Positions 1 through 64,000 of a stretch of 64,000 nt of DNA are shown here, piece by piece (the first letter of the stretch is position 1; each line of letters begins with the position of its first letter). The notes below the pieces were generated by a model. It was not told where the DNA came from. It saw nothing but the letters and a program-made list of their open reading frames with translations, and searched no databases. Location: positions 186,001-250,000 of the forward strand of contig DF237012.1 in the NCBI GenBank assembly GCA_000708835.1, in the 5' to 3' direction. A program made the translations under genes and the position numbers. The stretch is from Klebsormidium nitens (taxonomy: Eukaryota > Plantae > Klebsormidiophyceae).

Positions 1-18
1 AGGTGGGACAGACACCTC

Positions 19-3000
19 TCATACGTCCAGATGATCCGCCGGCGCCATCTCAACTTCCTCCGTAATCTCCCCACTCTCGTTCCTACTCCGCTCCCGACTC
101 GACTCCGACACTACCAGCCCCGAGCTCAGGTCGCAGACGGGGCACGCGCGCGCGCCCCCTGCTAGCTCGCGCGTGCACTCTTTGCAGGCGACGTCGTGCT
201 GGCAGGGCAGGTCGCTGGTCGCCGCGCGCGGCTTCGAGTGGCAGACGAGGCACAGGGGCTTGTCGCTGGAGGCTTTGGTGCGACCCAGAAGGCCTTCTTG
301 GGACGTGGACGAGGACGCACCGGAATCGGGTTTTGAAGGGGACTGCAGGGAGAGAGTCTGCTGTGAGAATATGATGGGATGGAGACGATAGAGTGAGCGG
401 TCTGATCCAATATTCAAGCTAGAAATTGCAGGGGATCTTTGCCTTTAGGCTGGATGGGAAGAAGTAGATGGAGCATCTATCTTTGAAGTTGATCTTTGGA
501 TCATAAGACAGGCAAGGGTCAGAAAAGAACACATAGTCAGCGGTGACGGTAAGTCGGATCCAGTTACAAGACTCCCGCAAGACGAACCAGTTGCTTGCCG
601 CTCAATCATCCCCGTCCAAGTAAGACACCCCGAAAGCTGCCTCTAGTTTAGGAAACGGAATAATCCCATCCGTCTTACGAAAAACAAAGCCCAACGTTCT
701 TCAAAGTTATGATCAACCACTCACGGAGTCGGTTAGGTCGATGACCACGTGCGGGGGGATCCCCTCGTCGTCCTCCGCGAGCGGCAGCAGCGTCTCGACG
801 ATGTCGCCCATCAGCGGCCGGTAGTCAGCCTCCGCCTGTACACACATGGCCGCGATCGCGGCGACCGTGCAGAGCGACTTGATAGGAAAGCGCCCGCCGA
901 GCGCTGGGTCCGCCATCTCGAGGAGTTTGTCCTTGTTGCTTAGGTTGGGGCCCGCCTGGAGAGCGGAATCGGAACACGTGAGCGGAACGGCGAGATGACG
1001 TGCATACGACCAAAGTAAGTAATGCTTGAGGAGAAAATCTGCGGAGAGCTGAAGCGATGGAGATAGGCGATCCGCAAGACTCTGTCAACCAGCGGAAAAA
1101 ACTGGCAGCAAAAAGACAACGTAAGCTACTTGAACGGAATTTGTCAAAGCGGTCAATAAACGTTCTTACGCATCTCTAGTCAATAACGTAAACAACAACG
1201 GACATTCACGGAGGCAGAATCTTTGACAGTAAACGAAGCAAGTATTCTGCAAGGGAGGGACTTCGACCACTATTCTCTGAGCACTCCCTCCCAAGCCGAA
1301 ACGTGGGTTGTGAATTTTGTGATCACAACCGGTGCTTATACAGAAACAGCAATCCAATCAAAATTCTGGAAGATTTCGAACGGAAGATGCACCCGCCAAC
1401 TCACCCACGACACCAGGCTCTGTTCTTTGGGCGGTCGCCGGATGTCAACCGGGCGCCGCCCGGTGATGAGCTCCAGGAGCACGACGCCGTAGCTGTACAC
1501 GTCCGACTTCTCGGTCAAGTGCCCGGTCATCACGTACTCGGGGGCGACCTGCGAAGCGGCGCAGAGTGGGAGTGAGAGCAGAATTCGCGACCCGGGTCGC
1601 CCGCAAGATGAAACGAAGTGGATTGAAATTGACCGCTTCAAAAGAGAAGAGGCTCTGAGCGCAGATGCAGGAGTCAGACGAGGGAGTGGAAAGCGGGGAC
1701 TCAATTCCTTGTGACAAACGAAGACAAGCCTCCTACTATCCGAGCAGATTGAGCTGCTTGCGGCCCCTGAAATGTTGACTGGCTATGTACAGGGTTTCAG
1801 AATCGTTTGATCAACTTACATATCCGAAGGTACCCAATACGCGCGTGCTGATGTCGTCGTTGTGATTGGGCGCCAGTTTGGCCAGCCCAAAATCGGCGAC
1901 CTGCAAGAGCCCAAGAAGTCCGTTTACTAAACTGGCCTTTCAAATTGCGCTATGGGTTTACGAGATCTGAACTGCTTGACTACACTCTGAAATATGAAAG
2001 CGCCCCTAAACTCACATGAATTCAACGCGGCAACAATTGGGATGGAAAAAGGATGGTCAATCCATTCTGCATCATAACAAAGCCCTTCAAACCATCAAAC
2101 TGATGCATAGCTAAGACCCCCACCTTGGCCTCCAGTTTCTCGTCCAGCAGGATGTTGGACGACTTGAAGTCCCGGTGGAAAACCCGGGCCTCGGTGCCCT
2201 CGTGCAAGTAATGGAGGCCGCGCGCGGACCCCAGGGCGATGCGCACGCGCGCGCGCCAGTCCAGAGGTTTCGGGCCGCGCCCTGCACAGAAAACGACAGC
2301 CGCTGTGAGATACACATGACGGAGGGAGATTCAGGAACCCCGGCCCTCGGATCAGCAGAGGGAGCCTGAAACACCTGATGAGGTCGGCGTAAGCTTTCCG
2401 CAGAAGGGAGCATCGATTTGTGAAAGCAACCCAATCCCACGAGGCACAATACCATTATCACTGCTGCTTCCGAGCCCAATTCCCACCCACCAAAAGACAT
2501 TTCGGTTATTCTGGACCGAAATAGCTAATTTGCCCAGAATCCGACAGCCAAGTAATCTCGCGACAGGGCGAAAGGATCTCCACGGTACGTACCGTGCAAG
2601 TGGTCCTGGACGGATCCGTTGGGCATGAACTCATACGCGAGCAGCCGGTGGTCGCTGTCCGCGCAATAGCCTATGAGTTGCACCAAGTTCGGGTGGTACA
2701 GCCGGCTTAGCAAATCCACCTGCGCGCGCAGATTAAGCGATAAGATGCTTCAATGGCAGGTCTTTTCAAAAGATCTTTCAATCTCAAAGACACTCCATGA
2801 CTGAGGCGCTGCTCGGGATGTCCAGGAATCTGACCCATGCGTTTGAAAGCATCCGTCTAACCCGTACGTCTGATTCAAACCAGCCTGGTTGCCTCAACTC
2901 GAACGGGCCGTCTGAGACGAACCCTGCAGGGACCATTCCGCAGACTTCGATGCCGCGAGCTACTTTTTGTATCAGGAGCCGTTTCACACCGCGCGCTCAC

Positions 3001-6000
3001 CTCCACTCGGAACTCCTTGTCGCCCTGCTTCCCCTTGGGGTCCAGCTGCTTGACCGCGGCCACGCGGCCGCCCTCGAGCGCGGCGCGATAAACCCTGCCA
3101 AAACCCCCTTCTCCTAGGATGTTAGCCTTGGAGAAGTTGCCGGTCGCCAGCGCGAGGTCCTTGTACGTGAACACCTCGGCGGTCACGTGGCGCGTGCGCG
3201 CGGCCGCGAGCGCGAAGTGCATCGTCCGGCGCCAGACTGCAGCAGAAGTCATCTTTCAGATATCTGCGGACCGCATTCCTTTGCTCCTTGCCCATTCATC
3301 CATCTCGCATGTGGGAGTCCGCAAATGATTCTCGGTTCTGTCCTCTATATCCCTTCGTGATCTCGAGTCCAATTTGGGTCACGTAGGGTGGCAAAGAGGA
3401 GCAAAAAGCAACGTTTGCCATCCTTTTGAAAAGCAGGGAACAAGACAAAGAGTCCCCTAAGAGGCTATAAAATGGATACAGGCTCTCAAGCGTAAGGTCG
3501 CGTCCTTCCTGTCGAAGGCCATGCAGAACTTTTGTGCTCAATCAATTTTTCTCTTACCGTCGGGACTTATAGAGACCACAGCTTTGAAAGACTGAGTTTC
3601 TTAATTCGTATTGATACCTACGCAATGCAGTCTGAACCATGCTTGAAGGGCTCTCTAGGAAACTGCGACGCTTGAGAACCTACGTGGAGCCTGACACGTG
3701 AGCTTTGTGCAGATATTAAGAAGTGAATTGTATAACATTCGGAGGCTGGGGTAGGAGCGTCGAACTGAAGACACCTACCATCTTTTCCTTTCTGGGGGCT
3801 ACTTACGGACCGGCCCCAACTGACGCAAAAGTTGCCTGCCAGCAAAGAGCGTTTGCGTCAAAGGCTTTCCGCTTAATCGTGCCATGCCGGTTCCCTTAAG
3901 CGATGGTTAGCTTGAGCGTGTCGCTGTCCGCTTGCTTCAGTGTATTGAAGAAAGTTTGCCTCTGTTCCCGGTCTCTTTCTAGCGGTATGCACAAACCTTG
4001 CGGAGAGCTTCCACTGTTCTGCCATCGACTCAATCTCAAGAGCCACTCCCGTGTGCATACACCCTATCGCTTTAGCCTCGCGGAGCCGACGACGTCTACG
4101 TCTACATCTTTCTCCCTGATCTCTGAAGGCAAGTATGAAGTTCGACCCTTCGACCATCCTTCAGCGACGCCCATTCCAACTTTTGTTCAGTCTGTGGTCC
4201 GAGCGCTTGCTACAACTGACCAACCTTTATACGATGGATAGTCCACCCATCGAAAGTTGAAGGTAGGGAATTCCCACCGTTCTTGTCGCGCTGAACCTTT
4301 TGGAAGCTCAGGCTCGGGTGCAGCCCCCTCCGCCGCACAACAAACACCGCGCCGGCTGTAGCCACCGCCAAAACGACCACCGCTGCAAGGACCCCACCCA
4401 CGATGCTGCCCACTTTGGCCCCGCTGCTGGAAGACGTGCCGGGAGCGCTGGCGCCTACATTGAGAGGTAGAAAATTTGGTGTTGATAACTTGGCATCGAT
4501 TGGCAGTGATCTTTACATATTGGCGTTACGTTGCCTTGTGCACAGATCAATCGAAGAACCCCTAACAATGGTTTCTTCTTAAGTGGCCCTGCTGCTGGAA
4601 GACGTGCTGGGGGCGCTGGCACCTGTTTGGGGGGGTAAGCATTCCGATTTTAGCAGTCGTTATTATGTTCGAGTTCCCGGATCTTAGCTCTTTGGCTTTC
4701 AGTAGCCCTGCGTGCGATCTCACTTAAAGAGGACTCCCGCGATGCTGCCCACTTTGGCCCCGCTACTGGAAGAAGTGCCGGGGGCGCTAGCACCTGTTCG
4801 AGGGGGTAAACATTTCGGATTTAGCAATCTTTAGTACTTGCATTCAGTGGATCTCAGCTCTTTGGCTTTCAGTAGCCTTGCGTGCAGTCTCGTCTGAGGA
4901 AGAACCACAATGCTACCCCCTTGGGTCTTGATGAAAGAAGACGGGCCGGGGGCACTGGCACCGAAAGCGGGGGTTAAAGAGGTTTCGGGTTTCGTAGACC
5001 TCAAAATATCGGCTTTCAATGACCTTAGACGCTTGGCTTTCAGAAGCCTTATGTCGAGAAACGCATCAGGATGTTCCCACTTTGACCCCATGACCCCACT
5101 GCTCGAAGACGTGCGAGGGGTCACTTGCGCCTACTAAGGCAAGAGGGGGAAAAAGAACTTGTGACGTGTGAGGACGAATGCGGGGAAATGCGAAGTCGTT
5201 ACGAAGCGCTCTGCTTCTTCTGGGGCCACTGACACGTCCCAAAGACGACGGGGAACGTACTAGAAAATGGCTCAATACGAAGACGGCCAAGGCCGGTCTA
5301 AAATATTCTCAAAACTTTGGCAGGCGGCTAATCTCTTAACTTGCTACCTTTACTTTCAGAGGCGCCTTAGGCAGTGGACAGTACGTAAACCTTTTCCTGG
5401 TCTCACCAGACGGAGGTTTCACCTCGCCGAAGGCAGCCGTCACACGATTGGCAACGCGCCCACCATGTCAAGCTATGGAACACCTTTCTTGTAGCATTTT
5501 GTTGCAAAGACCGTCGGTTGAAGACGTTCTGACGGATCGAAATCTCCAGCAATTATGTCTCTCGGTCTACAACTCACCCACGCTTGTAGCGCTCCGCGCT
5601 GCTGCCCCCCCCACTGTCGACCCGTTCGCCTCGCCCAGAATGACCGTCGGCGCCGGTCCGGCCTGCGCAGGAACCAAAGCCGCGACGCCCTCCGGCCCGC
5701 TTATGGAAAACGACTGCAGCCCGATCGACGAACTGGGAAGCGCCAGCTGGCGCTGTTCGGACACGCCAGTCCCGCTGAGCTGGATGAACGTGCCTGGCTC
5801 CCAACCGTTGCCGGACGCGGCTTTCAGCCATAGGTTGTAGGCGCCGGGAGGGAAGCAGGCGGCGACGATGGTGGTGGAGTGATTTGTGTAGTTGCTTCCC
5901 TGGAGGGGGACGGGAAACGTCTTGATTCAGAGACGTGCAGCAAAGGAGCGAAGGAGAGTAGCAATGAACGCCTGCAAACATGAAAGATGAGACCTCGAAG

Positions 6001-7465
6001 GATTGTGAAGCTTGTTCGTAGTGGCAGCACTAACTCTGATGGATCCAAACTCGTAGTTTCAGTTCCGTATTCTACATCTCTTTAGAACAATCTTACCTTT
6101 CCTATATGATTCTTATAAACGAAGAATTGACAAAGGGACGAACGTTCGCTTGCCGCAGAACTTCATGCAAAGGGAATGCGTTTCAGCCCTGTGACAAACA
6201 CGATAAATTGAGCCCAAAGGCTTGAAGGCTTTGCTTTTCTTAGAGGAAAATCATACCTGGAGGAGAACGTGCGTGGAAAAGGTTGCTGAAGTGATGGTCC
6301 ACGACGCATCGGCTGCGCGTCCCTCTGCATGAAAGGTGATGGTAACAGGGACGCCGGTCGGGGAATCGGTACAGACGTCTGCAGCTGCAACACAATGATG
6401 GACCAACTTCAGTTTTTCCGCAAGTCTCACAAGGTTGTTTGGGCAATTTCCTGCTTTCCGCTTGATAGGGAAGTAAGTCGAAGGTAGTTGTTCCAACATG
6501 TTCCTCTAACTTGACTACCTGAGTTGTCTGACTTCTAGGTTTCCAACGTCTTCTGAACCTGGCAGCTCGCTCGGAAAGCGCTGTATTATGCCACAGGTGG
6601 GGTTGTGCAGCTCAAAGAACACACAGTGGGCCTCTTCTGCTTCAAAATTCAGCTTTTGGTCAGGCTAATCATGCTGAAAGTGAAGAGCCCTGTGCCCCAG
6701 CCCTGAAAGGCTGTTTGTGTAAGGGGGTGAGTCACAACGTCAGCATGGCCCGATGCGGACCATCGTGTGTCTAGTCACCTTCTGTGTTCCCTACCAGAAT
6801 TACTGCTTGCAGGTAAATTCGTGGTCCCCATATTTTGAGGATGTCCCCTCTATGTCTCCCAGGCCCACTCACAGGAAAGAGACCAGAGCAATGGGCTGAG
6901 CAAGTCGTGTGCTTTACCACTCACTAAAAACAGCACTTGTCATGCGGACTTGCGTGACTATTGGGTATTATCAGTGGTCAAGCTGCTCAACGAGATTGGT
7001 CAGTGGCAAGTTCGCAAAAGGGCACTCGCTTCATGCAGAATGTGCCAGCTCTACCTTAGAGCCAAGTGGCAGGTTTTGCAGCTCACTGCTGATGCTCTTC
7101 TAGAAGCTGACGCTCCAGACTTTGGAAAACCTTAGAAAGCTATCATTTTGATGTTGTGATGTACAGCAGTAGCAGTTGAATCTAAGCAGGCAGGTACATA
7201 TTTGACTTCATCTGTACACCTGATGCGAAGAACTCTCTTCGCATGAACCACAATCTCTTCCCTTGAGTACAGAGGAGCCTGACCAAAGTAATAATTATGA
7301 AAGGTACACTTCGAAGGTGAACCAAGAGTTCTCGCATTTTAGCCGCTAGTGTGGTTGACTGAGAAGAGCCCAGAACTCACCATTCTGACCCTGTGCTGCA
7401 GCTAGGAGCTGAGCAACGGCTGCAAAGAACGCGACCAAACCGAGCACTCGTTTACTGCCCTCCAT
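19..7465 (-). CDS. RLK/Pelle receptor-like Ser/Thr kinase (ALE2/PBS1-like catalytic domain): signal peptide, ectodomain, one TM helix, C-terminal RING-HC finger; multi-exon
   Basis: Exon 7381-7465 encodes the signal peptide [26 protein letters not shown], followed by a GTGAGT donor. Ectodomain exons lie at ~6258-6400 and ~5578-5920. The TM segment [26 protein letters not shown] starts in the exon beginning at 4454. Kinase exons: ~3001-3236 ([16 protein letters not shown]), ~2592-2719, ~2116-2281 ([12 protein letters not shown]), ~1819-1901 ([17 protein letters not shown]), ~1405-1549 ([18 protein letters not shown]), ~725-958. The last exon (19-~342) encodes CLVC..PCQH..CKEC..CPVC. Juxtamembrane and some ectodomain exons are unresolved. 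Confidence 0.88.
4400..5135 (-). repeat. Four degenerate ~169-bp tandem copies of the acceptor plus start of the TM exon, inside a kinase intron
   Basis: The true junction is tag|GCGCCAGCGCTCCCGGCACGTCTTCCAGCAGCGGGGCCAAAGTGGGC (exon starts 4454). Similar copies start at ~4622, 4793, 4961 and 5130. They share an intronic motif (plus strand gctctttggctttcagtagcc). Confidence 0.9.
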
Positions 7466-8386
7466 GGCCGTGCCAAACCTGTCCTTCCTAAAGCTAAGCG
7501 CAGGCCGTGGAACGCACAAATCTAGCTACAAAATTGTCGTGCACCACCCATAAACGCTGAGCTGTCTTCCGGCACCCTCCTTGTCGATAGCTTGAACGTG
7601 AGCTCGCTGTGTCAACTTTCGAAGAGGTCACAGCAACAATGCGGGAGCTCGCTGCAGACTTATAACCACTAGTCAAAGTGAATTAGGTGCCGCACAATGC
7701 CATGCGTTTTCATTCAGACCAAGAAGGCCGATATTCCAGCAGAAGGTAAGAAACAACTCTTGGCCCCTTCCAAGCTGCAAGCTGCATGCAATGTAGGCCA
7801 GGCGTAAAGCTGTTGCGCTTTACTGGCAGAAAAGCAGCTTGTCCTTTGTCATAGTGACAACTCCCTTCCGCCCTGCAGGTTGAACCGCTTTCTCCGAGAA
7901 GCTGGGCCGGCCGACCTTTTTAGCTCTCTAGATTCTTGCAAACATGAATTGTGACAGCCCTAGTGATACTGTAGTGGTCATCAGCTCTTGCAGCAGCTCA
8001 GCTCAACAGCTCAACAGCTGCAGCTCAGCTTATCAACTGGCAATATATATATAAAGCCGTTCTTACCCCTTCTGGCAATCTGACGGTTCTAGTGGCTGTA
8101 CCTCGCGCGCGCAAACTTGCTTATCGACGGTCGGATGCGGTCCGGCACACAAACCTCCGAAACCCGGCGGCCGCGCGATCCAGCGCCCAAACCCGGATTA
8201 GCGCTAGGATGATATATTGATCGATCATATGGAGCTAGCTAGAGTAGGACTAGCTGTTTCATTATGTCCCTAGTGTAAATCAGCACCAGCTAGTCTTAAG
8301 CTGCACTTCCTTCGCCCAGAAACTCGTTTTTGTTCAAAACTGCTGACTGCAGCTGCTTTCTTTAAAACATAACAATCTGTAAAGGC

Positions 8387-8727
8387 ATGCAGGCAATTGA
8401 CAGATCCGAATGGGCAAAAGTGCTGGTTGGAAAAGAAGTCTGGTGGGTACCAGCTGGAATGGCCGTGAGCGATATGCATTTCGAGCGGCGCGGCGGGGTC
8501 GTGCAGCTGCGCATTCGCGAGGCCCCCCCCGAAGCGTGGGGGACGGTGCGCCCCAACGCTGTCTTTCAAAAGGGAGCCACATATCGAGCTATTTCAAAAC
8601 GGCGCTCCGGGATTGCTGTAAAGGAGAAAATGGTTCCGGTTTTAGCGAAAAAGCTGTCCACTGTGGCAGAAGAGGGAGAAGCGCCGGAACATACTGTCGA
8701 AGAAGACGGTTTGGTCGACGAAGCAGG
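8387..8727 (+). CDS. Possible coding exon of a hypothetical protein
   Basis: 130-aa ORF with protein-like composition and a candidate CAG|GTATAT donor near 8727. No recognisable motif. Confidence 0.25.
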
Positions 8728-11008
8728 TATATGTTGCGCATGGTGGCATGGTGTGAAGCCCCATAGTCGTGGACCTTAATGACAGTGTGAACAGCTGCCC
8801 AGATTTCGGCCCCTTAGAACGGCGAAACGCGACGCGGAATGAAGCCTCCACGCCCGATGGAGCTCATACAGAACCAGAATCGGGGATAAAGAAACAGTTG
8901 ATGTTCCGTTTCTAGATCACTCTTCGATTTGTGAGTTCCTGAAACTGATTTGTTCCAAACGAAAGGCCAGTGGGTTTGTTCAAGGTGCCATTGATCGTGA
9001 CACTGATCCATCATCATTTAGCCGCATGAGTAGAAGTGCATCAATTTGATCAATTCTGCCGTCCACTTTGGGTCAGAGTCTTCAACCTTCGCAGCATGTA
9101 CTAAGACGGCTGTAGTGCATCGGTGGCTTTGTTCAGTCCGTTGTAGATATGCTGACGTCTGGATTGCTCGTCTTGATTAGAAGTTGCTGGCTTGCGCACA
9201 TGCTACCGCCTGTCAGCTCTCATTATGCCCTGCAATGACTCGGCGAGCCATTGATGTTCCTTTTTTGTCTACGATGAGAAGAAAAATGGTAGTAGATATA
9301 GCTTTCCCTCAGGATTACTTGGATATCAATAAACTAATATTGCGCAGCCTTCACTGTTTCGAATGTCCGTATATCATTCTGCAATGTCCACGACCGCCGG
9401 GGGAGGAAGTTGGAATGGTGGAGTGGTCACCGGTAGTCGCGGCTGCCACATTGGAGAACGAAAACGTAACGACGCCGGTTTGAACACGGTTCTCCGCAGG
9501 ACGCGTCCTGCTTCAGGATCTCAGTTGCCCGGATCCTCGCCCCGTTCATCCTTATTCGTTCGCGCCCTTGTATTCAGTTCGTCAACTGGCCGACGCTTTG
9601 ACATGAATCGATGCGGTTAATTTAAGGTGCTTCCTGAAGCTTTTCTTGATCCATTTGTCATTGCTGCCAACGTCGTTCCATGATTCATGCTGCTAGCACA
9701 TGAACCTCCCTTTGAATTCCATGTTTGCGTGTGCAAATAATTTTGATGATTTCTTCTTTGCCTAGTCATGGTGGGCAGGTACAACTTCAGGGGTTGAATA
9801 ATTATACAGGACCGAAAGCACCAGGCTGCTGCATGCAACAGCCTTACAGGCGATCAGGCGACCCTCCAGTTGCGACCCGCGGCGCTCGTTTTAGATGGGC
9901 AGCGGCATGATTATTGCACGTCCCCACAATTACCGCCGTTGCTGTTGATCTTCCAATATGAGCTACTGTACTGTGCGTCACGTATGCATGTCTGTTGGGC
10001 GGTCCTGCGGCCGCCATCGCTTACATTGCTCGCAGGTGCGCGGGCCTGTCAAAGGCAAGGCCAAGCATGAAACTGAACCGTGGTTGAACAAGCTCTTGGG
10101 AATACGAAGTCATCATGAAGTCGGACAAGGGCCTGCATAGCTGGCGCGCGGCTAAGGTAGTGGGTGCCTGTCATGGCAGGTTGATCCCCAACCCGGCGCA
10201 GCCACGGGGCAGAGCTTCGAAGCGGACATGCATCACTTAGGCGTCTAGCTCCGCATCCGGCTTGTCCAAAAGCTCATGCAGCTAGCGTCCAAATTATGCA
10301 GAGTGCCAGCTAGACATGTCAGTCCCAGACCAATCATTAAATTCTTTCCAAAAGCACCAGAGCTAGATGCACCCGGTTGATTTACAGATATAGACTCATG
10401 CAGAGCTGCGCAGCCGCAGCTGCATGTGCATATGCATCAACATTCAAGTAAGTTTCGAAAGAAAGTGCCTCGCCATACGCCGCACCTGCCATGGGCTGGC
10501 AATTGCAAGTATTAGCACGATCGACTGCAGTGCACGTAACCGTCATGACATTCGATCATTCTGTCTCAATCTTGATCAGGTTAAGTTAGCGGTAAGACAC
10601 GAGATCATGTGCCCCATCAGGCCAATCTAACAGCTCATCCGAGACCTCAGAGCTCGATTACCGTCATCAACGAACTTCATATGTCAAAACTGCGAGGCAA
10701 CTTGGCATTGACAACGGAATCACTGAAAGCTATAGTATCCCTTATTATAAGGTGAAAATAGTGCGAAACAAAAGCATCCGATATCCTGAAAGCTGCTTGC
10801 CGTCACAATGTGTATGATCAATTATGGTACAGTTGTGCCTCCTTGTCACAGAAGCCCGACCTATTCTGCGTCACTAGGAACAAATGAAGCCAATCTAAAT
10901 GCGGAAAGTGTTGCTAAGCTTGAATAAGCACTGCAGTCCACTTGTGCTTCAACCTCAGTTTACGCAAACACCTACATACCTCCACTTGCTGCAACATTTG
11001 CATACGAA

Positions 11009-14000
11009 CTAGAGCGACAGAAACTGGAATACATACGGCATGCCTTCCGTAACCGTCCATGCTACGCTAGCATAAGATATTAACCTGATTGTCGTGTCGA
11101 GATTGAACCCCTCGTCCTCGACCCAGTGCTTCGAATCCTTTTCCTGTCCTAACTTAGCCGTACTATCCCAACTTGCTTCCGATGTTTGTTTCCGCTCGGA
11201 GTTGGCCCCGTTCGTCTGAGGCCAACCCAGACCTCGATCCGCTTCTTGCCCCCAAGGCTGCCTTTTGTGTAGCGACGAAGTGTTCGAGGGAGAGGCGGGT
11301 AGACTTGGAAACTCGGCGACTCTCGTGGGGGACTCCTTGTCAACCGGGAGAGCACTGCAGCCTCTGATTGGGATGCCGAGAGCGCGGGTCACAGCCGGTA
11401 GGGTCGCCTTCAAGAACGCCTTGCTGCCTTCCTTGGCGAAGAGGATCGCCGGCAAGCCTGAATCATCACAGAGAGTGGCAGCTTGTGGGAACACTTTCAG
11501 AAAGCTGCGAAGTCAGTGACAGCAGAGGGGATATCCGGCTCCTGAAAACCAGAGGGACAGCCCGAGAAGAATGTGATTTCCGTTATGAGATCCTCACAAC
11601 GGATTCCTACGATGTCTCTCAGTTACCCGCTCTTTGAATTTTGTGTAGGGCGTGGAAATTCACCGAGACAACGGATAAATTCGGCTCTTACAGATGAAAA
11701 GCATATGCGTCTTACTTGAGGAGCCGGGAAAACAATCGAAAGAGCCAGATTAGAATGGGGAAGCAGCTGTAGCAGCAGAAAGAAGTGAGAAAACTAGTGC
11801 AATCACACACCGCTCGGAAATGTTCACGCAGGCTATCACGTTTTTCGTGATACCCTGTCCGACCTTGTCCAACCCTGCAATCAGTCCAGTAGACTTGGAA
11901 AGAAAGTACTCTGCAAATGTGGGCATTGATTGTCCTTCACAGTAGTGAAAAATATCGAGGAGATCCGCTTACCAATCAGCAACCGCTTGGCAATCGCGAT
12001 GGCACCCGGTCTCGTGAATATCGGCAGAGGGGCCGCCAGCCCATTGTGAAACTGGGCGAAGGTTCTATGGACGCCGACGATCTGAGACAAGGCAAAATTG
12101 ACGTCACTTAGCGACACCTCAGAACACGTGGCTAAAGCTGAGTTCTTTCTATTTAGGCCGTTGGAATTCGGTGAGGACGATCCTCCATCCAATAGTGGGG
12201 CCCCCACCCATACTCTGGTCGCAAAGTGACAGCTCGACTTTTTTTCTTAATCTCGTGAGGCCACTCTCGAGCATGCTGCAAAAGCGAGTCGGCTGAACGC
12301 TTCAACTCGTTGGGACGTGTGTCTCCGAATGGGAGTCAACGATGCCCAATCTACTCCTCACATGGACCACTAACGACTGCAATCGTGTCTGCAGGCGAGC
12401 AAACGAGGGATGGAGAGACCGGAACGAAAGCAACGGACTGCTCACCACGCCCAGAGCAACCCCGTTGAAGGACACGTGGTAGTCGTAACTAGGAGTGGGC
12501 GTCTCTGGCACCGGGTACAGGCAGTTGAAGAGAACCGCCAGCACAATCTGGAAGGAGATCACTGCGACGACAAGAGGGAGCAATCAGCACGAGCCACAAA
12601 AAACTATGTTTGACTGGCGCTCCTGTCTAGCAGGTGCGTGGCGGCGATATCAATGGATGAGCCGTCGACGCGCGAGATAAGCCGGCGGTCACCATTTGAC
12701 TGCAGTCAAGCTCAAGTGGTGAACACTGCAAAGTGCCGGACTCTTGTACGTTACGTTGGCTCGCACGTATGCCGAGCCCCACGCACAACCCTGCATGCGC
12801 AGAACCGAGGGACAAATGCTCTCCAAGATCCTTTAAATGTGGAGCAGAACTCCTCTCAATATCAGAGCCGGTCTCTCCTTCTTTTCAGGAACAGAGCAGG
12901 CGACCTCAGGCAAAAGCACACAAGCAGGCATTCGTCCAAAACCAAAATTTTCTCGTCTGTCAGTTGCGTGTCGCCCTCGGAGGCTCGCTCGCATTGTGGT
13001 CCCCTCCGTCCCTTCGTCTTGCACGGTTGTGGTCCCGGATACCAGTCCCAAGCGCCCCCTTTCTCCAGATTTCCAAACTTATTTTGAGTTCACATTATGA
13101 AAATAGCTGCCAAGTGTGCTGCCCTCACCGTTGGTTCCCCCAGTGACCCAGCTGTCAACGAAGCGGTCCACCTGACACCAGAGCACGAGCGCTACAGCCG
13201 CAATGATGGCGCCCACATACATGTCCACAGGAGAGTGCATCCCCTGGTAGAGCCGGCCTGGAAAGCAGCACGGGCAAACATGTCAGGTGCCTTGGAAATT
13301 ACGAAAAATACATTCGAAAAATTTGCTTTGCGCTTCTACAAACGATGAGCTTTGCGCCTCTATAAGCAATCCGCCTTTACTAGTGATTAGCTTCTCAAAT
13401 CTACGAGTGATGAAAAAGTGCAGGGGCTCAAGGTGATGCTAAACGCCTCTACATTTTGCGTTTATCACGAGGTGATCAGGCAGGTGGCATGGCAGTTTGG
13501 GCACGACGCTTTTGTGTTGGGGTGAGGTTGAGTCCAAAACCTGGGGTAAACGTGTCCACTCACCATACATAATGAACAAGCCGAGCAGAAGGACCCCCCC
13601 AACCGCGCCCCAGAGAGACGTGATCTCAATCTGGCCTTCTTGCACGAAGTAGTGCACAATGTATCTGCACGGACAGAGGTCCTTTGTGTCAGCATTTGTT
13701 GTCAGGATTTGTCACCTTCACCTGAATGCCTTCTGGGCAATAAATGAGTGGCAGACTACATGGAGGATCTCAAAGAAGCAGACTGCAAGCATATGAAGAC
13801 TGGGATAGTGCGCTTACCCAAGCAATGCAAGCGTATTGATTGTGTGCGTGGAAGGCAGCCCATACTCCTGGGCGTTGGTCTTGTCGTTGTCGTTGTTCCG
13901 GATCCGAACGACGGGGGGGGACGGCGGCCGGGGTGCACACACAACGTCCTGCATACAAGAGCGGGCGTTCCACTTCATCAACTTGGAATACCTGATCCAT

Positions 14001-16183
14001 GTAACAGCGCACGGGTGCCTATATCTTAGGATAGAAAGTCCGCAATGAAGAAACATCCCTGAATGGATCTTGGCAGCTAATACGGATGCTGTCTGTTGTC
14101 ATCCTGACTACTAAGGTAGACCTTGGACTTCCCAATGTGATGGTAACAAGCTGGTCAGAACTGCCGTCGGCTTTGAAAGGCTTACAGTCGAACTCTTGCA
14201 TGATGCATGCCCTCCTGAGAAGGCGCACATGGGTCGTAACGATGCTGAGAACTTTTTAACGACCTGAAAGTTGAATCTCCTACAACTCGCGCAACAAGAA
14301 CAACCCTCAACTACCGTTTCCATGCTCCCCCACACAAAATTTTGACCTACTAAACCTGTCCCCCCTTTGCCTGTCTCGGTCAAATAACTGATTTGTCAGG
14401 AAAAGAACCAAGAGTTGGTGAATCAGACTTCACCTTGAGTGCATTGCCAATGTACAGGCAGACGGCCATCAGCAGGGCGAGCTGGCGTGCGAGGTATGAG
14501 TAGTTTGCCTAAAGAACAAATAGCCGCAATGAGCCACTGCTTCCAGTAGAGCATAAGAACGACACAAAAACTACATCAAGAAAGCTCTTATTAATACATC
14601 AAGAAAGAGCCTTTGATCCCCCCCGCTTGCCCCGGTGGAGCTAGGGAGCCCTTTCTCCAAGTGGTCAAAGCTGTCTATACAGCCCAATGTTCAACATATC
14701 TGGCCCCATTCTTTTGGGTGTATGAAAAGTCACCGCTGTCGACAAGGCCAATTCTTGTCTGGTGACCATGTGGCAGACACACATTCTCTGACCATTCACA
14801 ATATATGAAGTTTTGACATGTTTCTCATTTGTTGAAATCCTAAGCAATGCACGCACATGACGACACCAGCAAGCTGGTTGACTAGAAACAATGAGCAACC
14901 TGTTCTTCTTATGCTGTGCAGAACACCCTCGATTAGGAAGTGTTGAAACCAAATCGATTTGCCCCAAAAATCAAGAAGTGCTCACCCAGAATAGAAGAGG
15001 CAGAAACGTGGCGTAGAACTCGATGGACACGCAGAGGGAGCAGAAGGAGATGAGCTGGCTCAGCAGGGGATGCTGGATTTTCTGCAGGTTGAATGAGGAT
15101 GATGTCAGGAACCGAATGTCCTTGGCCGATGTCGATTGATCGTAAGTTGCACATTATGGGGCAGCTGCGATGCAGTACACAATGCCCGATGTCGACATGG
15201 GCCTGTAAGCTCGGACCTGCCCGTCAGTGTTAGGATGCGAAATGGGGCCGGAGCCATGGATCGGTTCAATGCTGTCCCGACAACTACGCAGGACTGGGAA
15301 TGGGAAAAGTGCAGATAAGGCATAGTGTCTCAGCGATGTTGGTCTTGGAAAGCTTGCACTAGGAAGATGCAATACTCTGCTTGATCGATGCGGCAAGCAA
15401 CATGACTGCATCGCATAAATTGTCGCATTGAGGTCAAGCCTGCGTTGCCCGAGGAGCTCATGCAAATGTAAACGGCATTTTACCGCTGCTGTTTATAAGC
15501 CATAAATGTTCAGCCAAGCTTGAGGTGCGTTGGGAAGCAAGGAATTGACATGTCAGGGGAAAAGGCCAACCTTCTGTTTCATGGCCACCAATTGAGGTTT
15601 CACTCAGCGCGACCTTGCTTCAATCATGCCACAAACAAGAGCAATAAGAGAGGCAAGAAACCAAGCAAGACTCGCAAGATCTAGCCAGCCGATAAGCCAG
15701 CAACATTCAGGGGAGCGCCGCAAAGAATAGCAAACCCTCTGTTTGCAGATCACAGAGCTCTCGCAGGCTTTCCGATTTCTAAATGCAACCTCAAGCAATG
15801 GGGCAGAGCTGAAGATTATCCAATCGGCTGCCAATGTGCAGATTTGTTCATTTGATCAAACCTAATTTCAATCACTGAATCTGGGGCAGTTCACGCACTC
15901 CTCAGCAGCAAACAAGTAGTAGCTAGCACTCTATGCAAGCGACAATGTGCTTCCTTTAGCTCACCTGAGCTCCCAAGACCACCCACAAACCCTGCTTAAC
16001 CCACTTCACGGTCCAAGGCCGCATCTGGCTCCGCACTGCGAGGGTTAGCTGCATAACCCTGGCTATGTACATAAAGGTCAAGATCCCCGCAATAGTGCTT
16101 ATCTGCCAGATTGGAAATCCCCCTGGGATCATCAGGGCCACTCTCCCAAAGGCCGCATCCATGCTGCTCATTTCAACATCCAT
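11009..16183 (-). CDS. SPP1: Sphingoid long-chain base phosphate phosphatase / lipid phosphate phosphatase delta (PAP2 superfamily), 9 exons
   Basis: Phase-compatible exons at 15965-16183, 14986-15081, 14434-14508, 13818-13948, 13564-13664, 13129-13257, 12446-12561, 11973-12081 and 11009-11457. Motifs: KDVVCAPRP (C1), EYGLPSTH (C2), RLYQGMHSPVD (C3), YPVPETPTPSYDYHVSFNGVALG, and a C-terminal DTTIRLISYASVAW matching plant SPP1/LPPdelta as I recall it. Confidence 0.93.
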
Positions 16184-17777
16184 CCTAGGCTGGTGACTTG
16201 CAAAAGCTTGGTCACATGCCTTTTTGTGCTCTGAAAGCCGAATCAAACCCTTCTGATCAACCAGCTTCGACTTGAGAGCTGATGATGCAAAATTGAATTC
16301 TTAGTGAGACTTAGGATGCAGGATTGAAGTCGCCCGCGGCCCCATGCTGCCACTGCATATTTCCCTGCTGCCGGATTCAGAATGCTTTTGCGTTGCCAAA
16401 ATCAATGCAACCGCCCCGATCCTTGAAGGAGGATGTGTGAAGAACGGGCCATCTAGAACTGATCCTAGGTCCCCTTCTTCCAGACTCCTCCCGAACTCGC
16501 CACGTGCAGAACTGGCGCCGCACCTGGCCGCATCAGCTCCTCAGCCTCTGTCCAGCAATTGAAAGTCCTCCCATATTATTTGGCCCTGGGAGTTCAGCTG
16601 TGCAACCGTTGAACTGCTGATCAGCAATTTTAATATTTAACTCCAGTCCGAGCAGTCGCCTGCGGCCTGGCTTCACTTCGAAATGGTAATGGTTCAAGAT
16701 TCTACTAGACAAACCATTGTCGCCTCTTCACCGAGGGATGGGGATAGCAGAATGCTTCCTGCGGTTGAGATTTGGCGGAGTGGAGTTAACCGCTGCCTAA
16801 TTGGCGGTCAACTACAAACCGTTTCCATGATGGTAGACGGAAAACTAGAGTCTAGAGAGTGGACCGTGACGTGGAGTCCGATCCACTTTGTTAGATTGAA
16901 ACTTTCGCGCCATTCAGGCAGCTCATTCAGGTTGAGGCCAGGGCCCAGGATAGGCAAAGCATTCGGAAATGCTTGCAGGCGTACAATGTCGCAGCTTCTG
17001 CGGCCTTGGTAAGGTGTTTAGTCTGCTCGACACCACAGAAGACAGATGGGGTAGATCTTAAGCGCTGCCATCGGAGGCAACTTACGCTACCAAGAGCATG
17101 TGAGTTCCTGTAACAACCCTTTTCAGTGAGCGTTTCGAAAGATTTGATTGGTTCGCAGACCTCGGCAGTTGCAGTTTTCGTTGGCGTTCCGAGCCTGTGG
17201 TGCTGAGGGATGCCTTGTAGGAGTCCACTATGAATGCTGCAGTCCTGGTCTTCTGTCTTCTATTTGTCAAGCAGACTTCCGACGGCGTCTGGTCTACTTA
17301 TGTGGTCCGCTTTTCCTGGTCTCAATCCATCAATGTCTGGTCGGAGCTCGATTGCTCTAAATCCCTTCTGATTTCAAATGTTTGCCATTGAATGACTCTC
17401 TTTTAGACTCAATAGATTCACTACCTACTTTCCAAAGCAAGAAGGAGGCGCTTTACAATCAGGATCCGCATCTAATGTATACCGTTCAGAAAGGCATCAA
17501 ACCCTTGTAAAGTACTAAGCTAAGCTCTGGGCGCCCTTTTCTAATTCTCATTTGGAAGATTCGATTGAATTCCTGCCCAAGAGCACACAATGGGTCAGAG
17601 CTTGTCCATACATTTGTCCCCACTTGATTTCGTCTCGTCACAGAATGTACTGAAAGGTCCTTCATAAGGCCTCAAATTCCATTCTCAGGTTTGTACTGTC
17701 TTCGAGCTGGTTTATGCTACAAAACCCGTTTGTAGAATCATTGTTCCCGTGTTGAAGCTGCTCTTTCTGTGACCAGG

Positions 17778-19496
17778 ATGGCGTATTACTGTGGCCCCTG
17801 CAACCAGCAATTCCCCTCCCAGCGAGCATATGCCGAGCACGCTGCCGCGCTCCACACACTGAGCCACAAGTGTGCTCAGTGCGGCCGACTCTTTCGCTCG
17901 GAGCAAGCGCTCTCAGAACACGTGACAGTGATCCATCCAATACAGCCCCTCTCAAGGCCCCTTCCCAAGCCGCCCGCCGCGAAACCGGCTCAGAAGCAGT
18001 TGCTTCAAAAGCCTGATGCAACGCAGCCCCTATCGAAGCCCCTCCCAACACCGCCAGCTTTAGAGCAGTTGGCCTGCCAAGACTGCACGGTTAGCTTTGT
18101 AACCCAGCAGGGTTTGCTTGACCACCGGGCCTTGATCCACCCCTCCTGCCTGGACTGCAAGCGCGCCTTTGCCTCTCAGATCGCTCTCCAGCAGCACCGT
18201 ATCCATGTTCACTCCCGATCTAGTTCCCAAGCTGCCCCAGCAGTCGTACTTCCTAAGCCCAAAAACCAACATGCCCTCCAACTGCACAGCGCGTACCTGC
18301 AGAAAGTCCGCTCTAGTTGCGGCAATGACCAGCAGGTTCAGCAGCATGCGCTTGCCAATGTCAGCAAGGGGTCCGGGGCCCCTGGTGAGCAGGGCTTTGA
18401 TTGCGAGGAGTGTGAAAAGCGCTTTTTGTCCTTAGCGGCGCTTGAGCAGCATGCTAAGGATACAAAGGGCCACAAAAGGGAGTTCCAATGCCGGGTATGC
18501 GACCTTGTGTTTCTCACAAAGGCGGGCTTGGGCCAGCATTGCAATGGGGACGTGCATCGGATGCGCGTCGCTAACAACGGCGTCAAAGGGGAGTCCAGTT
18601 CAGGCATGGTTCCTGGAAAGCTCCCGAACGGTTCGCTAAGCGCCCCGAGTGTCGTCCGTTGCGACGTCTGCAACAAGGACTTTGAGACGTTGCAACGGCT
18701 TGCCCAGCATCGGAAGGATACTCCGGGACATGCACAAAGAGTAGTGCTTCAGAGTAGCGTTAGAACCCTACCCCCAAACCCGGGGTTTGGTTTAAGGAAG
18801 CCAAGTGCTGCTCAAGCGGGGGGTTTCGCCTGCCGGCCTTGTCAAAAGGAGTTCGCCTCTCAAGCTGCCCTCGACCAACATTTCAGCAACTCGACCGTGC
18901 ACGCGGAAGCCGACGACCGCTTCGCATGCGGCCCGTGCGGGGCCGTCTTTGCCTCGTCAGCAGAGCTCGAGAGGCACAAGCTGGCCTTGCCCAGTCACGT
19001 AGAGACGTTCGTATGCAAGGAGTGCGACAAGACGTTTAAGTCGGGGCCTGCGCTCAGCCAGCACCTGAGGGACATACATAAGCAGCGTGTCCTGGTCGAA
19101 TCCCACCAAAATCCCAAGTTCGTCCCAGCTAGTAAGCAGCCCCAAGTCTATAAGCCCACCCCGTCCGATACAATGAAGAAGGTGTCTAAGATGATAGAGA
19201 AGCGGCTCGCGGAGCTTCCAGTTCAAGCTTCAATTGAGCCTTTCATTGATGAGTGGCGGCCGGGGGCCTCAAAAGTAGATGTGGGCTCTCAGTTTGATGG
19301 CAGAGCATTCGACGGCGGGGAATCTGCTCCCAACGGGCACGATCAGAATGGTGATCTTGTGAGGGGGCCGGAAGAGGAAGCCGGAACTGATGCGCGGGTG
19401 CAAGAGGTGGAACTTGAAGTGCAGGTGAGCAATCTTTCTTTTGATGGGGGGCGTGGCTTCCATGCAGATTCGGATGCAGGGAGTCACGTGTGGTAG
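17778..19496 (+). CDS. Intronless protein with 10 C2H2 zinc fingers and an acidic C-terminal tail
   Basis: The ORF 17769-19496 (first ATG 17778) holds ten C-x2-C-x12-H-x3-6-H units, e.g. CAQCGRLFRSEQALSEHVTVIH and CKECDKTFKSGPALSQHLRDIH. No TGEKP linkers. Confidence 0.88.
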   Translation: MAYYCGPCNQQFPSQRAYAEHAAALHTLSHKCAQCGRLFRSEQALSEHVTVIHPIQPLSRPLPKPPAAKPAQKQLLQKPDATQPLSKPLPTPPALEQLACQDCTVSFVTQQGLLDHRALIHPSCLDCKRAFASQIALQQHRIHVHSRSSSQAAPAVVLPKPKNQHALQLHSAYLQKVRSSCGNDQQVQQHALANVSKGSGAPGEQGFDCEECEKRFLSLAALEQHAKDTKGHKREFQCRVCDLVFLTKAGLGQHCNGDVHRMRVANNGVKGESSSGMVPGKLPNGSLSAPSVVRCDVCNKDFETLQRLAQHRKDTPGHAQRVVLQSSVRTLPPNPGFGLRKPSAAQAGGFACRPCQKEFASQAALDQHFSNSTVHAEADDRFACGPCGAVFASSAELERHKLALPSHVETFVCKECDKTFKSGPALSQHLRDIHKQRVLVESHQNPKFVPASKQPQVYKPTPSDTMKKVSKMIEKRLAELPVQASIEPFIDEWRPGASKVDVGSQFDGRAFDGGESAPNGHDQNGDLVRGPEEEAGTDARVQEVELEVQVSNLSFDGGRGFHADSDAGSHVW

Positions 19497-19996
19497 GCTT
19501 ATCTGCTTCCCTTGCTTAGTTGCTTCCTTTACCTGCGCTTCCCGGCTGGATTACTAATAAAAGCAGCTTGGTTTTTGTAGCTTAGACAGGAGTACGGCAG
19601 CATAGTTATTGTCAGATACACGAAATGTGCCATTCGTCCAGGTACTCAGGTTTGTTGATACACTGTGAAGTTACTGATTAGCATTGCTTGCTCTGGCGGT
19701 TTCAGATTCTGCAATCTTTCTGAGAGCGATATGGTGGCCGAGTTCAAATCTAGCTGCCAAATCTACCTCCTGCACAGGCGAAAAGCATTTTTGGAGTCCT
19801 ACAGGAATGAACGACCAGAATAACAGGAGCACAGTGCCAATGTCCTTGTTGCAACTGCAAGAAACACCAACGAAAGGCTTGGATGGCTTAAACGGATCCT
19901 TCAGAAGTTCGCAGATGGCTTCGATGGCTCAAATGAAGAATCATCCCAACTCCGCAACATCTCCAATCAATACGTCAGTACAACTGTCCTCTGCAG

Positions 19997-20233
19997 GCTG
20001 CTTCGGTTGCGACAGCACAAGCAGCACCAGAAGGTGCAAGTGCTGTTGCTGGAGGCACTGTCAGGCACGAGGATGAGTGCATCATCTGCTTGGATGCGCG
20101 CAGGGATACGCTGTACCTCCCATGCGGGCACTTCTGTTTCTGCCACGAGTGCGCTGTTCATAATCAGGAGAAGGGCAACCCCTGTCCGCAGTGTCGGACA
20201 CCGATTGACTTGCTGCTAAAAGTGCTCGCTTGA
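19997..20233 (+). CDS. Terminal exon encoding a RING-HC (C3HC4) finger; parent gene unresolved
   Basis: After the acceptor ctctgcag| (19996) the frame reads AASVATAQAAPEGASAVAGGTVRHEDECIICLDARRDTLYLPCGHFCFCHECAVHNQEKGNPCPQCRTPIDLLLKVLA*. It lacks an ATG, so the ORF track misses it. Confidence 0.8.
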   Translation, partial: AASVATAQAAPEGASAVAGGTVRHEDECIICLDARRDTLYLPCGHFCFCHECAVHNQEKGNPCPQCRTPIDLLLKVLA

Positions 20234-21247
20234 TATGACTGACATTGCAGTGTACCGAGTCTAGGTCATCTTTGAGCAGGAGAAATCGAGGATCTGTGTA
20301 AGGAAAGATTGTTGTGTTTTGATCATCCGCAGAATGAGTTACTGCGGATTCGATGATTGCAAAGAGATGAAGGCGAGCCGGAAGGCTAGATACGCTTCGG
20401 AAAGTTTCAGACTGTGCCTACATTGAAGCCTGGATCTTACCTTCATTTACATGACCACAACCGTGTCTGCTGATGGTATACTCGAAGTTATCTAGATGTT
20501 GCCTGGGCAGATTTATTTCACGTGGACATGTAGGACAATCGGAACAACGATGTTTCAAGCCATCATGTCGGTCATCAGAAGCACAGTGACCAACATGTAC
20601 AGCTTACTTAGGCCAGATCAGACTTGAAAATGAGTCACTGCAGCATGCCGGCATGCATGCAACGTCTACCTTCCACGCGTATATGCGGTACACATCACCC
20701 GGCTCAGCCATGGCAGGAAATTGATGTGCCGATGCACCTTGAGGCTCGAATAAACGCATGCTCCAGGGGCGCAGCAGTGCATAATTTACTGACCATGCCG
20801 CGCAGCTAGCTGTTCCCCAATCATTCATTCAGTCACTTCAAAAGGTTTTGAGGCTGCCCGGCCGGGCATGGGCGCCGGATTATGATTATACGCTCATGCA
20901 GATTAATTTCGTACTCACTGAGACGGTGGGCTCTGCGTATAAGGCCCCCAGTGACCAGCGCGGCTGATCCGACCGAGCCATGTGCATGTTTTATGTACTG
21001 CGTGGTCCGAACGAAGGAGTCCGACTATAATGCCGCATGGCATAAGTATGGCCCAACATACGGTTTGCTCATTCTCAATCCTTCAACAGTATAATGCGGT
21101 CGAACAAATTGTGTTAGAAGTTCCAGCGCATATGCGCACATATACGCACCAGCTTGCAGCTCGTTGACGTGGAAAAGCAGGCGCACTACAGTCGAATCTT
21201 CCGTCCTAATTCCGTTTTCGGGCACCACCACAATAGCGCAAATGTAG

Positions 21248-24200
21248 CTAATGTCTGTGGTTCATATTCACCCCGGGGTTGAATGGGGGGGAGTAAAAGT
21301 CTCTGCTAGTGTTCTTGACCTCTGCGTCCGTATACGCAGTGGTCCCCCTCGCTTCGTCTTCGTTCCGGTCGCCTTCGTCCTCTTCGTCCTCAGCGTAAAT
21401 GTCGTCGGGGTGCGTCACCCGGTCACCCAAAATGTGGGTCTTGAGCATGTCGACGACCTTTCCTTTGAGCTGGGGATAGGAACAGGACACGTGTCAGCAC
21501 GTACGATGGCCCCAACGTGCACCAAGAGTCTGGTCAACGCTCGTTCTCTACGAAAGCAAGATTATCCTCTTTCTTTTTCTGGTCCCGCTAAGAGAGTCCG
21601 GTCGCTCAACGCGCTCCGTATTCCAACGGCCACTGGGGTTCACACCTCCACCGAGTAGCGGCTTCGACGCCGTTGGGTGCGGGCAAAACATGATGATGCT
21701 GCGAGGCAGATTGGTAAGAAAGAAAGAAACGACTAGTTGTTGCCGGCGACCACTCAGCAAAGGCACTCAAAACAACATTCAACCTCATCTTCAGCGTTGA
21801 ACGCCGATATCTTCTCCATTTCTACCATAAGCAGGGGTCCACATATGGGTTGCGAACGTCACAGCTTCGGTTCCTCACGTGATCTAAGCCCTCCTCAGTT
21901 TCGATCGAACATCGAAGCGCCCCGCTGGGCCCTCGCACTCGGTAACTTTCGACGCCGTCGTCCCCCGCTTCGTCGACACCCAATGGGAACTCCGGCAGCA
22001 AGTCCCCCTTGGACACGACGTCGATCCAGGGCCGGTCGCCGAAGCGGCCCCGCAGCTCCTCGTACAACAGTTTCTGGAGAGGTGAAAAGATAGGCATTAG
22101 TGTAAGAAACATATTCCGATACCAAGATTCCCAGTGTAGCACCTCGTACACCGACCTTTGAATACGAAAGAGATACACTTCTTCAGAAGTACAAAGTATG
22201 CGCGATTTACAACGCACAAGCAAAACCCCTTTTTGCATAAAGAGCTGGGCGGTGACAGAATCACACGCATTGATAAGAACGGCGCTTGCAAGTCCAAGGG
22301 GAGGCGTTGCCGACAAATTTTTCATTTTTTTTCAGACCTCGTGAAGCACGTCTGAAAGGACGCTGAAACGACTTCAAACGAACAAGACCCTGAAAAGATA
22401 GCAAGCAAGCGCAAGCTGGTCCAAATATCCATAAACTACCCCCTCAGTGGTCAGTTTAACGCTCCTTACTTTCGCCTCACTAAGGCACGGTCAACCTGCA
22501 CTGCCGAAGAAAACGGGCGCTTATAAAGCAAGCAGCTAGGCAGAGCCAGCATCGACACTGCGACGATCTGCTGACGTGTACATGACGTGGCTGCTGACCT
22601 GGTCCTCGACGGAGGTGCCGCAGTCCTCCGTGAGGTCGTGGACAAAGAGGACGGCCGTGGGCAGGTGCGTCAGAGCCGCCAGGGCCAGCTTCTCGATCCG
22701 GTTCCGGTCCTCTGCGACCGGAAAAGCGGAAAGTGTCAGCGGCTTATCGTGCAGGAAAGCCGGGTGGCGACAACCAACGCGAAGGACCCAACTTCGGACC
22801 GTTCTGCGGACAGCTGCGAGGCTGGAAACACTGTTAGTAGATGAAGTTCCCTTCAGCCATCGGCATCAAGAAGTACAGTACAGGTGGTGTATCGTCCAGA
22901 AAACGTGTTGGCCGACTAAGAAGGGACTTGTTTGGTGGAACCAAGAACTTGGAGCCAATTGTCTCGTCAAAAAAGGCACCCCAATGGGAAGGAGTTGGAT
23001 GCAAACGAAAACGAGTATGAAGGAAGCGAGGAAGGAGGCGACACAAAAACTGTTTAGAAAGTGTACGTATTTTCAAAAACTTGCAAAAAGACACAAAGCG
23101 AGGGATGCCGAGCAGCGGAAGATAAGCTCACCATCCGGCCGGAAGAGCAGCCCCGGCGTGTCGGTCACCTGGTGCCGGCGTGTGTCAACGAAGAAGTGCC
23201 CCATCGAGATGCCACGTGTTGTAAACGGATAGTTGCACACTTCCGGCTTGCCAGACGATAGGACCCGTACCAGGCTCGACTTGCCCACGTTGGGGGCGCC
23301 CACTAGGCACAGCGTCGGCACCCGGGGGTCAACAACCGGGAGCCTCCTCAGAGTCTGCAGAAATGGAAGGAGCGGGAAATCTGAACTTCGGAGTCCTGAA
23401 ACATTCTTTCCACGACATTTTAGAGGACATTCTGCCCAGGGCAAACCACCGCCCTTTATTTTTGTACCAGAAGGGGAGTGCTGCTGTTCCCGAGGGGCCC
23501 CAAACCATTCTCTTGCAGCGTTCACGCCATTTGCAAGACAGTGGAGAATGATTGGTCCCGCTGGACGAATGGCTGAGACAAACGTCTTCTTCGTCTCAGG
23601 TTAACAGTGATCTTCTCGTAAAAAGTTCGCGGCCTCTGGCGAGATAATTCGAGCACCTGTGACAGCACCCGCACCAAAAAGCTGAAGGTTTAGTGCTCTC
23701 ACCTTCGCGACTTCCTTCAAGTCGTCTACGCTCCGGCCCTGCTTCCGAAATATGCTTTCGAGGTGCTCAAAGCCCTGCATGGGCAAAAGGGTTCGGTTCG
23801 GAAGCGGCGGGCAAGAACCTATCGTTGCGGTTGGGTCGCATGCATGGACTACAGAAGACAACGTGGACCCCACAAGATGCAACCAAAAGCAATTCGGGCC
23901 CTAAGTAATGTCCTAAGACGAGAGGCATTCGAAGTTCGATGAACCTCAACGGCCTTACTCCAGCATGTTGCAAATGAGGTGGCCAGCATATTTTGTACCG
24001 AAACGGGTTATCAAACGGGCACGTCCACATGTAAGATGACGTCAGAACTTGAAGGCCGACCCCGACAGGTGACTGCCTGATATGGAGTTACACGTCCAGC
24101 GACTGAATCTTGCTTAAGAAAGGCCCAGATTTGGCGACCGGCCCAAACCAGCCTTAACATTAGGGCCCACACTGCAACTGGAATGATAAACTCCACAAAA

Positions 24201-26191
24201 ATCTGGGCAATCGGCCAGTAAGAAACTCTAACCCACCTCTTGTCGCCTCTCGTCGGCTTCCTTCACATTTGTCGCCTTTGCACATGCCGCCGCATGCTGC
24301 TTCCCGATTTCAAGCAGTTTCTTCCGGAGAGCGTTCACACGGGCCAGCGAGGTCTCATAGGTGCCGTCCCCGAGCGTAAGCACGAGCAGGCTGCGCTCAA
24401 AGGGGTGCAGCTTCGCAGCATCGGGGAAGCGCTTGAGCCAGTGCCCGAGGGGGACAGTAAGCTCCTGCAGAGGGGTTTAGAGATTTGGATTTGACAATCT
24501 CCTCTTCTATGGCTTTCGAGATCGTATGAATCGTCCACCCTTCAAGCAACAACCAACAATGAATGCAAGAGCCGTCGACTTGGCGCTGGGATCCCTCATA
24601 AAACAGGGGGAGAAAAAGGCCGGAACGAAAGTGAACCTTTGAAGAAATGGGATGCCATTTCGTTCAAAACTGTCGTTGATGCCCAACGCACAAAGTAGGC
24701 TTGCCATTTGTCAACCAGCAGGAGGGCCAAAAATCAAGCAGACCCAGTCCAACGAACGGTGTTCGACAACTCTTTATCCACTCCCCGAACGCCTCACTTG
24801 TACAAGCAACAAGTTGTTGTGGTTTCCCTCTCACATAGATGTACCGTCAACTGAAAGTAATCATGTGGTGCACAACGCTTGATGCATTCCCAAAGTCTTC
24901 ACCTTTGTCAGTGCGTCTAACTGCTTGGCGGCCTGGTTCTTGGCGCGCTTGGCGGCGTTCTGGATGCCTTTGGTTGCCTGCACCCGGTAGGCCCTCTTCA
25001 AGGCAGAGACGACAAGCTCCTCTGCAGCGGGGACTTGGGGCAGGTGCTGAAAGACGTCGTGCTTCACCAGGCGCAGAGGCTGGAATGGAACAAGAGTGAT
25101 CTTTAAATCGAGGCATTATGAGAGAACAGGAATGCGAAGGGGGCGTAGTTTTCGGGATTAAGAAGACGGGGAATGGCAGATGGGGCAGGTGCTGAAAGAC
25201 GGCGTGCTTCACTAGGCACAGCTGGACAAGAACGATATCGCTCAAGAACAACAATAATATCATGCGAAAAGGGGACTGAAGACTTGGCGAGGATTTAGAA
25301 TGAGGCGATCAGGAATGGCAGCTGGGGCAGGTGCTAGCTTGACGGTGTGCTTCCTCAAGCGCTGAGGCTGGAGGCGGTCACTAGTGCAAATTATTCTGAA
25401 TGGAATGAAAAACAAAAAAGGATCCTTTGGGTGAAAGGGCGAGATAACTTCCTGCAGAGACAAGGCCTAGGAGAAGAACAACAAAGAAGAAGAAGTACAA
25501 AAACGGGCAGAGAACGTCGATCAAGGAGCTGGCCTAGTGCGACAAGGATAATGCCAGTTGCCATTCTCCGATGCAGGGGTGGTGTAAAAGAAAACGGTGT
25601 TCGCTGAAGCAGTGCATTACAATACTATAAGTACAAGAACCAACCACTGCTGCACCCATACGGCAGCATTCCAGGTGTTCAAACCCTAATGCCGAAATCA
25701 AGGAGCTTCTGGTAACGATCTTTTCATTGATAAAAGCTGCCCGCTCATCCCAATCTGAACTGTTATTTGCACACCTTTTGCTTGACTTCCAGGCCCGCTG
25801 ATGCCTCCCTGCCTGAGGTGGAAGGCTCTTCTGTTGCCAAAGACGCAGCATTTCTCTTATACACGTCCAGCTTCTCGTCTGAAACTATTGTTTCCTCAAG
25901 CGCCGCCACGCCCATCGTTGTGCCATAGCTCCTGTTGCTCTTGCTACTCACAGCACTCTGCTGGCACAGTCTATTCGAAGTGGAGTGGCTGCCAAGATTG
26001 GAGAACGTGCTATAGTTCGTCCTCAACGATATCGGAGGTTGCTTTTCTACGGACCCCCCAAAGGAAGGGCTGTTAGTTCTTGCGATGTACAAGGTGCCCG
26101 CAGAACATTCTTGTGGCTGGCACTTGCTTGCGGTCGAGGAAAGTCTGCATTTGGTCAGGTCCAGGGCAGCTGCCCTCAACGTTGCCGCCAT
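21248..26191 (-). CDS. NOG1/OBG-family GTP-binding protein, probably organelle-targeted; multi-exon
   Basis: Ser/Ala-rich leader (~25780-26191); FQHLPQVPAAEELVVSALKRA (~24915-25079); helical exons at ~24300-24460 and ~23705-23780; G1 LVGAPNVGKSSLV, G2 NYPFTTR and G3 DTPGLL (~23130-23365); DRNRIEKLALAALTHLPTAVLFVHDL (~22570-22730); G4 SKGD (~21890-22075); last exon 21248-~21470. Confidence 0.9.
25040..25375 (-). repeat. Two degenerate ~144-bp copies of the acceptor plus exon start in the first GTPase intron
   Basis: The plus-strand motif gggcaggtgctgaaagacg.cgtgcttcac.aggc occurs at ~25040 (true exon), ~25183 and, more diverged, ~25325. The acceptor CAG (plus ctg) lies at 25080, 25222 and 25368. 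Confidence 0.85.
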
Positions 26192-26932
26192 CCTCCGGTG
26201 CTTGCACAGGAGCAGCTTTTTGAGGGTTTGTGCACACCCAAACATCAATGTTGGTGCAGGTCGATTAGATTGACGCCCAACATTGCACTGTCCTTTGCAT
26301 CGTCCTTTGTTGAGGTGCGCCTATGTGGCTACAAAACCAGGCAATGATACGCAAAGCTCTAGCTAGCTAGCTGTATATGATGAAACTTGCCTCGAGATTG
26401 ATTTCCGCATGTCGACATAGTGTAAATGTGCGCTTCGTAAGAAGGAATCTTTACATCGGACAGGTGCTGGTACAGCCGAGCAAAACATTTGCCGTCCGAT
26501 TGGATCCACGTGAACCATGTGACCTTAGCCTCCTATCGTGGGCCTGCTCTCGTAAATTTATTCACACCTTTCAGACCAGGTGAAGTAACTTGCTTGCTGA
26601 TTTGTTGAGAGCATTCTTTGTATTCCCAACATTGCCAGTGTCGCACCTGGTGGGGTCACGCCTTTGTTGAATCCTGTGTTCCAAACAAAGTTGACGAGCG
26701 TCTTCAAGTAGCTGCTTTGGTACAGGTCCAATGCTGTAAAATTGCGACCCGTTTGTATATTTTCTTTTGAGTGGCAGATCTTGAACGTTGGGAGCTCATG
26801 TTGCTGAAGGAACAGCTGACGTGTTGCTCATCTTAGAAGTTTTTGCAGAGTTGACCACATTTGTTCAAACACAGCGGCGGACTTCGTGCAAGCGCAAGAG
26901 AACGAGCTAGATTATCCCAGGCACAACACGGA

Positions 26933-29900
26933 ATGGAGCCGGTCAATGACGACACCTCCGTTGTCCAGTCATCAGGGGCGTCGCTGACGTCAGCAACTCA
27001 GCGGAGGCCTTCGAAAGCAAGCGAGAAGGAGCAAGCCAAGGAGACAGGTATGTAATTCATGGATGCTTGCGATGTGGTTGGGATCTTTCATAATATTCTT
27101 TCCTTTCCATCTTCAAATATTGCTAGAGCGGGTGAGGGAGCGCACCCCACTTTGATCCCACCACCATGTGCATTCTCTGGTCGGGGCTTGTTTTATGAGT
27201 TTGAGCAACTTTGTATCAAGCGCTTCACTTTTGCCCATATCAAGGTACAGAATGTGGCTCTCGACTTAACAATTATGTCAAGTAAAGCGATCATGGCCTT
27301 AAGGAGAGGACTCCCCACTCACACAACCACCTCTTCCATCAGCTTTCTAGGTCCTAATCTGTTATAGGCGTCACCAACAGCCACTGAGGCTGTGTGGGGC
27401 AATATTGGAGGAATGTTGGCAAACTTGTCGCCTGCTGAAACACTTTCACTTGTCTGAGCTTGCAAGACATATACAACACTGGCTGCAGAGCTTCAAATGT
27501 TGATCCAACTGGTATCGTAGCCTTTCTTAGGCAATCACAGCTCTGAGAAAAGGTTCCGGGCCTCACTGAGGTTCGCATCGGGAAGATGCTCAGACTTTCG
27601 CTGGTGCTGAGTTTAATCAGATCTTTCCACAGCAGATCCTGGTAGTGCAAAAGTTTGACGTGGACAGAAGTGTGCCGCTAGCCCCCCTTCTAATTGCAAT
27701 CCAAAGAAACCCCTCCTGCTTGCAGGCAATGAAGTCGCCACTGTTGCCCCGCTGCCCCCCCACCCAGCGGTCCAAAATTCCAGACCGGATGCGCCGGTCG
27801 TCTCCACAAAAGCCATCATTGCATCCATAGTCCTGACCATTGTCATTGCCGTAAACATGAACTATGGCTGGTACCAGGACCGTTTGGCGCTGGACCGACC
27901 CCCCCTGGACAAAGACTATGCACTGTACAAGGTGAGCTTTGGCAATTCTTTGGTCGTATGGGAGGGGTTCAGCGCGGTTTTAAATTCCTGGTTGGGGGTT
28001 GAAGTTTCTCTCCTGTAGAGCTAGGTGGTTGTGGTGGTTATTAAGCAGCTTGTATGAATTGCAGGGTGAGGGACTCCTTGGATAAGTGACAGCTTTGCAT
28101 GCTGTGAGAGCTGTTCCGTTGGTTTGCTGGGTAGACGCTTCGTAAGTTCTCTGGGGAGGTTATCTGCAGCCAAACAAGGCAAGGGGCTAGTTTGAGGTGG
28201 ACATTTCGAGACAAGTCCCACCCGGCCAGTCCTCATTCGAGACCCCACTGACCGGAAATCTCCTCCAAAAGCCAACCTCTACCCCCTCGGGGGCTGTCTC
28301 TGGCAGATGCTGCAGTGAATGGAGGCCGGGGGCACCTTGACCACCTTTGAACGCCAAAGCCCTCATTCCGAAGAGCTGACTGGCTCTAGCAATCAACGAA
28401 GTGCAAGTTTTGCCACGAAACGTGTCTCTCACCCGTGCTGACCTCACCCCCTGGGGCTGTCTCTGGCAGGTGCTGAAGTGAATGGAGGCCGGGGGCACCT
28501 TGACCACCTTTGAAGTCCAAAGCCCTCATTCCAAAGAGCTGGCCGGCTCTAGCAATCAACGCAATGCAACTTCTGCCACGAAACTTGATTTTCACCCGTG
28601 CTGACCTCACCCCCTGGGGCTGTTTTGTGCAGGTGCTGCAGTGGATGGAGGCCGGAGACACCTTGACCTGTCCTTTGACCTTCAAAGCCCTCATTCAAAC
28701 AGCTGGCCGGCTCTAGCAATCAACGAAATGCGAGTTTTGCCACGAAACTCTTTCACTCATGCTGACCTCACCTCCCGGGGGCTAATTTGTGCAGATGCTG
28801 CAGTGGATGGAGGCTGGGGGCACCCGCGGGGCCCTTCCCCCGAGCGCAAAGATGGAGGTACTCGACGACCTGGGCGCATGCAAGTGCATTCGGGGCGTGG
28901 CCGCGACTCACGACATCCAGATCATGGAAACCATCCTCGAGATTCCGGTAAGCCTAGGCACCCGTTGCAAGGCATGTTGACCCCTGCTGCTGGCAGGGCT
29001 TGCTTTCGCTTTCGCCTTGAACATTGTCCTTGGTGCCAAGTTCAAATTACCTTGTCGTCGTCCAGAAACACAGGCAGCCGCTTGCGCTTGAAACACTCGG
29101 ACTGAGCTCGATGGCTCGGCTTTATACAGGTAGGACACCCTCTTAAAAGCAGAGACTTATCCTACGTCACCATCCGTCCTTCTTTCCACGGTTCGACCAC
29201 ATCGTGTTCGACAGCCAAGGCTGATGACCATCTCGGCACCCTTCTCATCACAGAAAGTCTCACAAATCCGCCCCAGATTTGAAGCAAGCACTAGCTTTAG
29301 TCCAAGTCCCTTCCGCACACTTCGACCAGACAAATCTTAGTTCAGAAAGCCCAGACTGAACTCAATAGGCTCGGCTTTAACCTGGCCAGGGTAAAATTAC
29401 CCATCGAAAAGCACGACTAAGATCTGTCGTAACATACCCGTTGTGCACTTCGCCGTTGGGCAGCCAACGCGAGCCCCGGCCCGCGTGCACTGTGCAGGCG
29501 CAGTCGAAGGGGTTAACAGTACAAAGGCGTCAAGATTTGCACGGCCAGGATTGTCGTCGGCATGCTGTGTTCCACAGCTTCTTACTACAGAAAGTCACGC
29601 ACTTCCGTTCTCTTCCAGAAGCAAGCACTATCTCTCTTATTCTCACCTTCCGCCAGTTCGACCAGATCGTGTTCGACAGCTAGAGCAAGCTCCGCCAATG
29701 ACTTTGACTCCCCAGCTTCCAATCGGACAAACAAATATTCACTTTTCTCCCTGTCAATCTTCCCTCCCCGCAGATTGACCAGATCATGCTCGACGGTCTC
29801 CATCACCGTCTTATCCTTGCAGCTCGACCAGATTATCTTCGGCGGTCTGAGCCTTATCACCACCTTTTTTCGCAGTTCTGCCAGATCATCTTCGACAGCC

Positions 29901-32900
29901 AAACTGAATCAGCATCACCATCTTTTTTCGCAGTTCAAACAGGTCATGTTCGACAGCCAACTCGAACCCCTCCCTGCGATCACCGTTGACGGCGCAGTGG
30001 GAGCTAACAGAGGGTTTGTCAGAAGAAAGGCCATGATTGTTGACGTCATGCTGTTCCGCAGTTGCTACTCTAAAAATCCACGCACTTCCGCTCACTTTCA
30101 GAAGCAAGCACTCACTCTGAACAGTCTCTCCTTTTCCCGCATTAGGACCAGAACATCTAAGTCCGAGGTGTTCTCCCCTCCCCGCAATCGTATCAACTCA
30201 TTCTAGGCTCTCTTTCTTCGCTACATTTCGACCAAGCCATCTAACTTGGAAGCATCCCCCTCCCCGCAGTTGGACCAAATCATCTAACTTGAAAACATCC
30301 TCCTGTCCCCGCAGTTCGACCAGGTCATTTTCGACAGCCAAGTCGAGCCCCTGCCCAAGTGCACCGCTGACGCGCAGTGGGACGTGCGCCTCGCGGCCGC
30401 ACTGCTGCGGGAGAAGAACAAGGGGCCCAAGTCGCCCTTCTTCTACTACATCCAGGCGCTGCCGGACGAGATCCTGGCTGCGGTGACTTTGGACGAGGAA
30501 GACCTGGAGAAGGTGAGAGCTTTCGGTTTTAGGGTTTTAGGGTTTTAGCCCGTCTTTTTGCCCGCTGACGCTTCTGTTTTGGGCTTTACTGTCCAGGTTT
30601 TGCAAATGATTTGGGAGAAGAACAACTTGAGCTGGGCTTCCATGCTACATGCAGGCATTATCTACGGGATACATGGTTGCGGTCATTCTGGACCAGGAAT
30701 ACTGGGAGAAGGTGGGAGAAGAAGAACTTGTTTTCGGTGTTGCGTCACGTTCAGTTCTGCGGAACTGTAGCGAAGGCCAAGGGGCCTTCCTCGCCCTTCT
30801 TCTACAAACAGGCGCGGCTCGACGAGATTCTAGCTTGTAACGCTGGACGAGGAAGATCTGGAGAAGGCTTGGCCTTGCTGTGCTTTGCTCAGGGTTGTTG
30901 TTTTTGACGTCCAGACGTGGTAATCCAGAACTCTGAAGAAGGAGTCCTCGATTCGACCTTTTTAACGAACTTTCGGGGCCTGCCAATTGAGATGCTGGCT
31001 GCCGTGACATTGGATGAGGAAGCTTTGGAGAAGGTGAGGGCTCTCAGAGTCTTGACACCTCAGGGTTTAATATTGCAGACATTTCGTAGAGATCCAGGGT
31101 TATATGCTTTGTCCGTCCGCCCTTTTCCCAATGCAAAGTCCCATTAGAAACCAACAACGATGACGGGCTCGATTCTCGACGTGGTTGAATGCGAAGCAGG
31201 CCGCCCCATGCTGTCAGCAAAAACTTCAACAGTCTTACGATTCCAGAAAAGCTGGCGGTGCACTCGCGATCTCAATCAGCGAATGGTAGCACACGCCACT
31301 CACGAGCCGCCAATGGTGAAAGTCCCGGCGGACCCATCGTGCAAACGACTAGTTGGTTCCACTTGAATTCTGATCTCGGGTTGTGGCGCAGGTACAGGAC
31401 AAGACGGACTGCGCCATACTAGCGGCACAGCCCCAGCAGGTTGGAACTTTGAAAACGTCAACCTGCGACATTCAACCCACGAGCTTCGCATAACCCAGTA
31501 ACAACAAGGAAAAAGTGACCGAGTCTTATTTCGACGCAGGTGAAGTACGAGACGGGCCGCGCCAAGCTGGCGGCGCAGCGGCCGTGGATGGAGACGCTGT
31601 GGGTGCGCTGCCTGGCGGAAGCGCCGGAGCTGATCGCGCACGCAAACTGGCACGAGTTCCGGTGGGCCATCGCCGTCGTGCAGAGCCGCTCGTTCTCGCT
31701 GGTGCAGAAGCGAGCGGAAAACCAGGTGAGCGGAATGCTCAAGTGTAGGCAGGACACTGAGAACATCGTTGATTGCGTCAGGTCATGTTCCGAGGACACC
31801 TGAAAACGTCCGGGGGCCATGGGCGACTCGCGCCTGGGAAAAGAATGCTGTTGTTTTCTGCAGAATGGCAACTCGTACCTCCACCTTCTCCCCAAGGTAT
31901 TTTTCAGTTCGATCAGCCGTTTGCGTGAAACTTGTCGTCGACGACCAGATTGGCGTGCACGTTCTTGGCGCTGCCTTGCCTCGATTACAACTTCATGGAG
32001 CCTAGTCGAAGCGGTCAATACGCATCCAACCGGGAATCGACGGCTTGGGTTTTCTGGTAGTTCTGGTAACATCACGGAACGTGAGCAGAAGTGTCGCACN
32101 NNNNNNNNNNNNNNNNNNNCCGAAGCTTATGCCTGGCGAGAACTATTAGCCCACCGGAAGCCAAAAGCACTGACAACATCAGGAGCGACGCGGGCCCCGA
32201 TAGTTCTCAACCCGTGGATAAAAGTCTTCGGATTGTGTGCGAGAGGTAAGTTCTGGTGCAAGGAGTATGCGACCAGAAGTGTTCCAATTGTTGAGTAAGT
32301 CCGTTTTTGGATCGCGGTCGCACTAAGCCCACTGTTGTATGTAGCGACGACATAAACGACTTCAAATATAGCCCGTACAATGTAGTTTCATGAACGGCTC
32401 TGTTGCGCGGATGGCTTATTTTGGAAAGTGTGGTCTTTTGCGGGTGTCTGCGGTACAAATACCCAAAGCAGCAACAGGCGACACACATCCCCCTCGATAC
32501 AGCCTTTCAATAGAAGCAGTTGGAAACCGTTTTCGGGGCTTTGTGTAAGCACTGTGCATACTCCCGTCCACTGCTGCGGTTTTGCGAGGTTCCTCGTGAC
32601 GGCAATGCTTACGAAATTAATCGGAAGGTTTTGCCCCTTCTTCATTTCTAAAGGTTTGGTAGGTACTGAGGACTAAGTGTCGAGAGATACGTCACAGCGA
32701 TCAAATCCCGTGACGACCACTTTGTCTGACCAAATGAGTGCATTGCATCATTTAACGCACTCATTCCTGCCGCAGGCTTATTGGGAGACGTCGCCCGATG
32801 GGCGTTCGGTGTTCCTGAAAGCGGCGCGCAGCATTTCGGCCGGAGAGGAGCTCTGCGACTCATACGGAAAGAAGGGCAACGACGAGCTGCTCATAAGCTA

Positions 32901-33579
32901 TGGCTTCATCACCCGCGACAACGCGTACGAGTACGTGGCCCTGTTTGACACCGTGGAAGCTGCCATAGACTGGCTGTTCGAGGCGTTTCCATGTCGCTCC
33001 GGCCCGGGGGCCGAAGTGGTGTCAAGGCCGCCGGACTGTCGGGAGGAGGTGCTCGAAACGGTGCGGAAACGGTTGGAGGACGTACCGGTATCGCCCATCA
33101 TCCAAGCGATGAAGGACGACCCGGCGACGGATTACTACGTGCACGACATCCCGCGCATGAGCTTGTTTGTGAACGGAACGGAAGACACGCGATTGACGGC
33201 GGCCTTTGAGGCTGCCTTTTCTCAAGCTTGCTTCCTTTGTGCCCGGGACACTCCCTCGGGGACCAGCGAAGTCGCTCAGAGTATCCAGAGTGCAGTAGAC
33301 GAGGCAAAGGAGCTCGTTGCAAGGGCCTCGGGGATCGACGCATCAAGTCGGCTTGCGAGCCATACTGTCAACGGTAGGACTGATTTGGCGGTTAAGCTGC
33401 GTGTTTTGGAGCTTTTGAAACCTCTCGGCATTAGCTTTGGCGATGAGGCTACGAGTACGTGGCGGAGACCGACCCGCCGCGAGCTGGCTGGGTTGCCGTG
33501 GAAAGAGCAGGTACTCAAGGAATACAACGACAGCAAGATAAAGTTGCTGCTAGCAAGACTCGATTCAGTCAGCCTGTAA
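26933..33579 (+). CDS. Rubisco LSMT/SETD3-type SET-domain methyltransferase with a predicted N-terminal TM helix
   Basis: Phase-compatible exons at 26933-27047, 27726-27931, 28795-28947 (IRGVAATHDIQIMETILEIP), 30315-30512 (RLAAALLREKNKGPKSPFFYYIQALP), 31540-31725 (FRWAIAVVQSRSF), 31864-31896 and 32776-33579 (AARSISAGEELCDSYGKKGNDELLISYGF). The expected D-x-x-N-H motif was not found; it may fall in the gap at 32100-32119. Confidence 0.85.
28270..28830 (+). repeat. Three ~163-bp tandem copies of the acceptor plus start of exon 3, in SET intron 2
   Basis: cag|RTGCTGMAGTGRATGGAGGC junctions end at 28306, 28469, 28632 and 28794 (true). Spacings are 163, 163 and 162. Confidence 0.93.
29190..30345 (+). 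repeat. About 9 irregular copies of the acceptor plus start of exon 4, in SET intron 3
   Basis: Variants of cgcag|TTCGACCAGGTCATTTTCGACAGCC at ~29195, 29320, 29655, 29770, 29820, 29872, 29930, 30228 and 30266. The true acceptor ends at 30314. Confidence 0.88.
30455..31045 (+). repeat. Two degenerate copies of the exon 4 3' end plus donor, in SET intron 4
   Basis: The true junction is GAGATCCTGGCTGCGGTGACTTTGGACGAGGAAGACCTGGAGAAG|gtgaga (30512). Copies end at ~30867 (GT lost) and ~31032 (GAGAAG|gtgagg retained). Confidence 0.88.
30525..30548 (+). repeat. Short interstitial telomere-like repeat (TTTTAGGG)2-3
   Basis: ggttttagggttttagggttttag, 13 nt downstream of the SET exon 4 donor. Confidence 0.6.
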
Positions 33580-34669
33580 CTCTCCTGAGGTTCCATTTTG
33601 TCTTGACTAACATCCTTCAAATTTGCTCAGACTCGCACTGCGAGTGGTGTTCCGAAGCCATTGATTTTCTTATGTGCACTGATACGTACCAAATGATGCC
33701 GACAAGATTCAGTGACTGCTTCGGAGTTATTAATCATCCAAGCTGCCAATCATGGCATATAAGTTGGCGGCTCATTCAATTGTGATTCCAGGCTTGCCTG
33801 CAAACATGCAAGCGCCTCGTCGAGCTAACGCAGCTCGGGAACCGGACAGGGCCTTCATAGCCTCATGAGTGTGCCAATACAAAAACATTGATTTAGTACA
33901 TGCATATTACACTACACTGCCTGGCATGATGCTTGCTGCCGTGCGGTATACGCCAAACTGGCACGGCCGGTGCCGCGGAGCATGCGGAAATAACACATAG
34001 GGCCTCATGCATGGCCGCCATGGGTATTAAACTGCATGCAGCGCCGCGCTGACTTCCCGAGGGACATATGCCCCTAACTTGGCAATGAGGCCTTCGTTGT
34101 GTGCGCTAGCTCGCTCCGTGCGGCCGCCGTGCACAAAATGCAGTCAGTTATCTGCCAAACGTACTCCCCGCTTAGTACACAATTGCGTTTCAGACACCAG
34201 CTTAATGCGAAACTTACCCTATGTAAAGGCAATTAGTGACTCCTATTCACCTACAGCAAGGATCCATGTCCGGTTAAGAGGGCCGGGCCGGCATTACCTA
34301 GCTTGTGATTGTGTGTTTTCGGACTGCTGTCCAACTTATAGATCGGAGACTGACCTGGACTCTTTCCTGCCAGCCTACCCGCAAGCTTTCTATGTACAAA
34401 CCATTGCTACCGGGTGGCCCTTCAATCTGCACAAGCCTCGTCTCCATCCTCTTCCCTCACTCATGTTTGCACATCGCACACTTCACTGTACATGTAAACC
34501 CTTGTCCTTTTGATATTATGTACAGCACAGTTGAAGGCACGCTCATTTGATAGACTAAGAGCAGCGTAAAAGGTGTTGACTTAGGTGGCGCATGGTAGAC
34601 CCAATACGTTCCATACTCCAGACCCGCACCCGTCAGAACCCTTGCCGCACTTTTTTTCCTGAACCTAGC

Positions 34670-37600
34670 TCACAACCTAACGGAGATCGGCGTTAGGGAA
34701 TGCGATCCCACTCCGGTAGATAAGTATACCGCCCGGGACGCCTCCCCGTGCCCGAAGAAGCACCGCCGCTCCCCAAAGTGGCACCCGGGGCCTATTCCCC
34801 GGTCGCTCTTGTCAAAGTACTGCAAGCAGAAGCTCTCCTCCTTGCTGGCGTGTGAGTACTCACAAAAGAGATCGGTACATCCCTCCGGGTCCTGTGCGTA
34901 AGCCGCGCACAACTTCACGGGTGCCCGGTTAGGTGATAGAACCGCCCGCATGCGCTCCTGGGGGATCCGGTAGACCGAGGTTTGGCGACCGATATGAGGA
35001 GCGCGCGCGTCGCGCGGGACGTCGCGTCCATTGGAGAAGTCGGAGAAGGCGGGGCGAGGTCTGGCTTCGGTGCCTGGTACAAAGAAGCACAAGGGCTCAC
35101 TAAATGGTGGCGGCTTTGCTTGAAGCGCGCATGCGCCAAGCTCAATCGTTGTTTTCGCGCTCAACAGGGCCCTTTAGAATCCGCAAGGTCCAACTTCGCC
35201 ATACATTGAAGTGTCAGCGCAGCCTCTAAAATTCCTGAACGACTATAACTTGACGTCCCCAAGTCGTCCGGACTGTCAACGAAACGCCAATAGCAGACCG
35301 CAACGTCTTCCTGAAGCAACCCTTGAGAAGTGCCCCCTGTGTCAAGCGCCTTGTCCAAAAACACCACTTTCTGTACTTGTATGTTACGAAGCCCNNNNNN
35401 NNNNNNNNNNNNNNNNNNNNNNNNNNNNNNNNNNNNNNNNNNNNNNNNNNNNNTGCTTCCGCCGCCCACATAGTCCGCCGGCGGCACACCGACCGGAGTG
35501 TTCAGCCCGGGAGAGCCATATCCAAGCCCCTGTTGGTCATCTTCCAGCCCCGCACCTCCAGGAAACTGCGCTCCAACCATGTGCCCGGTGCTTTTCCCCG
35601 GGCTTGCGGCTGCCGCCCTCTCCCGCCAAGCATTCAGCCACTGCTTACGAGCTTCGCCAATGGGCCTGTTCGCCGGATCATCCAGAGGGAAGCTCGCGGG
35701 GGGCGTGACAGAGTAAGCGGAAAACGACTGCTAGAAGCGGGCCGATTCCCACCAGACGAGTCCTTGCTCATTCCCCCAGTGACCGCTACTGGTGTACATG
35801 CGCCATCTGATTTGAGGCCGCCCGTGGGCCCTATTTTTCCGGCTGCGTTCACAGGCTTTTGAGGAGTTTTGGCGGAGCTTCCGACGTCGACCTTCTGATC
35901 GGCCCCGACCGCGCTCTCGTTCTCCAGCAAGCGCTTCTGCTCCGCTGAGCTGGTCCGTACCACGGAGACCTTCCGTTCTGCGGCGCGCCCTCCTTCCGCC
36001 GAGCTTTTCCGTTCTTCCGATTCCGCTCTAAGCGCGATTGGCTCCGCAAGCGGAACGCAAGGCGGACGATCCTCCGGGACTGATTTTGCCGACTCTCTTT
36101 TCTCTCTGGTCGCATCTCCCGGTTCGGAAGACGCGGCCGGTGGGCGCGCCCCAAACCCTGCCAGCATCTCCATCAAAGGTTTCTCTAACGTCACGCCTTC
36201 TGTTTTGGGTGCGCCAACCCCAGACTCGGGGCGTCCCATCTCCGTCTTTCCCTGCTCGGACATCCGTTCCGCCGGAGTCTCCTGGAGGCGCGCCGGATCG
36301 CCCTCCACTACACTCTCATGGCTCTCGTCCTCTTTCCCCGGTTGCCTCACTTCGGGCGGTGCTTCAGTCGGCCGCTCTTCTGCAGAACCGGTCGGTTCAG
36401 CGGCCCCGGTAGCAGCAGGCTCATCAAACGGTTTGGCCTCAAGATCCGTTTTTTCGACATTGAACATTTCGTCATTCTCTTCAAAATCTGCCGTGACTGA
36501 CTGCCACGCTGCACTCTCCGAGCCACCGCTTTCTCTTTCATTCGCGCCGGCTTCCGACCGCTTTTGGCGTTTCATTGGGCAAATGTCCCCTTCCCCTGGC
36601 CCCACCAGTCCTCCTCCTTCGCCTTCTGCCTTCCTCTTCATGCCCGCTTCTACGTTCTCAATTGAACCAGTCGGCGTCAAACTTCTGGGCAGCTCCGTTT
36701 CCGGCCCTCTCCCGTTCCTGTTGCCGGTTCCGGTTTCGGCTCCGTTTCCGCTTTCATTTACGTTTTCGACCATTTTCGTCTCTACAGTCGCCTCTACACG
36801 GCCCTCTTCAATCGGCGTCGACTGCTCGGTATGAACTACCGCCCCCCTGACGGATTCCGCTTCCGCTGGCGGAGTCTGCACGACCTTGTTGCGCACCCGG
36901 AGGATGGCTTTCACCAGGGCTTCGCTCGCGGTCTTGGGAGGCGGATTACTTGCGGGCGTCGGTTGCGCGGCCGCGGCGGAGGGCGCAATTTCCGCCGGTT
37001 GAACTCCAGGTTGACTGCATCGGATCGGAGCAAAGGCCGTTCAGGCGAAGCTTCGATGGAGTTTCCAGCGACCGATCAAGCACTGGGCTCCTGGAGGGAT
37101 AAGTCATGGCCAGAAGAACAAGGAGAAGGCTCGCACCGGGGCTGGATGAAGGTATGCTTTGAGTATGTTGATGCCGCTTGTTTGCAGCCAGACACGATGA
37201 ATCCAAAATCCGCCTCCAAAGCGAAGAAATTCTTCGAAAAAGGAACAGAGCTGACGTTGACTTCTGGTCGACCATGCAACAGATGCAAGGGCTGAAACAC
37301 GGTACAAAGAGAAGTCGCTCTAAGATTGCGTCCTCAAAACAAGCTCTCCATACACACCGCTGACGACTAGTTTGTAATGCGTGTATTTGCAAGATGAGAG
37401 GAACCTTCTCTGCAAACCCCTCTTAATCGCAGAAGAAGCAAAGCTACTCTGCATTTGTGATGGAATATAGCCAATTATTGAACTTGAGGTCACGGTGCAC
37501 AAAAACTCTCCCTCACCTTAAGACGACGTCAGCACTCCCCACGTCCATGACGTCCACTTCGGCCGCCTTGACGTTTGCTCGGTCCGCACTTTCGTTCCCG

Positions 37601-40600
37601 GTTAGACTTACGGCCCCTGTCGGGAAGAAATCACGTGAGGGTACTCCCGGCTCCTTCGTTATCTTGTCCCGCATATTCGGGGGCCATTGCGGTGTCCTTC
37701 AGCTTTGGCTCCCCCTCGCTTTCTTCCCCGCTTCTCCCGTCCGCTCCTCCCTGGACAAGACCACCGGTCGATGCCCCCGGCTCCTGGAAGCTGGGTACCT
37801 TTGACTTTTCCCCTGGCGGCTCCTTCCCGACCTCATGCGTCCTCTCAAGTCCTCCCGGCAAACCCTCTGGAGGTCCTTCAGGGCCTTCTTCTGCGAAGTT
37901 ACACTCTAGTCCTTCTCCGCCTGTTTCGCCAACCGGCCTCGCCACAGTGACCCCGCCGCCCACCAACGAGCTGACGAGCGGCGGCGCGGCCGCGGCTGAC
38001 GTCATCTTCGCGGCCTCCTCCTCCTGGTGCAGCCGTTCGGCCTCCTCCCACCCCCATTGCGTCAGGCTGACGTCAGCAGGGACGTCCTTTCCCTCGGGAT
38101 CGGCCTTGGTGTGAATGATGAAGAACAGGGGGTGCTGGCGCGCTCTCACGGACGGCCTAGGATGTTTCCCCCACACGGTTAGGCCACTGGAGCGCAGTCT
38201 CTGCCCAGCAGCGGAGAGAGGAACGGGGGCCCTGTTGGGGCCTCCCTGCGCATGCACGGCCCGCAAGAGGGCGTTCATCACGGCGCGCTCCTCTTGGAAC
38301 AGGGCCTGCCGGGAAAACGGCGGATACTTCTGCCGAGGCTTGGAATCCGCTGCTTCTGTTAAAGATTGCGGAGCGGAACTCGGGACCTCGTCTTCGCGGG
38401 AGGGCTCTGAATCGCTGCTTTTGGCCGGGTCCGTTCCGTCGGGAGACGGCTCCGGTGCAAAGGTCGCCGGTAGATTGCTCAGGGAAAGAACAGAGGTTGG
38501 GGGAACGATCTGGGCGCCTGCTGCGACTGCTTCTCTCCCTGCACGGTCGCCCTTTCCCCCACTCCCCGCTGGCACACTGTTCCGTTCCACTTCTGTTGCG
38601 ACTGCGGCGGGCGCAACAGATTTATCCAGCTCTCCCGTCCCTTCCGCTGCGGCCGGTTCGTCAGTGGCGCGCGCTCCCACGCCCGCGCCCGAGTCCGCAG
38701 CTTTTGAGCGCTTCTTCGGATGTGGCTCCTCACCCCACAGCTCCGCTGCTGTCCTCTTGATACGTGTTGGACGCTCATTCGCCCCCGGCCTGGCTCCCAA
38801 AACCCCCAGCCCGGCTTGGAGCGCCTCTTGAGCGCTCTTGTAAAAGTCTATCAGCGTTTCTTGGGGGGTCACCAGCACCCCTTCAGACCTGCCCCCCCCC
38901 AAGGACTCTTTCAGGCCGAAGGGTTCGGAGAAAGGGGAAGTGTTTGGCGGGTAGTCGCAGACGAAAGGCGGGCTTGATGCGACTGCGGGAGTAAAGACTG
39001 TTGTTTGCGGCGCAGGGGCACTGGGCGTTGCTGTCTCTGATGCAGTCACTAGCCATCTGCAGAAAGGGAACGTAGATGAGGAAGGTGAGGCAAATCAAAG
39101 AGGAAGGTCACCGGTTGCAAGCAACGGCCCTGATGCGAACGCGACTCGAATTTACACGTAAGTGCTACAATCGCTGCGAAGCGAGTACGAGAGACAATCT
39201 AAACGGAGGGGACTGTAAGCGAGCAAGATCGTTCGGCCCCTTCACAAAGATGCTAGAGGTCCGTTCAAGCAGACACAGCGACTTTACGGCTTTGCGAGTA
39301 GAACTGTCGGAAAGCTCGTTGTTACTTCTCAGGGACTAAAAAAAAATCCAGCTTCGTAACGGACCTGTTCCCGGAAGGACTCCACCTCTCTGTAGCAGAA
39401 TCCACCTGCCCACAGCCTCCTCCTGTTCCGCCACGTGTCAACCCGCCGTTTCCTGGGGCACCCTTGTCCCGGTCCCCTGCCCCCTCGACTGAAAGCGTCT
39501 GCGAAGGAACGGCCGTCGTTCCGAAAGCCGAGGTCTTGCTCACTTGAGGAGAGCCAAGCTGCCCCCAGGATACAGCTGGGAAGCTCTTCTTCGGACCCAG
39601 GGGCGCGTCTACCGGGTTACTCGGGGGGAGGTTTGGTACCGGGGCGCTGACGAAGGGCGATTGCACGGGAGTATTCGTTGGGAACGGAGGGGCTGCGGGC
39701 GCGCTCTGGACTCGTTGGTTGGCCAGTGTGCTGCAGAGTATCCGGAAGACATAAGCGAAAGGCCAACAGCGGCCTAGCAAAATTCTTATCATGAAGCAGA
39801 AGAAAAGCTGTAAATATCGTTCAGGTTCTGAAGATTGAATCCCTCTTTAAGAGAACGAGGTGATCCTCATTGCAGTACAGATGTAAGCCGTTACGAGTCT
39901 TTGAAGATTAAACGTATCAAGCGAACCATGACAGCTGCCAGAAACCCTGATTCATAGAGTTCTTCTTTAGTTGGTAAAGGGTTCGGACGCTGCCGGAGCG
40001 ACTTGCTGCAGATTATGACAGTCCTGGCCCCCCCTCGGTTCCCAATGTTGGTGGTCACAAAATCCTGAAAGGCTAAATGAGAAACAGACAACCATCGAAC
40101 GGCTTACATTTTGTAACCATTGGAGACCTATCCTGCTTCAGATTTCCAGTCTTCTAAACGTGCAGGTTGTAGGATGTGACACGGACGTGGTCCAGAGCAA
40201 GCCCTACCTCAGAGTTGTCATACTTCAAAGTCAAAANNNNNNNNNNNNNNNNNNNNNNNNNNNNNNNNNNNNNNNNNNNNNNNNNNNNNNNNNNNNNNNN
40301 NNNNNNNNNNNNNNNNNNNNNNNNNNNNNNNNNNNNNNNNNNNNNNNNNNNNNNNNNNNNNNNNNNNNNNNNNNNNNNNNNNNNNNNNNNNNNNNNNNNN
40401 NNNNNNNNNNNNNNNNNNNNNNNNNNNNNNNNNNNNNNNNNNNNNNNNNNNNNNNNNNNNNNNNNNNNNNNNNNNNNNNNNNNNNNNNNNNNNNNNNNNN
40501 NNNNNNNNNAGGGGTAGACGGGTGACTTGGCTCTCCCCTCACCCCGCCGGGGCGCCTTGAATGCGCATTCCCTTTGAGCACCGGGACTGCCCGACAGAAG

Positions 40601-41958
40601 CCCATGAGCGGAGATGCCCTGCGGATCAATACCGCGCGCCGGTGCGGATATTCTTTCGTCGAGCCTCCTCTGATGTGCTTGCGCTCCAAAGATCCCGTTT
40701 AGCACATCTTCATACCAGGCTTCGTTCGAGCCCAGCAATTCGCCCAACCAGGGCCGTAAGATCTGCCCCTGTTCGTCTTTCCGGACTGTCAAAAGCACCG
40801 CCAGGAAAGCCGCCTGCATTGCATCAGAGTGCGGGTAGGGGAAGTTTTCTAGGGTAGAGCGCATACTTTTGGGGGACCCATAACCTGAGAAGCTGCGCCC
40901 GGGTGTCTGCTCCGACCACCAGATCTCTACCGGCGATTGCCCTCATGACTGGGAGAAAGAGTTGCTCTGCGACGTACCGGTGGAAGATGTGCCACTTATA
41001 GAGGTCTTGGCCAAGCGTAGAAGGAAGTGACGCTGTTAGACAAAGCACGTCAAGCATGAAGTCGGCTTCCCCAGCTGGGCAACGCAAGGAAAAGATCCAG
41101 GATAGGCTGCTCNNNNNNNNNNNNNNNNNNNNACAGCTTGTCAACCAAGCTCGACGGCTTAATCTCATTCAGGACTGCAAAGAGGGCTTGCTCTTGACTC
41201 TGAGACCAGGGGATGCTCTTTAGAAAACGCACCGCAGAAGAGAAGACTGAGTTAAGCTCTAGCCGTTGAGCAGGTTTGAGGCATTGGAGGGCTTCCTCAA
41301 AACTTGAGAAGCTATGAACCGGGGACTTTTGGACATTCCCTGGAGCCTTATGGTACAGCTTTTGGAGTGCCATGGAACAATCCTGGGGGCTCCCACAATC
41401 CCCAAGCTGTTCATCCAAGATGTAAGATGATCTTCCACTTGTGTCATCCAACCATGCACGCCCCGACTTCTTGTCACTTTTGGCTAGCATTCTCGCAAAC
41501 CAGGGGCTGCTGGTGGAAAGAAGGTCCTGGTGAAGATGAAGCTCTAGCGGCCTGCTCCTAGTGGCATTGGCTCCGCCAATTTGCTGTGCCTGATTCTGCA
41601 AAGTGAGGACGATGTCGCTGCTTGAAGGATCGTTGAAGACAGGTTTCCCAATCAAAGCAGCGCTGCTGGCGCATGCTTTTGTCTGCGGCACCAATTGGGA
41701 CGGGCTCTCCATGTCGTTGTCTGCATGCTTCCATGCTTCTTCAAAATCCAAGTGCACCTTCATCTGCAGCCCTGGCATGTAAGATTCAAAGTGGCACCCA
41801 AAGGCGCTCACACCTGGAATTGAACCCGCTTGAGCGCTTTCCAATTTCGGAAAGCTTGGAACTTGATCGAACTTGAAGTAGAAGCTACATGTAGTCTGCA
41901 TGGGACAATTGTGCGATCGAGTCGTATGCATTGCGACCGGCCATGCAGCTAAGTTCAA
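34670..41958 (-). CDS. Large protein: plant-type BTB/POZ domain, long low-complexity region, C-terminal tandem CCCH-like zinc fingers; interrupted by gaps and one apparent frameshift
   Basis: FNDPSSSDIVLTL...LHLHQDLLSTSSPWF and FLKSIPWSQSQEQ (41050-41958); SLSWIFSL and AIAGRDLVVGADTRAQLLRLW (~40880-41110); LLTVRKDEQGQILRPW (~40740-40820). These resemble the At3g50780/At1g63850 BTB family as I recall it. Phase-compatible exons at ~39365-39773, ~37636-39056 and ~35649-37014. The last ORF encodes CAAYAQDPEGCTDLFCEYSH and CLQYF..CHFGERRCFFGH. Linking everything into one gene crosses three gaps; the start codon is uncertain (possibly 41763). Confidence 0.6.
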
Positions 41959-42172
41959 CCTCGAGCAGGCTTTGAAGCCCGCGGCGCCGGGTGTCGCATA
42001 GCAAAACCCTTCGAAAAACCCGGAGTTCGAGGCCGTTAGCGCGGCCGCCGCGCAATATCAGCGGCCGCATGACTCGATCGAAGCGCAAAGCACTTGAACT
42101 CTCCTTCGAAGTTTTAGTCACTATTCGACAGTCAACGCTTCCGTTTGTTCAGCTTCGCTCTCCTTTGACATC

Positions 42173-43161
42173 ATGGCAACGCAAACTGTTCAAGCTTCGC
42201 GTCCAAAGTCAACTCTCCGTGACCTGCTGACAGCAAACGTTCCATTGCCTGCCTGGTTCCAGCACGCCTTTCTTGTCTTGGCGACCTGCCTGGCAGTCTT
42301 GGGGGTTGCCACTACGCCCTGTTTCTGAGCCATTACAAGCAGGTACTGGTGACGTCAGCTAGCAGCAATGCTACCTGTCCTTTTAACGAAGCTGGCGTGA
42401 ATGTCAATGTCAAAATGCCTGAGCTTACGCAAGGTTCTCAGGTGGCTTACTACCCCCCAATCATGACCAGGAACAACAATGGGAAGGGCTCGTGTAACTT
42501 CTCCTGCAGCAGCCCCCACGTTCAGCAGTCAGCTCTAGACTTCTATCTCAGAGGATTCCCAGAGGTTCAGTATGTAACTCTACTGAACATTGTTTCCGCG
42601 GACCCTGTCGAAGAGAACTGCGATGTTGTGTTCAAGTGGACGCACAGAGACGAACTGGGGGCAGCCACAGGAGAAGACTTTCGGAAGTTTGTTTTCCGGG
42701 GGTTGGATGATCCTCACGAGCTTTGTGTCTTTGCGCCCACAGAGATGATGCATCGCTTCTCTGGAAGCGCAGCTGTTCTACATAGCCTGAACCTTTTGAC
42801 AGCTCCCAGGTCGCACGAAGAGACAAAAGTCTTCTTCTGCAAAGACAAGATCGCTGAACGGAACGAACGTGAGATTGGTGCAAGGTGCCAGTTCTTAGGA
42901 ATCTGGCCGTCCTGTCGGTACGTTGATGCGACCTGCCACCTAAGCAATCGAGATTTTGAAATTGAGGAAAGCCTTCCATTCGCCGGCGACAAAGCAGAGG
43001 CGGGAGACATGAGCTTCTTGAGGCGCCTTGCCTTCTGTGATCGAGACCCGGCCCGGGAGTGTTGGGAGAATGTGATCTTTGGGGGCCTGTTTGGCTTTAT
43101 ATTCCTCTTTTACATTGGACCGCTCGGTTTGCTTTCACTGGCAGCAAATAGGAAGCAATAA
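42173..43161 (+). CDS. Intronless membrane protein of unknown function: N- and C-terminal hydrophobic helices around a Cys-rich loop; one apparent frameshift
   Basis: ATG 42173 gives MATQTVQ...FQHAFLVLATCLAVLG. The frame changes near 42301-42312 into ORF 42349-43161, which ends in VIFGGLFGFIFLFYIGPLGLLSLA. It has a clear paralogue at 44668. Confidence 0.6.
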
Positions 43162-44667
43162 CCTTACAGGTCTTCTCTGTTTGATAGGGGCGGCTCTGGA
43201 CGATACTCTGGTTGCAGTGTTGCATGTACTAGTAGGCGTAGTTGTCCCCTGTGATAGCCACGCAGGGTTACGTAACATAACCGCGTCTGGTAGCTAGGAC
43301 TTGGAAGGAACGGTTGGCCTTCACTTATCGGTACGTGCAGGCTGTTGCTGATAAGGTCTTTACCTTAATGAAATGATTTGCAATCAGATAGCAGCTTTGG
43401 AGTGCGATCTGCGCAGCGCGCATGATATACGTCAACAAGGATAGTTATCTCATGCATAATATACATAGTTTGTGATGTAACATGTCCAGATCGCGAAGTT
43501 CAGATCTTCATGCGCGGTGCAGTCCAACGGTATCCCTGGTCGTGCTTCCTTAGTTTGTTGCCAAAACACGCATGCTTGGAGAAGTGCCCAGCGGCTGGAC
43601 GTCTACAACGGATTGAATTGCCAGACGTTGCTGATTGCATGAAAGCGTTTGACCGCGACTATCCGCTTGCGCCAGTTGCTTCTTCTCTCTGGAAATCTTG
43701 CGTCATCTTGACCGTCATCAGAAGCCCCTGATGCGTGCTTAGTGGTAGAACAAACGCAATCCGCAATTTTCTGGTGACACATGCCTGCAGGATTGACAGC
43801 AATCGATCAGCTCATACTGGGCAGACAGATGACAATTGGAACTTCGGAAGAGTGAACGGTTATTTGAATGAGGAACGGGTCAACGCACTCAAAGAGGTAA
43901 TATGTAACGGAGAGAGTTTTCTAGAACGGAGCGGACTGAAAACTACTAGTACACAATCAAGTTTCCTCAACACTTTTCAAAGGTGATCAATTCATAATCC
44001 GAGAGGAGATAAGGAGCTGCTTATTGAATTTGACGACGCGGAAGTGGGCAGCTCGTCTCAATCGAACCGTATCGACCAGGCAACGGAGGAGAATCAAGCG
44101 CAGGGATTTCATAAAGAATCTAGAGGAAAACTTCTAGTGCCAGCCGCGAAAAGAACCCAACGCGAGCTTGCATTCACTTCACTATCAGCACTTCTGCATC
44201 CGCCGTCTAATGTCAGATTGATGTTAGATTGACAAGTGAGTCACGGCCACAGCTTGAAAGGTAGGGGCCACCAGGGGCACATGTAATACCTCAGAAAGCC
44301 CTCGTGTGATCACCAATAGCGTCTTTCCCTAGCCATTGACGTTGGATAGAGTCATTCATAAGGCTTGATAGGCGCGCACATCCGTACAGTAGGGTAGTGC
44401 AGCGCCTCACCGGCTGAGCGCTCGCGGGTTGCGCGCGCCACGTTGTCGACCGCGCGCGCGCGGCCCCGCAAAAGTGTACAGACATTCACAGCCGGCCGGT
44501 GATAAACTAGGCTTAAAACCTTGCGGCCGCCCGGCTCGGCGGCCGCGCTGAGCGGGCCCGGCCAGCCGGAAACGCGCAGTACGTCCATTCCGACCATTCA
44601 GAGTCTCCTGCATATCCGATCGTCGTAAGCGCGTTTGTTCAGCTTTCTCCCGGCTTCCGACGTCAAC

Positions 44668-45600
44668 ATGGCGACGCACCGTCCTGGTTCTCAAGTCTCG
44701 CGTCCAAGCACGAATACTATTCGTGCAGCAGACGCACCCGGCCTGCCTTGCTGCGTCCAGCAGGCATTCTTCGTTCTTGGGACCTGCTTGGTAGTCCTAG
44801 CATTTTTTTAACGCCCTGCACATGAGATCCTACCTACACATGTTGGATACAGCGTTAGCAAGCATTAATGTTACCTGTCCTGTCCAGAACGCTAACGCCA
44901 GTCTTGAGATGCCTGAGCTTACGCCAAATTCTCAGAAAGCTGATGTCATCCCAACGTTGATAAGGTACAACGCAAGAAATAGCTCATGCAACTTTTCCTG
45001 CAGCAGCCCCCAAGTCCAGCAGTCAGCTCTAGACTTTTATCTAAGAGAGTTCCAAGAGGTTCAGTCTGTAAGTATGCTGAAGAGCGTCGCCGGGGACTCT
45101 GTCAAAGAAAGCTGCGATGTTCTGTTCGAGTGGACGCACAGGGACGACCTTGGGGCAGCCTCAGCACAGGACTTCAGGAAGTTTTTCTTCTAGAAGGTTA
45201 CCGATTCTCAGGAGCCCTGTTTTTTTGCGGCCAGAGAAATGAGAGGAGGTGTGCTCATGTCCCGCAGGGCGTTTGCCACTGCTCCTGGACTACCGGGGTC
45301 AAAGCTTCCAGAGAAGGAGACAAAAATCTTTCTCTGCAAAGAGAAGCTTGCAGAACGAAGCGGACGTGACTTAAGCGCAAGGTGCCCGTTCTAGACTGGC
45401 CGTCATGTCAGTATGTTGATGCATTCTGTCCCGTTCCCCCCCATGAACAAGAGGATAGTACTAAGAAAGAGGCGGGCGAAGGAAGCGTCTCGAGGCGCCT
45501 TGACGTTTCTAAGGAGGAGGATGACTCAAAACATTTTATGGTCCTCATTGGAGCATCAGTGGTGATGCTACTCCCTATGGCCTTTCACAGGGAGGATTAG
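44668..45600 (+). pseudogene. Tandem paralogue of the 42173 gene with several disablements
   Basis: Shared blocks include CNFSCSSP.VQQSALDFYLR.F.EVQ, CDV.F.WTHRD.LGAA and ETK.F.CK.K.AER. Lesions: +1 in the T7 run at 44803-44809, an in-frame TAG at 45191-45193, and a frameshift near 45390. Confidence 0.7.
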
Positions 45601-45604
45601 TCGT

Positions 45605-46495
45605 CTCCTCCCGGGGGGGAGAAGAGGGGAANNNNNNNNNNNNNNNNNNNNNNNNNNNNNNNNNNNNNNNNNNNNNNNNNNNNNNNNNNNNNNNNNNNNN
45701 NNNNNNNNNNNNNNNNNNNNNNNNNNNNNNNNNNNNNNNNNNNNNNNNNNNNNNNNNNNNNNNNNNNNNNNNNNNNNNNNNNNNNNNNNNNNNNNNNNNN
45801 NNNNNNNNNNNNNNNNNNNNNNNNNNNNNNNNNNNNNNNNNNNNNNNNNNNNNNNNNNNNNNNNNNNNNNNNNNNNNNNNNNNNNNNNNNNNNNNNNNNN
45901 NNNNNNNNNNNNNNNNNNNNNNNNNNNNNNNNNNNNNNNNNNNNNNNNNNNNNNNNNNNNNNNNNNNNNNNNNNNNNNNNNNNNNNNNNNNNNNNNNNNN
46001 NNNNNNNNNNNNNNNNNNNNNNNNNNNNNNNNNNNNNNNNNNNNNNNNNNNNNNNNNNNNNNNNNNNNNNNNNNNNNNNNNNNNNNNNNNNNNNNNNNNN
46101 NNNNNNNNNNNNNNNNAATTAGACAAGTGTAACATGAACGAGCATTGCAATTTTTAAGCGGATTTGATGCTTCTAACAGGGTCAGAGGACAGTACGAGAT
46201 CCTTATACATCCTTCGATCACTTGTTACTCTTTAGATCAGCTCGAAAGTTGCCTTCGTTTGGAGGACAGGGGGAGATCAGGTGGAGAATACTCTCCCCCT
46301 CTCGAAAAGTGAGGGGGAGAATTCTCCCCCCGTCCTCGACCGGGGGAGACATTCTCCCCCACAGTCGTCAGGTGGGGGAGACTGTTCTCCGCCCCTCATG
46401 TGGGGGAGACTTCTCCCCCACCAGAGGAGAATATAGTCTCCCCCCCCGGGGGGGAGAGAGGGGGGGGAGAAGGGGGGGAGACTGCCAATCCTCCC
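45605..46495. repeat. G/C-rich array of short inverted repeats (GGGGAGA-N2-6-TCTCCCC) beside an assembly gap
   Basis: Examples between 46310 and 46450: gggggagaattctcccccc, gggggagacattctccccc, gggggagactgttctccgccc and gggggagacttctccccc. Similar G/C runs occur at 45605-45631, on the other side of the gap. Confidence 0.7.
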
Positions 46496-47974
46496 TGTGT
46501 TTGTGCTACCCTTTGTTTGGAACAACTTGAAGCAGATCATGCAGCGAGACGGACCTTCTGAACATCACGAAGTCTGTTACAAACCCAGGCCCAATACAGT
46601 AGGCACGTAAACGTCCGCTGAGAAGGCTGATGCTGAATAGCATACTGTAGTCACGTCTGAAGCTGGATTGAGAAATCTGATTTGCACAGGGTAGGTAAAG
46701 ATGAAGCAGGTTGGCCCTCCGTCGCTGACTTACGTGCAAGCTGCTGACTTGAACACGTTATTCAACTAGGCATGGCAGCTTTGAAGTCCCACAACGCGAG
46801 CGAGCAGGGTGTACACCAAGCACCTAATGCATACTATACGTCATGCTCCGTGGTCTTTTCCATGATTTCTGAAAGTTCGCCAAGGGGCAGACAAGCATGA
46901 TATCGTAGTATAAGTCCTGATATGCGGATGTGTGTCATGCAAACGTGAGATTATGCAGAAGTTACTAACGGCCGCGATCGAGAGTTCAACTGGTTGCCCT
47001 GAGCGAGGTTTGTCGCTGATGACTGTCCGCAGCGGCTTATGCCAATGATCGATCATAAGCTTGGCGTCATGCAATACAATTATTCAAGTAGCTGCTGATT
47101 CAGGCGCCTTAAGAAGAGAGCCTACGGGCAGTTCGATTAAGTGAACCCACATGAGCTGCAAAACTAAGAATAGCTCATGGCGGCTGGGGGCCGCGCACCG
47201 GAAAGGTGTGCAAACGATATTAATCCGGCTCCGAGAGCCGTGGATAACACGCGAAGAATTTTCAAATGGTAGAAGGCCATGGCCGAGTCGATCACGCAGT
47301 CCGTCCGACTCGCCTTCTGAATGCTCTTTGGAATCGGCTTCGATCATATGCTGTTCGCCGTCACATGGCATCATATTGAGACGTGATCGGAAAACCTCAC
47401 CCGGGACGGTGGTAAAGGACACAATTAAACACAAGCAAAGCTCAACAAGAGCTCTGCGGTTTTGAAAAACTAGCGAAGGTCTTTTTGAGCTAGTGTGAAA
47501 TGTGACGATCGGTCGCCAAACAATATAAGATATACTCATCTTAGCAAGCTTCAGTCTCGTTCGATTTGCTGCCATAAAGGTCTGCATCTTCAACCACGAA
47601 GCCTACACAAACTTTGCTTTATGTGGCCTCAACCATATCAATACATAGTATACCCGACCTTATCAGATTTGACCTTTAGCTTGGCATTATGTGCTTGTTT
47701 CAAGCTACACTTTCCACCCTCTTGACTGCGCGGCGCGGGATCAATTTAAGAATTTTATAATCTCTCTTCACCTGGGTAATACGCGTTGACATATTGGTTC
47801 TTGGAAATATAAATAACTCTAGCTATATCTCAACCGCAAAGACCGATCATTCATTGTGCCTCTGGCGTGCGTGTAGTTGGTCGCCGCAACTCGCACTTCG
47901 TTAGGATGCTGCCGCATGTGATTCTTTCTTCAATGTTTGAAGCGTTTCGAAGGTGTAAGCACTAACGCAGAGCT

Positions 47975-48236
47975 ATTTCTGTGTCAGGCAAGCTTCGCGT
48001 TGCCCGAATCTGCAGCAGAGGAAGATGGTGCTGGCTTATTTACAAGAACCTTGAGTGCGCTCAAAAGCCATAAGGAGATTCGACTTGCTATGCCCCGGCC
48101 TGGGTTGAGACCGGAACGTCACGAGGTAATTCTGCAACGGGCGGCAGAAGGAATGATCGTCCGCTGTTTGGCGCAAGCACACGACCTGGATATTACTGAA
48201 GTAAACAGAAGGCGAGTCCGACGGCAAAAAAGATGA
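47975..48236 (+). CDS. Possible terminal exon of a hypothetical protein
   Basis: 99-aa ORF with a candidate acceptor ttctgtgtcag| near 47990 and protein-like composition. No motif recognised. Confidence 0.2.
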
Positions 48237-48401
48237 ACAGTTGACAACGTTAACGACGGAGTCAAAACGAAGTCGCAAGACAAAGGAAAACTCTAAGTCC
48301 GTCTTACTGGACCCACGAAGACAATAAGCAGGGTGGAGACAAACGCAGGCGAGTGTCCCACCTACCAGCCGCAGCACGCGGCCGCGCGCGCGCGCGCGCG
48401 C

Positions 48402-51400
48402 CTAACCGCAGGGAGCCACGTTGGTGATGAGCTTGGTGTAGTGCTGGGCGATGTTGGGGTTGTTGAGGAAGCAGACGGTGCCGCCGCCGCGGTTCGCCTG
48501 GGACGCCTGCCGGTTCATGTCGCCGATGCACACCGTCTGGGTGCCCTGTGAACGGCGACATGGAACCGATTTTAATTTATGGGTCCATGAAAGCTGATAT
48601 GAAAGATTCAGAAGCTGTGAAGATCAATGGCCAGATCATGTCGCCGATGCGCACCTTCTGGCTGCACTGCAGAGATTAGCCGGCTCAAGCTTCAGTTTAG
48701 GAGACATGAAGAGCTCCACAAAGTCCCTACAATAGTGAGGTAGATGCAAACTGACCCTGACGATGCTTTGGAGTTTTTCCGGATCACAATCCAGTTGAAG
48801 CAGTTGAAGAACTTGAGAATCTGATTTAGGTTCGGAGTCAGCACTTGACCCAGGGAGTCGCTTCGGGTGCAGAATTTCACAGCAACTAGGAACGGTCGCT
48901 GATTCAGAAAGCGGACTTTAAGCGCGGAGGGTTGGACGAAACTTCCGTCGCACAGAAGTAAGGTATCTGAGTCTTGAGACGCGCTTTTCCAACCGCCCTG
49001 ACAGGTTTGGTCATCGAGCACGCTGGAAGAGGTGACGCGTCCCGCTAGCAAATCGCAGCGGAGAAATCACTGGCAAAACTTGACTGCCGTGCAGAACGGT
49101 TGTACGAAAGCATGCGAACGGTTGTACAACAGGAAAAGAGAGAGCCTGCTCTACAAAGGGACGCGGACTTACGGAAGGGTACGGGACGCCCCATTTGGAG
49201 TGGTCGGCTGCAGAAACGAAAGGAGCATTGGTTAAATTTGCGGCGAGTTGGCTGGAATTAAGCGCCAGCGGTAGAGGATCCAGGCAGCAAAGCTCTTCTT
49301 GAAGAATTGTGACGGGAGTGTGTAAATCGCTGTTGACTAAGACTGCACGAGATGACAGACTTTTCAAAGACTCGACAGATTCAGAACGGGGTCCATTCAG
49401 CTGCAATGAAATCGAAAATAGTAGATTGGGATTGAGGATCGCACTGCCCAGCTTTCTGGTTTTGCAAAGGAGTCCGTACAACATTGAAGCAGATCCAGAA
49501 GAGCAACTTTCCACGTACGGTCAACCACTTCGTGACCACCGGCTCTGGATGTTGGATGACGGCTTCCGCCAATCAATGCATCATATGATGAGTTTGTAAT
49601 AAGATCTGATCCGTGTCGAACTCCTCTGAAAAGCTGACCAGTCAACTCATACTTCAGCTTTGCCGCTCTACAACGAACACCACGACCTAAGATTGACGAC
49701 GAGCTGAGAGAGTTATCACCGCACGTGCGAGAGACCGGGGCTTTCTCATCACCGCCCACTTCACACGTGATGGCCAGTGCCCCGCAAATCAAAGACCCGC
49801 GCTGAAGTAACTTTAGCACGTGCGAGNNNNNNNNNNNNNNNNNNNNNNNNNNNNNNNNNNNNNNNNNNNNNNNNNNNNNNNNNNNNNNNNNNNNNNNNNN
49901 NNNNNNNNNNNNNNNNNNNNNNNNNNNNNNNNNNNNNNNNNNNNNNNNNNNNNNNNNNNNNNNNNNNNNNNNNNNNNNNNNNNNNNNNNNNNNNNNNNNN
50001 NNNNNNNNNNNNNNNNNNNNNNNNNNNNNNNNNNNNNNNNNNNNNNNNNNNNNNNNNNNNNNNNNNNNNNNNNNNNNNNNNNNNNNNNNNNNNNNNNNNN
50101 NNNNNNNNNNNNNNNNNNNNNNNNNNNNNNNNNNNNNNNNNNNNNNNNNNNNNNNNNNNNNNNNNNNNNNNNNNNNNNNNNNNNNNNNNNNNNNNNNNNN
50201 NNNNNNNNNNNNNNNNNNNNNNNNNNNNNNNNNNNNNNNNNNNNNNNNNNNNNNNNNNNNNNNNNNNNNNNNNNNNNNNNNNNNNNNNNNNNNNNNNNNN
50301 NNNNNNNNNNNNNNNNNNNNNNNNNNNNNNNNNNNNNNNTGACCGAGGACTTACACGTCACCGCCCACTTGCCGGTCGTTGCCGAGATCGCCTGCGCCTC
50401 GGGCACGGTGATATTTCTGATAGTGTACGAGCCGAGAGTGGAGCCCATTGTGGGGCACGAGTTGAGGTTGGGGGACCCGTTCTGCCACGTCTCCCAGGCC
50501 ATGGACAGCCCGAAGTATGGCTCCACCAGGGACTCGTACAAACCGATGCCGGTGCTGCAGGGTTTGACAGAGGTTTACGGAGAGGAGTTTTGGTGTACGA
50601 CTTCAAAATTTAGAAAGTCGAGTCGAAGAAGTAAAGATTATAGGAACTCAATCCTTTTCGCGGTTGGAAGATCTCTGACTTGGGGAATTGCGAGAGTGAC
50701 GACAGCATCGCGAGATCTGGGCATGCAGCTCATACCTTGAGCTTTAAAGGCCAGATTACTAGGACCCCTGAACCAAAGGACGGATTACAAGATGTCAACG
50801 ACGGCTGCGAACACCTCCCAAAGGGATGGGGAGCAGATAGCGCTTGCTTCAGACGTCCTTTCTGACGCTTGCAGGAAAAAATCCCTCTCTCTATCTTTGA
50901 AGCACAGGCCTGTCAAAACCCAGCGCGCCTCGCTTTCAGATCCACTCACGAAGAAGCCTCCTGAAATTGCGCAAGCGCGTGGGCCGCGGACGTGGCGACA
51001 GTGCCCCCGTAATCAACTTCGATGATCATTCAAACAAACAACGCGCATATGACGATTCATTTGGTCATTGGCCGATCCAAAGCACACGCAGTCGGAATCT
51101 CGCTCTTGAAAGCACAGGCATGATCGAGTAGAATGCGCATTATTCCCCACGAAGAAGCCTTCTGGAAGAGCGTGAAGGCTCTGCTCCGGACGTGGCGATC
51201 GAGCCCTCGGAAACAGCTTCGATCATCCCTCAAAGATTCTGAAAGCATATGACGCTTTCTCCAGGCGTTCACTGACTCAAATCGCTTGCAGACGAGAGCA
51301 GTCGATTCTACTTGAAACGCAGGCATAGATCAAAGGCGCGTTGTTGCTGACATGCACTTAAGATCTCTTACGATGAAGCCTCAAAGTAGAAGGGCCAAGC

Positions 51401-54400
51401 TTTTAAATTTGCTCACGATGAAGCCTTCTCGAATAGCGCAAACGCCTGGCCCCCGGAGGTGGCCACCGTGCCCCCGGAAACGGTCGTCGGGGCGCCCGGT
51501 GTGGGCGACCCGTCCTTGGCCGCAATAAGCGCCGCGAAATGCGGGTAAGGCCCGGCGATTGCGCTCGGGAGCTGGGAGTCGTAGATCCAAAGACCGGCGG
51601 TTTGGATGAACTTCGCAACGCCGTCGATCTGGGCGGCAGGGAGAGTGGCGCACAGGAAGCTCTGGCCGTAGATCAGCTGGCCCGAGGAGATGCCGGCGTA
51701 ATTGCTTGAAAAAGGACGCACAAGGTGGTTAGCTTAACCCGTGTGTGGGGTGAGCATATTTGCTAACGAGCTGGTTCCAAAAGTCACACTGCAATCAGCA
51801 TCAGCCGAAGACAGGCATGGGACCCACCGACCCCAGGTGCTTATGTCGACCAACTTTTGGCGACCACTTTCACCGTTCGACACTGGTTGATAGAACAAAT
51901 GACGACGTCTTCATTGCTTTCCATCTCATTTCTAGCGAGTGCCGCGACATAGGGGTCTGGCTGAGCGCCTCTCTTCGGCAGCGGCGTATTCCGCCAGCCA
52001 TTCACGTGCTACAATCGGAACGGCACGGGCCTAGGCGAATTCGGTGAACCATTGTACGGATGATCAATTCAAGCAACGGAACGGCACTGGCGCGAGCATT
52101 CCGGCGGACGATGTCTTTACGGGCACGGGCCCGAACATTCCGGCAGACAACTAATTCTGCAACGGAACGGCACGGGCGGAACGGCTTACTGGTCAACGGC
52201 GGGTCCGGGAAGTTGGGCGCGCTGTGCACGAGGTAGAAGCCCTGGTTGGCGGTAAACCCTAAAACCCCCTTGGCGTGCGCGCCGCCGGAGCCCGCGCTCG
52301 TCGTCACGGAGGGGGGGTAGTCGTCGTTCCACATGGCGTACCCGGCGGTGGCCTGGAAAACAACGGTCAGAGAGCGGTTGACAAGCTGGTTAAGGCGTTT
52401 GAAACGGCGTTCCAGTGATCAAGACCCGGCGCCAATTCATGGTTTTGCGGTTGCTGTTGTTACGGAAGGGGGGGAGTCGTCGTTCCACATGGCGTACCCG
52501 GCAGTGGCCGGGATAACAAGGGGTACAGAGCGGTTAAGAGATTGGTGATCAATGGATTTGGAACGGCGTTCCAGTGATTAAGAACCGCTAATGCAGAGCT
52601 TTTGCGCTCACAGTGAGCGCTCTGATCTGCTTTCCCAGTCGTGAGCCAGCGCTTCTCGTTGATCTCATCAAAGAGATTTATGGCGGCGTGAAGATTGACA
52701 CCTAGTTGTTGTAGGTCTGGTAGAGCATGTTTACGAGCGCGTCATTGCGCGCAATAATTCGCGGCTCTTTCTAAAAGAAGCGCAATTCCGATGATGACAT
52801 TGTAATGAACTGCGGCGGTGTGACTCTCACCTGGTTGTCGTAGATCTGGTAGAGCAAGCGCGTCATCGAGCAGGTGGTATTTAGAATCAGCGCAGACATA
52901 GCGCATTCACATTCAACGAACCAAAGAGAGTCACGAAGATGTAAAAACTCTTACCTGGTTGTCGTACATCTGGTAGAGAGTGTTTGCGAGCGCGTCATCG
53001 CGCGCGGTGGTTTGCATGTTGGTCTCGATCGCCCACGCGTTGATAGCCGTCAGATCGGTCGTGCTGTCAATGTAGGCGTACATCCCGCCGTCCGGATTTG
53101 TGGCGCTCTGCTTCGGAAACTTGAGCGCGACCCACCAGTCCACGTCAGCGCCTGCGGCGTTCTTGCAGCTGAAGGTAGCTGCGGCGAGAATAATGGGGCA
53201 GTTATATAAACAGGTGTAAGAGTTTATAAAAGCTGTGGACTTTGTCGGAAAATCTGGTCTAGGATCGTGTTCGATTGCCGAGTAAGCTCTGCTTCAAGAA
53301 CCTAAGCGCGACGCACCAGTGCACGTCGGCGCCCGCGCGTTCTTGCACCTGAAGGTGGCTGCGGCAGAAACATTGGTGCAGTGAGTGTTAATATACGAAA
53401 CACTTTCGAGCTTTGTGCTCGCCTTGACTTCAGGGTATAACGGGGGTTAAAGCGCTTGGTGCCCTCAGATCGGAAGTTCGAGAGCCATTTACCAGTCCAG
53501 CCTAAGTAGAGTCAAAAAGCGTTATGAAACTCTGGTGACTCTCTTGATGTACCCAAGAAGCATTTGACTGAAGGTAGGGCGCCTGCAAGACGGGTGGGGT
53601 TGATCGAGTGGTGAGAGTAGGTTCGGCTGCGGAACGCGTATGTATTCTTGGCTTAAGGATTTTCTTAATCAAATTCCGGGATCACCCGAATCTTATGTCA
53701 GACGACTGTCAGGTGATATGAGAGTTACCGTAAAGTGAGCTAAGAAGATACGGGGATAGGCCAAAGTCTTTTTGCTCGCCTTGTTTTCTTTAAAAAGCGG
53801 AGGTTGAAGTGCTGGGCGCCCTGTATCAAGAATCTGAGCGCTACCAACGTGCCCTGTCAATTTCGAAAGCACTTATCGGTCCAAGCTCAGAGCATCCGAA
53901 AGGGATTCGAAAGCTTGAATCCACGAAGACAACTCACTGGATTTCTGAAGCAACCCACTAGCAGCATTGCGAAGGAACCAAAAGAAAGACTCTCTTCCTG
54001 GCAACTTAGGAGTAGAGGAGCACGCTGTCCGGTCGCCCAGTGACATCATGCGGTTGCGCTTGCGCGAGACCTACTCACATGTGGATTGACTGGGAGCGGG
54101 GGTGGGGCTGTTGGTCGTGGAGGCAGAAGTGGGGGCAGGAGTGGAGGGGCACGCATTGGCAGCCCCCGGAGTTATGGCGACCAGCTTGAAATTGGCGCCG
54201 TTGTCGTCCGTATCGGTTCCGTCGGAGCACCTGGAGAGGGGGTCGTGGGATGCTGTGAGGTATCTTGACTGGACCCAATCCTAGCCGTTCAAACTATGAA
54301 AAGCCAGCCCACAAGTTGAAAAGGGGGTTGCGGAATGCTATTCTAGCTTTCCAAACATAAAAGAGTCAGCCCACAAGTCGGCGCCGGTGTCGTCTGCGTC

Positions 54401-57024
54401 AGTGCCATTGGAGCACCTGGAGGAGGGAGGATTGAACTTTTCCAATCGAGCGCAAACTTAGCCGCTCAATCGCGAAGAAGTCTTCCCACATCTTGGCGCC
54501 GTTGTCAGTTGTGTCAGCACTGTCGGAGCACATCAAGATCGAAAGGGAGTAGTGAGGACTTCAACTTTGACCCAAATTCAGCCATTAGGACCCGTTCAAA
54601 GACAGAGGAGTCGCCCCACTGGTTGGCGTTCGTCCGTGTCAGCACCGTCAAAGCACCTGGAATGTTGGGGTAAGAAGTATACCGGGGAAGAAGATACGAA
54701 TCATACTCATTTATACGTAGAGAAGATGGCCCAGAAGTAGGCACCCTTTTGGTCTGTTTCGGCTCCATCAAAGCACCAAAAGAAGCACGGTAGTGAGGTG
54801 GTTTGAAGGACTTTTAGTAAAGGCTTGAAGGAAAGAAGTAAAGCCCATGAGTAGACACCATATCAGCATCGTCGGGGTAACTGGCGAAGGGGGTTAGTCA
54901 CAGAGGTATCCTATTACTTGGACTCGACTGCAGCCGTTCAAAAGGAAGAAGTCGGCCTACAAGTTCTCTATCCTTAACCTATGAATCAATTGGATCAACA
55001 AGACAAGGGGAGGAACGAGTCCGTGTGAATAAGCAAGCCTTCGCTCCAGTGAGTAAGCCAAGGCGGAGGGGCTCGCACGACTATAGCACGGCTCTGATCT
55101 TCAAGCTTTTAGAAGGACGGAGAAAAAGTAGAGGGTACTTTTTGGAAACCTTCAAGCTTCTAGCAAAGCCTTGCAGAGTTGCGATGGAGGCTACAACCAT
55201 ACATTAAGACGGACCATGCGTTCTCTACGTTGCAAGGAGTCCGGAAGCAAAATGAAGCACATATCCCTCGCATGAGAGCTTGCTTCAAACAACGTGTCCA
55301 AGAGAACGACCTCAGTCATCTAATAACAGTAAGAGAACTACTTTACAGCGGGAAATTATTCTGGTCGTTCTCACCAGGGTACACTCTTGAGACTCAACAA
55401 CATCTAAAGCAGATCAAGCCAGTATTGATGATATCACGGTAGGCCTAAACAGGTGAGACTTAAACATCTGAAGTATGTGCATGCACCTTGCAAGAAAGTC
55501 ATCCCGAGCTCAGCTTACTCTTGGACTTCCAGTTTCTTCACTCAATATGACTGTAAGCCCGCACCTGTTAGCAGACAGAGATCAAGGAATAGGTGCAACC
55601 ACTGAGCTGCAAAAAAGTGACATGCTTGAAGATACTGACCTGGAGAGGGATTGTGCAGCGGCCCCGTCGTCAGTCCCTGCGGAGGTGCCCTCCGAGTACC
55701 CGGGAACTGTTCCCTCGTACGAAACTTTATCGATTATAGTTCCGGAGGGGTTTGCAAGGGCGATGGCGTCACTGGCTCCGTTTTGGATCAGGTCGGTGGC
55801 GGGGGAAACTTGCTGTAAGGGAGGGGTTCAAAGAGTGGGTAACGAGTGGGTAAGAGAGATATTAAGCCATGAAGAGGGTTCAGAAGAGTGGTTCGGAGAT
55901 GGTGATCAATGATGCGGATAAGGCTCTAGAAATTCGTTCAGGTATGGACACAGGGACAGGAATCATGAGGCAGGTGATCTAAGAGACTGGGGGGGAAAAG
56001 TGGTTAAGGTATGAGGCAGAGGGGTCAAGACAGAAGTGTCAACAAGAGACTGGGTTAAGGAGAGGGCTCGAGCGACTAGACAGGGGGCTGATTCATCAGG
56101 CAGAGAGATAGAATATGGGCTTTGCAATGAGAGAACTATGTGTGCAGGAGTTTGGTCAAAAGACGGGGTGGGAATGATTGTCGCCAAAACAAAAGTTGAA
56201 ACTATTAGGTGCAAACAGGTGACTGACCACAAGGGGTATTATACTCTGTCACAGAAGATTACTTGAGGGCGGAGTCCTTTCAACAACAAAGGGTTAAGGA
56301 AAGGGTAAGACAATATCTTGAGAGACAAGGACGGTAAAGCTTGTTAGCTGGGAGGGCTCTCTTCCCAGGATTGACAAGTTCAAATACATGTTAAGTAGAC
56401 GCCTGACGCCAAGTGAACCGCAGAAAGCCATCAGTGGATGCATGCAAAGGGCTTCCTATCGACGCAGAAGTGACAGTCAAGGTCTGGATCCCAGCTGAAC
56501 CATTCGAGGGTCTGTGAGGTGATTGATCATCCGTTTCCCCTCACGACACTCAAATCAAGAGAAGATAGAGTCGTGAAGAACCCCCGATTGCCAAAAACTA
56601 ACTCAACAAATTCAGGCCACAATGTGCCCCCTAGGTTGCTTACTTTCAACATATTTCAGCTATTCACACTCGCGGCTGAAATCTGATCGCATCAGCCCCC
56701 TACCTGATTGCAGTTTGCCAAGGTCCCCCCCTGCGTTGAGCACACCACAAAGTACCCCCCCGGCGCCAGCGTCACAGGGGCGAGCGCAATCGTCTTGTAC
56801 ACAGCAGGGGGGCTTGCCCCCCCGTTCACAAGCTGGAGACTCCACCCGCTGAGAGCAATGCTAGACCCCCCCACATTTTTGAGCTCAACGAATTCTGCAG
56901 TGTCTGTGCTGGGTTGGTCATAGTCGACTTCGTTGATGACGAGAGAGGTGGAGCCGGCAGCAGAAAGAGCGGCGCAGGAGAGGAGAACTAGGAGGGTGAG
57001 GAGGCGCTGCCGGGGAGCAGCCAT
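48402..57024 (-). CDS. DNASE2: Secreted fusion: signal peptide, lamin-tail domain (LTD), Pro/Thr/Ser linker, deoxyribonuclease II (PLD superfamily)
   Basis: Exons: 56704-57024 (signal peptide; LVINEVDYDQPSTDTAEFVELKN), 55640-55812 (DLIQNGASDAIAL..IDKVSYEG), 54079-54230 (DGTDTDDNGANF..TPGAAN, then linker), 52955-53178 (SCKNAAGADVDWWVALKFP), 52190-52352 (WNDD..AHAKGVL..YLVHSAPNFP), ~51417-51705 (YGQSFLC..FEK), 50355-50554 (LYE..ETW..KWAVT) and 48402-48545 (VCIGDMNRQASQANRGGGTVC). Phases fit except at 52190/51705 and across the gap 49827-50339. Confidence 0.9.
48515..48670 (-). repeat. One degenerate copy of the acceptor plus start of the last DNase II exon
   Basis: Plus strand catgtcgccgatgcacaccgtctgggtgccctg (true, ~48517-48548) versus catgtcgccgatgcgcaccttctggctgcactg (~48638-48670). 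Confidence 0.75.
52320..52990 (-). repeat. Junction copies from both ends of one DNase II intron (52353-52954)
   Basis: The exon-5 start plus acceptor region is duplicated at ~52470-52590 (gtcgtcgttccacatggcgtacccggc). The exon-4 end plus donor is copied at ~52826-52870 (ctcacctggttgtcgtagatctggtagag) and ~52700-52755. Confidence 0.88.
53135..53375 (-). repeat. One degenerate copy of the acceptor plus start of DNase II exon 4
   Basis: accagtccacgtcagcgcctgcggcgttcttgcagctgaaggtagctgcggcga (true) versus accagtgcacgtcggcgcccgcgcgttcttgcacctgaaggtggctgcggcaga (~53316-53368). Confidence 0.85.
54190..54790 (-). repeat. Four degenerate copies of the acceptor plus start of exon 3 of the LTD-DNase II gene
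   Basis: The plus-strand core ...gtc.gagcac(ctgg) ends at 54230 (true), 54416, 54531, 54656 and 54776. The acceptor CAG is kept in the 54416 and 54656 copies. Confidence 0.82.
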
Positions 57025-59391
57025 GATTCGTGAGCTGAGGAAATTGGCAGCTGATCACAATTGATCACTGGTTATGGGAAGGTGGAATGTTGGCTTTTTG
57101 AAAGAGGGAGAATGTTGAAGGCTTTCTCGAGCTTTCCTGACTTCTTCTTTTGTAGAGCATGGATTGACTACAACCAGTTTCGTAAGGAGATCTAGAGAGA
57201 AGTCCCCATCAAGAGGGCAAGAGGGTTCCTCCGCATTGATCAGGGAGCAGGGCTGAAGCTGGAGGGATCGCGCTCGATCACAGTCTCGAGGAGGGAAGCT
57301 GATGCTACCCACCTGCAAAAGCTAGGCGCCCACATTGCTGATTGCAAGTACTCACTGGCTGATGCTCAGAAATGTCAACGGCAGCTCTCAAATGTGGACC
57401 TTCGTACGGAAATTGGAATGAAAGCCGGCACAAAGCGAGCGACATCCTGCACAGTGCATTGAATGCTGGTACATGTCGGTGTGCATGATGCACAGACTAT
57501 ATTCTAGGTACACCCTGGCATCTTGCTGACGCATTGTTGACCTACTTTCCTTCTAATTTGATGCCGTCTTACGTCAGCATTCCCGGAGGAATGTGCGATA
57601 TCCCACTTGCACTTGCGAATGTACCCCGTTTCCGGACCTCCATTTCTTGGCGACCAGACCCGCATTCGAAGCACTAGAGGGACGCTGTATTTGAGCACTA
57701 CACAAAGTTGGGTTTATTTCTGTGTGCAGTGCACGCGATTCCATACAACAGCTGGACAGCGTAAGGCCGCGCCACGTGTCCGAAGCACGTATCTCCGCTA
57801 ACGCCCAGCTTGGGTTCCAGAACCCCTGGGCCTCGGCCCTATCGTGGATCTGATCAACATGCTTAAATCACAGGTGGGGTCTCACTCACAGCCAAGAGAT
57901 ACAGGCGGGGGGGAAAGAAGAGAGAAAAGAGAAACAAAGAGAAGAAAAGTGGAAATGAAAGATATATAAGAGACGTTACGACCGCTTATACGACGAAATC
58001 AGGAATATCAAATGGTTCCCAGATGGCCGTACGATACCGTGGCTGAAATACTCTGACCGTCGAAATTTAGAAAGTCAAGAAGTGACGAACAAATGACGTT
58101 GCATCAAACTTCATCTCCGGCTGCTCGGACCCCGGTCTATGATCGACACGTGGTCGTTTTGACACGCCGCCCAATCAAGTTGCCATATTTTATGTCATGT
58201 CGCATACTAAGTGGGACCGATAATGCGGCGCCCGCGGCGCTCTCAGCCGATTCGAGGATAACACTTCAAATTTGGTAAAGTAAGCTTTAGGTAGAAGTAA
58301 CCCAAGCAGCCTGGGTGGGGTTAGTTTGGGGGTTAGGGTGGTTTCGGGTGCGGAGCGTAGTGTTAGGCTGGGCCGAGCTTACTATATCTAGAGCTTACTT
58401 TACCTGAATTGAAGAGACATGATTCGAGGCTCGTGGGACGAGCGTCGGACTGTGTCTACTTTGACGCGGGGTGAGCATCCGGCGGCCATGTGCAAAACAT
58501 AGGGCGTTATCGGACGGTTGCGGTTTCTTTTCAATCTGATTCGATGATCGAGGTTCCTTCATGTTTACAGAGCGCGCCGGGACGTTCGCGATCGTCGAAC
58601 AGCCAGACTTTTAAGTCAGTTGAAACTACTAGCCACGGCGGACGCATTTTTTATGAGATCATCCGCCGGCAACGCTTGAAAATGAAAGTTAGCGCACTCC
58701 ATAAACGTACTGCATGAGTACGAATTAGCGTGCGAATCAAACATCTAGGAGAGATTCTAGGATGTGAGGGAGTGAGTGCTTGAGGTTTTCTCCGTCCCAA
58801 AATTGCCTCTATCATCCACACAGATTGTTTCGGTTGCTTGGGGGTTTGCCAGAGCTCCTTTCCTAAGTGAAGGGCTGATTGAGATCACCAATCAGTTACA
58901 TGAACGACCTGTTGTACTCAACCGTCAATCTGTAGGTGAGGTTGATTGCTTCTTTTTCGGCCGCAAGAGGAGGGAAAGCTTTCAGTCTACTCACATACGG
59001 ACTCTGACGGAATACGTCTTACCATTGCACCGCACATTCTGCTCACTCGTACTTTAGTTTTCCTGATCTCTGCGTTCCGGTTAACTACAACGCAGACGTA
59101 CTTGAGACGCTCAATAACTGGACCCCTTCAAGAACTCCCTTAGCAAGTGGCTACTTATTTCGCCGCAGTTCAGCTGATGTCAGCGACTTCCCTCAATTCC
59201 AGGTTCTCTAAGAGGCTCTTGCCTTATTGCTTTGCTAACCAGTCACTCTGAGCTAGTCACATCTCCCTAAAAAGTTGCAAAGCCCTTTCAAATCCTTCAC
59301 AGCGTCTTTCAAAGCCCATCGGCTGTCTTACTTTCTCCCTTTCCTGCTCACTTATTCCAAGCCCCATTTGTCTATCTCCGTTACAAGATTG

Positions 59392-62300
59392 CTAATTGAA
59401 CCCTCCATTTACACACGCATCGCTGCCCACGATGTGCGGCCGCGCCAAGACTTCCCAAAATCCTCTCAGCTTCACGTCCCCGGCCGTTCCGCCAATCCGT
59501 TCCGCTTCCGCTTTTCCGTACACGATCCCTCCAATCGTCGCGAACGCCGTTCCGCCCGACCACTCCGCTTCCGCACTGGCAGTTCCGTAGGTCGCTTGAT
59601 AGCACGCCGCGGCGTTGAGGTGCCTCTCCTCTAGTTTTGGCTTCTTACTCGGATCTTCGTTTTCTCGCGCACTCACGGGTGGGCCTTCGTCGAGTCGCTC
59701 CCGAAAATGCGCGAGCAGCGCCTCGAAGGCAGCGCCCACGCGCTCCTGCCGTTCCGTCTTTTCCTTCCTTGACTGCGCCGTCCGTGTTCCGCTTCCGCTG
59801 CCCCCCTTCCTGCCCTGAACTCCGGGCCTGGAACCAGACTTTTCCGGATAGAATTCCGGCCGCTCCGACGTGTCCGCTCCAACGCGAGGAGCTTCGCGCA
59901 TTACATCTTCACCCTCCGTCCTCTCGTCTCTGCTTCTGGTCTCGCTACGTCTACCTTTCCGCCCCCCTCCCAAGTCCATTTTCCCGATTGTGTCTCCCAC
60001 TTCTGTCACCCCCAATCTGTCGACCTCCATATCTCCATTCTCATCTTCCAAACATGTTCCTCTTCCTTTTGGCTCAACGTCACTGCCTGTCATCTTTCCT
60101 TCTTCGTCCTCCAGAGTTACCTCGTCGCCATCTTCCGCCTCCGCCTCCCCCTCACCCAGTTCCGCTCCGTCCAGCTCTGTTCCGGCCGAATCAAAACTGG
60201 CAGCCCCCACGATCAGATCCTCCTGGGCCTGGAGCCCATAAGTGTCCATCAATTCCAATACGCTGCTGTCGTACTCCGCCTTCAGGCCACGTGCCCAATT
60301 CAGGCGCGCGTCGCTCACGCTGACGTCACGGAACTCTGCCTCGTCCGCGGGCGCCGGGCCGTGCGTGACGTCAGCCGGGTAGAAAGCCGCGCGGTTCCAT
60401 TCTGCGGTGTCCAAGGCGCGGAAGAGCTTCCCTGAGAAGAAGGAGTGAAGCTTCGAATAGGTCGATTTTTGATTTGCAACAAACTTCTGCTAAAATAGGA
60501 AGACAGCAGTCTGGAATTTTTTGTCGAGAAAGCTTCCAATCAGGTAAGTCTAACGAATGATGAACGCTGGTATCTGCTGAGGCATATAGAAGTCCCTACA
60601 GAATTGCGAACCCGCCAGTGACACCCCAGAAAACACTAATCAAATGCTCCGCAGCCGCACCTTCCTAGCCCCCTAACTCACTTCACCGCCCCAGGGCTTC
60701 GACGTTACCGTGCAAGGGGCTTACCCTTTGTAAAATTCAATAGAAATAAGGCCTTACCTGGATGTATTCGACTGCGGGGATCATGCGGCTGCGGCGCTTC
60801 CTGACAAGAGTCGAGGCTTGAGGGTCTTTGGAACAAGAAGTACAAGAGAGCATAGCATAAGGAGAAGTGATTGGAGGGGACCGTATCAGTGGTGGTAACA
60901 GTGGTGGTAAAGCTGCCACGTCTTCAGGATTTCACTCATTCGAACGAAACAATGTGAGTAACTCCGCACGCGTGCTTGAAAACGCGACACCTCGGCCTGG
61001 TTTCTGACATAAACCATTGGTGCCACTCCCTCCGCTTGGACAAAGGCTCGCTGTCATAGGAGCCGGCTTGCGACTCAGCTTCAGCCTTGCAAACCGGGTC
61101 ATGTAGTATACTCCAGGTTAAGACCGTACTCTTAGAAGTGTTACTGAAGACCGGATTGTCCCTGTAAGAAACGTGACGTCAGCGCCGGGCACTCACCGAG
61201 CGCGTTCTGGCTCGCGTAGCTCTCCTCGCCGCGCTTCTGCATGAAGTCGGGGTACGCGCGCGGCCGCAGCTCCGCGGGCAACACCACGCTAAACCCCGAC
61301 TTGACGAAGTTGCTCGCGTCGAACGCCATCTGCGCGAGGCGCGCGCAGTCGGGGTCGTTCGCGCCGCGCGGCCGCGCGTCGCAAAGCGCCATATGGGCGA
61401 CGCAGATGGCGCCTAGGTTGTCCTCGCGCCGGTGCTTCAGCTGGAAGAACCGGTCATCCTGAGGAAAAACGGGTTATAGAAAATAAAACCCAGGGTTAGG
61501 TTGAAGGGTCTGGCAATTCTCAAATGCCACGATGTCAGCGTGTCTAGAAAGCTTGGTTGTCTTAGGCCCCCTGATGACTCTTTGCTGATGATCCGGTTTC
61601 CGAGATAAGTTTCACAAAATCATACGCGTATCGAGCTCCGAACTCCAGAGAAGCACCCTTTACGAGGCGTTTTGGAGGGTACTGGATACTTAACTCAAGC
61701 TCCCACGTGCTTCGTCAGGGCGCTTTGGAGTGTGCAGATCAATCCAGAAATGAGGCCGCTTCCCACCGACAATCAAACGAGTTCGCTCCCTCTTCTTCAT
61801 GTGCCTGAGCAGTTCTTCTGACGCCTTCGTCAGTAGATGACAAGTAGTACGTATAAGGTGTGTTACATTTGCCAACTAGCAATCATATCATGGGCGCATT
61901 AGACTTTGAGATAACTTAACGCAGAGGCTCTTCACCTGCACTGTCAGATTCCGGTCTTCCGGTGGCATCGGCGGACTGCTCTCGTACTTGAACGGCGGAA
62001 GCGACGTGTCGGGCACTAGTCTTTGGTCCCAGAAGACCCAGTACCTGTCGCCATCCTGCAAAGCAGTCAAACAATGGAACAATCTGACGACTATCTGAAC
62101 ACATTTATAGATGTCTTCAGAAAACGCAAAACAATCTCGTTCGTGTTGAACGTTGCTCATCCAGAGAATGTCGACGCAATCGTAGTTTTGGCTGGAGAGA
62201 ATCTCCTGGAGAAGATTCTGTATGCTTTCTCTTCTTCAATCTTCCAGGTAATGCACGTGTATATTTTGATGAACATTTGCGATGGAACAGAAATAGCGTC

Positions 62301-64000
62301 TTCTTTCTAGACAATCTGCTGTTCTTTCCTACAATTCATAAATCTCTCTTGAGGGCATCACTGACTTGTTTCCCCATCAACTTCTTGCATAAAGTTTCTG
62401 CTGTGAGTCTCCTCCCAATAAGCCAGGAAACATGTAGCATAACAATCAAAAAGACAGTAGATTGTTACGTTCAAGCGTTTAGATCCGACCAACGTCGGGG
62501 CACTCGGATTTTTTGCGTGCTGCATTTACTCACCAGGTCGCCGTTCGTCAAGTTCACCGATTCCGGCCTCTGCCGTCCCAACACCGAGAATACCACCACG
62601 TTCTCCACGTGATGCAGCTCAGGACAATCTACCGCCCGCAAAACCCGGACGTCCCCTGGGTGAAGCCCCGGGTTTCTGTAGACGATAACCCGCCCGGTAA
62701 CCACGCCCCGACCGCTCAGGCTCACAAAGATCTGCCCCGGCGCGAGCACCCTCAGCTCGTCCACGACGCCCAGTACGAGCGCGCCATCTGGCACGTAGAT
62801 GCGCGCGCGGTCGCGCAGCTCGCTGACGTGGCGCTCGCGCATGCGCGCGACCACGCGGCACTGGAAGGGGGACAGCGCGTCGGATGATGCTCCCGGCCGC
62901 GGCGCCAGGAGCGCGGCCGCCGGCGAGCGCGCGCCCACGAGCGCGCGGAGGGGCGCGGTAGTGCGCCCCGTCAGCATGACGTCGTCGAAGGTGCGAAGGT
63001 GCTCCGCTTGGAGGGTTTCGAAAACGCGCGCGGGAATGCCGCGCGCTTCGAGGAGCTGGATGAGCTGTCGGCCGAGGAAGGCGGGCTTTGGCGCGGACGC
63101 CCAGCTGATCACTTCGATCGTCCTGTGGTCCGACTGGAACTTGTCCATGCTCGGGCGGATTCCGACGAGGTTCCGCCCGGCCCAGGGCGGAAACACTTGG
63201 AGCATGCCCTTGCACCCCCCGAACCGGATCTGGAAAGCAGCGACGGACTTGGGGTTTTCCACTCCCGGCAGTTTTGCCGCTACCATTTCCGCGAGGTCTG
63301 GGGAGACGCGCCCGCATCCGTCCGCGAAACTCAAGCCGTGTCGAACGACTTCGTCCAGCGTCACGACTTCGTCCTCTTTCAGCGTTACAGTAGGAATTGT
63401 GGTAGAGAGAACCAGCCCCGGTCGGACGGCGTGCTTGGCGGCTTCCCGGATTCCGTCGAAGTCCCCCATGGCGGACCGGATCTGGTCGCGGGAAACGCTG
63501 CCCGGAAGGTCTTCCTCGGCGAACGCCCAGAAGGAGAACCCGCAGACCTGGCTCGCTGACGTGGCAAGCTGACGGTAGCGGCGCCCACCAAAAAGAAAGT
63601 CGATTTTCGAGAACCGGTCGTAAACGGCGCTTCTGGGCTCCCACCCGTCTTCCGGGGGGTTCCTCTCCCGGCTCTTCAGCGGCCCCCCCGACAGAAGTCC
63701 CCCGTCTTCGTCGCGGAAGGAAACTCTGAGGAACCGCCCTTCCTTGGATAGCTCGGGGTAACTTCTGAGCAACCGGTTGGAGGGTTCTGCGACCGGTAGA
63801 GAAGCGAAGGCTCTGCACGGGGTGATGACCAACCGGTAGACGAGTACCGTGTGCGGCGGCGGCGGGGCGCGCCGCGGGGGCAGGGTGTGGAGGCTTAAAA
63901 TGTCAGCCGTCATGCGCGACAGAGCCGCGGTCGGGTCCCAGATGCGCTTCCCCTGCGCGAAGAGCTTCCCGAGCCCAACCACAACTAGTTCCTCTCCCCC
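59392..64000 (-). CDS. RDR: Cellular RNA-dependent RNA polymerase (RDR, DLDGD type); 5' end lies beyond the window
   Basis: Exon 62534->64000 is open to the window edge: RFLRVSFRDE, FADGCGRVS, AFQIRFGGCKGML, IRPSMDKF, GVVDE, VYRNPGLHPGDVR, NGDL|. Exon 61936-62055 gives |DGDRYWVFWD, completing DLDGD. Exon 61197-61458 gives NLGAIC..AFDASNFVKSG..YPDFMQK..SY.SQNALG, and exon 59392-60431 starts |GKLFR. All phases are compatible. Confidence 0.93.

Follow-up and report, generated by a model that had tools for sequence, protein, structure and literature searches.

On the minus strand of the window, i.e., the whole stretch of 64,000 nucleotides from Klebsormidium nitens that was analysed, nine phase-compatible exons, whose splice sites were read from the DNA, run from 57024 to 48402 and encode, from the N- to the C-terminus, a putative signal peptide followed by a complete lamin-tail domain (LTD), then a Pro/Thr/Ser linker and finally a full-length DNase II in which both HxK motifs are present. 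We regard it as likely, with a probability of about 0.7, that they form a single nuclear gene of ~575 codons, the product of which would be a secretory-pathway protein in which an LTD of bacterial type was shuffled onto a green-algal DNase II. The novelty lies in the combination of the domains, and we found no paper in the literature describing an LTD-DNase II fusion; DNase II and the LTD-bearing bacterial nucleases are already known, and the joined protein is public as GAQ80833.1.

The Reconstructed Gene

The exons and the assembly gap that interrupts one of the introns are listed in Table 1. A previous sequence-only reading of this DNA had proposed that a signal peptide, an LTD, a linker and a DNase II belong to one chimeric gene, and the Pfam coverage of the exons, the splice phases and GAQ80833.1 all agree with this proposal. 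The peptide strings quoted in that reading are all present, on the minus strand, in exons 1–3 (exon 1: INEVDYDQPSTDTAEFVEL; exon 2: IQNGASDAIAL, DKVSYEG; exon 3: DGTDTDDNGANF, TPGAAN), and the junction from 54079 to 53178 is indeed phase-compatible, with 1 + 2 bases making up a Ser codon. Its exon list, instead, had overlooked the 35-base exon 8 carrying the second HxK motif, which is present in GAQ80833.1.

Table 1. Exons of the LTD-DNase II gene and the assembly gap in the window. All exons lie on the minus strand; a slash marks the exon boundary.
Feature	Position	Content	Splice sites	Pfam profile positions
Exon 1	56704..57024 (-)	ATG, signal-peptide-like hydrophobic N-terminus (~residues 1-24), first 2/3 of LTD	3' end in phase 0, donor CAG/GTAGGG	LTD 3-72 (56 bits, 6.2e-15)
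Exon 2	55640..55812 (-)	Final third of LTD	Donor CAG/GTCAGT, 2 bases of split Arg codon	LTD 81-108
Exon 3	54079..54230 (-)	LTD C-terminal motif (CSDGTDTDDNGANF...TPGAAN), Pro/Thr/Ser linker	Donor AT/GTGAGT, 1 base of split Ser codon	
Exon 4	52955..53178 (-)	Start of mature DNase II (SCKN...VDWWVALKFP)		DNase_II 1-67
Exon 5	52190..52352 (-)	First catalytic HxK (GGAHAKGV), HSAPNFP	Donor A/GTAAGC, 1-base overhang; same donor kept in L001	DNase_II 60-119
Exon 6	51417 to 51732 or 51704 (-)	NYAGISSGQLIYGQSFLC...FEKAS	Two candidate acceptors	DNase_II 125-210
Exon 7	50355..50554 (-)	LYESLVEPYFG...WETWQNG...GKWAVT	Donor T/GTAAGT	DNase_II 217-281
Assembly gap	49827..50339	Inside intron 7; begins 16 bases past the exon 7 GTAAGT donor		
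Exon 8	49173..49207 (-)	35 bases, DHSKWGVPYPS, second catalytic HxK	Bounded by CAG/ and /GTAAGT	
Exon 9	48405..48545 (-), stop 48402-48404	GTQTVCIGDMNRQ...RGGGTVCF...VAPCG		DNase_II 280-326 (2.2e-12)

Apart from the exon 5/6 junction discussed below, no stop codon or further frame break was found in any exon, and the homologues terminate within a few residues of the Cys that is the last one of exon 9 (alignment A4). In the leader, a charged n-region precedes a hydrophobic core (LLTLLVLLSCAALSAAG), and small residues lie ahead of the LTD. This leader resembles those of the K. nitens protein KFL_001810135 (P0285) and of the bacterial homologues; its identification as a putative signal peptide is based on visual inspection and on this similarity.

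Two Klebsormidium-like assemblies, L001 (Logan) and L086 (ENA), agree with the window in exon order, in splice phases and in reading frame. At the amino acid level, the identity of exon 1 is 88% with L001 and 92.5% with L086, both its ATG and its donor being conserved, and exon 4 is 84% identical to L001. The linker of L001 is 7 codons longer, yet the phase-1 donor and acceptor are retained and the reading frame is, therefore, preserved. The dN/dS value calculated against L001, at a dS of ~0.5, was 0.12 in the LTD exons; in the DNase II exons 4–6 it was 0.19 (0.08 in exon 6 alone). Both halves are under purifying selection, and the fusion arrangement was in place before at least three Klebsormidium-like genomes diverged.

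To analyse the joined protein we used the public GAQ80833.1 (P0227; "deoxyribonuclease II", 661 aa), while the window exons were analysed separately. GAQ80833.1, which maps to the window at 100%, joins the LTD (PF00932; 71.8 bits, cut-off 34.3; profile positions 3-108 of 109) to the DNase_II domain (243.3 bits, cut-off 23; profile positions 1-326 in one stretch), and its junctions are identical to those of our model from exon 1 through exon 5 and from exon 6 through exon 9. By contrast, it mis-models the exon 5/6 junction, where it lacks the segment NYAGISSGQ, kept in P0120, P0006 and the DNase II relative L003; its 3' end, a tail of 93 residues annotated at 46558-46280, is probably wrongly modelled as well. 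The exon 6 acceptor, CAG/GC in L001, reads CAAG/C here, a shift of one base, and a start at 51704 breaks the frame. With an upstream acceptor, TTAAG/CT (start 51732), the frame is maintained and ~9 residues are gained; only with this start do the exon lengths total 1725 bases (575 codons), and the loop then has the same length as in P0120 and L003. The frame at this junction is kept only by the upstream AG or by a weak alternative donor, and the shifted acceptor could represent either fresh damage of the gene copy or an assembly error of one base.

The DNase_II profile is unbroken across the gap in intron 7, no profile position being absent either from the exons taken separately or from P0227, and the exon 7/8 junction, GKWAVT-S-DHSKW, fits the family pattern SWxxTxDHSKW (alignment A4). 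In L003, DHSKW and the exon before it are contiguous. As no independent contig spanning intron 7 was found, the continuity of the exons across the gap is supported by homology, short of proof.

The gap flanks contain decayed copies of the exon 7 edge. Copies of exon edges were detected by blastn, and not by Tandem Repeats Finder, for which they are too diverged. The idea that the end of exon 7 (TTGKWAVT) is a decayed copy of the DHSKW exon, with a GC donor at 50373, was rejected; the GTAAGT donor at 50354 is the right one, because GKWAVTS aligns with the SWxxTx segment that precedes DHSKW in the family (A4). An extra exon at 51060-51329, between exons 6 and 7, was also discarded: this interval has no Pfam match and holds, instead, decayed copies of the donor edge of exon 6.

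The Catalytic Half and Its Relatives

By its motif content, the DNase II half is predicted to be catalytically complete. Residues H101, K103, D297, H298 and K300 are invariant across 43 sequences, exon 5 supplying HAK and exon 8 DHSK; C151, C313 and C332 are also invariant, C353 is nearly so, and the Cys of the N-terminal SCKN aligns as well (alignments A4 and A5). The conserved cysteines of DNase II (N-terminal C, FLC, CIGD, GGGxxC and C-terminal C) are all present. The AlphaFold2 model of residues 216-568 of P0227 (pLDDT 88.7, pTM 0.91), which includes the doubtful exon 5/6 segment of the public annotation as a block with a pLDDT of 69, shows a PLD-like pseudo-dimeric fold. Its best match in the PDB is 5I3E, a DNase II from Burkholderia (E 2.7e-22, TM 0.74), followed by PLD3, PLD4 and PLD.

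DNase II, which the sequence-only reading described as generally reported absent from land plants, is no newcomer to the green lineage: the enzyme has been reported from green algae (PMC9208542, PMC8245530), and in our DNase II tree, a quick tree with few labelled rows, K. nitens shares a clade (SH-aLRT 97) with Apatococcus, Myrmecia and Asterochloris. Since it groups with the chlorophyte DNase II, this half looks vertically inherited.

The expectation that the fusion would not be widespread was borne out by our searches. No LTD was found among the 150 nearest DNase II representatives, the 45 profile matches and the best 120 whole-protein matches of a protein collection with one representative per 90% cluster, behind which further fused proteins could be hidden. 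No DNase II was found in 80 bacterial LTD loci, and the origin of the whole LTD-DNase II gene from bacteria was rejected on this count (0 of 80). Outside Klebsormidium, no other LTD + DNase II protein was found; no LTD occurs within 9 kb upstream of the DNase II of L003, located on an 84-kb ENA contig, and a metagenome scan with exon 4 gave 264 pattern matches and no relatives. P0227 itself sat behind a representative of 102 aa, a fragment; it was missed by the exon-level profile searches and was revealed by listing the cluster members.

Origin of the N-Terminal Cassette

The fusion LTD shows 55-64% identity with the LTDs located at the N-terminus of bacterial nucleases of the ExeM/NucH type, and six of the eight nearest bacterial proteins that were checked consist of a signal peptide, an LTD and an Exo_endo_phos domain. 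Exons 1, 2 and 3 map side by side on the bacterial LTDs, which are contiguous, whereas the algal one is split by spliceosomal introns. A transferred bacterial module that has gained introns, as had been suggested from the sequence alone, is therefore correct as to the bacterial type of the domain and its division by introns, but most likely not as to its acquisition as a loose module. In fact, an intron-bearing ExeM/NucH-like gene of a Klebsormidium relative (L084) has both LTD intron positions and phases in common with the fusion, and in the LTD tree the window, L001 and L084 form one clade (100/99). In addition, the identity to KFL_001810135, a protein with LTD and Exo_endo_phos, is 64% across residues 1-227, a span that includes the signal peptide, and the identity of the fusion LTD to its algal paralogues is 64-68%.

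By sequence comparison, exons 1–3 represent a paralogous copy of the three exons that open the Klebsormidium ExeM/NucH-like genes, which are of bacterial type and now contain introns. Because the intron positions, the LTD clade and the identity extending to the signal peptide are common with the resident genes, exon shuffling is the better reading, and the LTD cassette most likely arrived in this way from a resident gene and not by direct transfer. The fusion shares with the ExeM/NucH family only this N-terminal cassette: Exo_endo_phos is present in P0285 and in the L084 gene, while in P0227 it gave no Pfam match and the OB-fold region is absent.

Alternative Explanations

Direct acquisition of the LTD module by the DNase II gene from a bacterial donor, with no part played by the algal ExeM/NucH-like genes, would account for the observation that the best bacterial LTDs (up to 64% identity) are about as close to the fusion LTD as the algal paralogues are; nevertheless, the introns common with the L084 gene, the single clade of the algal LTDs and the clear resemblance to KFL_001810135 of the signal peptide, which is fast-evolving, make this route very improbable. 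We also consider it quite unlikely that the predictors wrongly joined two neighbouring genes, one for a small LTD-only secreted protein (exons 1–3) and one for a DNase II. A stop codon (TAG) is found two codons into intron 3, no RNA evidence links the two halves, and the public model was predicted automatically and contains errors in other places; however, exon 4 has neither a start codon nor a signal peptide, and the in-frame stretch upstream lacks a Met, whereas a hydrophobic N-terminus was observed in every full-length DNase II relative examined. Moreover, the phase-1 donor and acceptor and the frame are kept in L001 despite the variable length of the linker, and, apart from copies of the exon 4 edge that have decayed, the interval between exons 3 and 4 contains nothing conserved. 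That the LTD and DNase II exons were mis-scaffolded around gaps is hardly credible: there are six gaps in the window, one of them within the gene, but the sequence from exon 1 to exon 7 is gap-free, and the same order is found on single contigs in L001 and L086, which are independent assemblies from other samples.

A different question is whether the K. nitens copy is silent or recently decaying, in which case the fusion would be functional in the genus, but here the mutation of the exon 6 acceptor would disrupt the frame and expression would be lost. The altered acceptor itself, and the fact that the public model skips the conserved NYAGISSGQ to stay in frame, are in line with this possibility. 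Furthermore, four putative RNA runs for this species (X1, X4, X6 and X8) yielded no contig on 51400-57050, no sequencing run containing the stretch was retrieved by the run search, and no transcript-derived protein of the fusion gene was found in the protein collection. On the other hand, the in-frame upstream acceptor exists and gives the loop length of P0120 and L003, the exons are free of stop codons and other frame breaks, with the low dN/dS of exon 6, and the one-base shift may stem from the assembly. Absent RNA contigs do not prove that the gene is silent, as it may be induced under particular conditions. On balance, decay of this copy appears unlikely.

Proposed Function and Significance

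According to the explanation that we favour, a single gene assembled by exon shuffling, the cassette, which is joined to the DNase II body through a phase-1 intron, would have taken the place of the original signal-peptide exon of the DNase II. The protein would be secreted or routed to an acidic compartment and, by analogy with DNase II enzymes, it would cut DNA without metal ions at acid pH, with the LTD as a non-catalytic helper that may hold the enzyme on polymeric DNA, wall or matrix. In this way, the fusion could be an acid-range partner to the metal-dependent ExeM-like nucleases of the alga in the breakdown of extracellular DNA; phosphate scavenging or defence, as suggested in the sequence-only reading, may be its role. 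The helper role proposed for the LTD is weakly precedented, since the bacterial nucleases Xds and ExeM are hardly affected in vivo when the LTD is deleted (PMC6746945, PMC6085458).

A broader scenario, which we put forward tentatively and hold to be possible and no better than that, is a modular toolkit for extracellular DNA: a bacterial ExeM/NucH gene would have been acquired, gained introns and multiplied, and its signal-peptide-LTD-linker cassette would then have been shuffled onto the endogenous lysosome-type DNase II of the alga, retargeting an acid, metal-independent DNase to the wall or to the soil-facing surface, where the LTD would hold it on DNA or matrix. If this is true, it would document a horizontally acquired bacterial domain turned into a shuffled eukaryotic exon module, and would offer a testable function for the poorly understood bacterial LTD.

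The main value of the gene is evolutionary, as it would connect bacterial gene transfer, intron gain, gene-family growth and the shuffling of a cassette onto a native enzyme. The host is a land-dwelling streptophyte alga near the origin of land plants, a group in which transferred bacterial genes have been argued to have aided life on land. The fusion is also a natural experiment on the role of the LTD in nucleases, a question left open by the deletion studies on ExeM and Xds. On the practical side, the public gene model is flagged here for two likely errors, namely the skipped NYAGISSGQ and the 93-residue tail. The weight of these considerations is limited by the fact that the expression and the activity of this putative nuclease are unproven.

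Comparison with Known Systems

The fusion has in common with the DNase II family (PF03265; the Burkholderia thailandensis enzyme, 5I3E/5UNB, and the animal lysosomal DNASE2) the full profile, the HxK motifs and the cysteines, and it has a putative N-terminal secretory signal like other eukaryotic members, but, among the DNase II examined, the N-terminal LTD and the Pro/Thr/Ser linker are found only in the fusion. Its green-algal counterparts from Asterochloris glomerata (P0055), Apatococcus fuscideae (KAK9842121.1) and [Myrmecia] bisecta (KAK9828635.1) belong to the same clade, with 35-39% identity; unlike the fusion, the chlorophyte enzymes have their own short signal peptide right before the conserved Cys and no LTD. 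The bacterial ExeM/NucH/Xds nucleases, which consist of a signal peptide, an LTD, an OB fold and Exo_endo_phos, show the same N-terminal layout, with an LTD starting with LVINEVDYDQP, but their catalytic part is a metal-dependent EEP domain, whereas that of the fusion is a DNase II of the PLD type, predicted to be metal-independent. Finally, the ExeM/NucH-like genes of Klebsormidium (P0285 and L084) carry the same cassette as the fusion, but are followed downstream by the bacterial OB + Exo_endo_phos body.

Structure of the Fusion Gene

On the minus strand of the window, nine open exon pieces (E1–E9) were read from the DNA between 57024 and 48402, and a Pfam scan of each exon separately revealed that they encode a lamin-tail domain (LTD, E1–E3) and a complete DNase II (E4–E9). 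The introns are canonical GT-AG, with compatible phases. The sequence-only reading of this locus had described such a fusion and its observation was right overall: every peptide string that it quoted was found in the window, and the junction from 54079 to 53178 is correct, since one base and two bases make up a Ser codon. Its exon set, right for the domains and for this junction, overlooked the short E8.

Features of the fusion locus and of related loci
Feature	Position	Strand	Description
E1	57024-56704	minus	DNA reading; LTD, profile 3-72, 56 bits (Pfam)
E2	55812-55640	minus	DNA reading; LTD, profile 81-108 (Pfam)
E3	54230-54079	minus	DNA reading
E4	53178-52955	minus	DNA reading
E5	52352-52190	minus	DNA reading
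E6	51732 (or 51704)-51417	minus	DNA reading
E7	50554-50355	minus	DNA reading
E8	49207-49173	minus	DNA reading; 35 bases, second catalytic motif DHSKW
E9	48545-48405, then stop 48404-48402	minus	DNA reading
DNase II exon matches			profile 1-67, 60-119, 125-210, 217-281, 280-326 (Pfam)
Extra exon-edge copies, window	48636-54777		E3 acceptor ~3; E4 acceptor 1; E4 donor 2; E5 acceptor 1; E6 donor 2-3; E7 donor 1, just after gap; E9 acceptor 1
Exon-edge copies, L001	3687-4327, 4843-5762, 7456-7671		E3 start 5, E4 start 6; spacing 125-190 bases
RNA-dependent RNA polymerase gene	62474-64000 and 59395-60489	minus	Pfam RdRP, 329 bits
DUF7074 pieces	42223-43158 and 44801-45190	plus	36 and 41 bits
ExeM/NucH-like gene, L084	10001-18607		Logan SRR23617307
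LTD nuclease region, L085	1-20522		ENA ERZ23476923, bacterial contig
DNase II gene, L003	9342-12925		ENA ERZ22921136, 84-kb contig

Upstream, the fusion gene is preceded on its own strand by an RNA-dependent RNA polymerase gene, whose last large open piece stops about 2.3 kb from the start codon of the fusion. Two similar open pieces matching DUF7074 lie further downstream on the plus strand, with gaps between them, and look like a tandem pair.

Evidence for a Single Gene

The comparative evidence that both domains belong to one gene is good. In L001, a Logan contig of 8.4 kb that comes from a different sample and carries the locus of a Klebsormidium-like relative, E1–E7 occur in the same order with 84–87% nucleotide identity, conserved splice sites and unalignable introns, and in the ENA contig L086, from a further relative, E1–E5 are found at 89–93%. 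The linker of L001 is 7 codons longer, yet the reading frame is kept up to its phase-1 donor, and the acceptor of the following DNase II exon matches that donor. Moreover, E4 starts at the N-terminus of mature DNase II, with no Met and no signal peptide of its own, unlike every full-length DNase II relative examined. The dN/dS values against L001 are 0.12 in the LTD exons and 0.19 in E4–E6 of DNase II (dS about 0.5), indicating that purifying selection has acted on both halves. No sequencing run containing the stretch was found, and among the contigs of four putative K. nitens RNA runs there were no transcripts on 51400–57050, which does not prove that the gene is silent.

A proteome search for LTD together with DNase II gave no further fusion: no LTD was found in the 150 nearest DNase II representatives, in 45 profile hits, or among the 120 best matches when the whole protein was searched, in a collection holding one representative per 90% cluster, where the K. 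nitens fusion protein (P0227) itself sat behind a fragment. Similarly, no LTD was found within 9 kb upstream of the DNase II of L003.

The Public Protein and the Uncertain Gene Regions

By cluster look-up, P0227 corresponds to GAQ80833.1, "deoxyribonuclease II [Klebsormidium nitens]", a protein of 661 aa showing 100% identity to the window exons, which identifies the window as K. nitens, and Pfam matches to LTD (71.8 bits) and DNase_II (243 bits, profile 1-326). This model joins the LTD to DNase II, and its junctions within E1–E5 and E6–E9 are those read here. After E5, it runs into intron sequence (52146–52189, minus), replacing the segment NYAGISSGQ, which is kept in the distant relatives P0120 (an unlabelled row in our DNase II tree), Apatococcus P0006 and L003; in the predicted structure the extended stretch scored poorly (block pLDDT 69). 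At its 3' end, the public model skips the natural stop by splicing and gains 93 C-terminal residues from a distant exon further downstream (46558–46280, minus), a tail that no homologue has and that Pfam does not match. We think that GAQ80833.1 is wrong at both E5/E6 and the 3' end. We found no paper mentioning both DNase II and Klebsormidium, nor any linking Klebsormidium to LTD or ExeM; the fusion protein is already in the databases, but in no paper that we found.

The acceptor of E6 reads CAG/GC in L001 and CAAG/C in the window; with the AG displaced by one base, the frame of E6 is broken. An upstream AG, starting E6 at 51732, puts the frame right, with exon lengths totalling 1725 bases (575 codons), and makes a loop about 9 residues longer, to the length that it has in P0120 and L003; weak alternative donors could likewise restore the E5/E6 frame. 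The alga may use the upstream AG or an alternative donor, or the window may reflect an assembly error or a freshly damaged copy.

An assembly gap (49827–50339) lies in intron 7, starting 16 bases past the GTAAGT donor of E7. Across it the DNase II profile loses no position, as judged by Pfam on the exons and on P0227, and the E7/E8 junction, GKWAVT-S-DHSKW, fits the family pattern SWxxTxDHSKW gap-free in an eight-sequence alignment. No independent contig spans the intron, and the support for its physical continuity comes from homology only. In L003 DHSKW is contiguous with the preceding exon; intron 7 is thus absent at that position there. Decayed copies of the adjacent exon edge with its splice site sit in most introns of the fusion gene, and the gap probably lies within such an array.

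Origin of the Two Halves

The LTD is of bacterial type. A bacterial genome scan gave 558 relatives, the best 80 of which are 42–64% identical to it; in most of these 80 the LTD directly follows the signal peptide, and E1, E2 and E3 align side by side on their loci. Six of the eight bacterial proteins checked have the ExeM/NucH organisation, namely signal peptide, LTD (in some cases followed by Big_5) and Exo_endo_phos, and no DNase II was found in the best 80 of the 558 loci. The sequence-only reading, right only in part in its interpretation, had proposed a horizontally acquired bacterial module that gained introns. The bacterial type and the introns stand, but the direct source most likely does not. 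Decisive here is a second LTD exon from the sample of L001 (P0200, 68% identity), which lies on contig L084 in a complete ExeM/NucH-like gene of a Klebsormidium relative with at least 8 introns, comprising LTD, an OB-like region and Exo_endo_phos (found by Pfam), with bacterial proteins colinear over 8.5 kb. The two LTD introns have exactly the same positions and phases in this gene and in the fusion gene, and in a tree of the E1 part of the LTD those of the window, L001 and L084 group in a single clade (100/99) amid bacterial sequences. K. nitens itself has P0285 (KFL_001810135, 1029 aa), which shares the domains of the L084 gene, LTD and Exo_endo_phos among them, and over residues 1–227, signal peptide included, shows 64% identity with the fusion protein. 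On these grounds, acquisition of the LTD straight from a bacterium was set aside; most likely, a resident ExeM-like gene that already had introns supplied the signal peptide-LTD-linker cassette through duplication and exon shuffling.

On the bacterial contig L085, a nuclease with LTD and Exo_endo_phos_3 lies amid PstS-like binding proteins, phosphate ABC transporter parts, CHAD, polyphosphate kinase and PhoX, and the contig of P0223 has a similar neighbourhood of CHAD and nuclease. The L085 neighbourhood fits DNA-phosphate scavenging by bacterial LTD-nuclease relatives.

DNase II has been reported in green algae, and not in land plants (PMC9208542; PMC8245530). Among the relatives that carry a name are Asterochloris, Apatococcus and Myrmecia; a quick tree of 79 proteins groups the K. 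nitens DNase II with these chlorophytes and P0120 (SH-aLRT 97); this half looks vertically inherited. Separate trees, as the sequence-only reading had suggested, thus place the LTD in an algal clade among bacterial sequences and DNase II with chlorophytes. Among the loci fetched, the closest DNase II gene outside Klebsormidium is the intron-split one of L003, which lacks an LTD and resembles P0120.

Predicted Function

In an alignment of 43 sequences, the two HxK motifs and the conserved cysteines occupy invariant or near-invariant columns. The structure predicted for the P0227 DNase II domain (pLDDT 88.7, pTM 0.91) best matches Burkholderia DNase II 5I3E (E 2.7e-22, TM 0.74), the only solved relative by sequence, followed by PLD3, PLD4 and PLD. 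The protein would enter the secretory pathway and, as other DNase II enzymes, cleave DNA at acid pH without metal. Our best guess is that the LTD would be a non-catalytic helper holding the enzyme on polymeric DNA, wall or matrix. In bacterial nucleases, ExeM without its LTD showed lower activity in vitro but not on plates (PMC6085458), and Xds needed its LTD neither for activity nor for localisation (PMC6746945). The fusion, a putative enzyme of instructive origin, combines known kinds as a DNase II bearing an LTD; with the LTD as such a helper, it would complement the metal-dependent ExeM-like nucleases of the alga.
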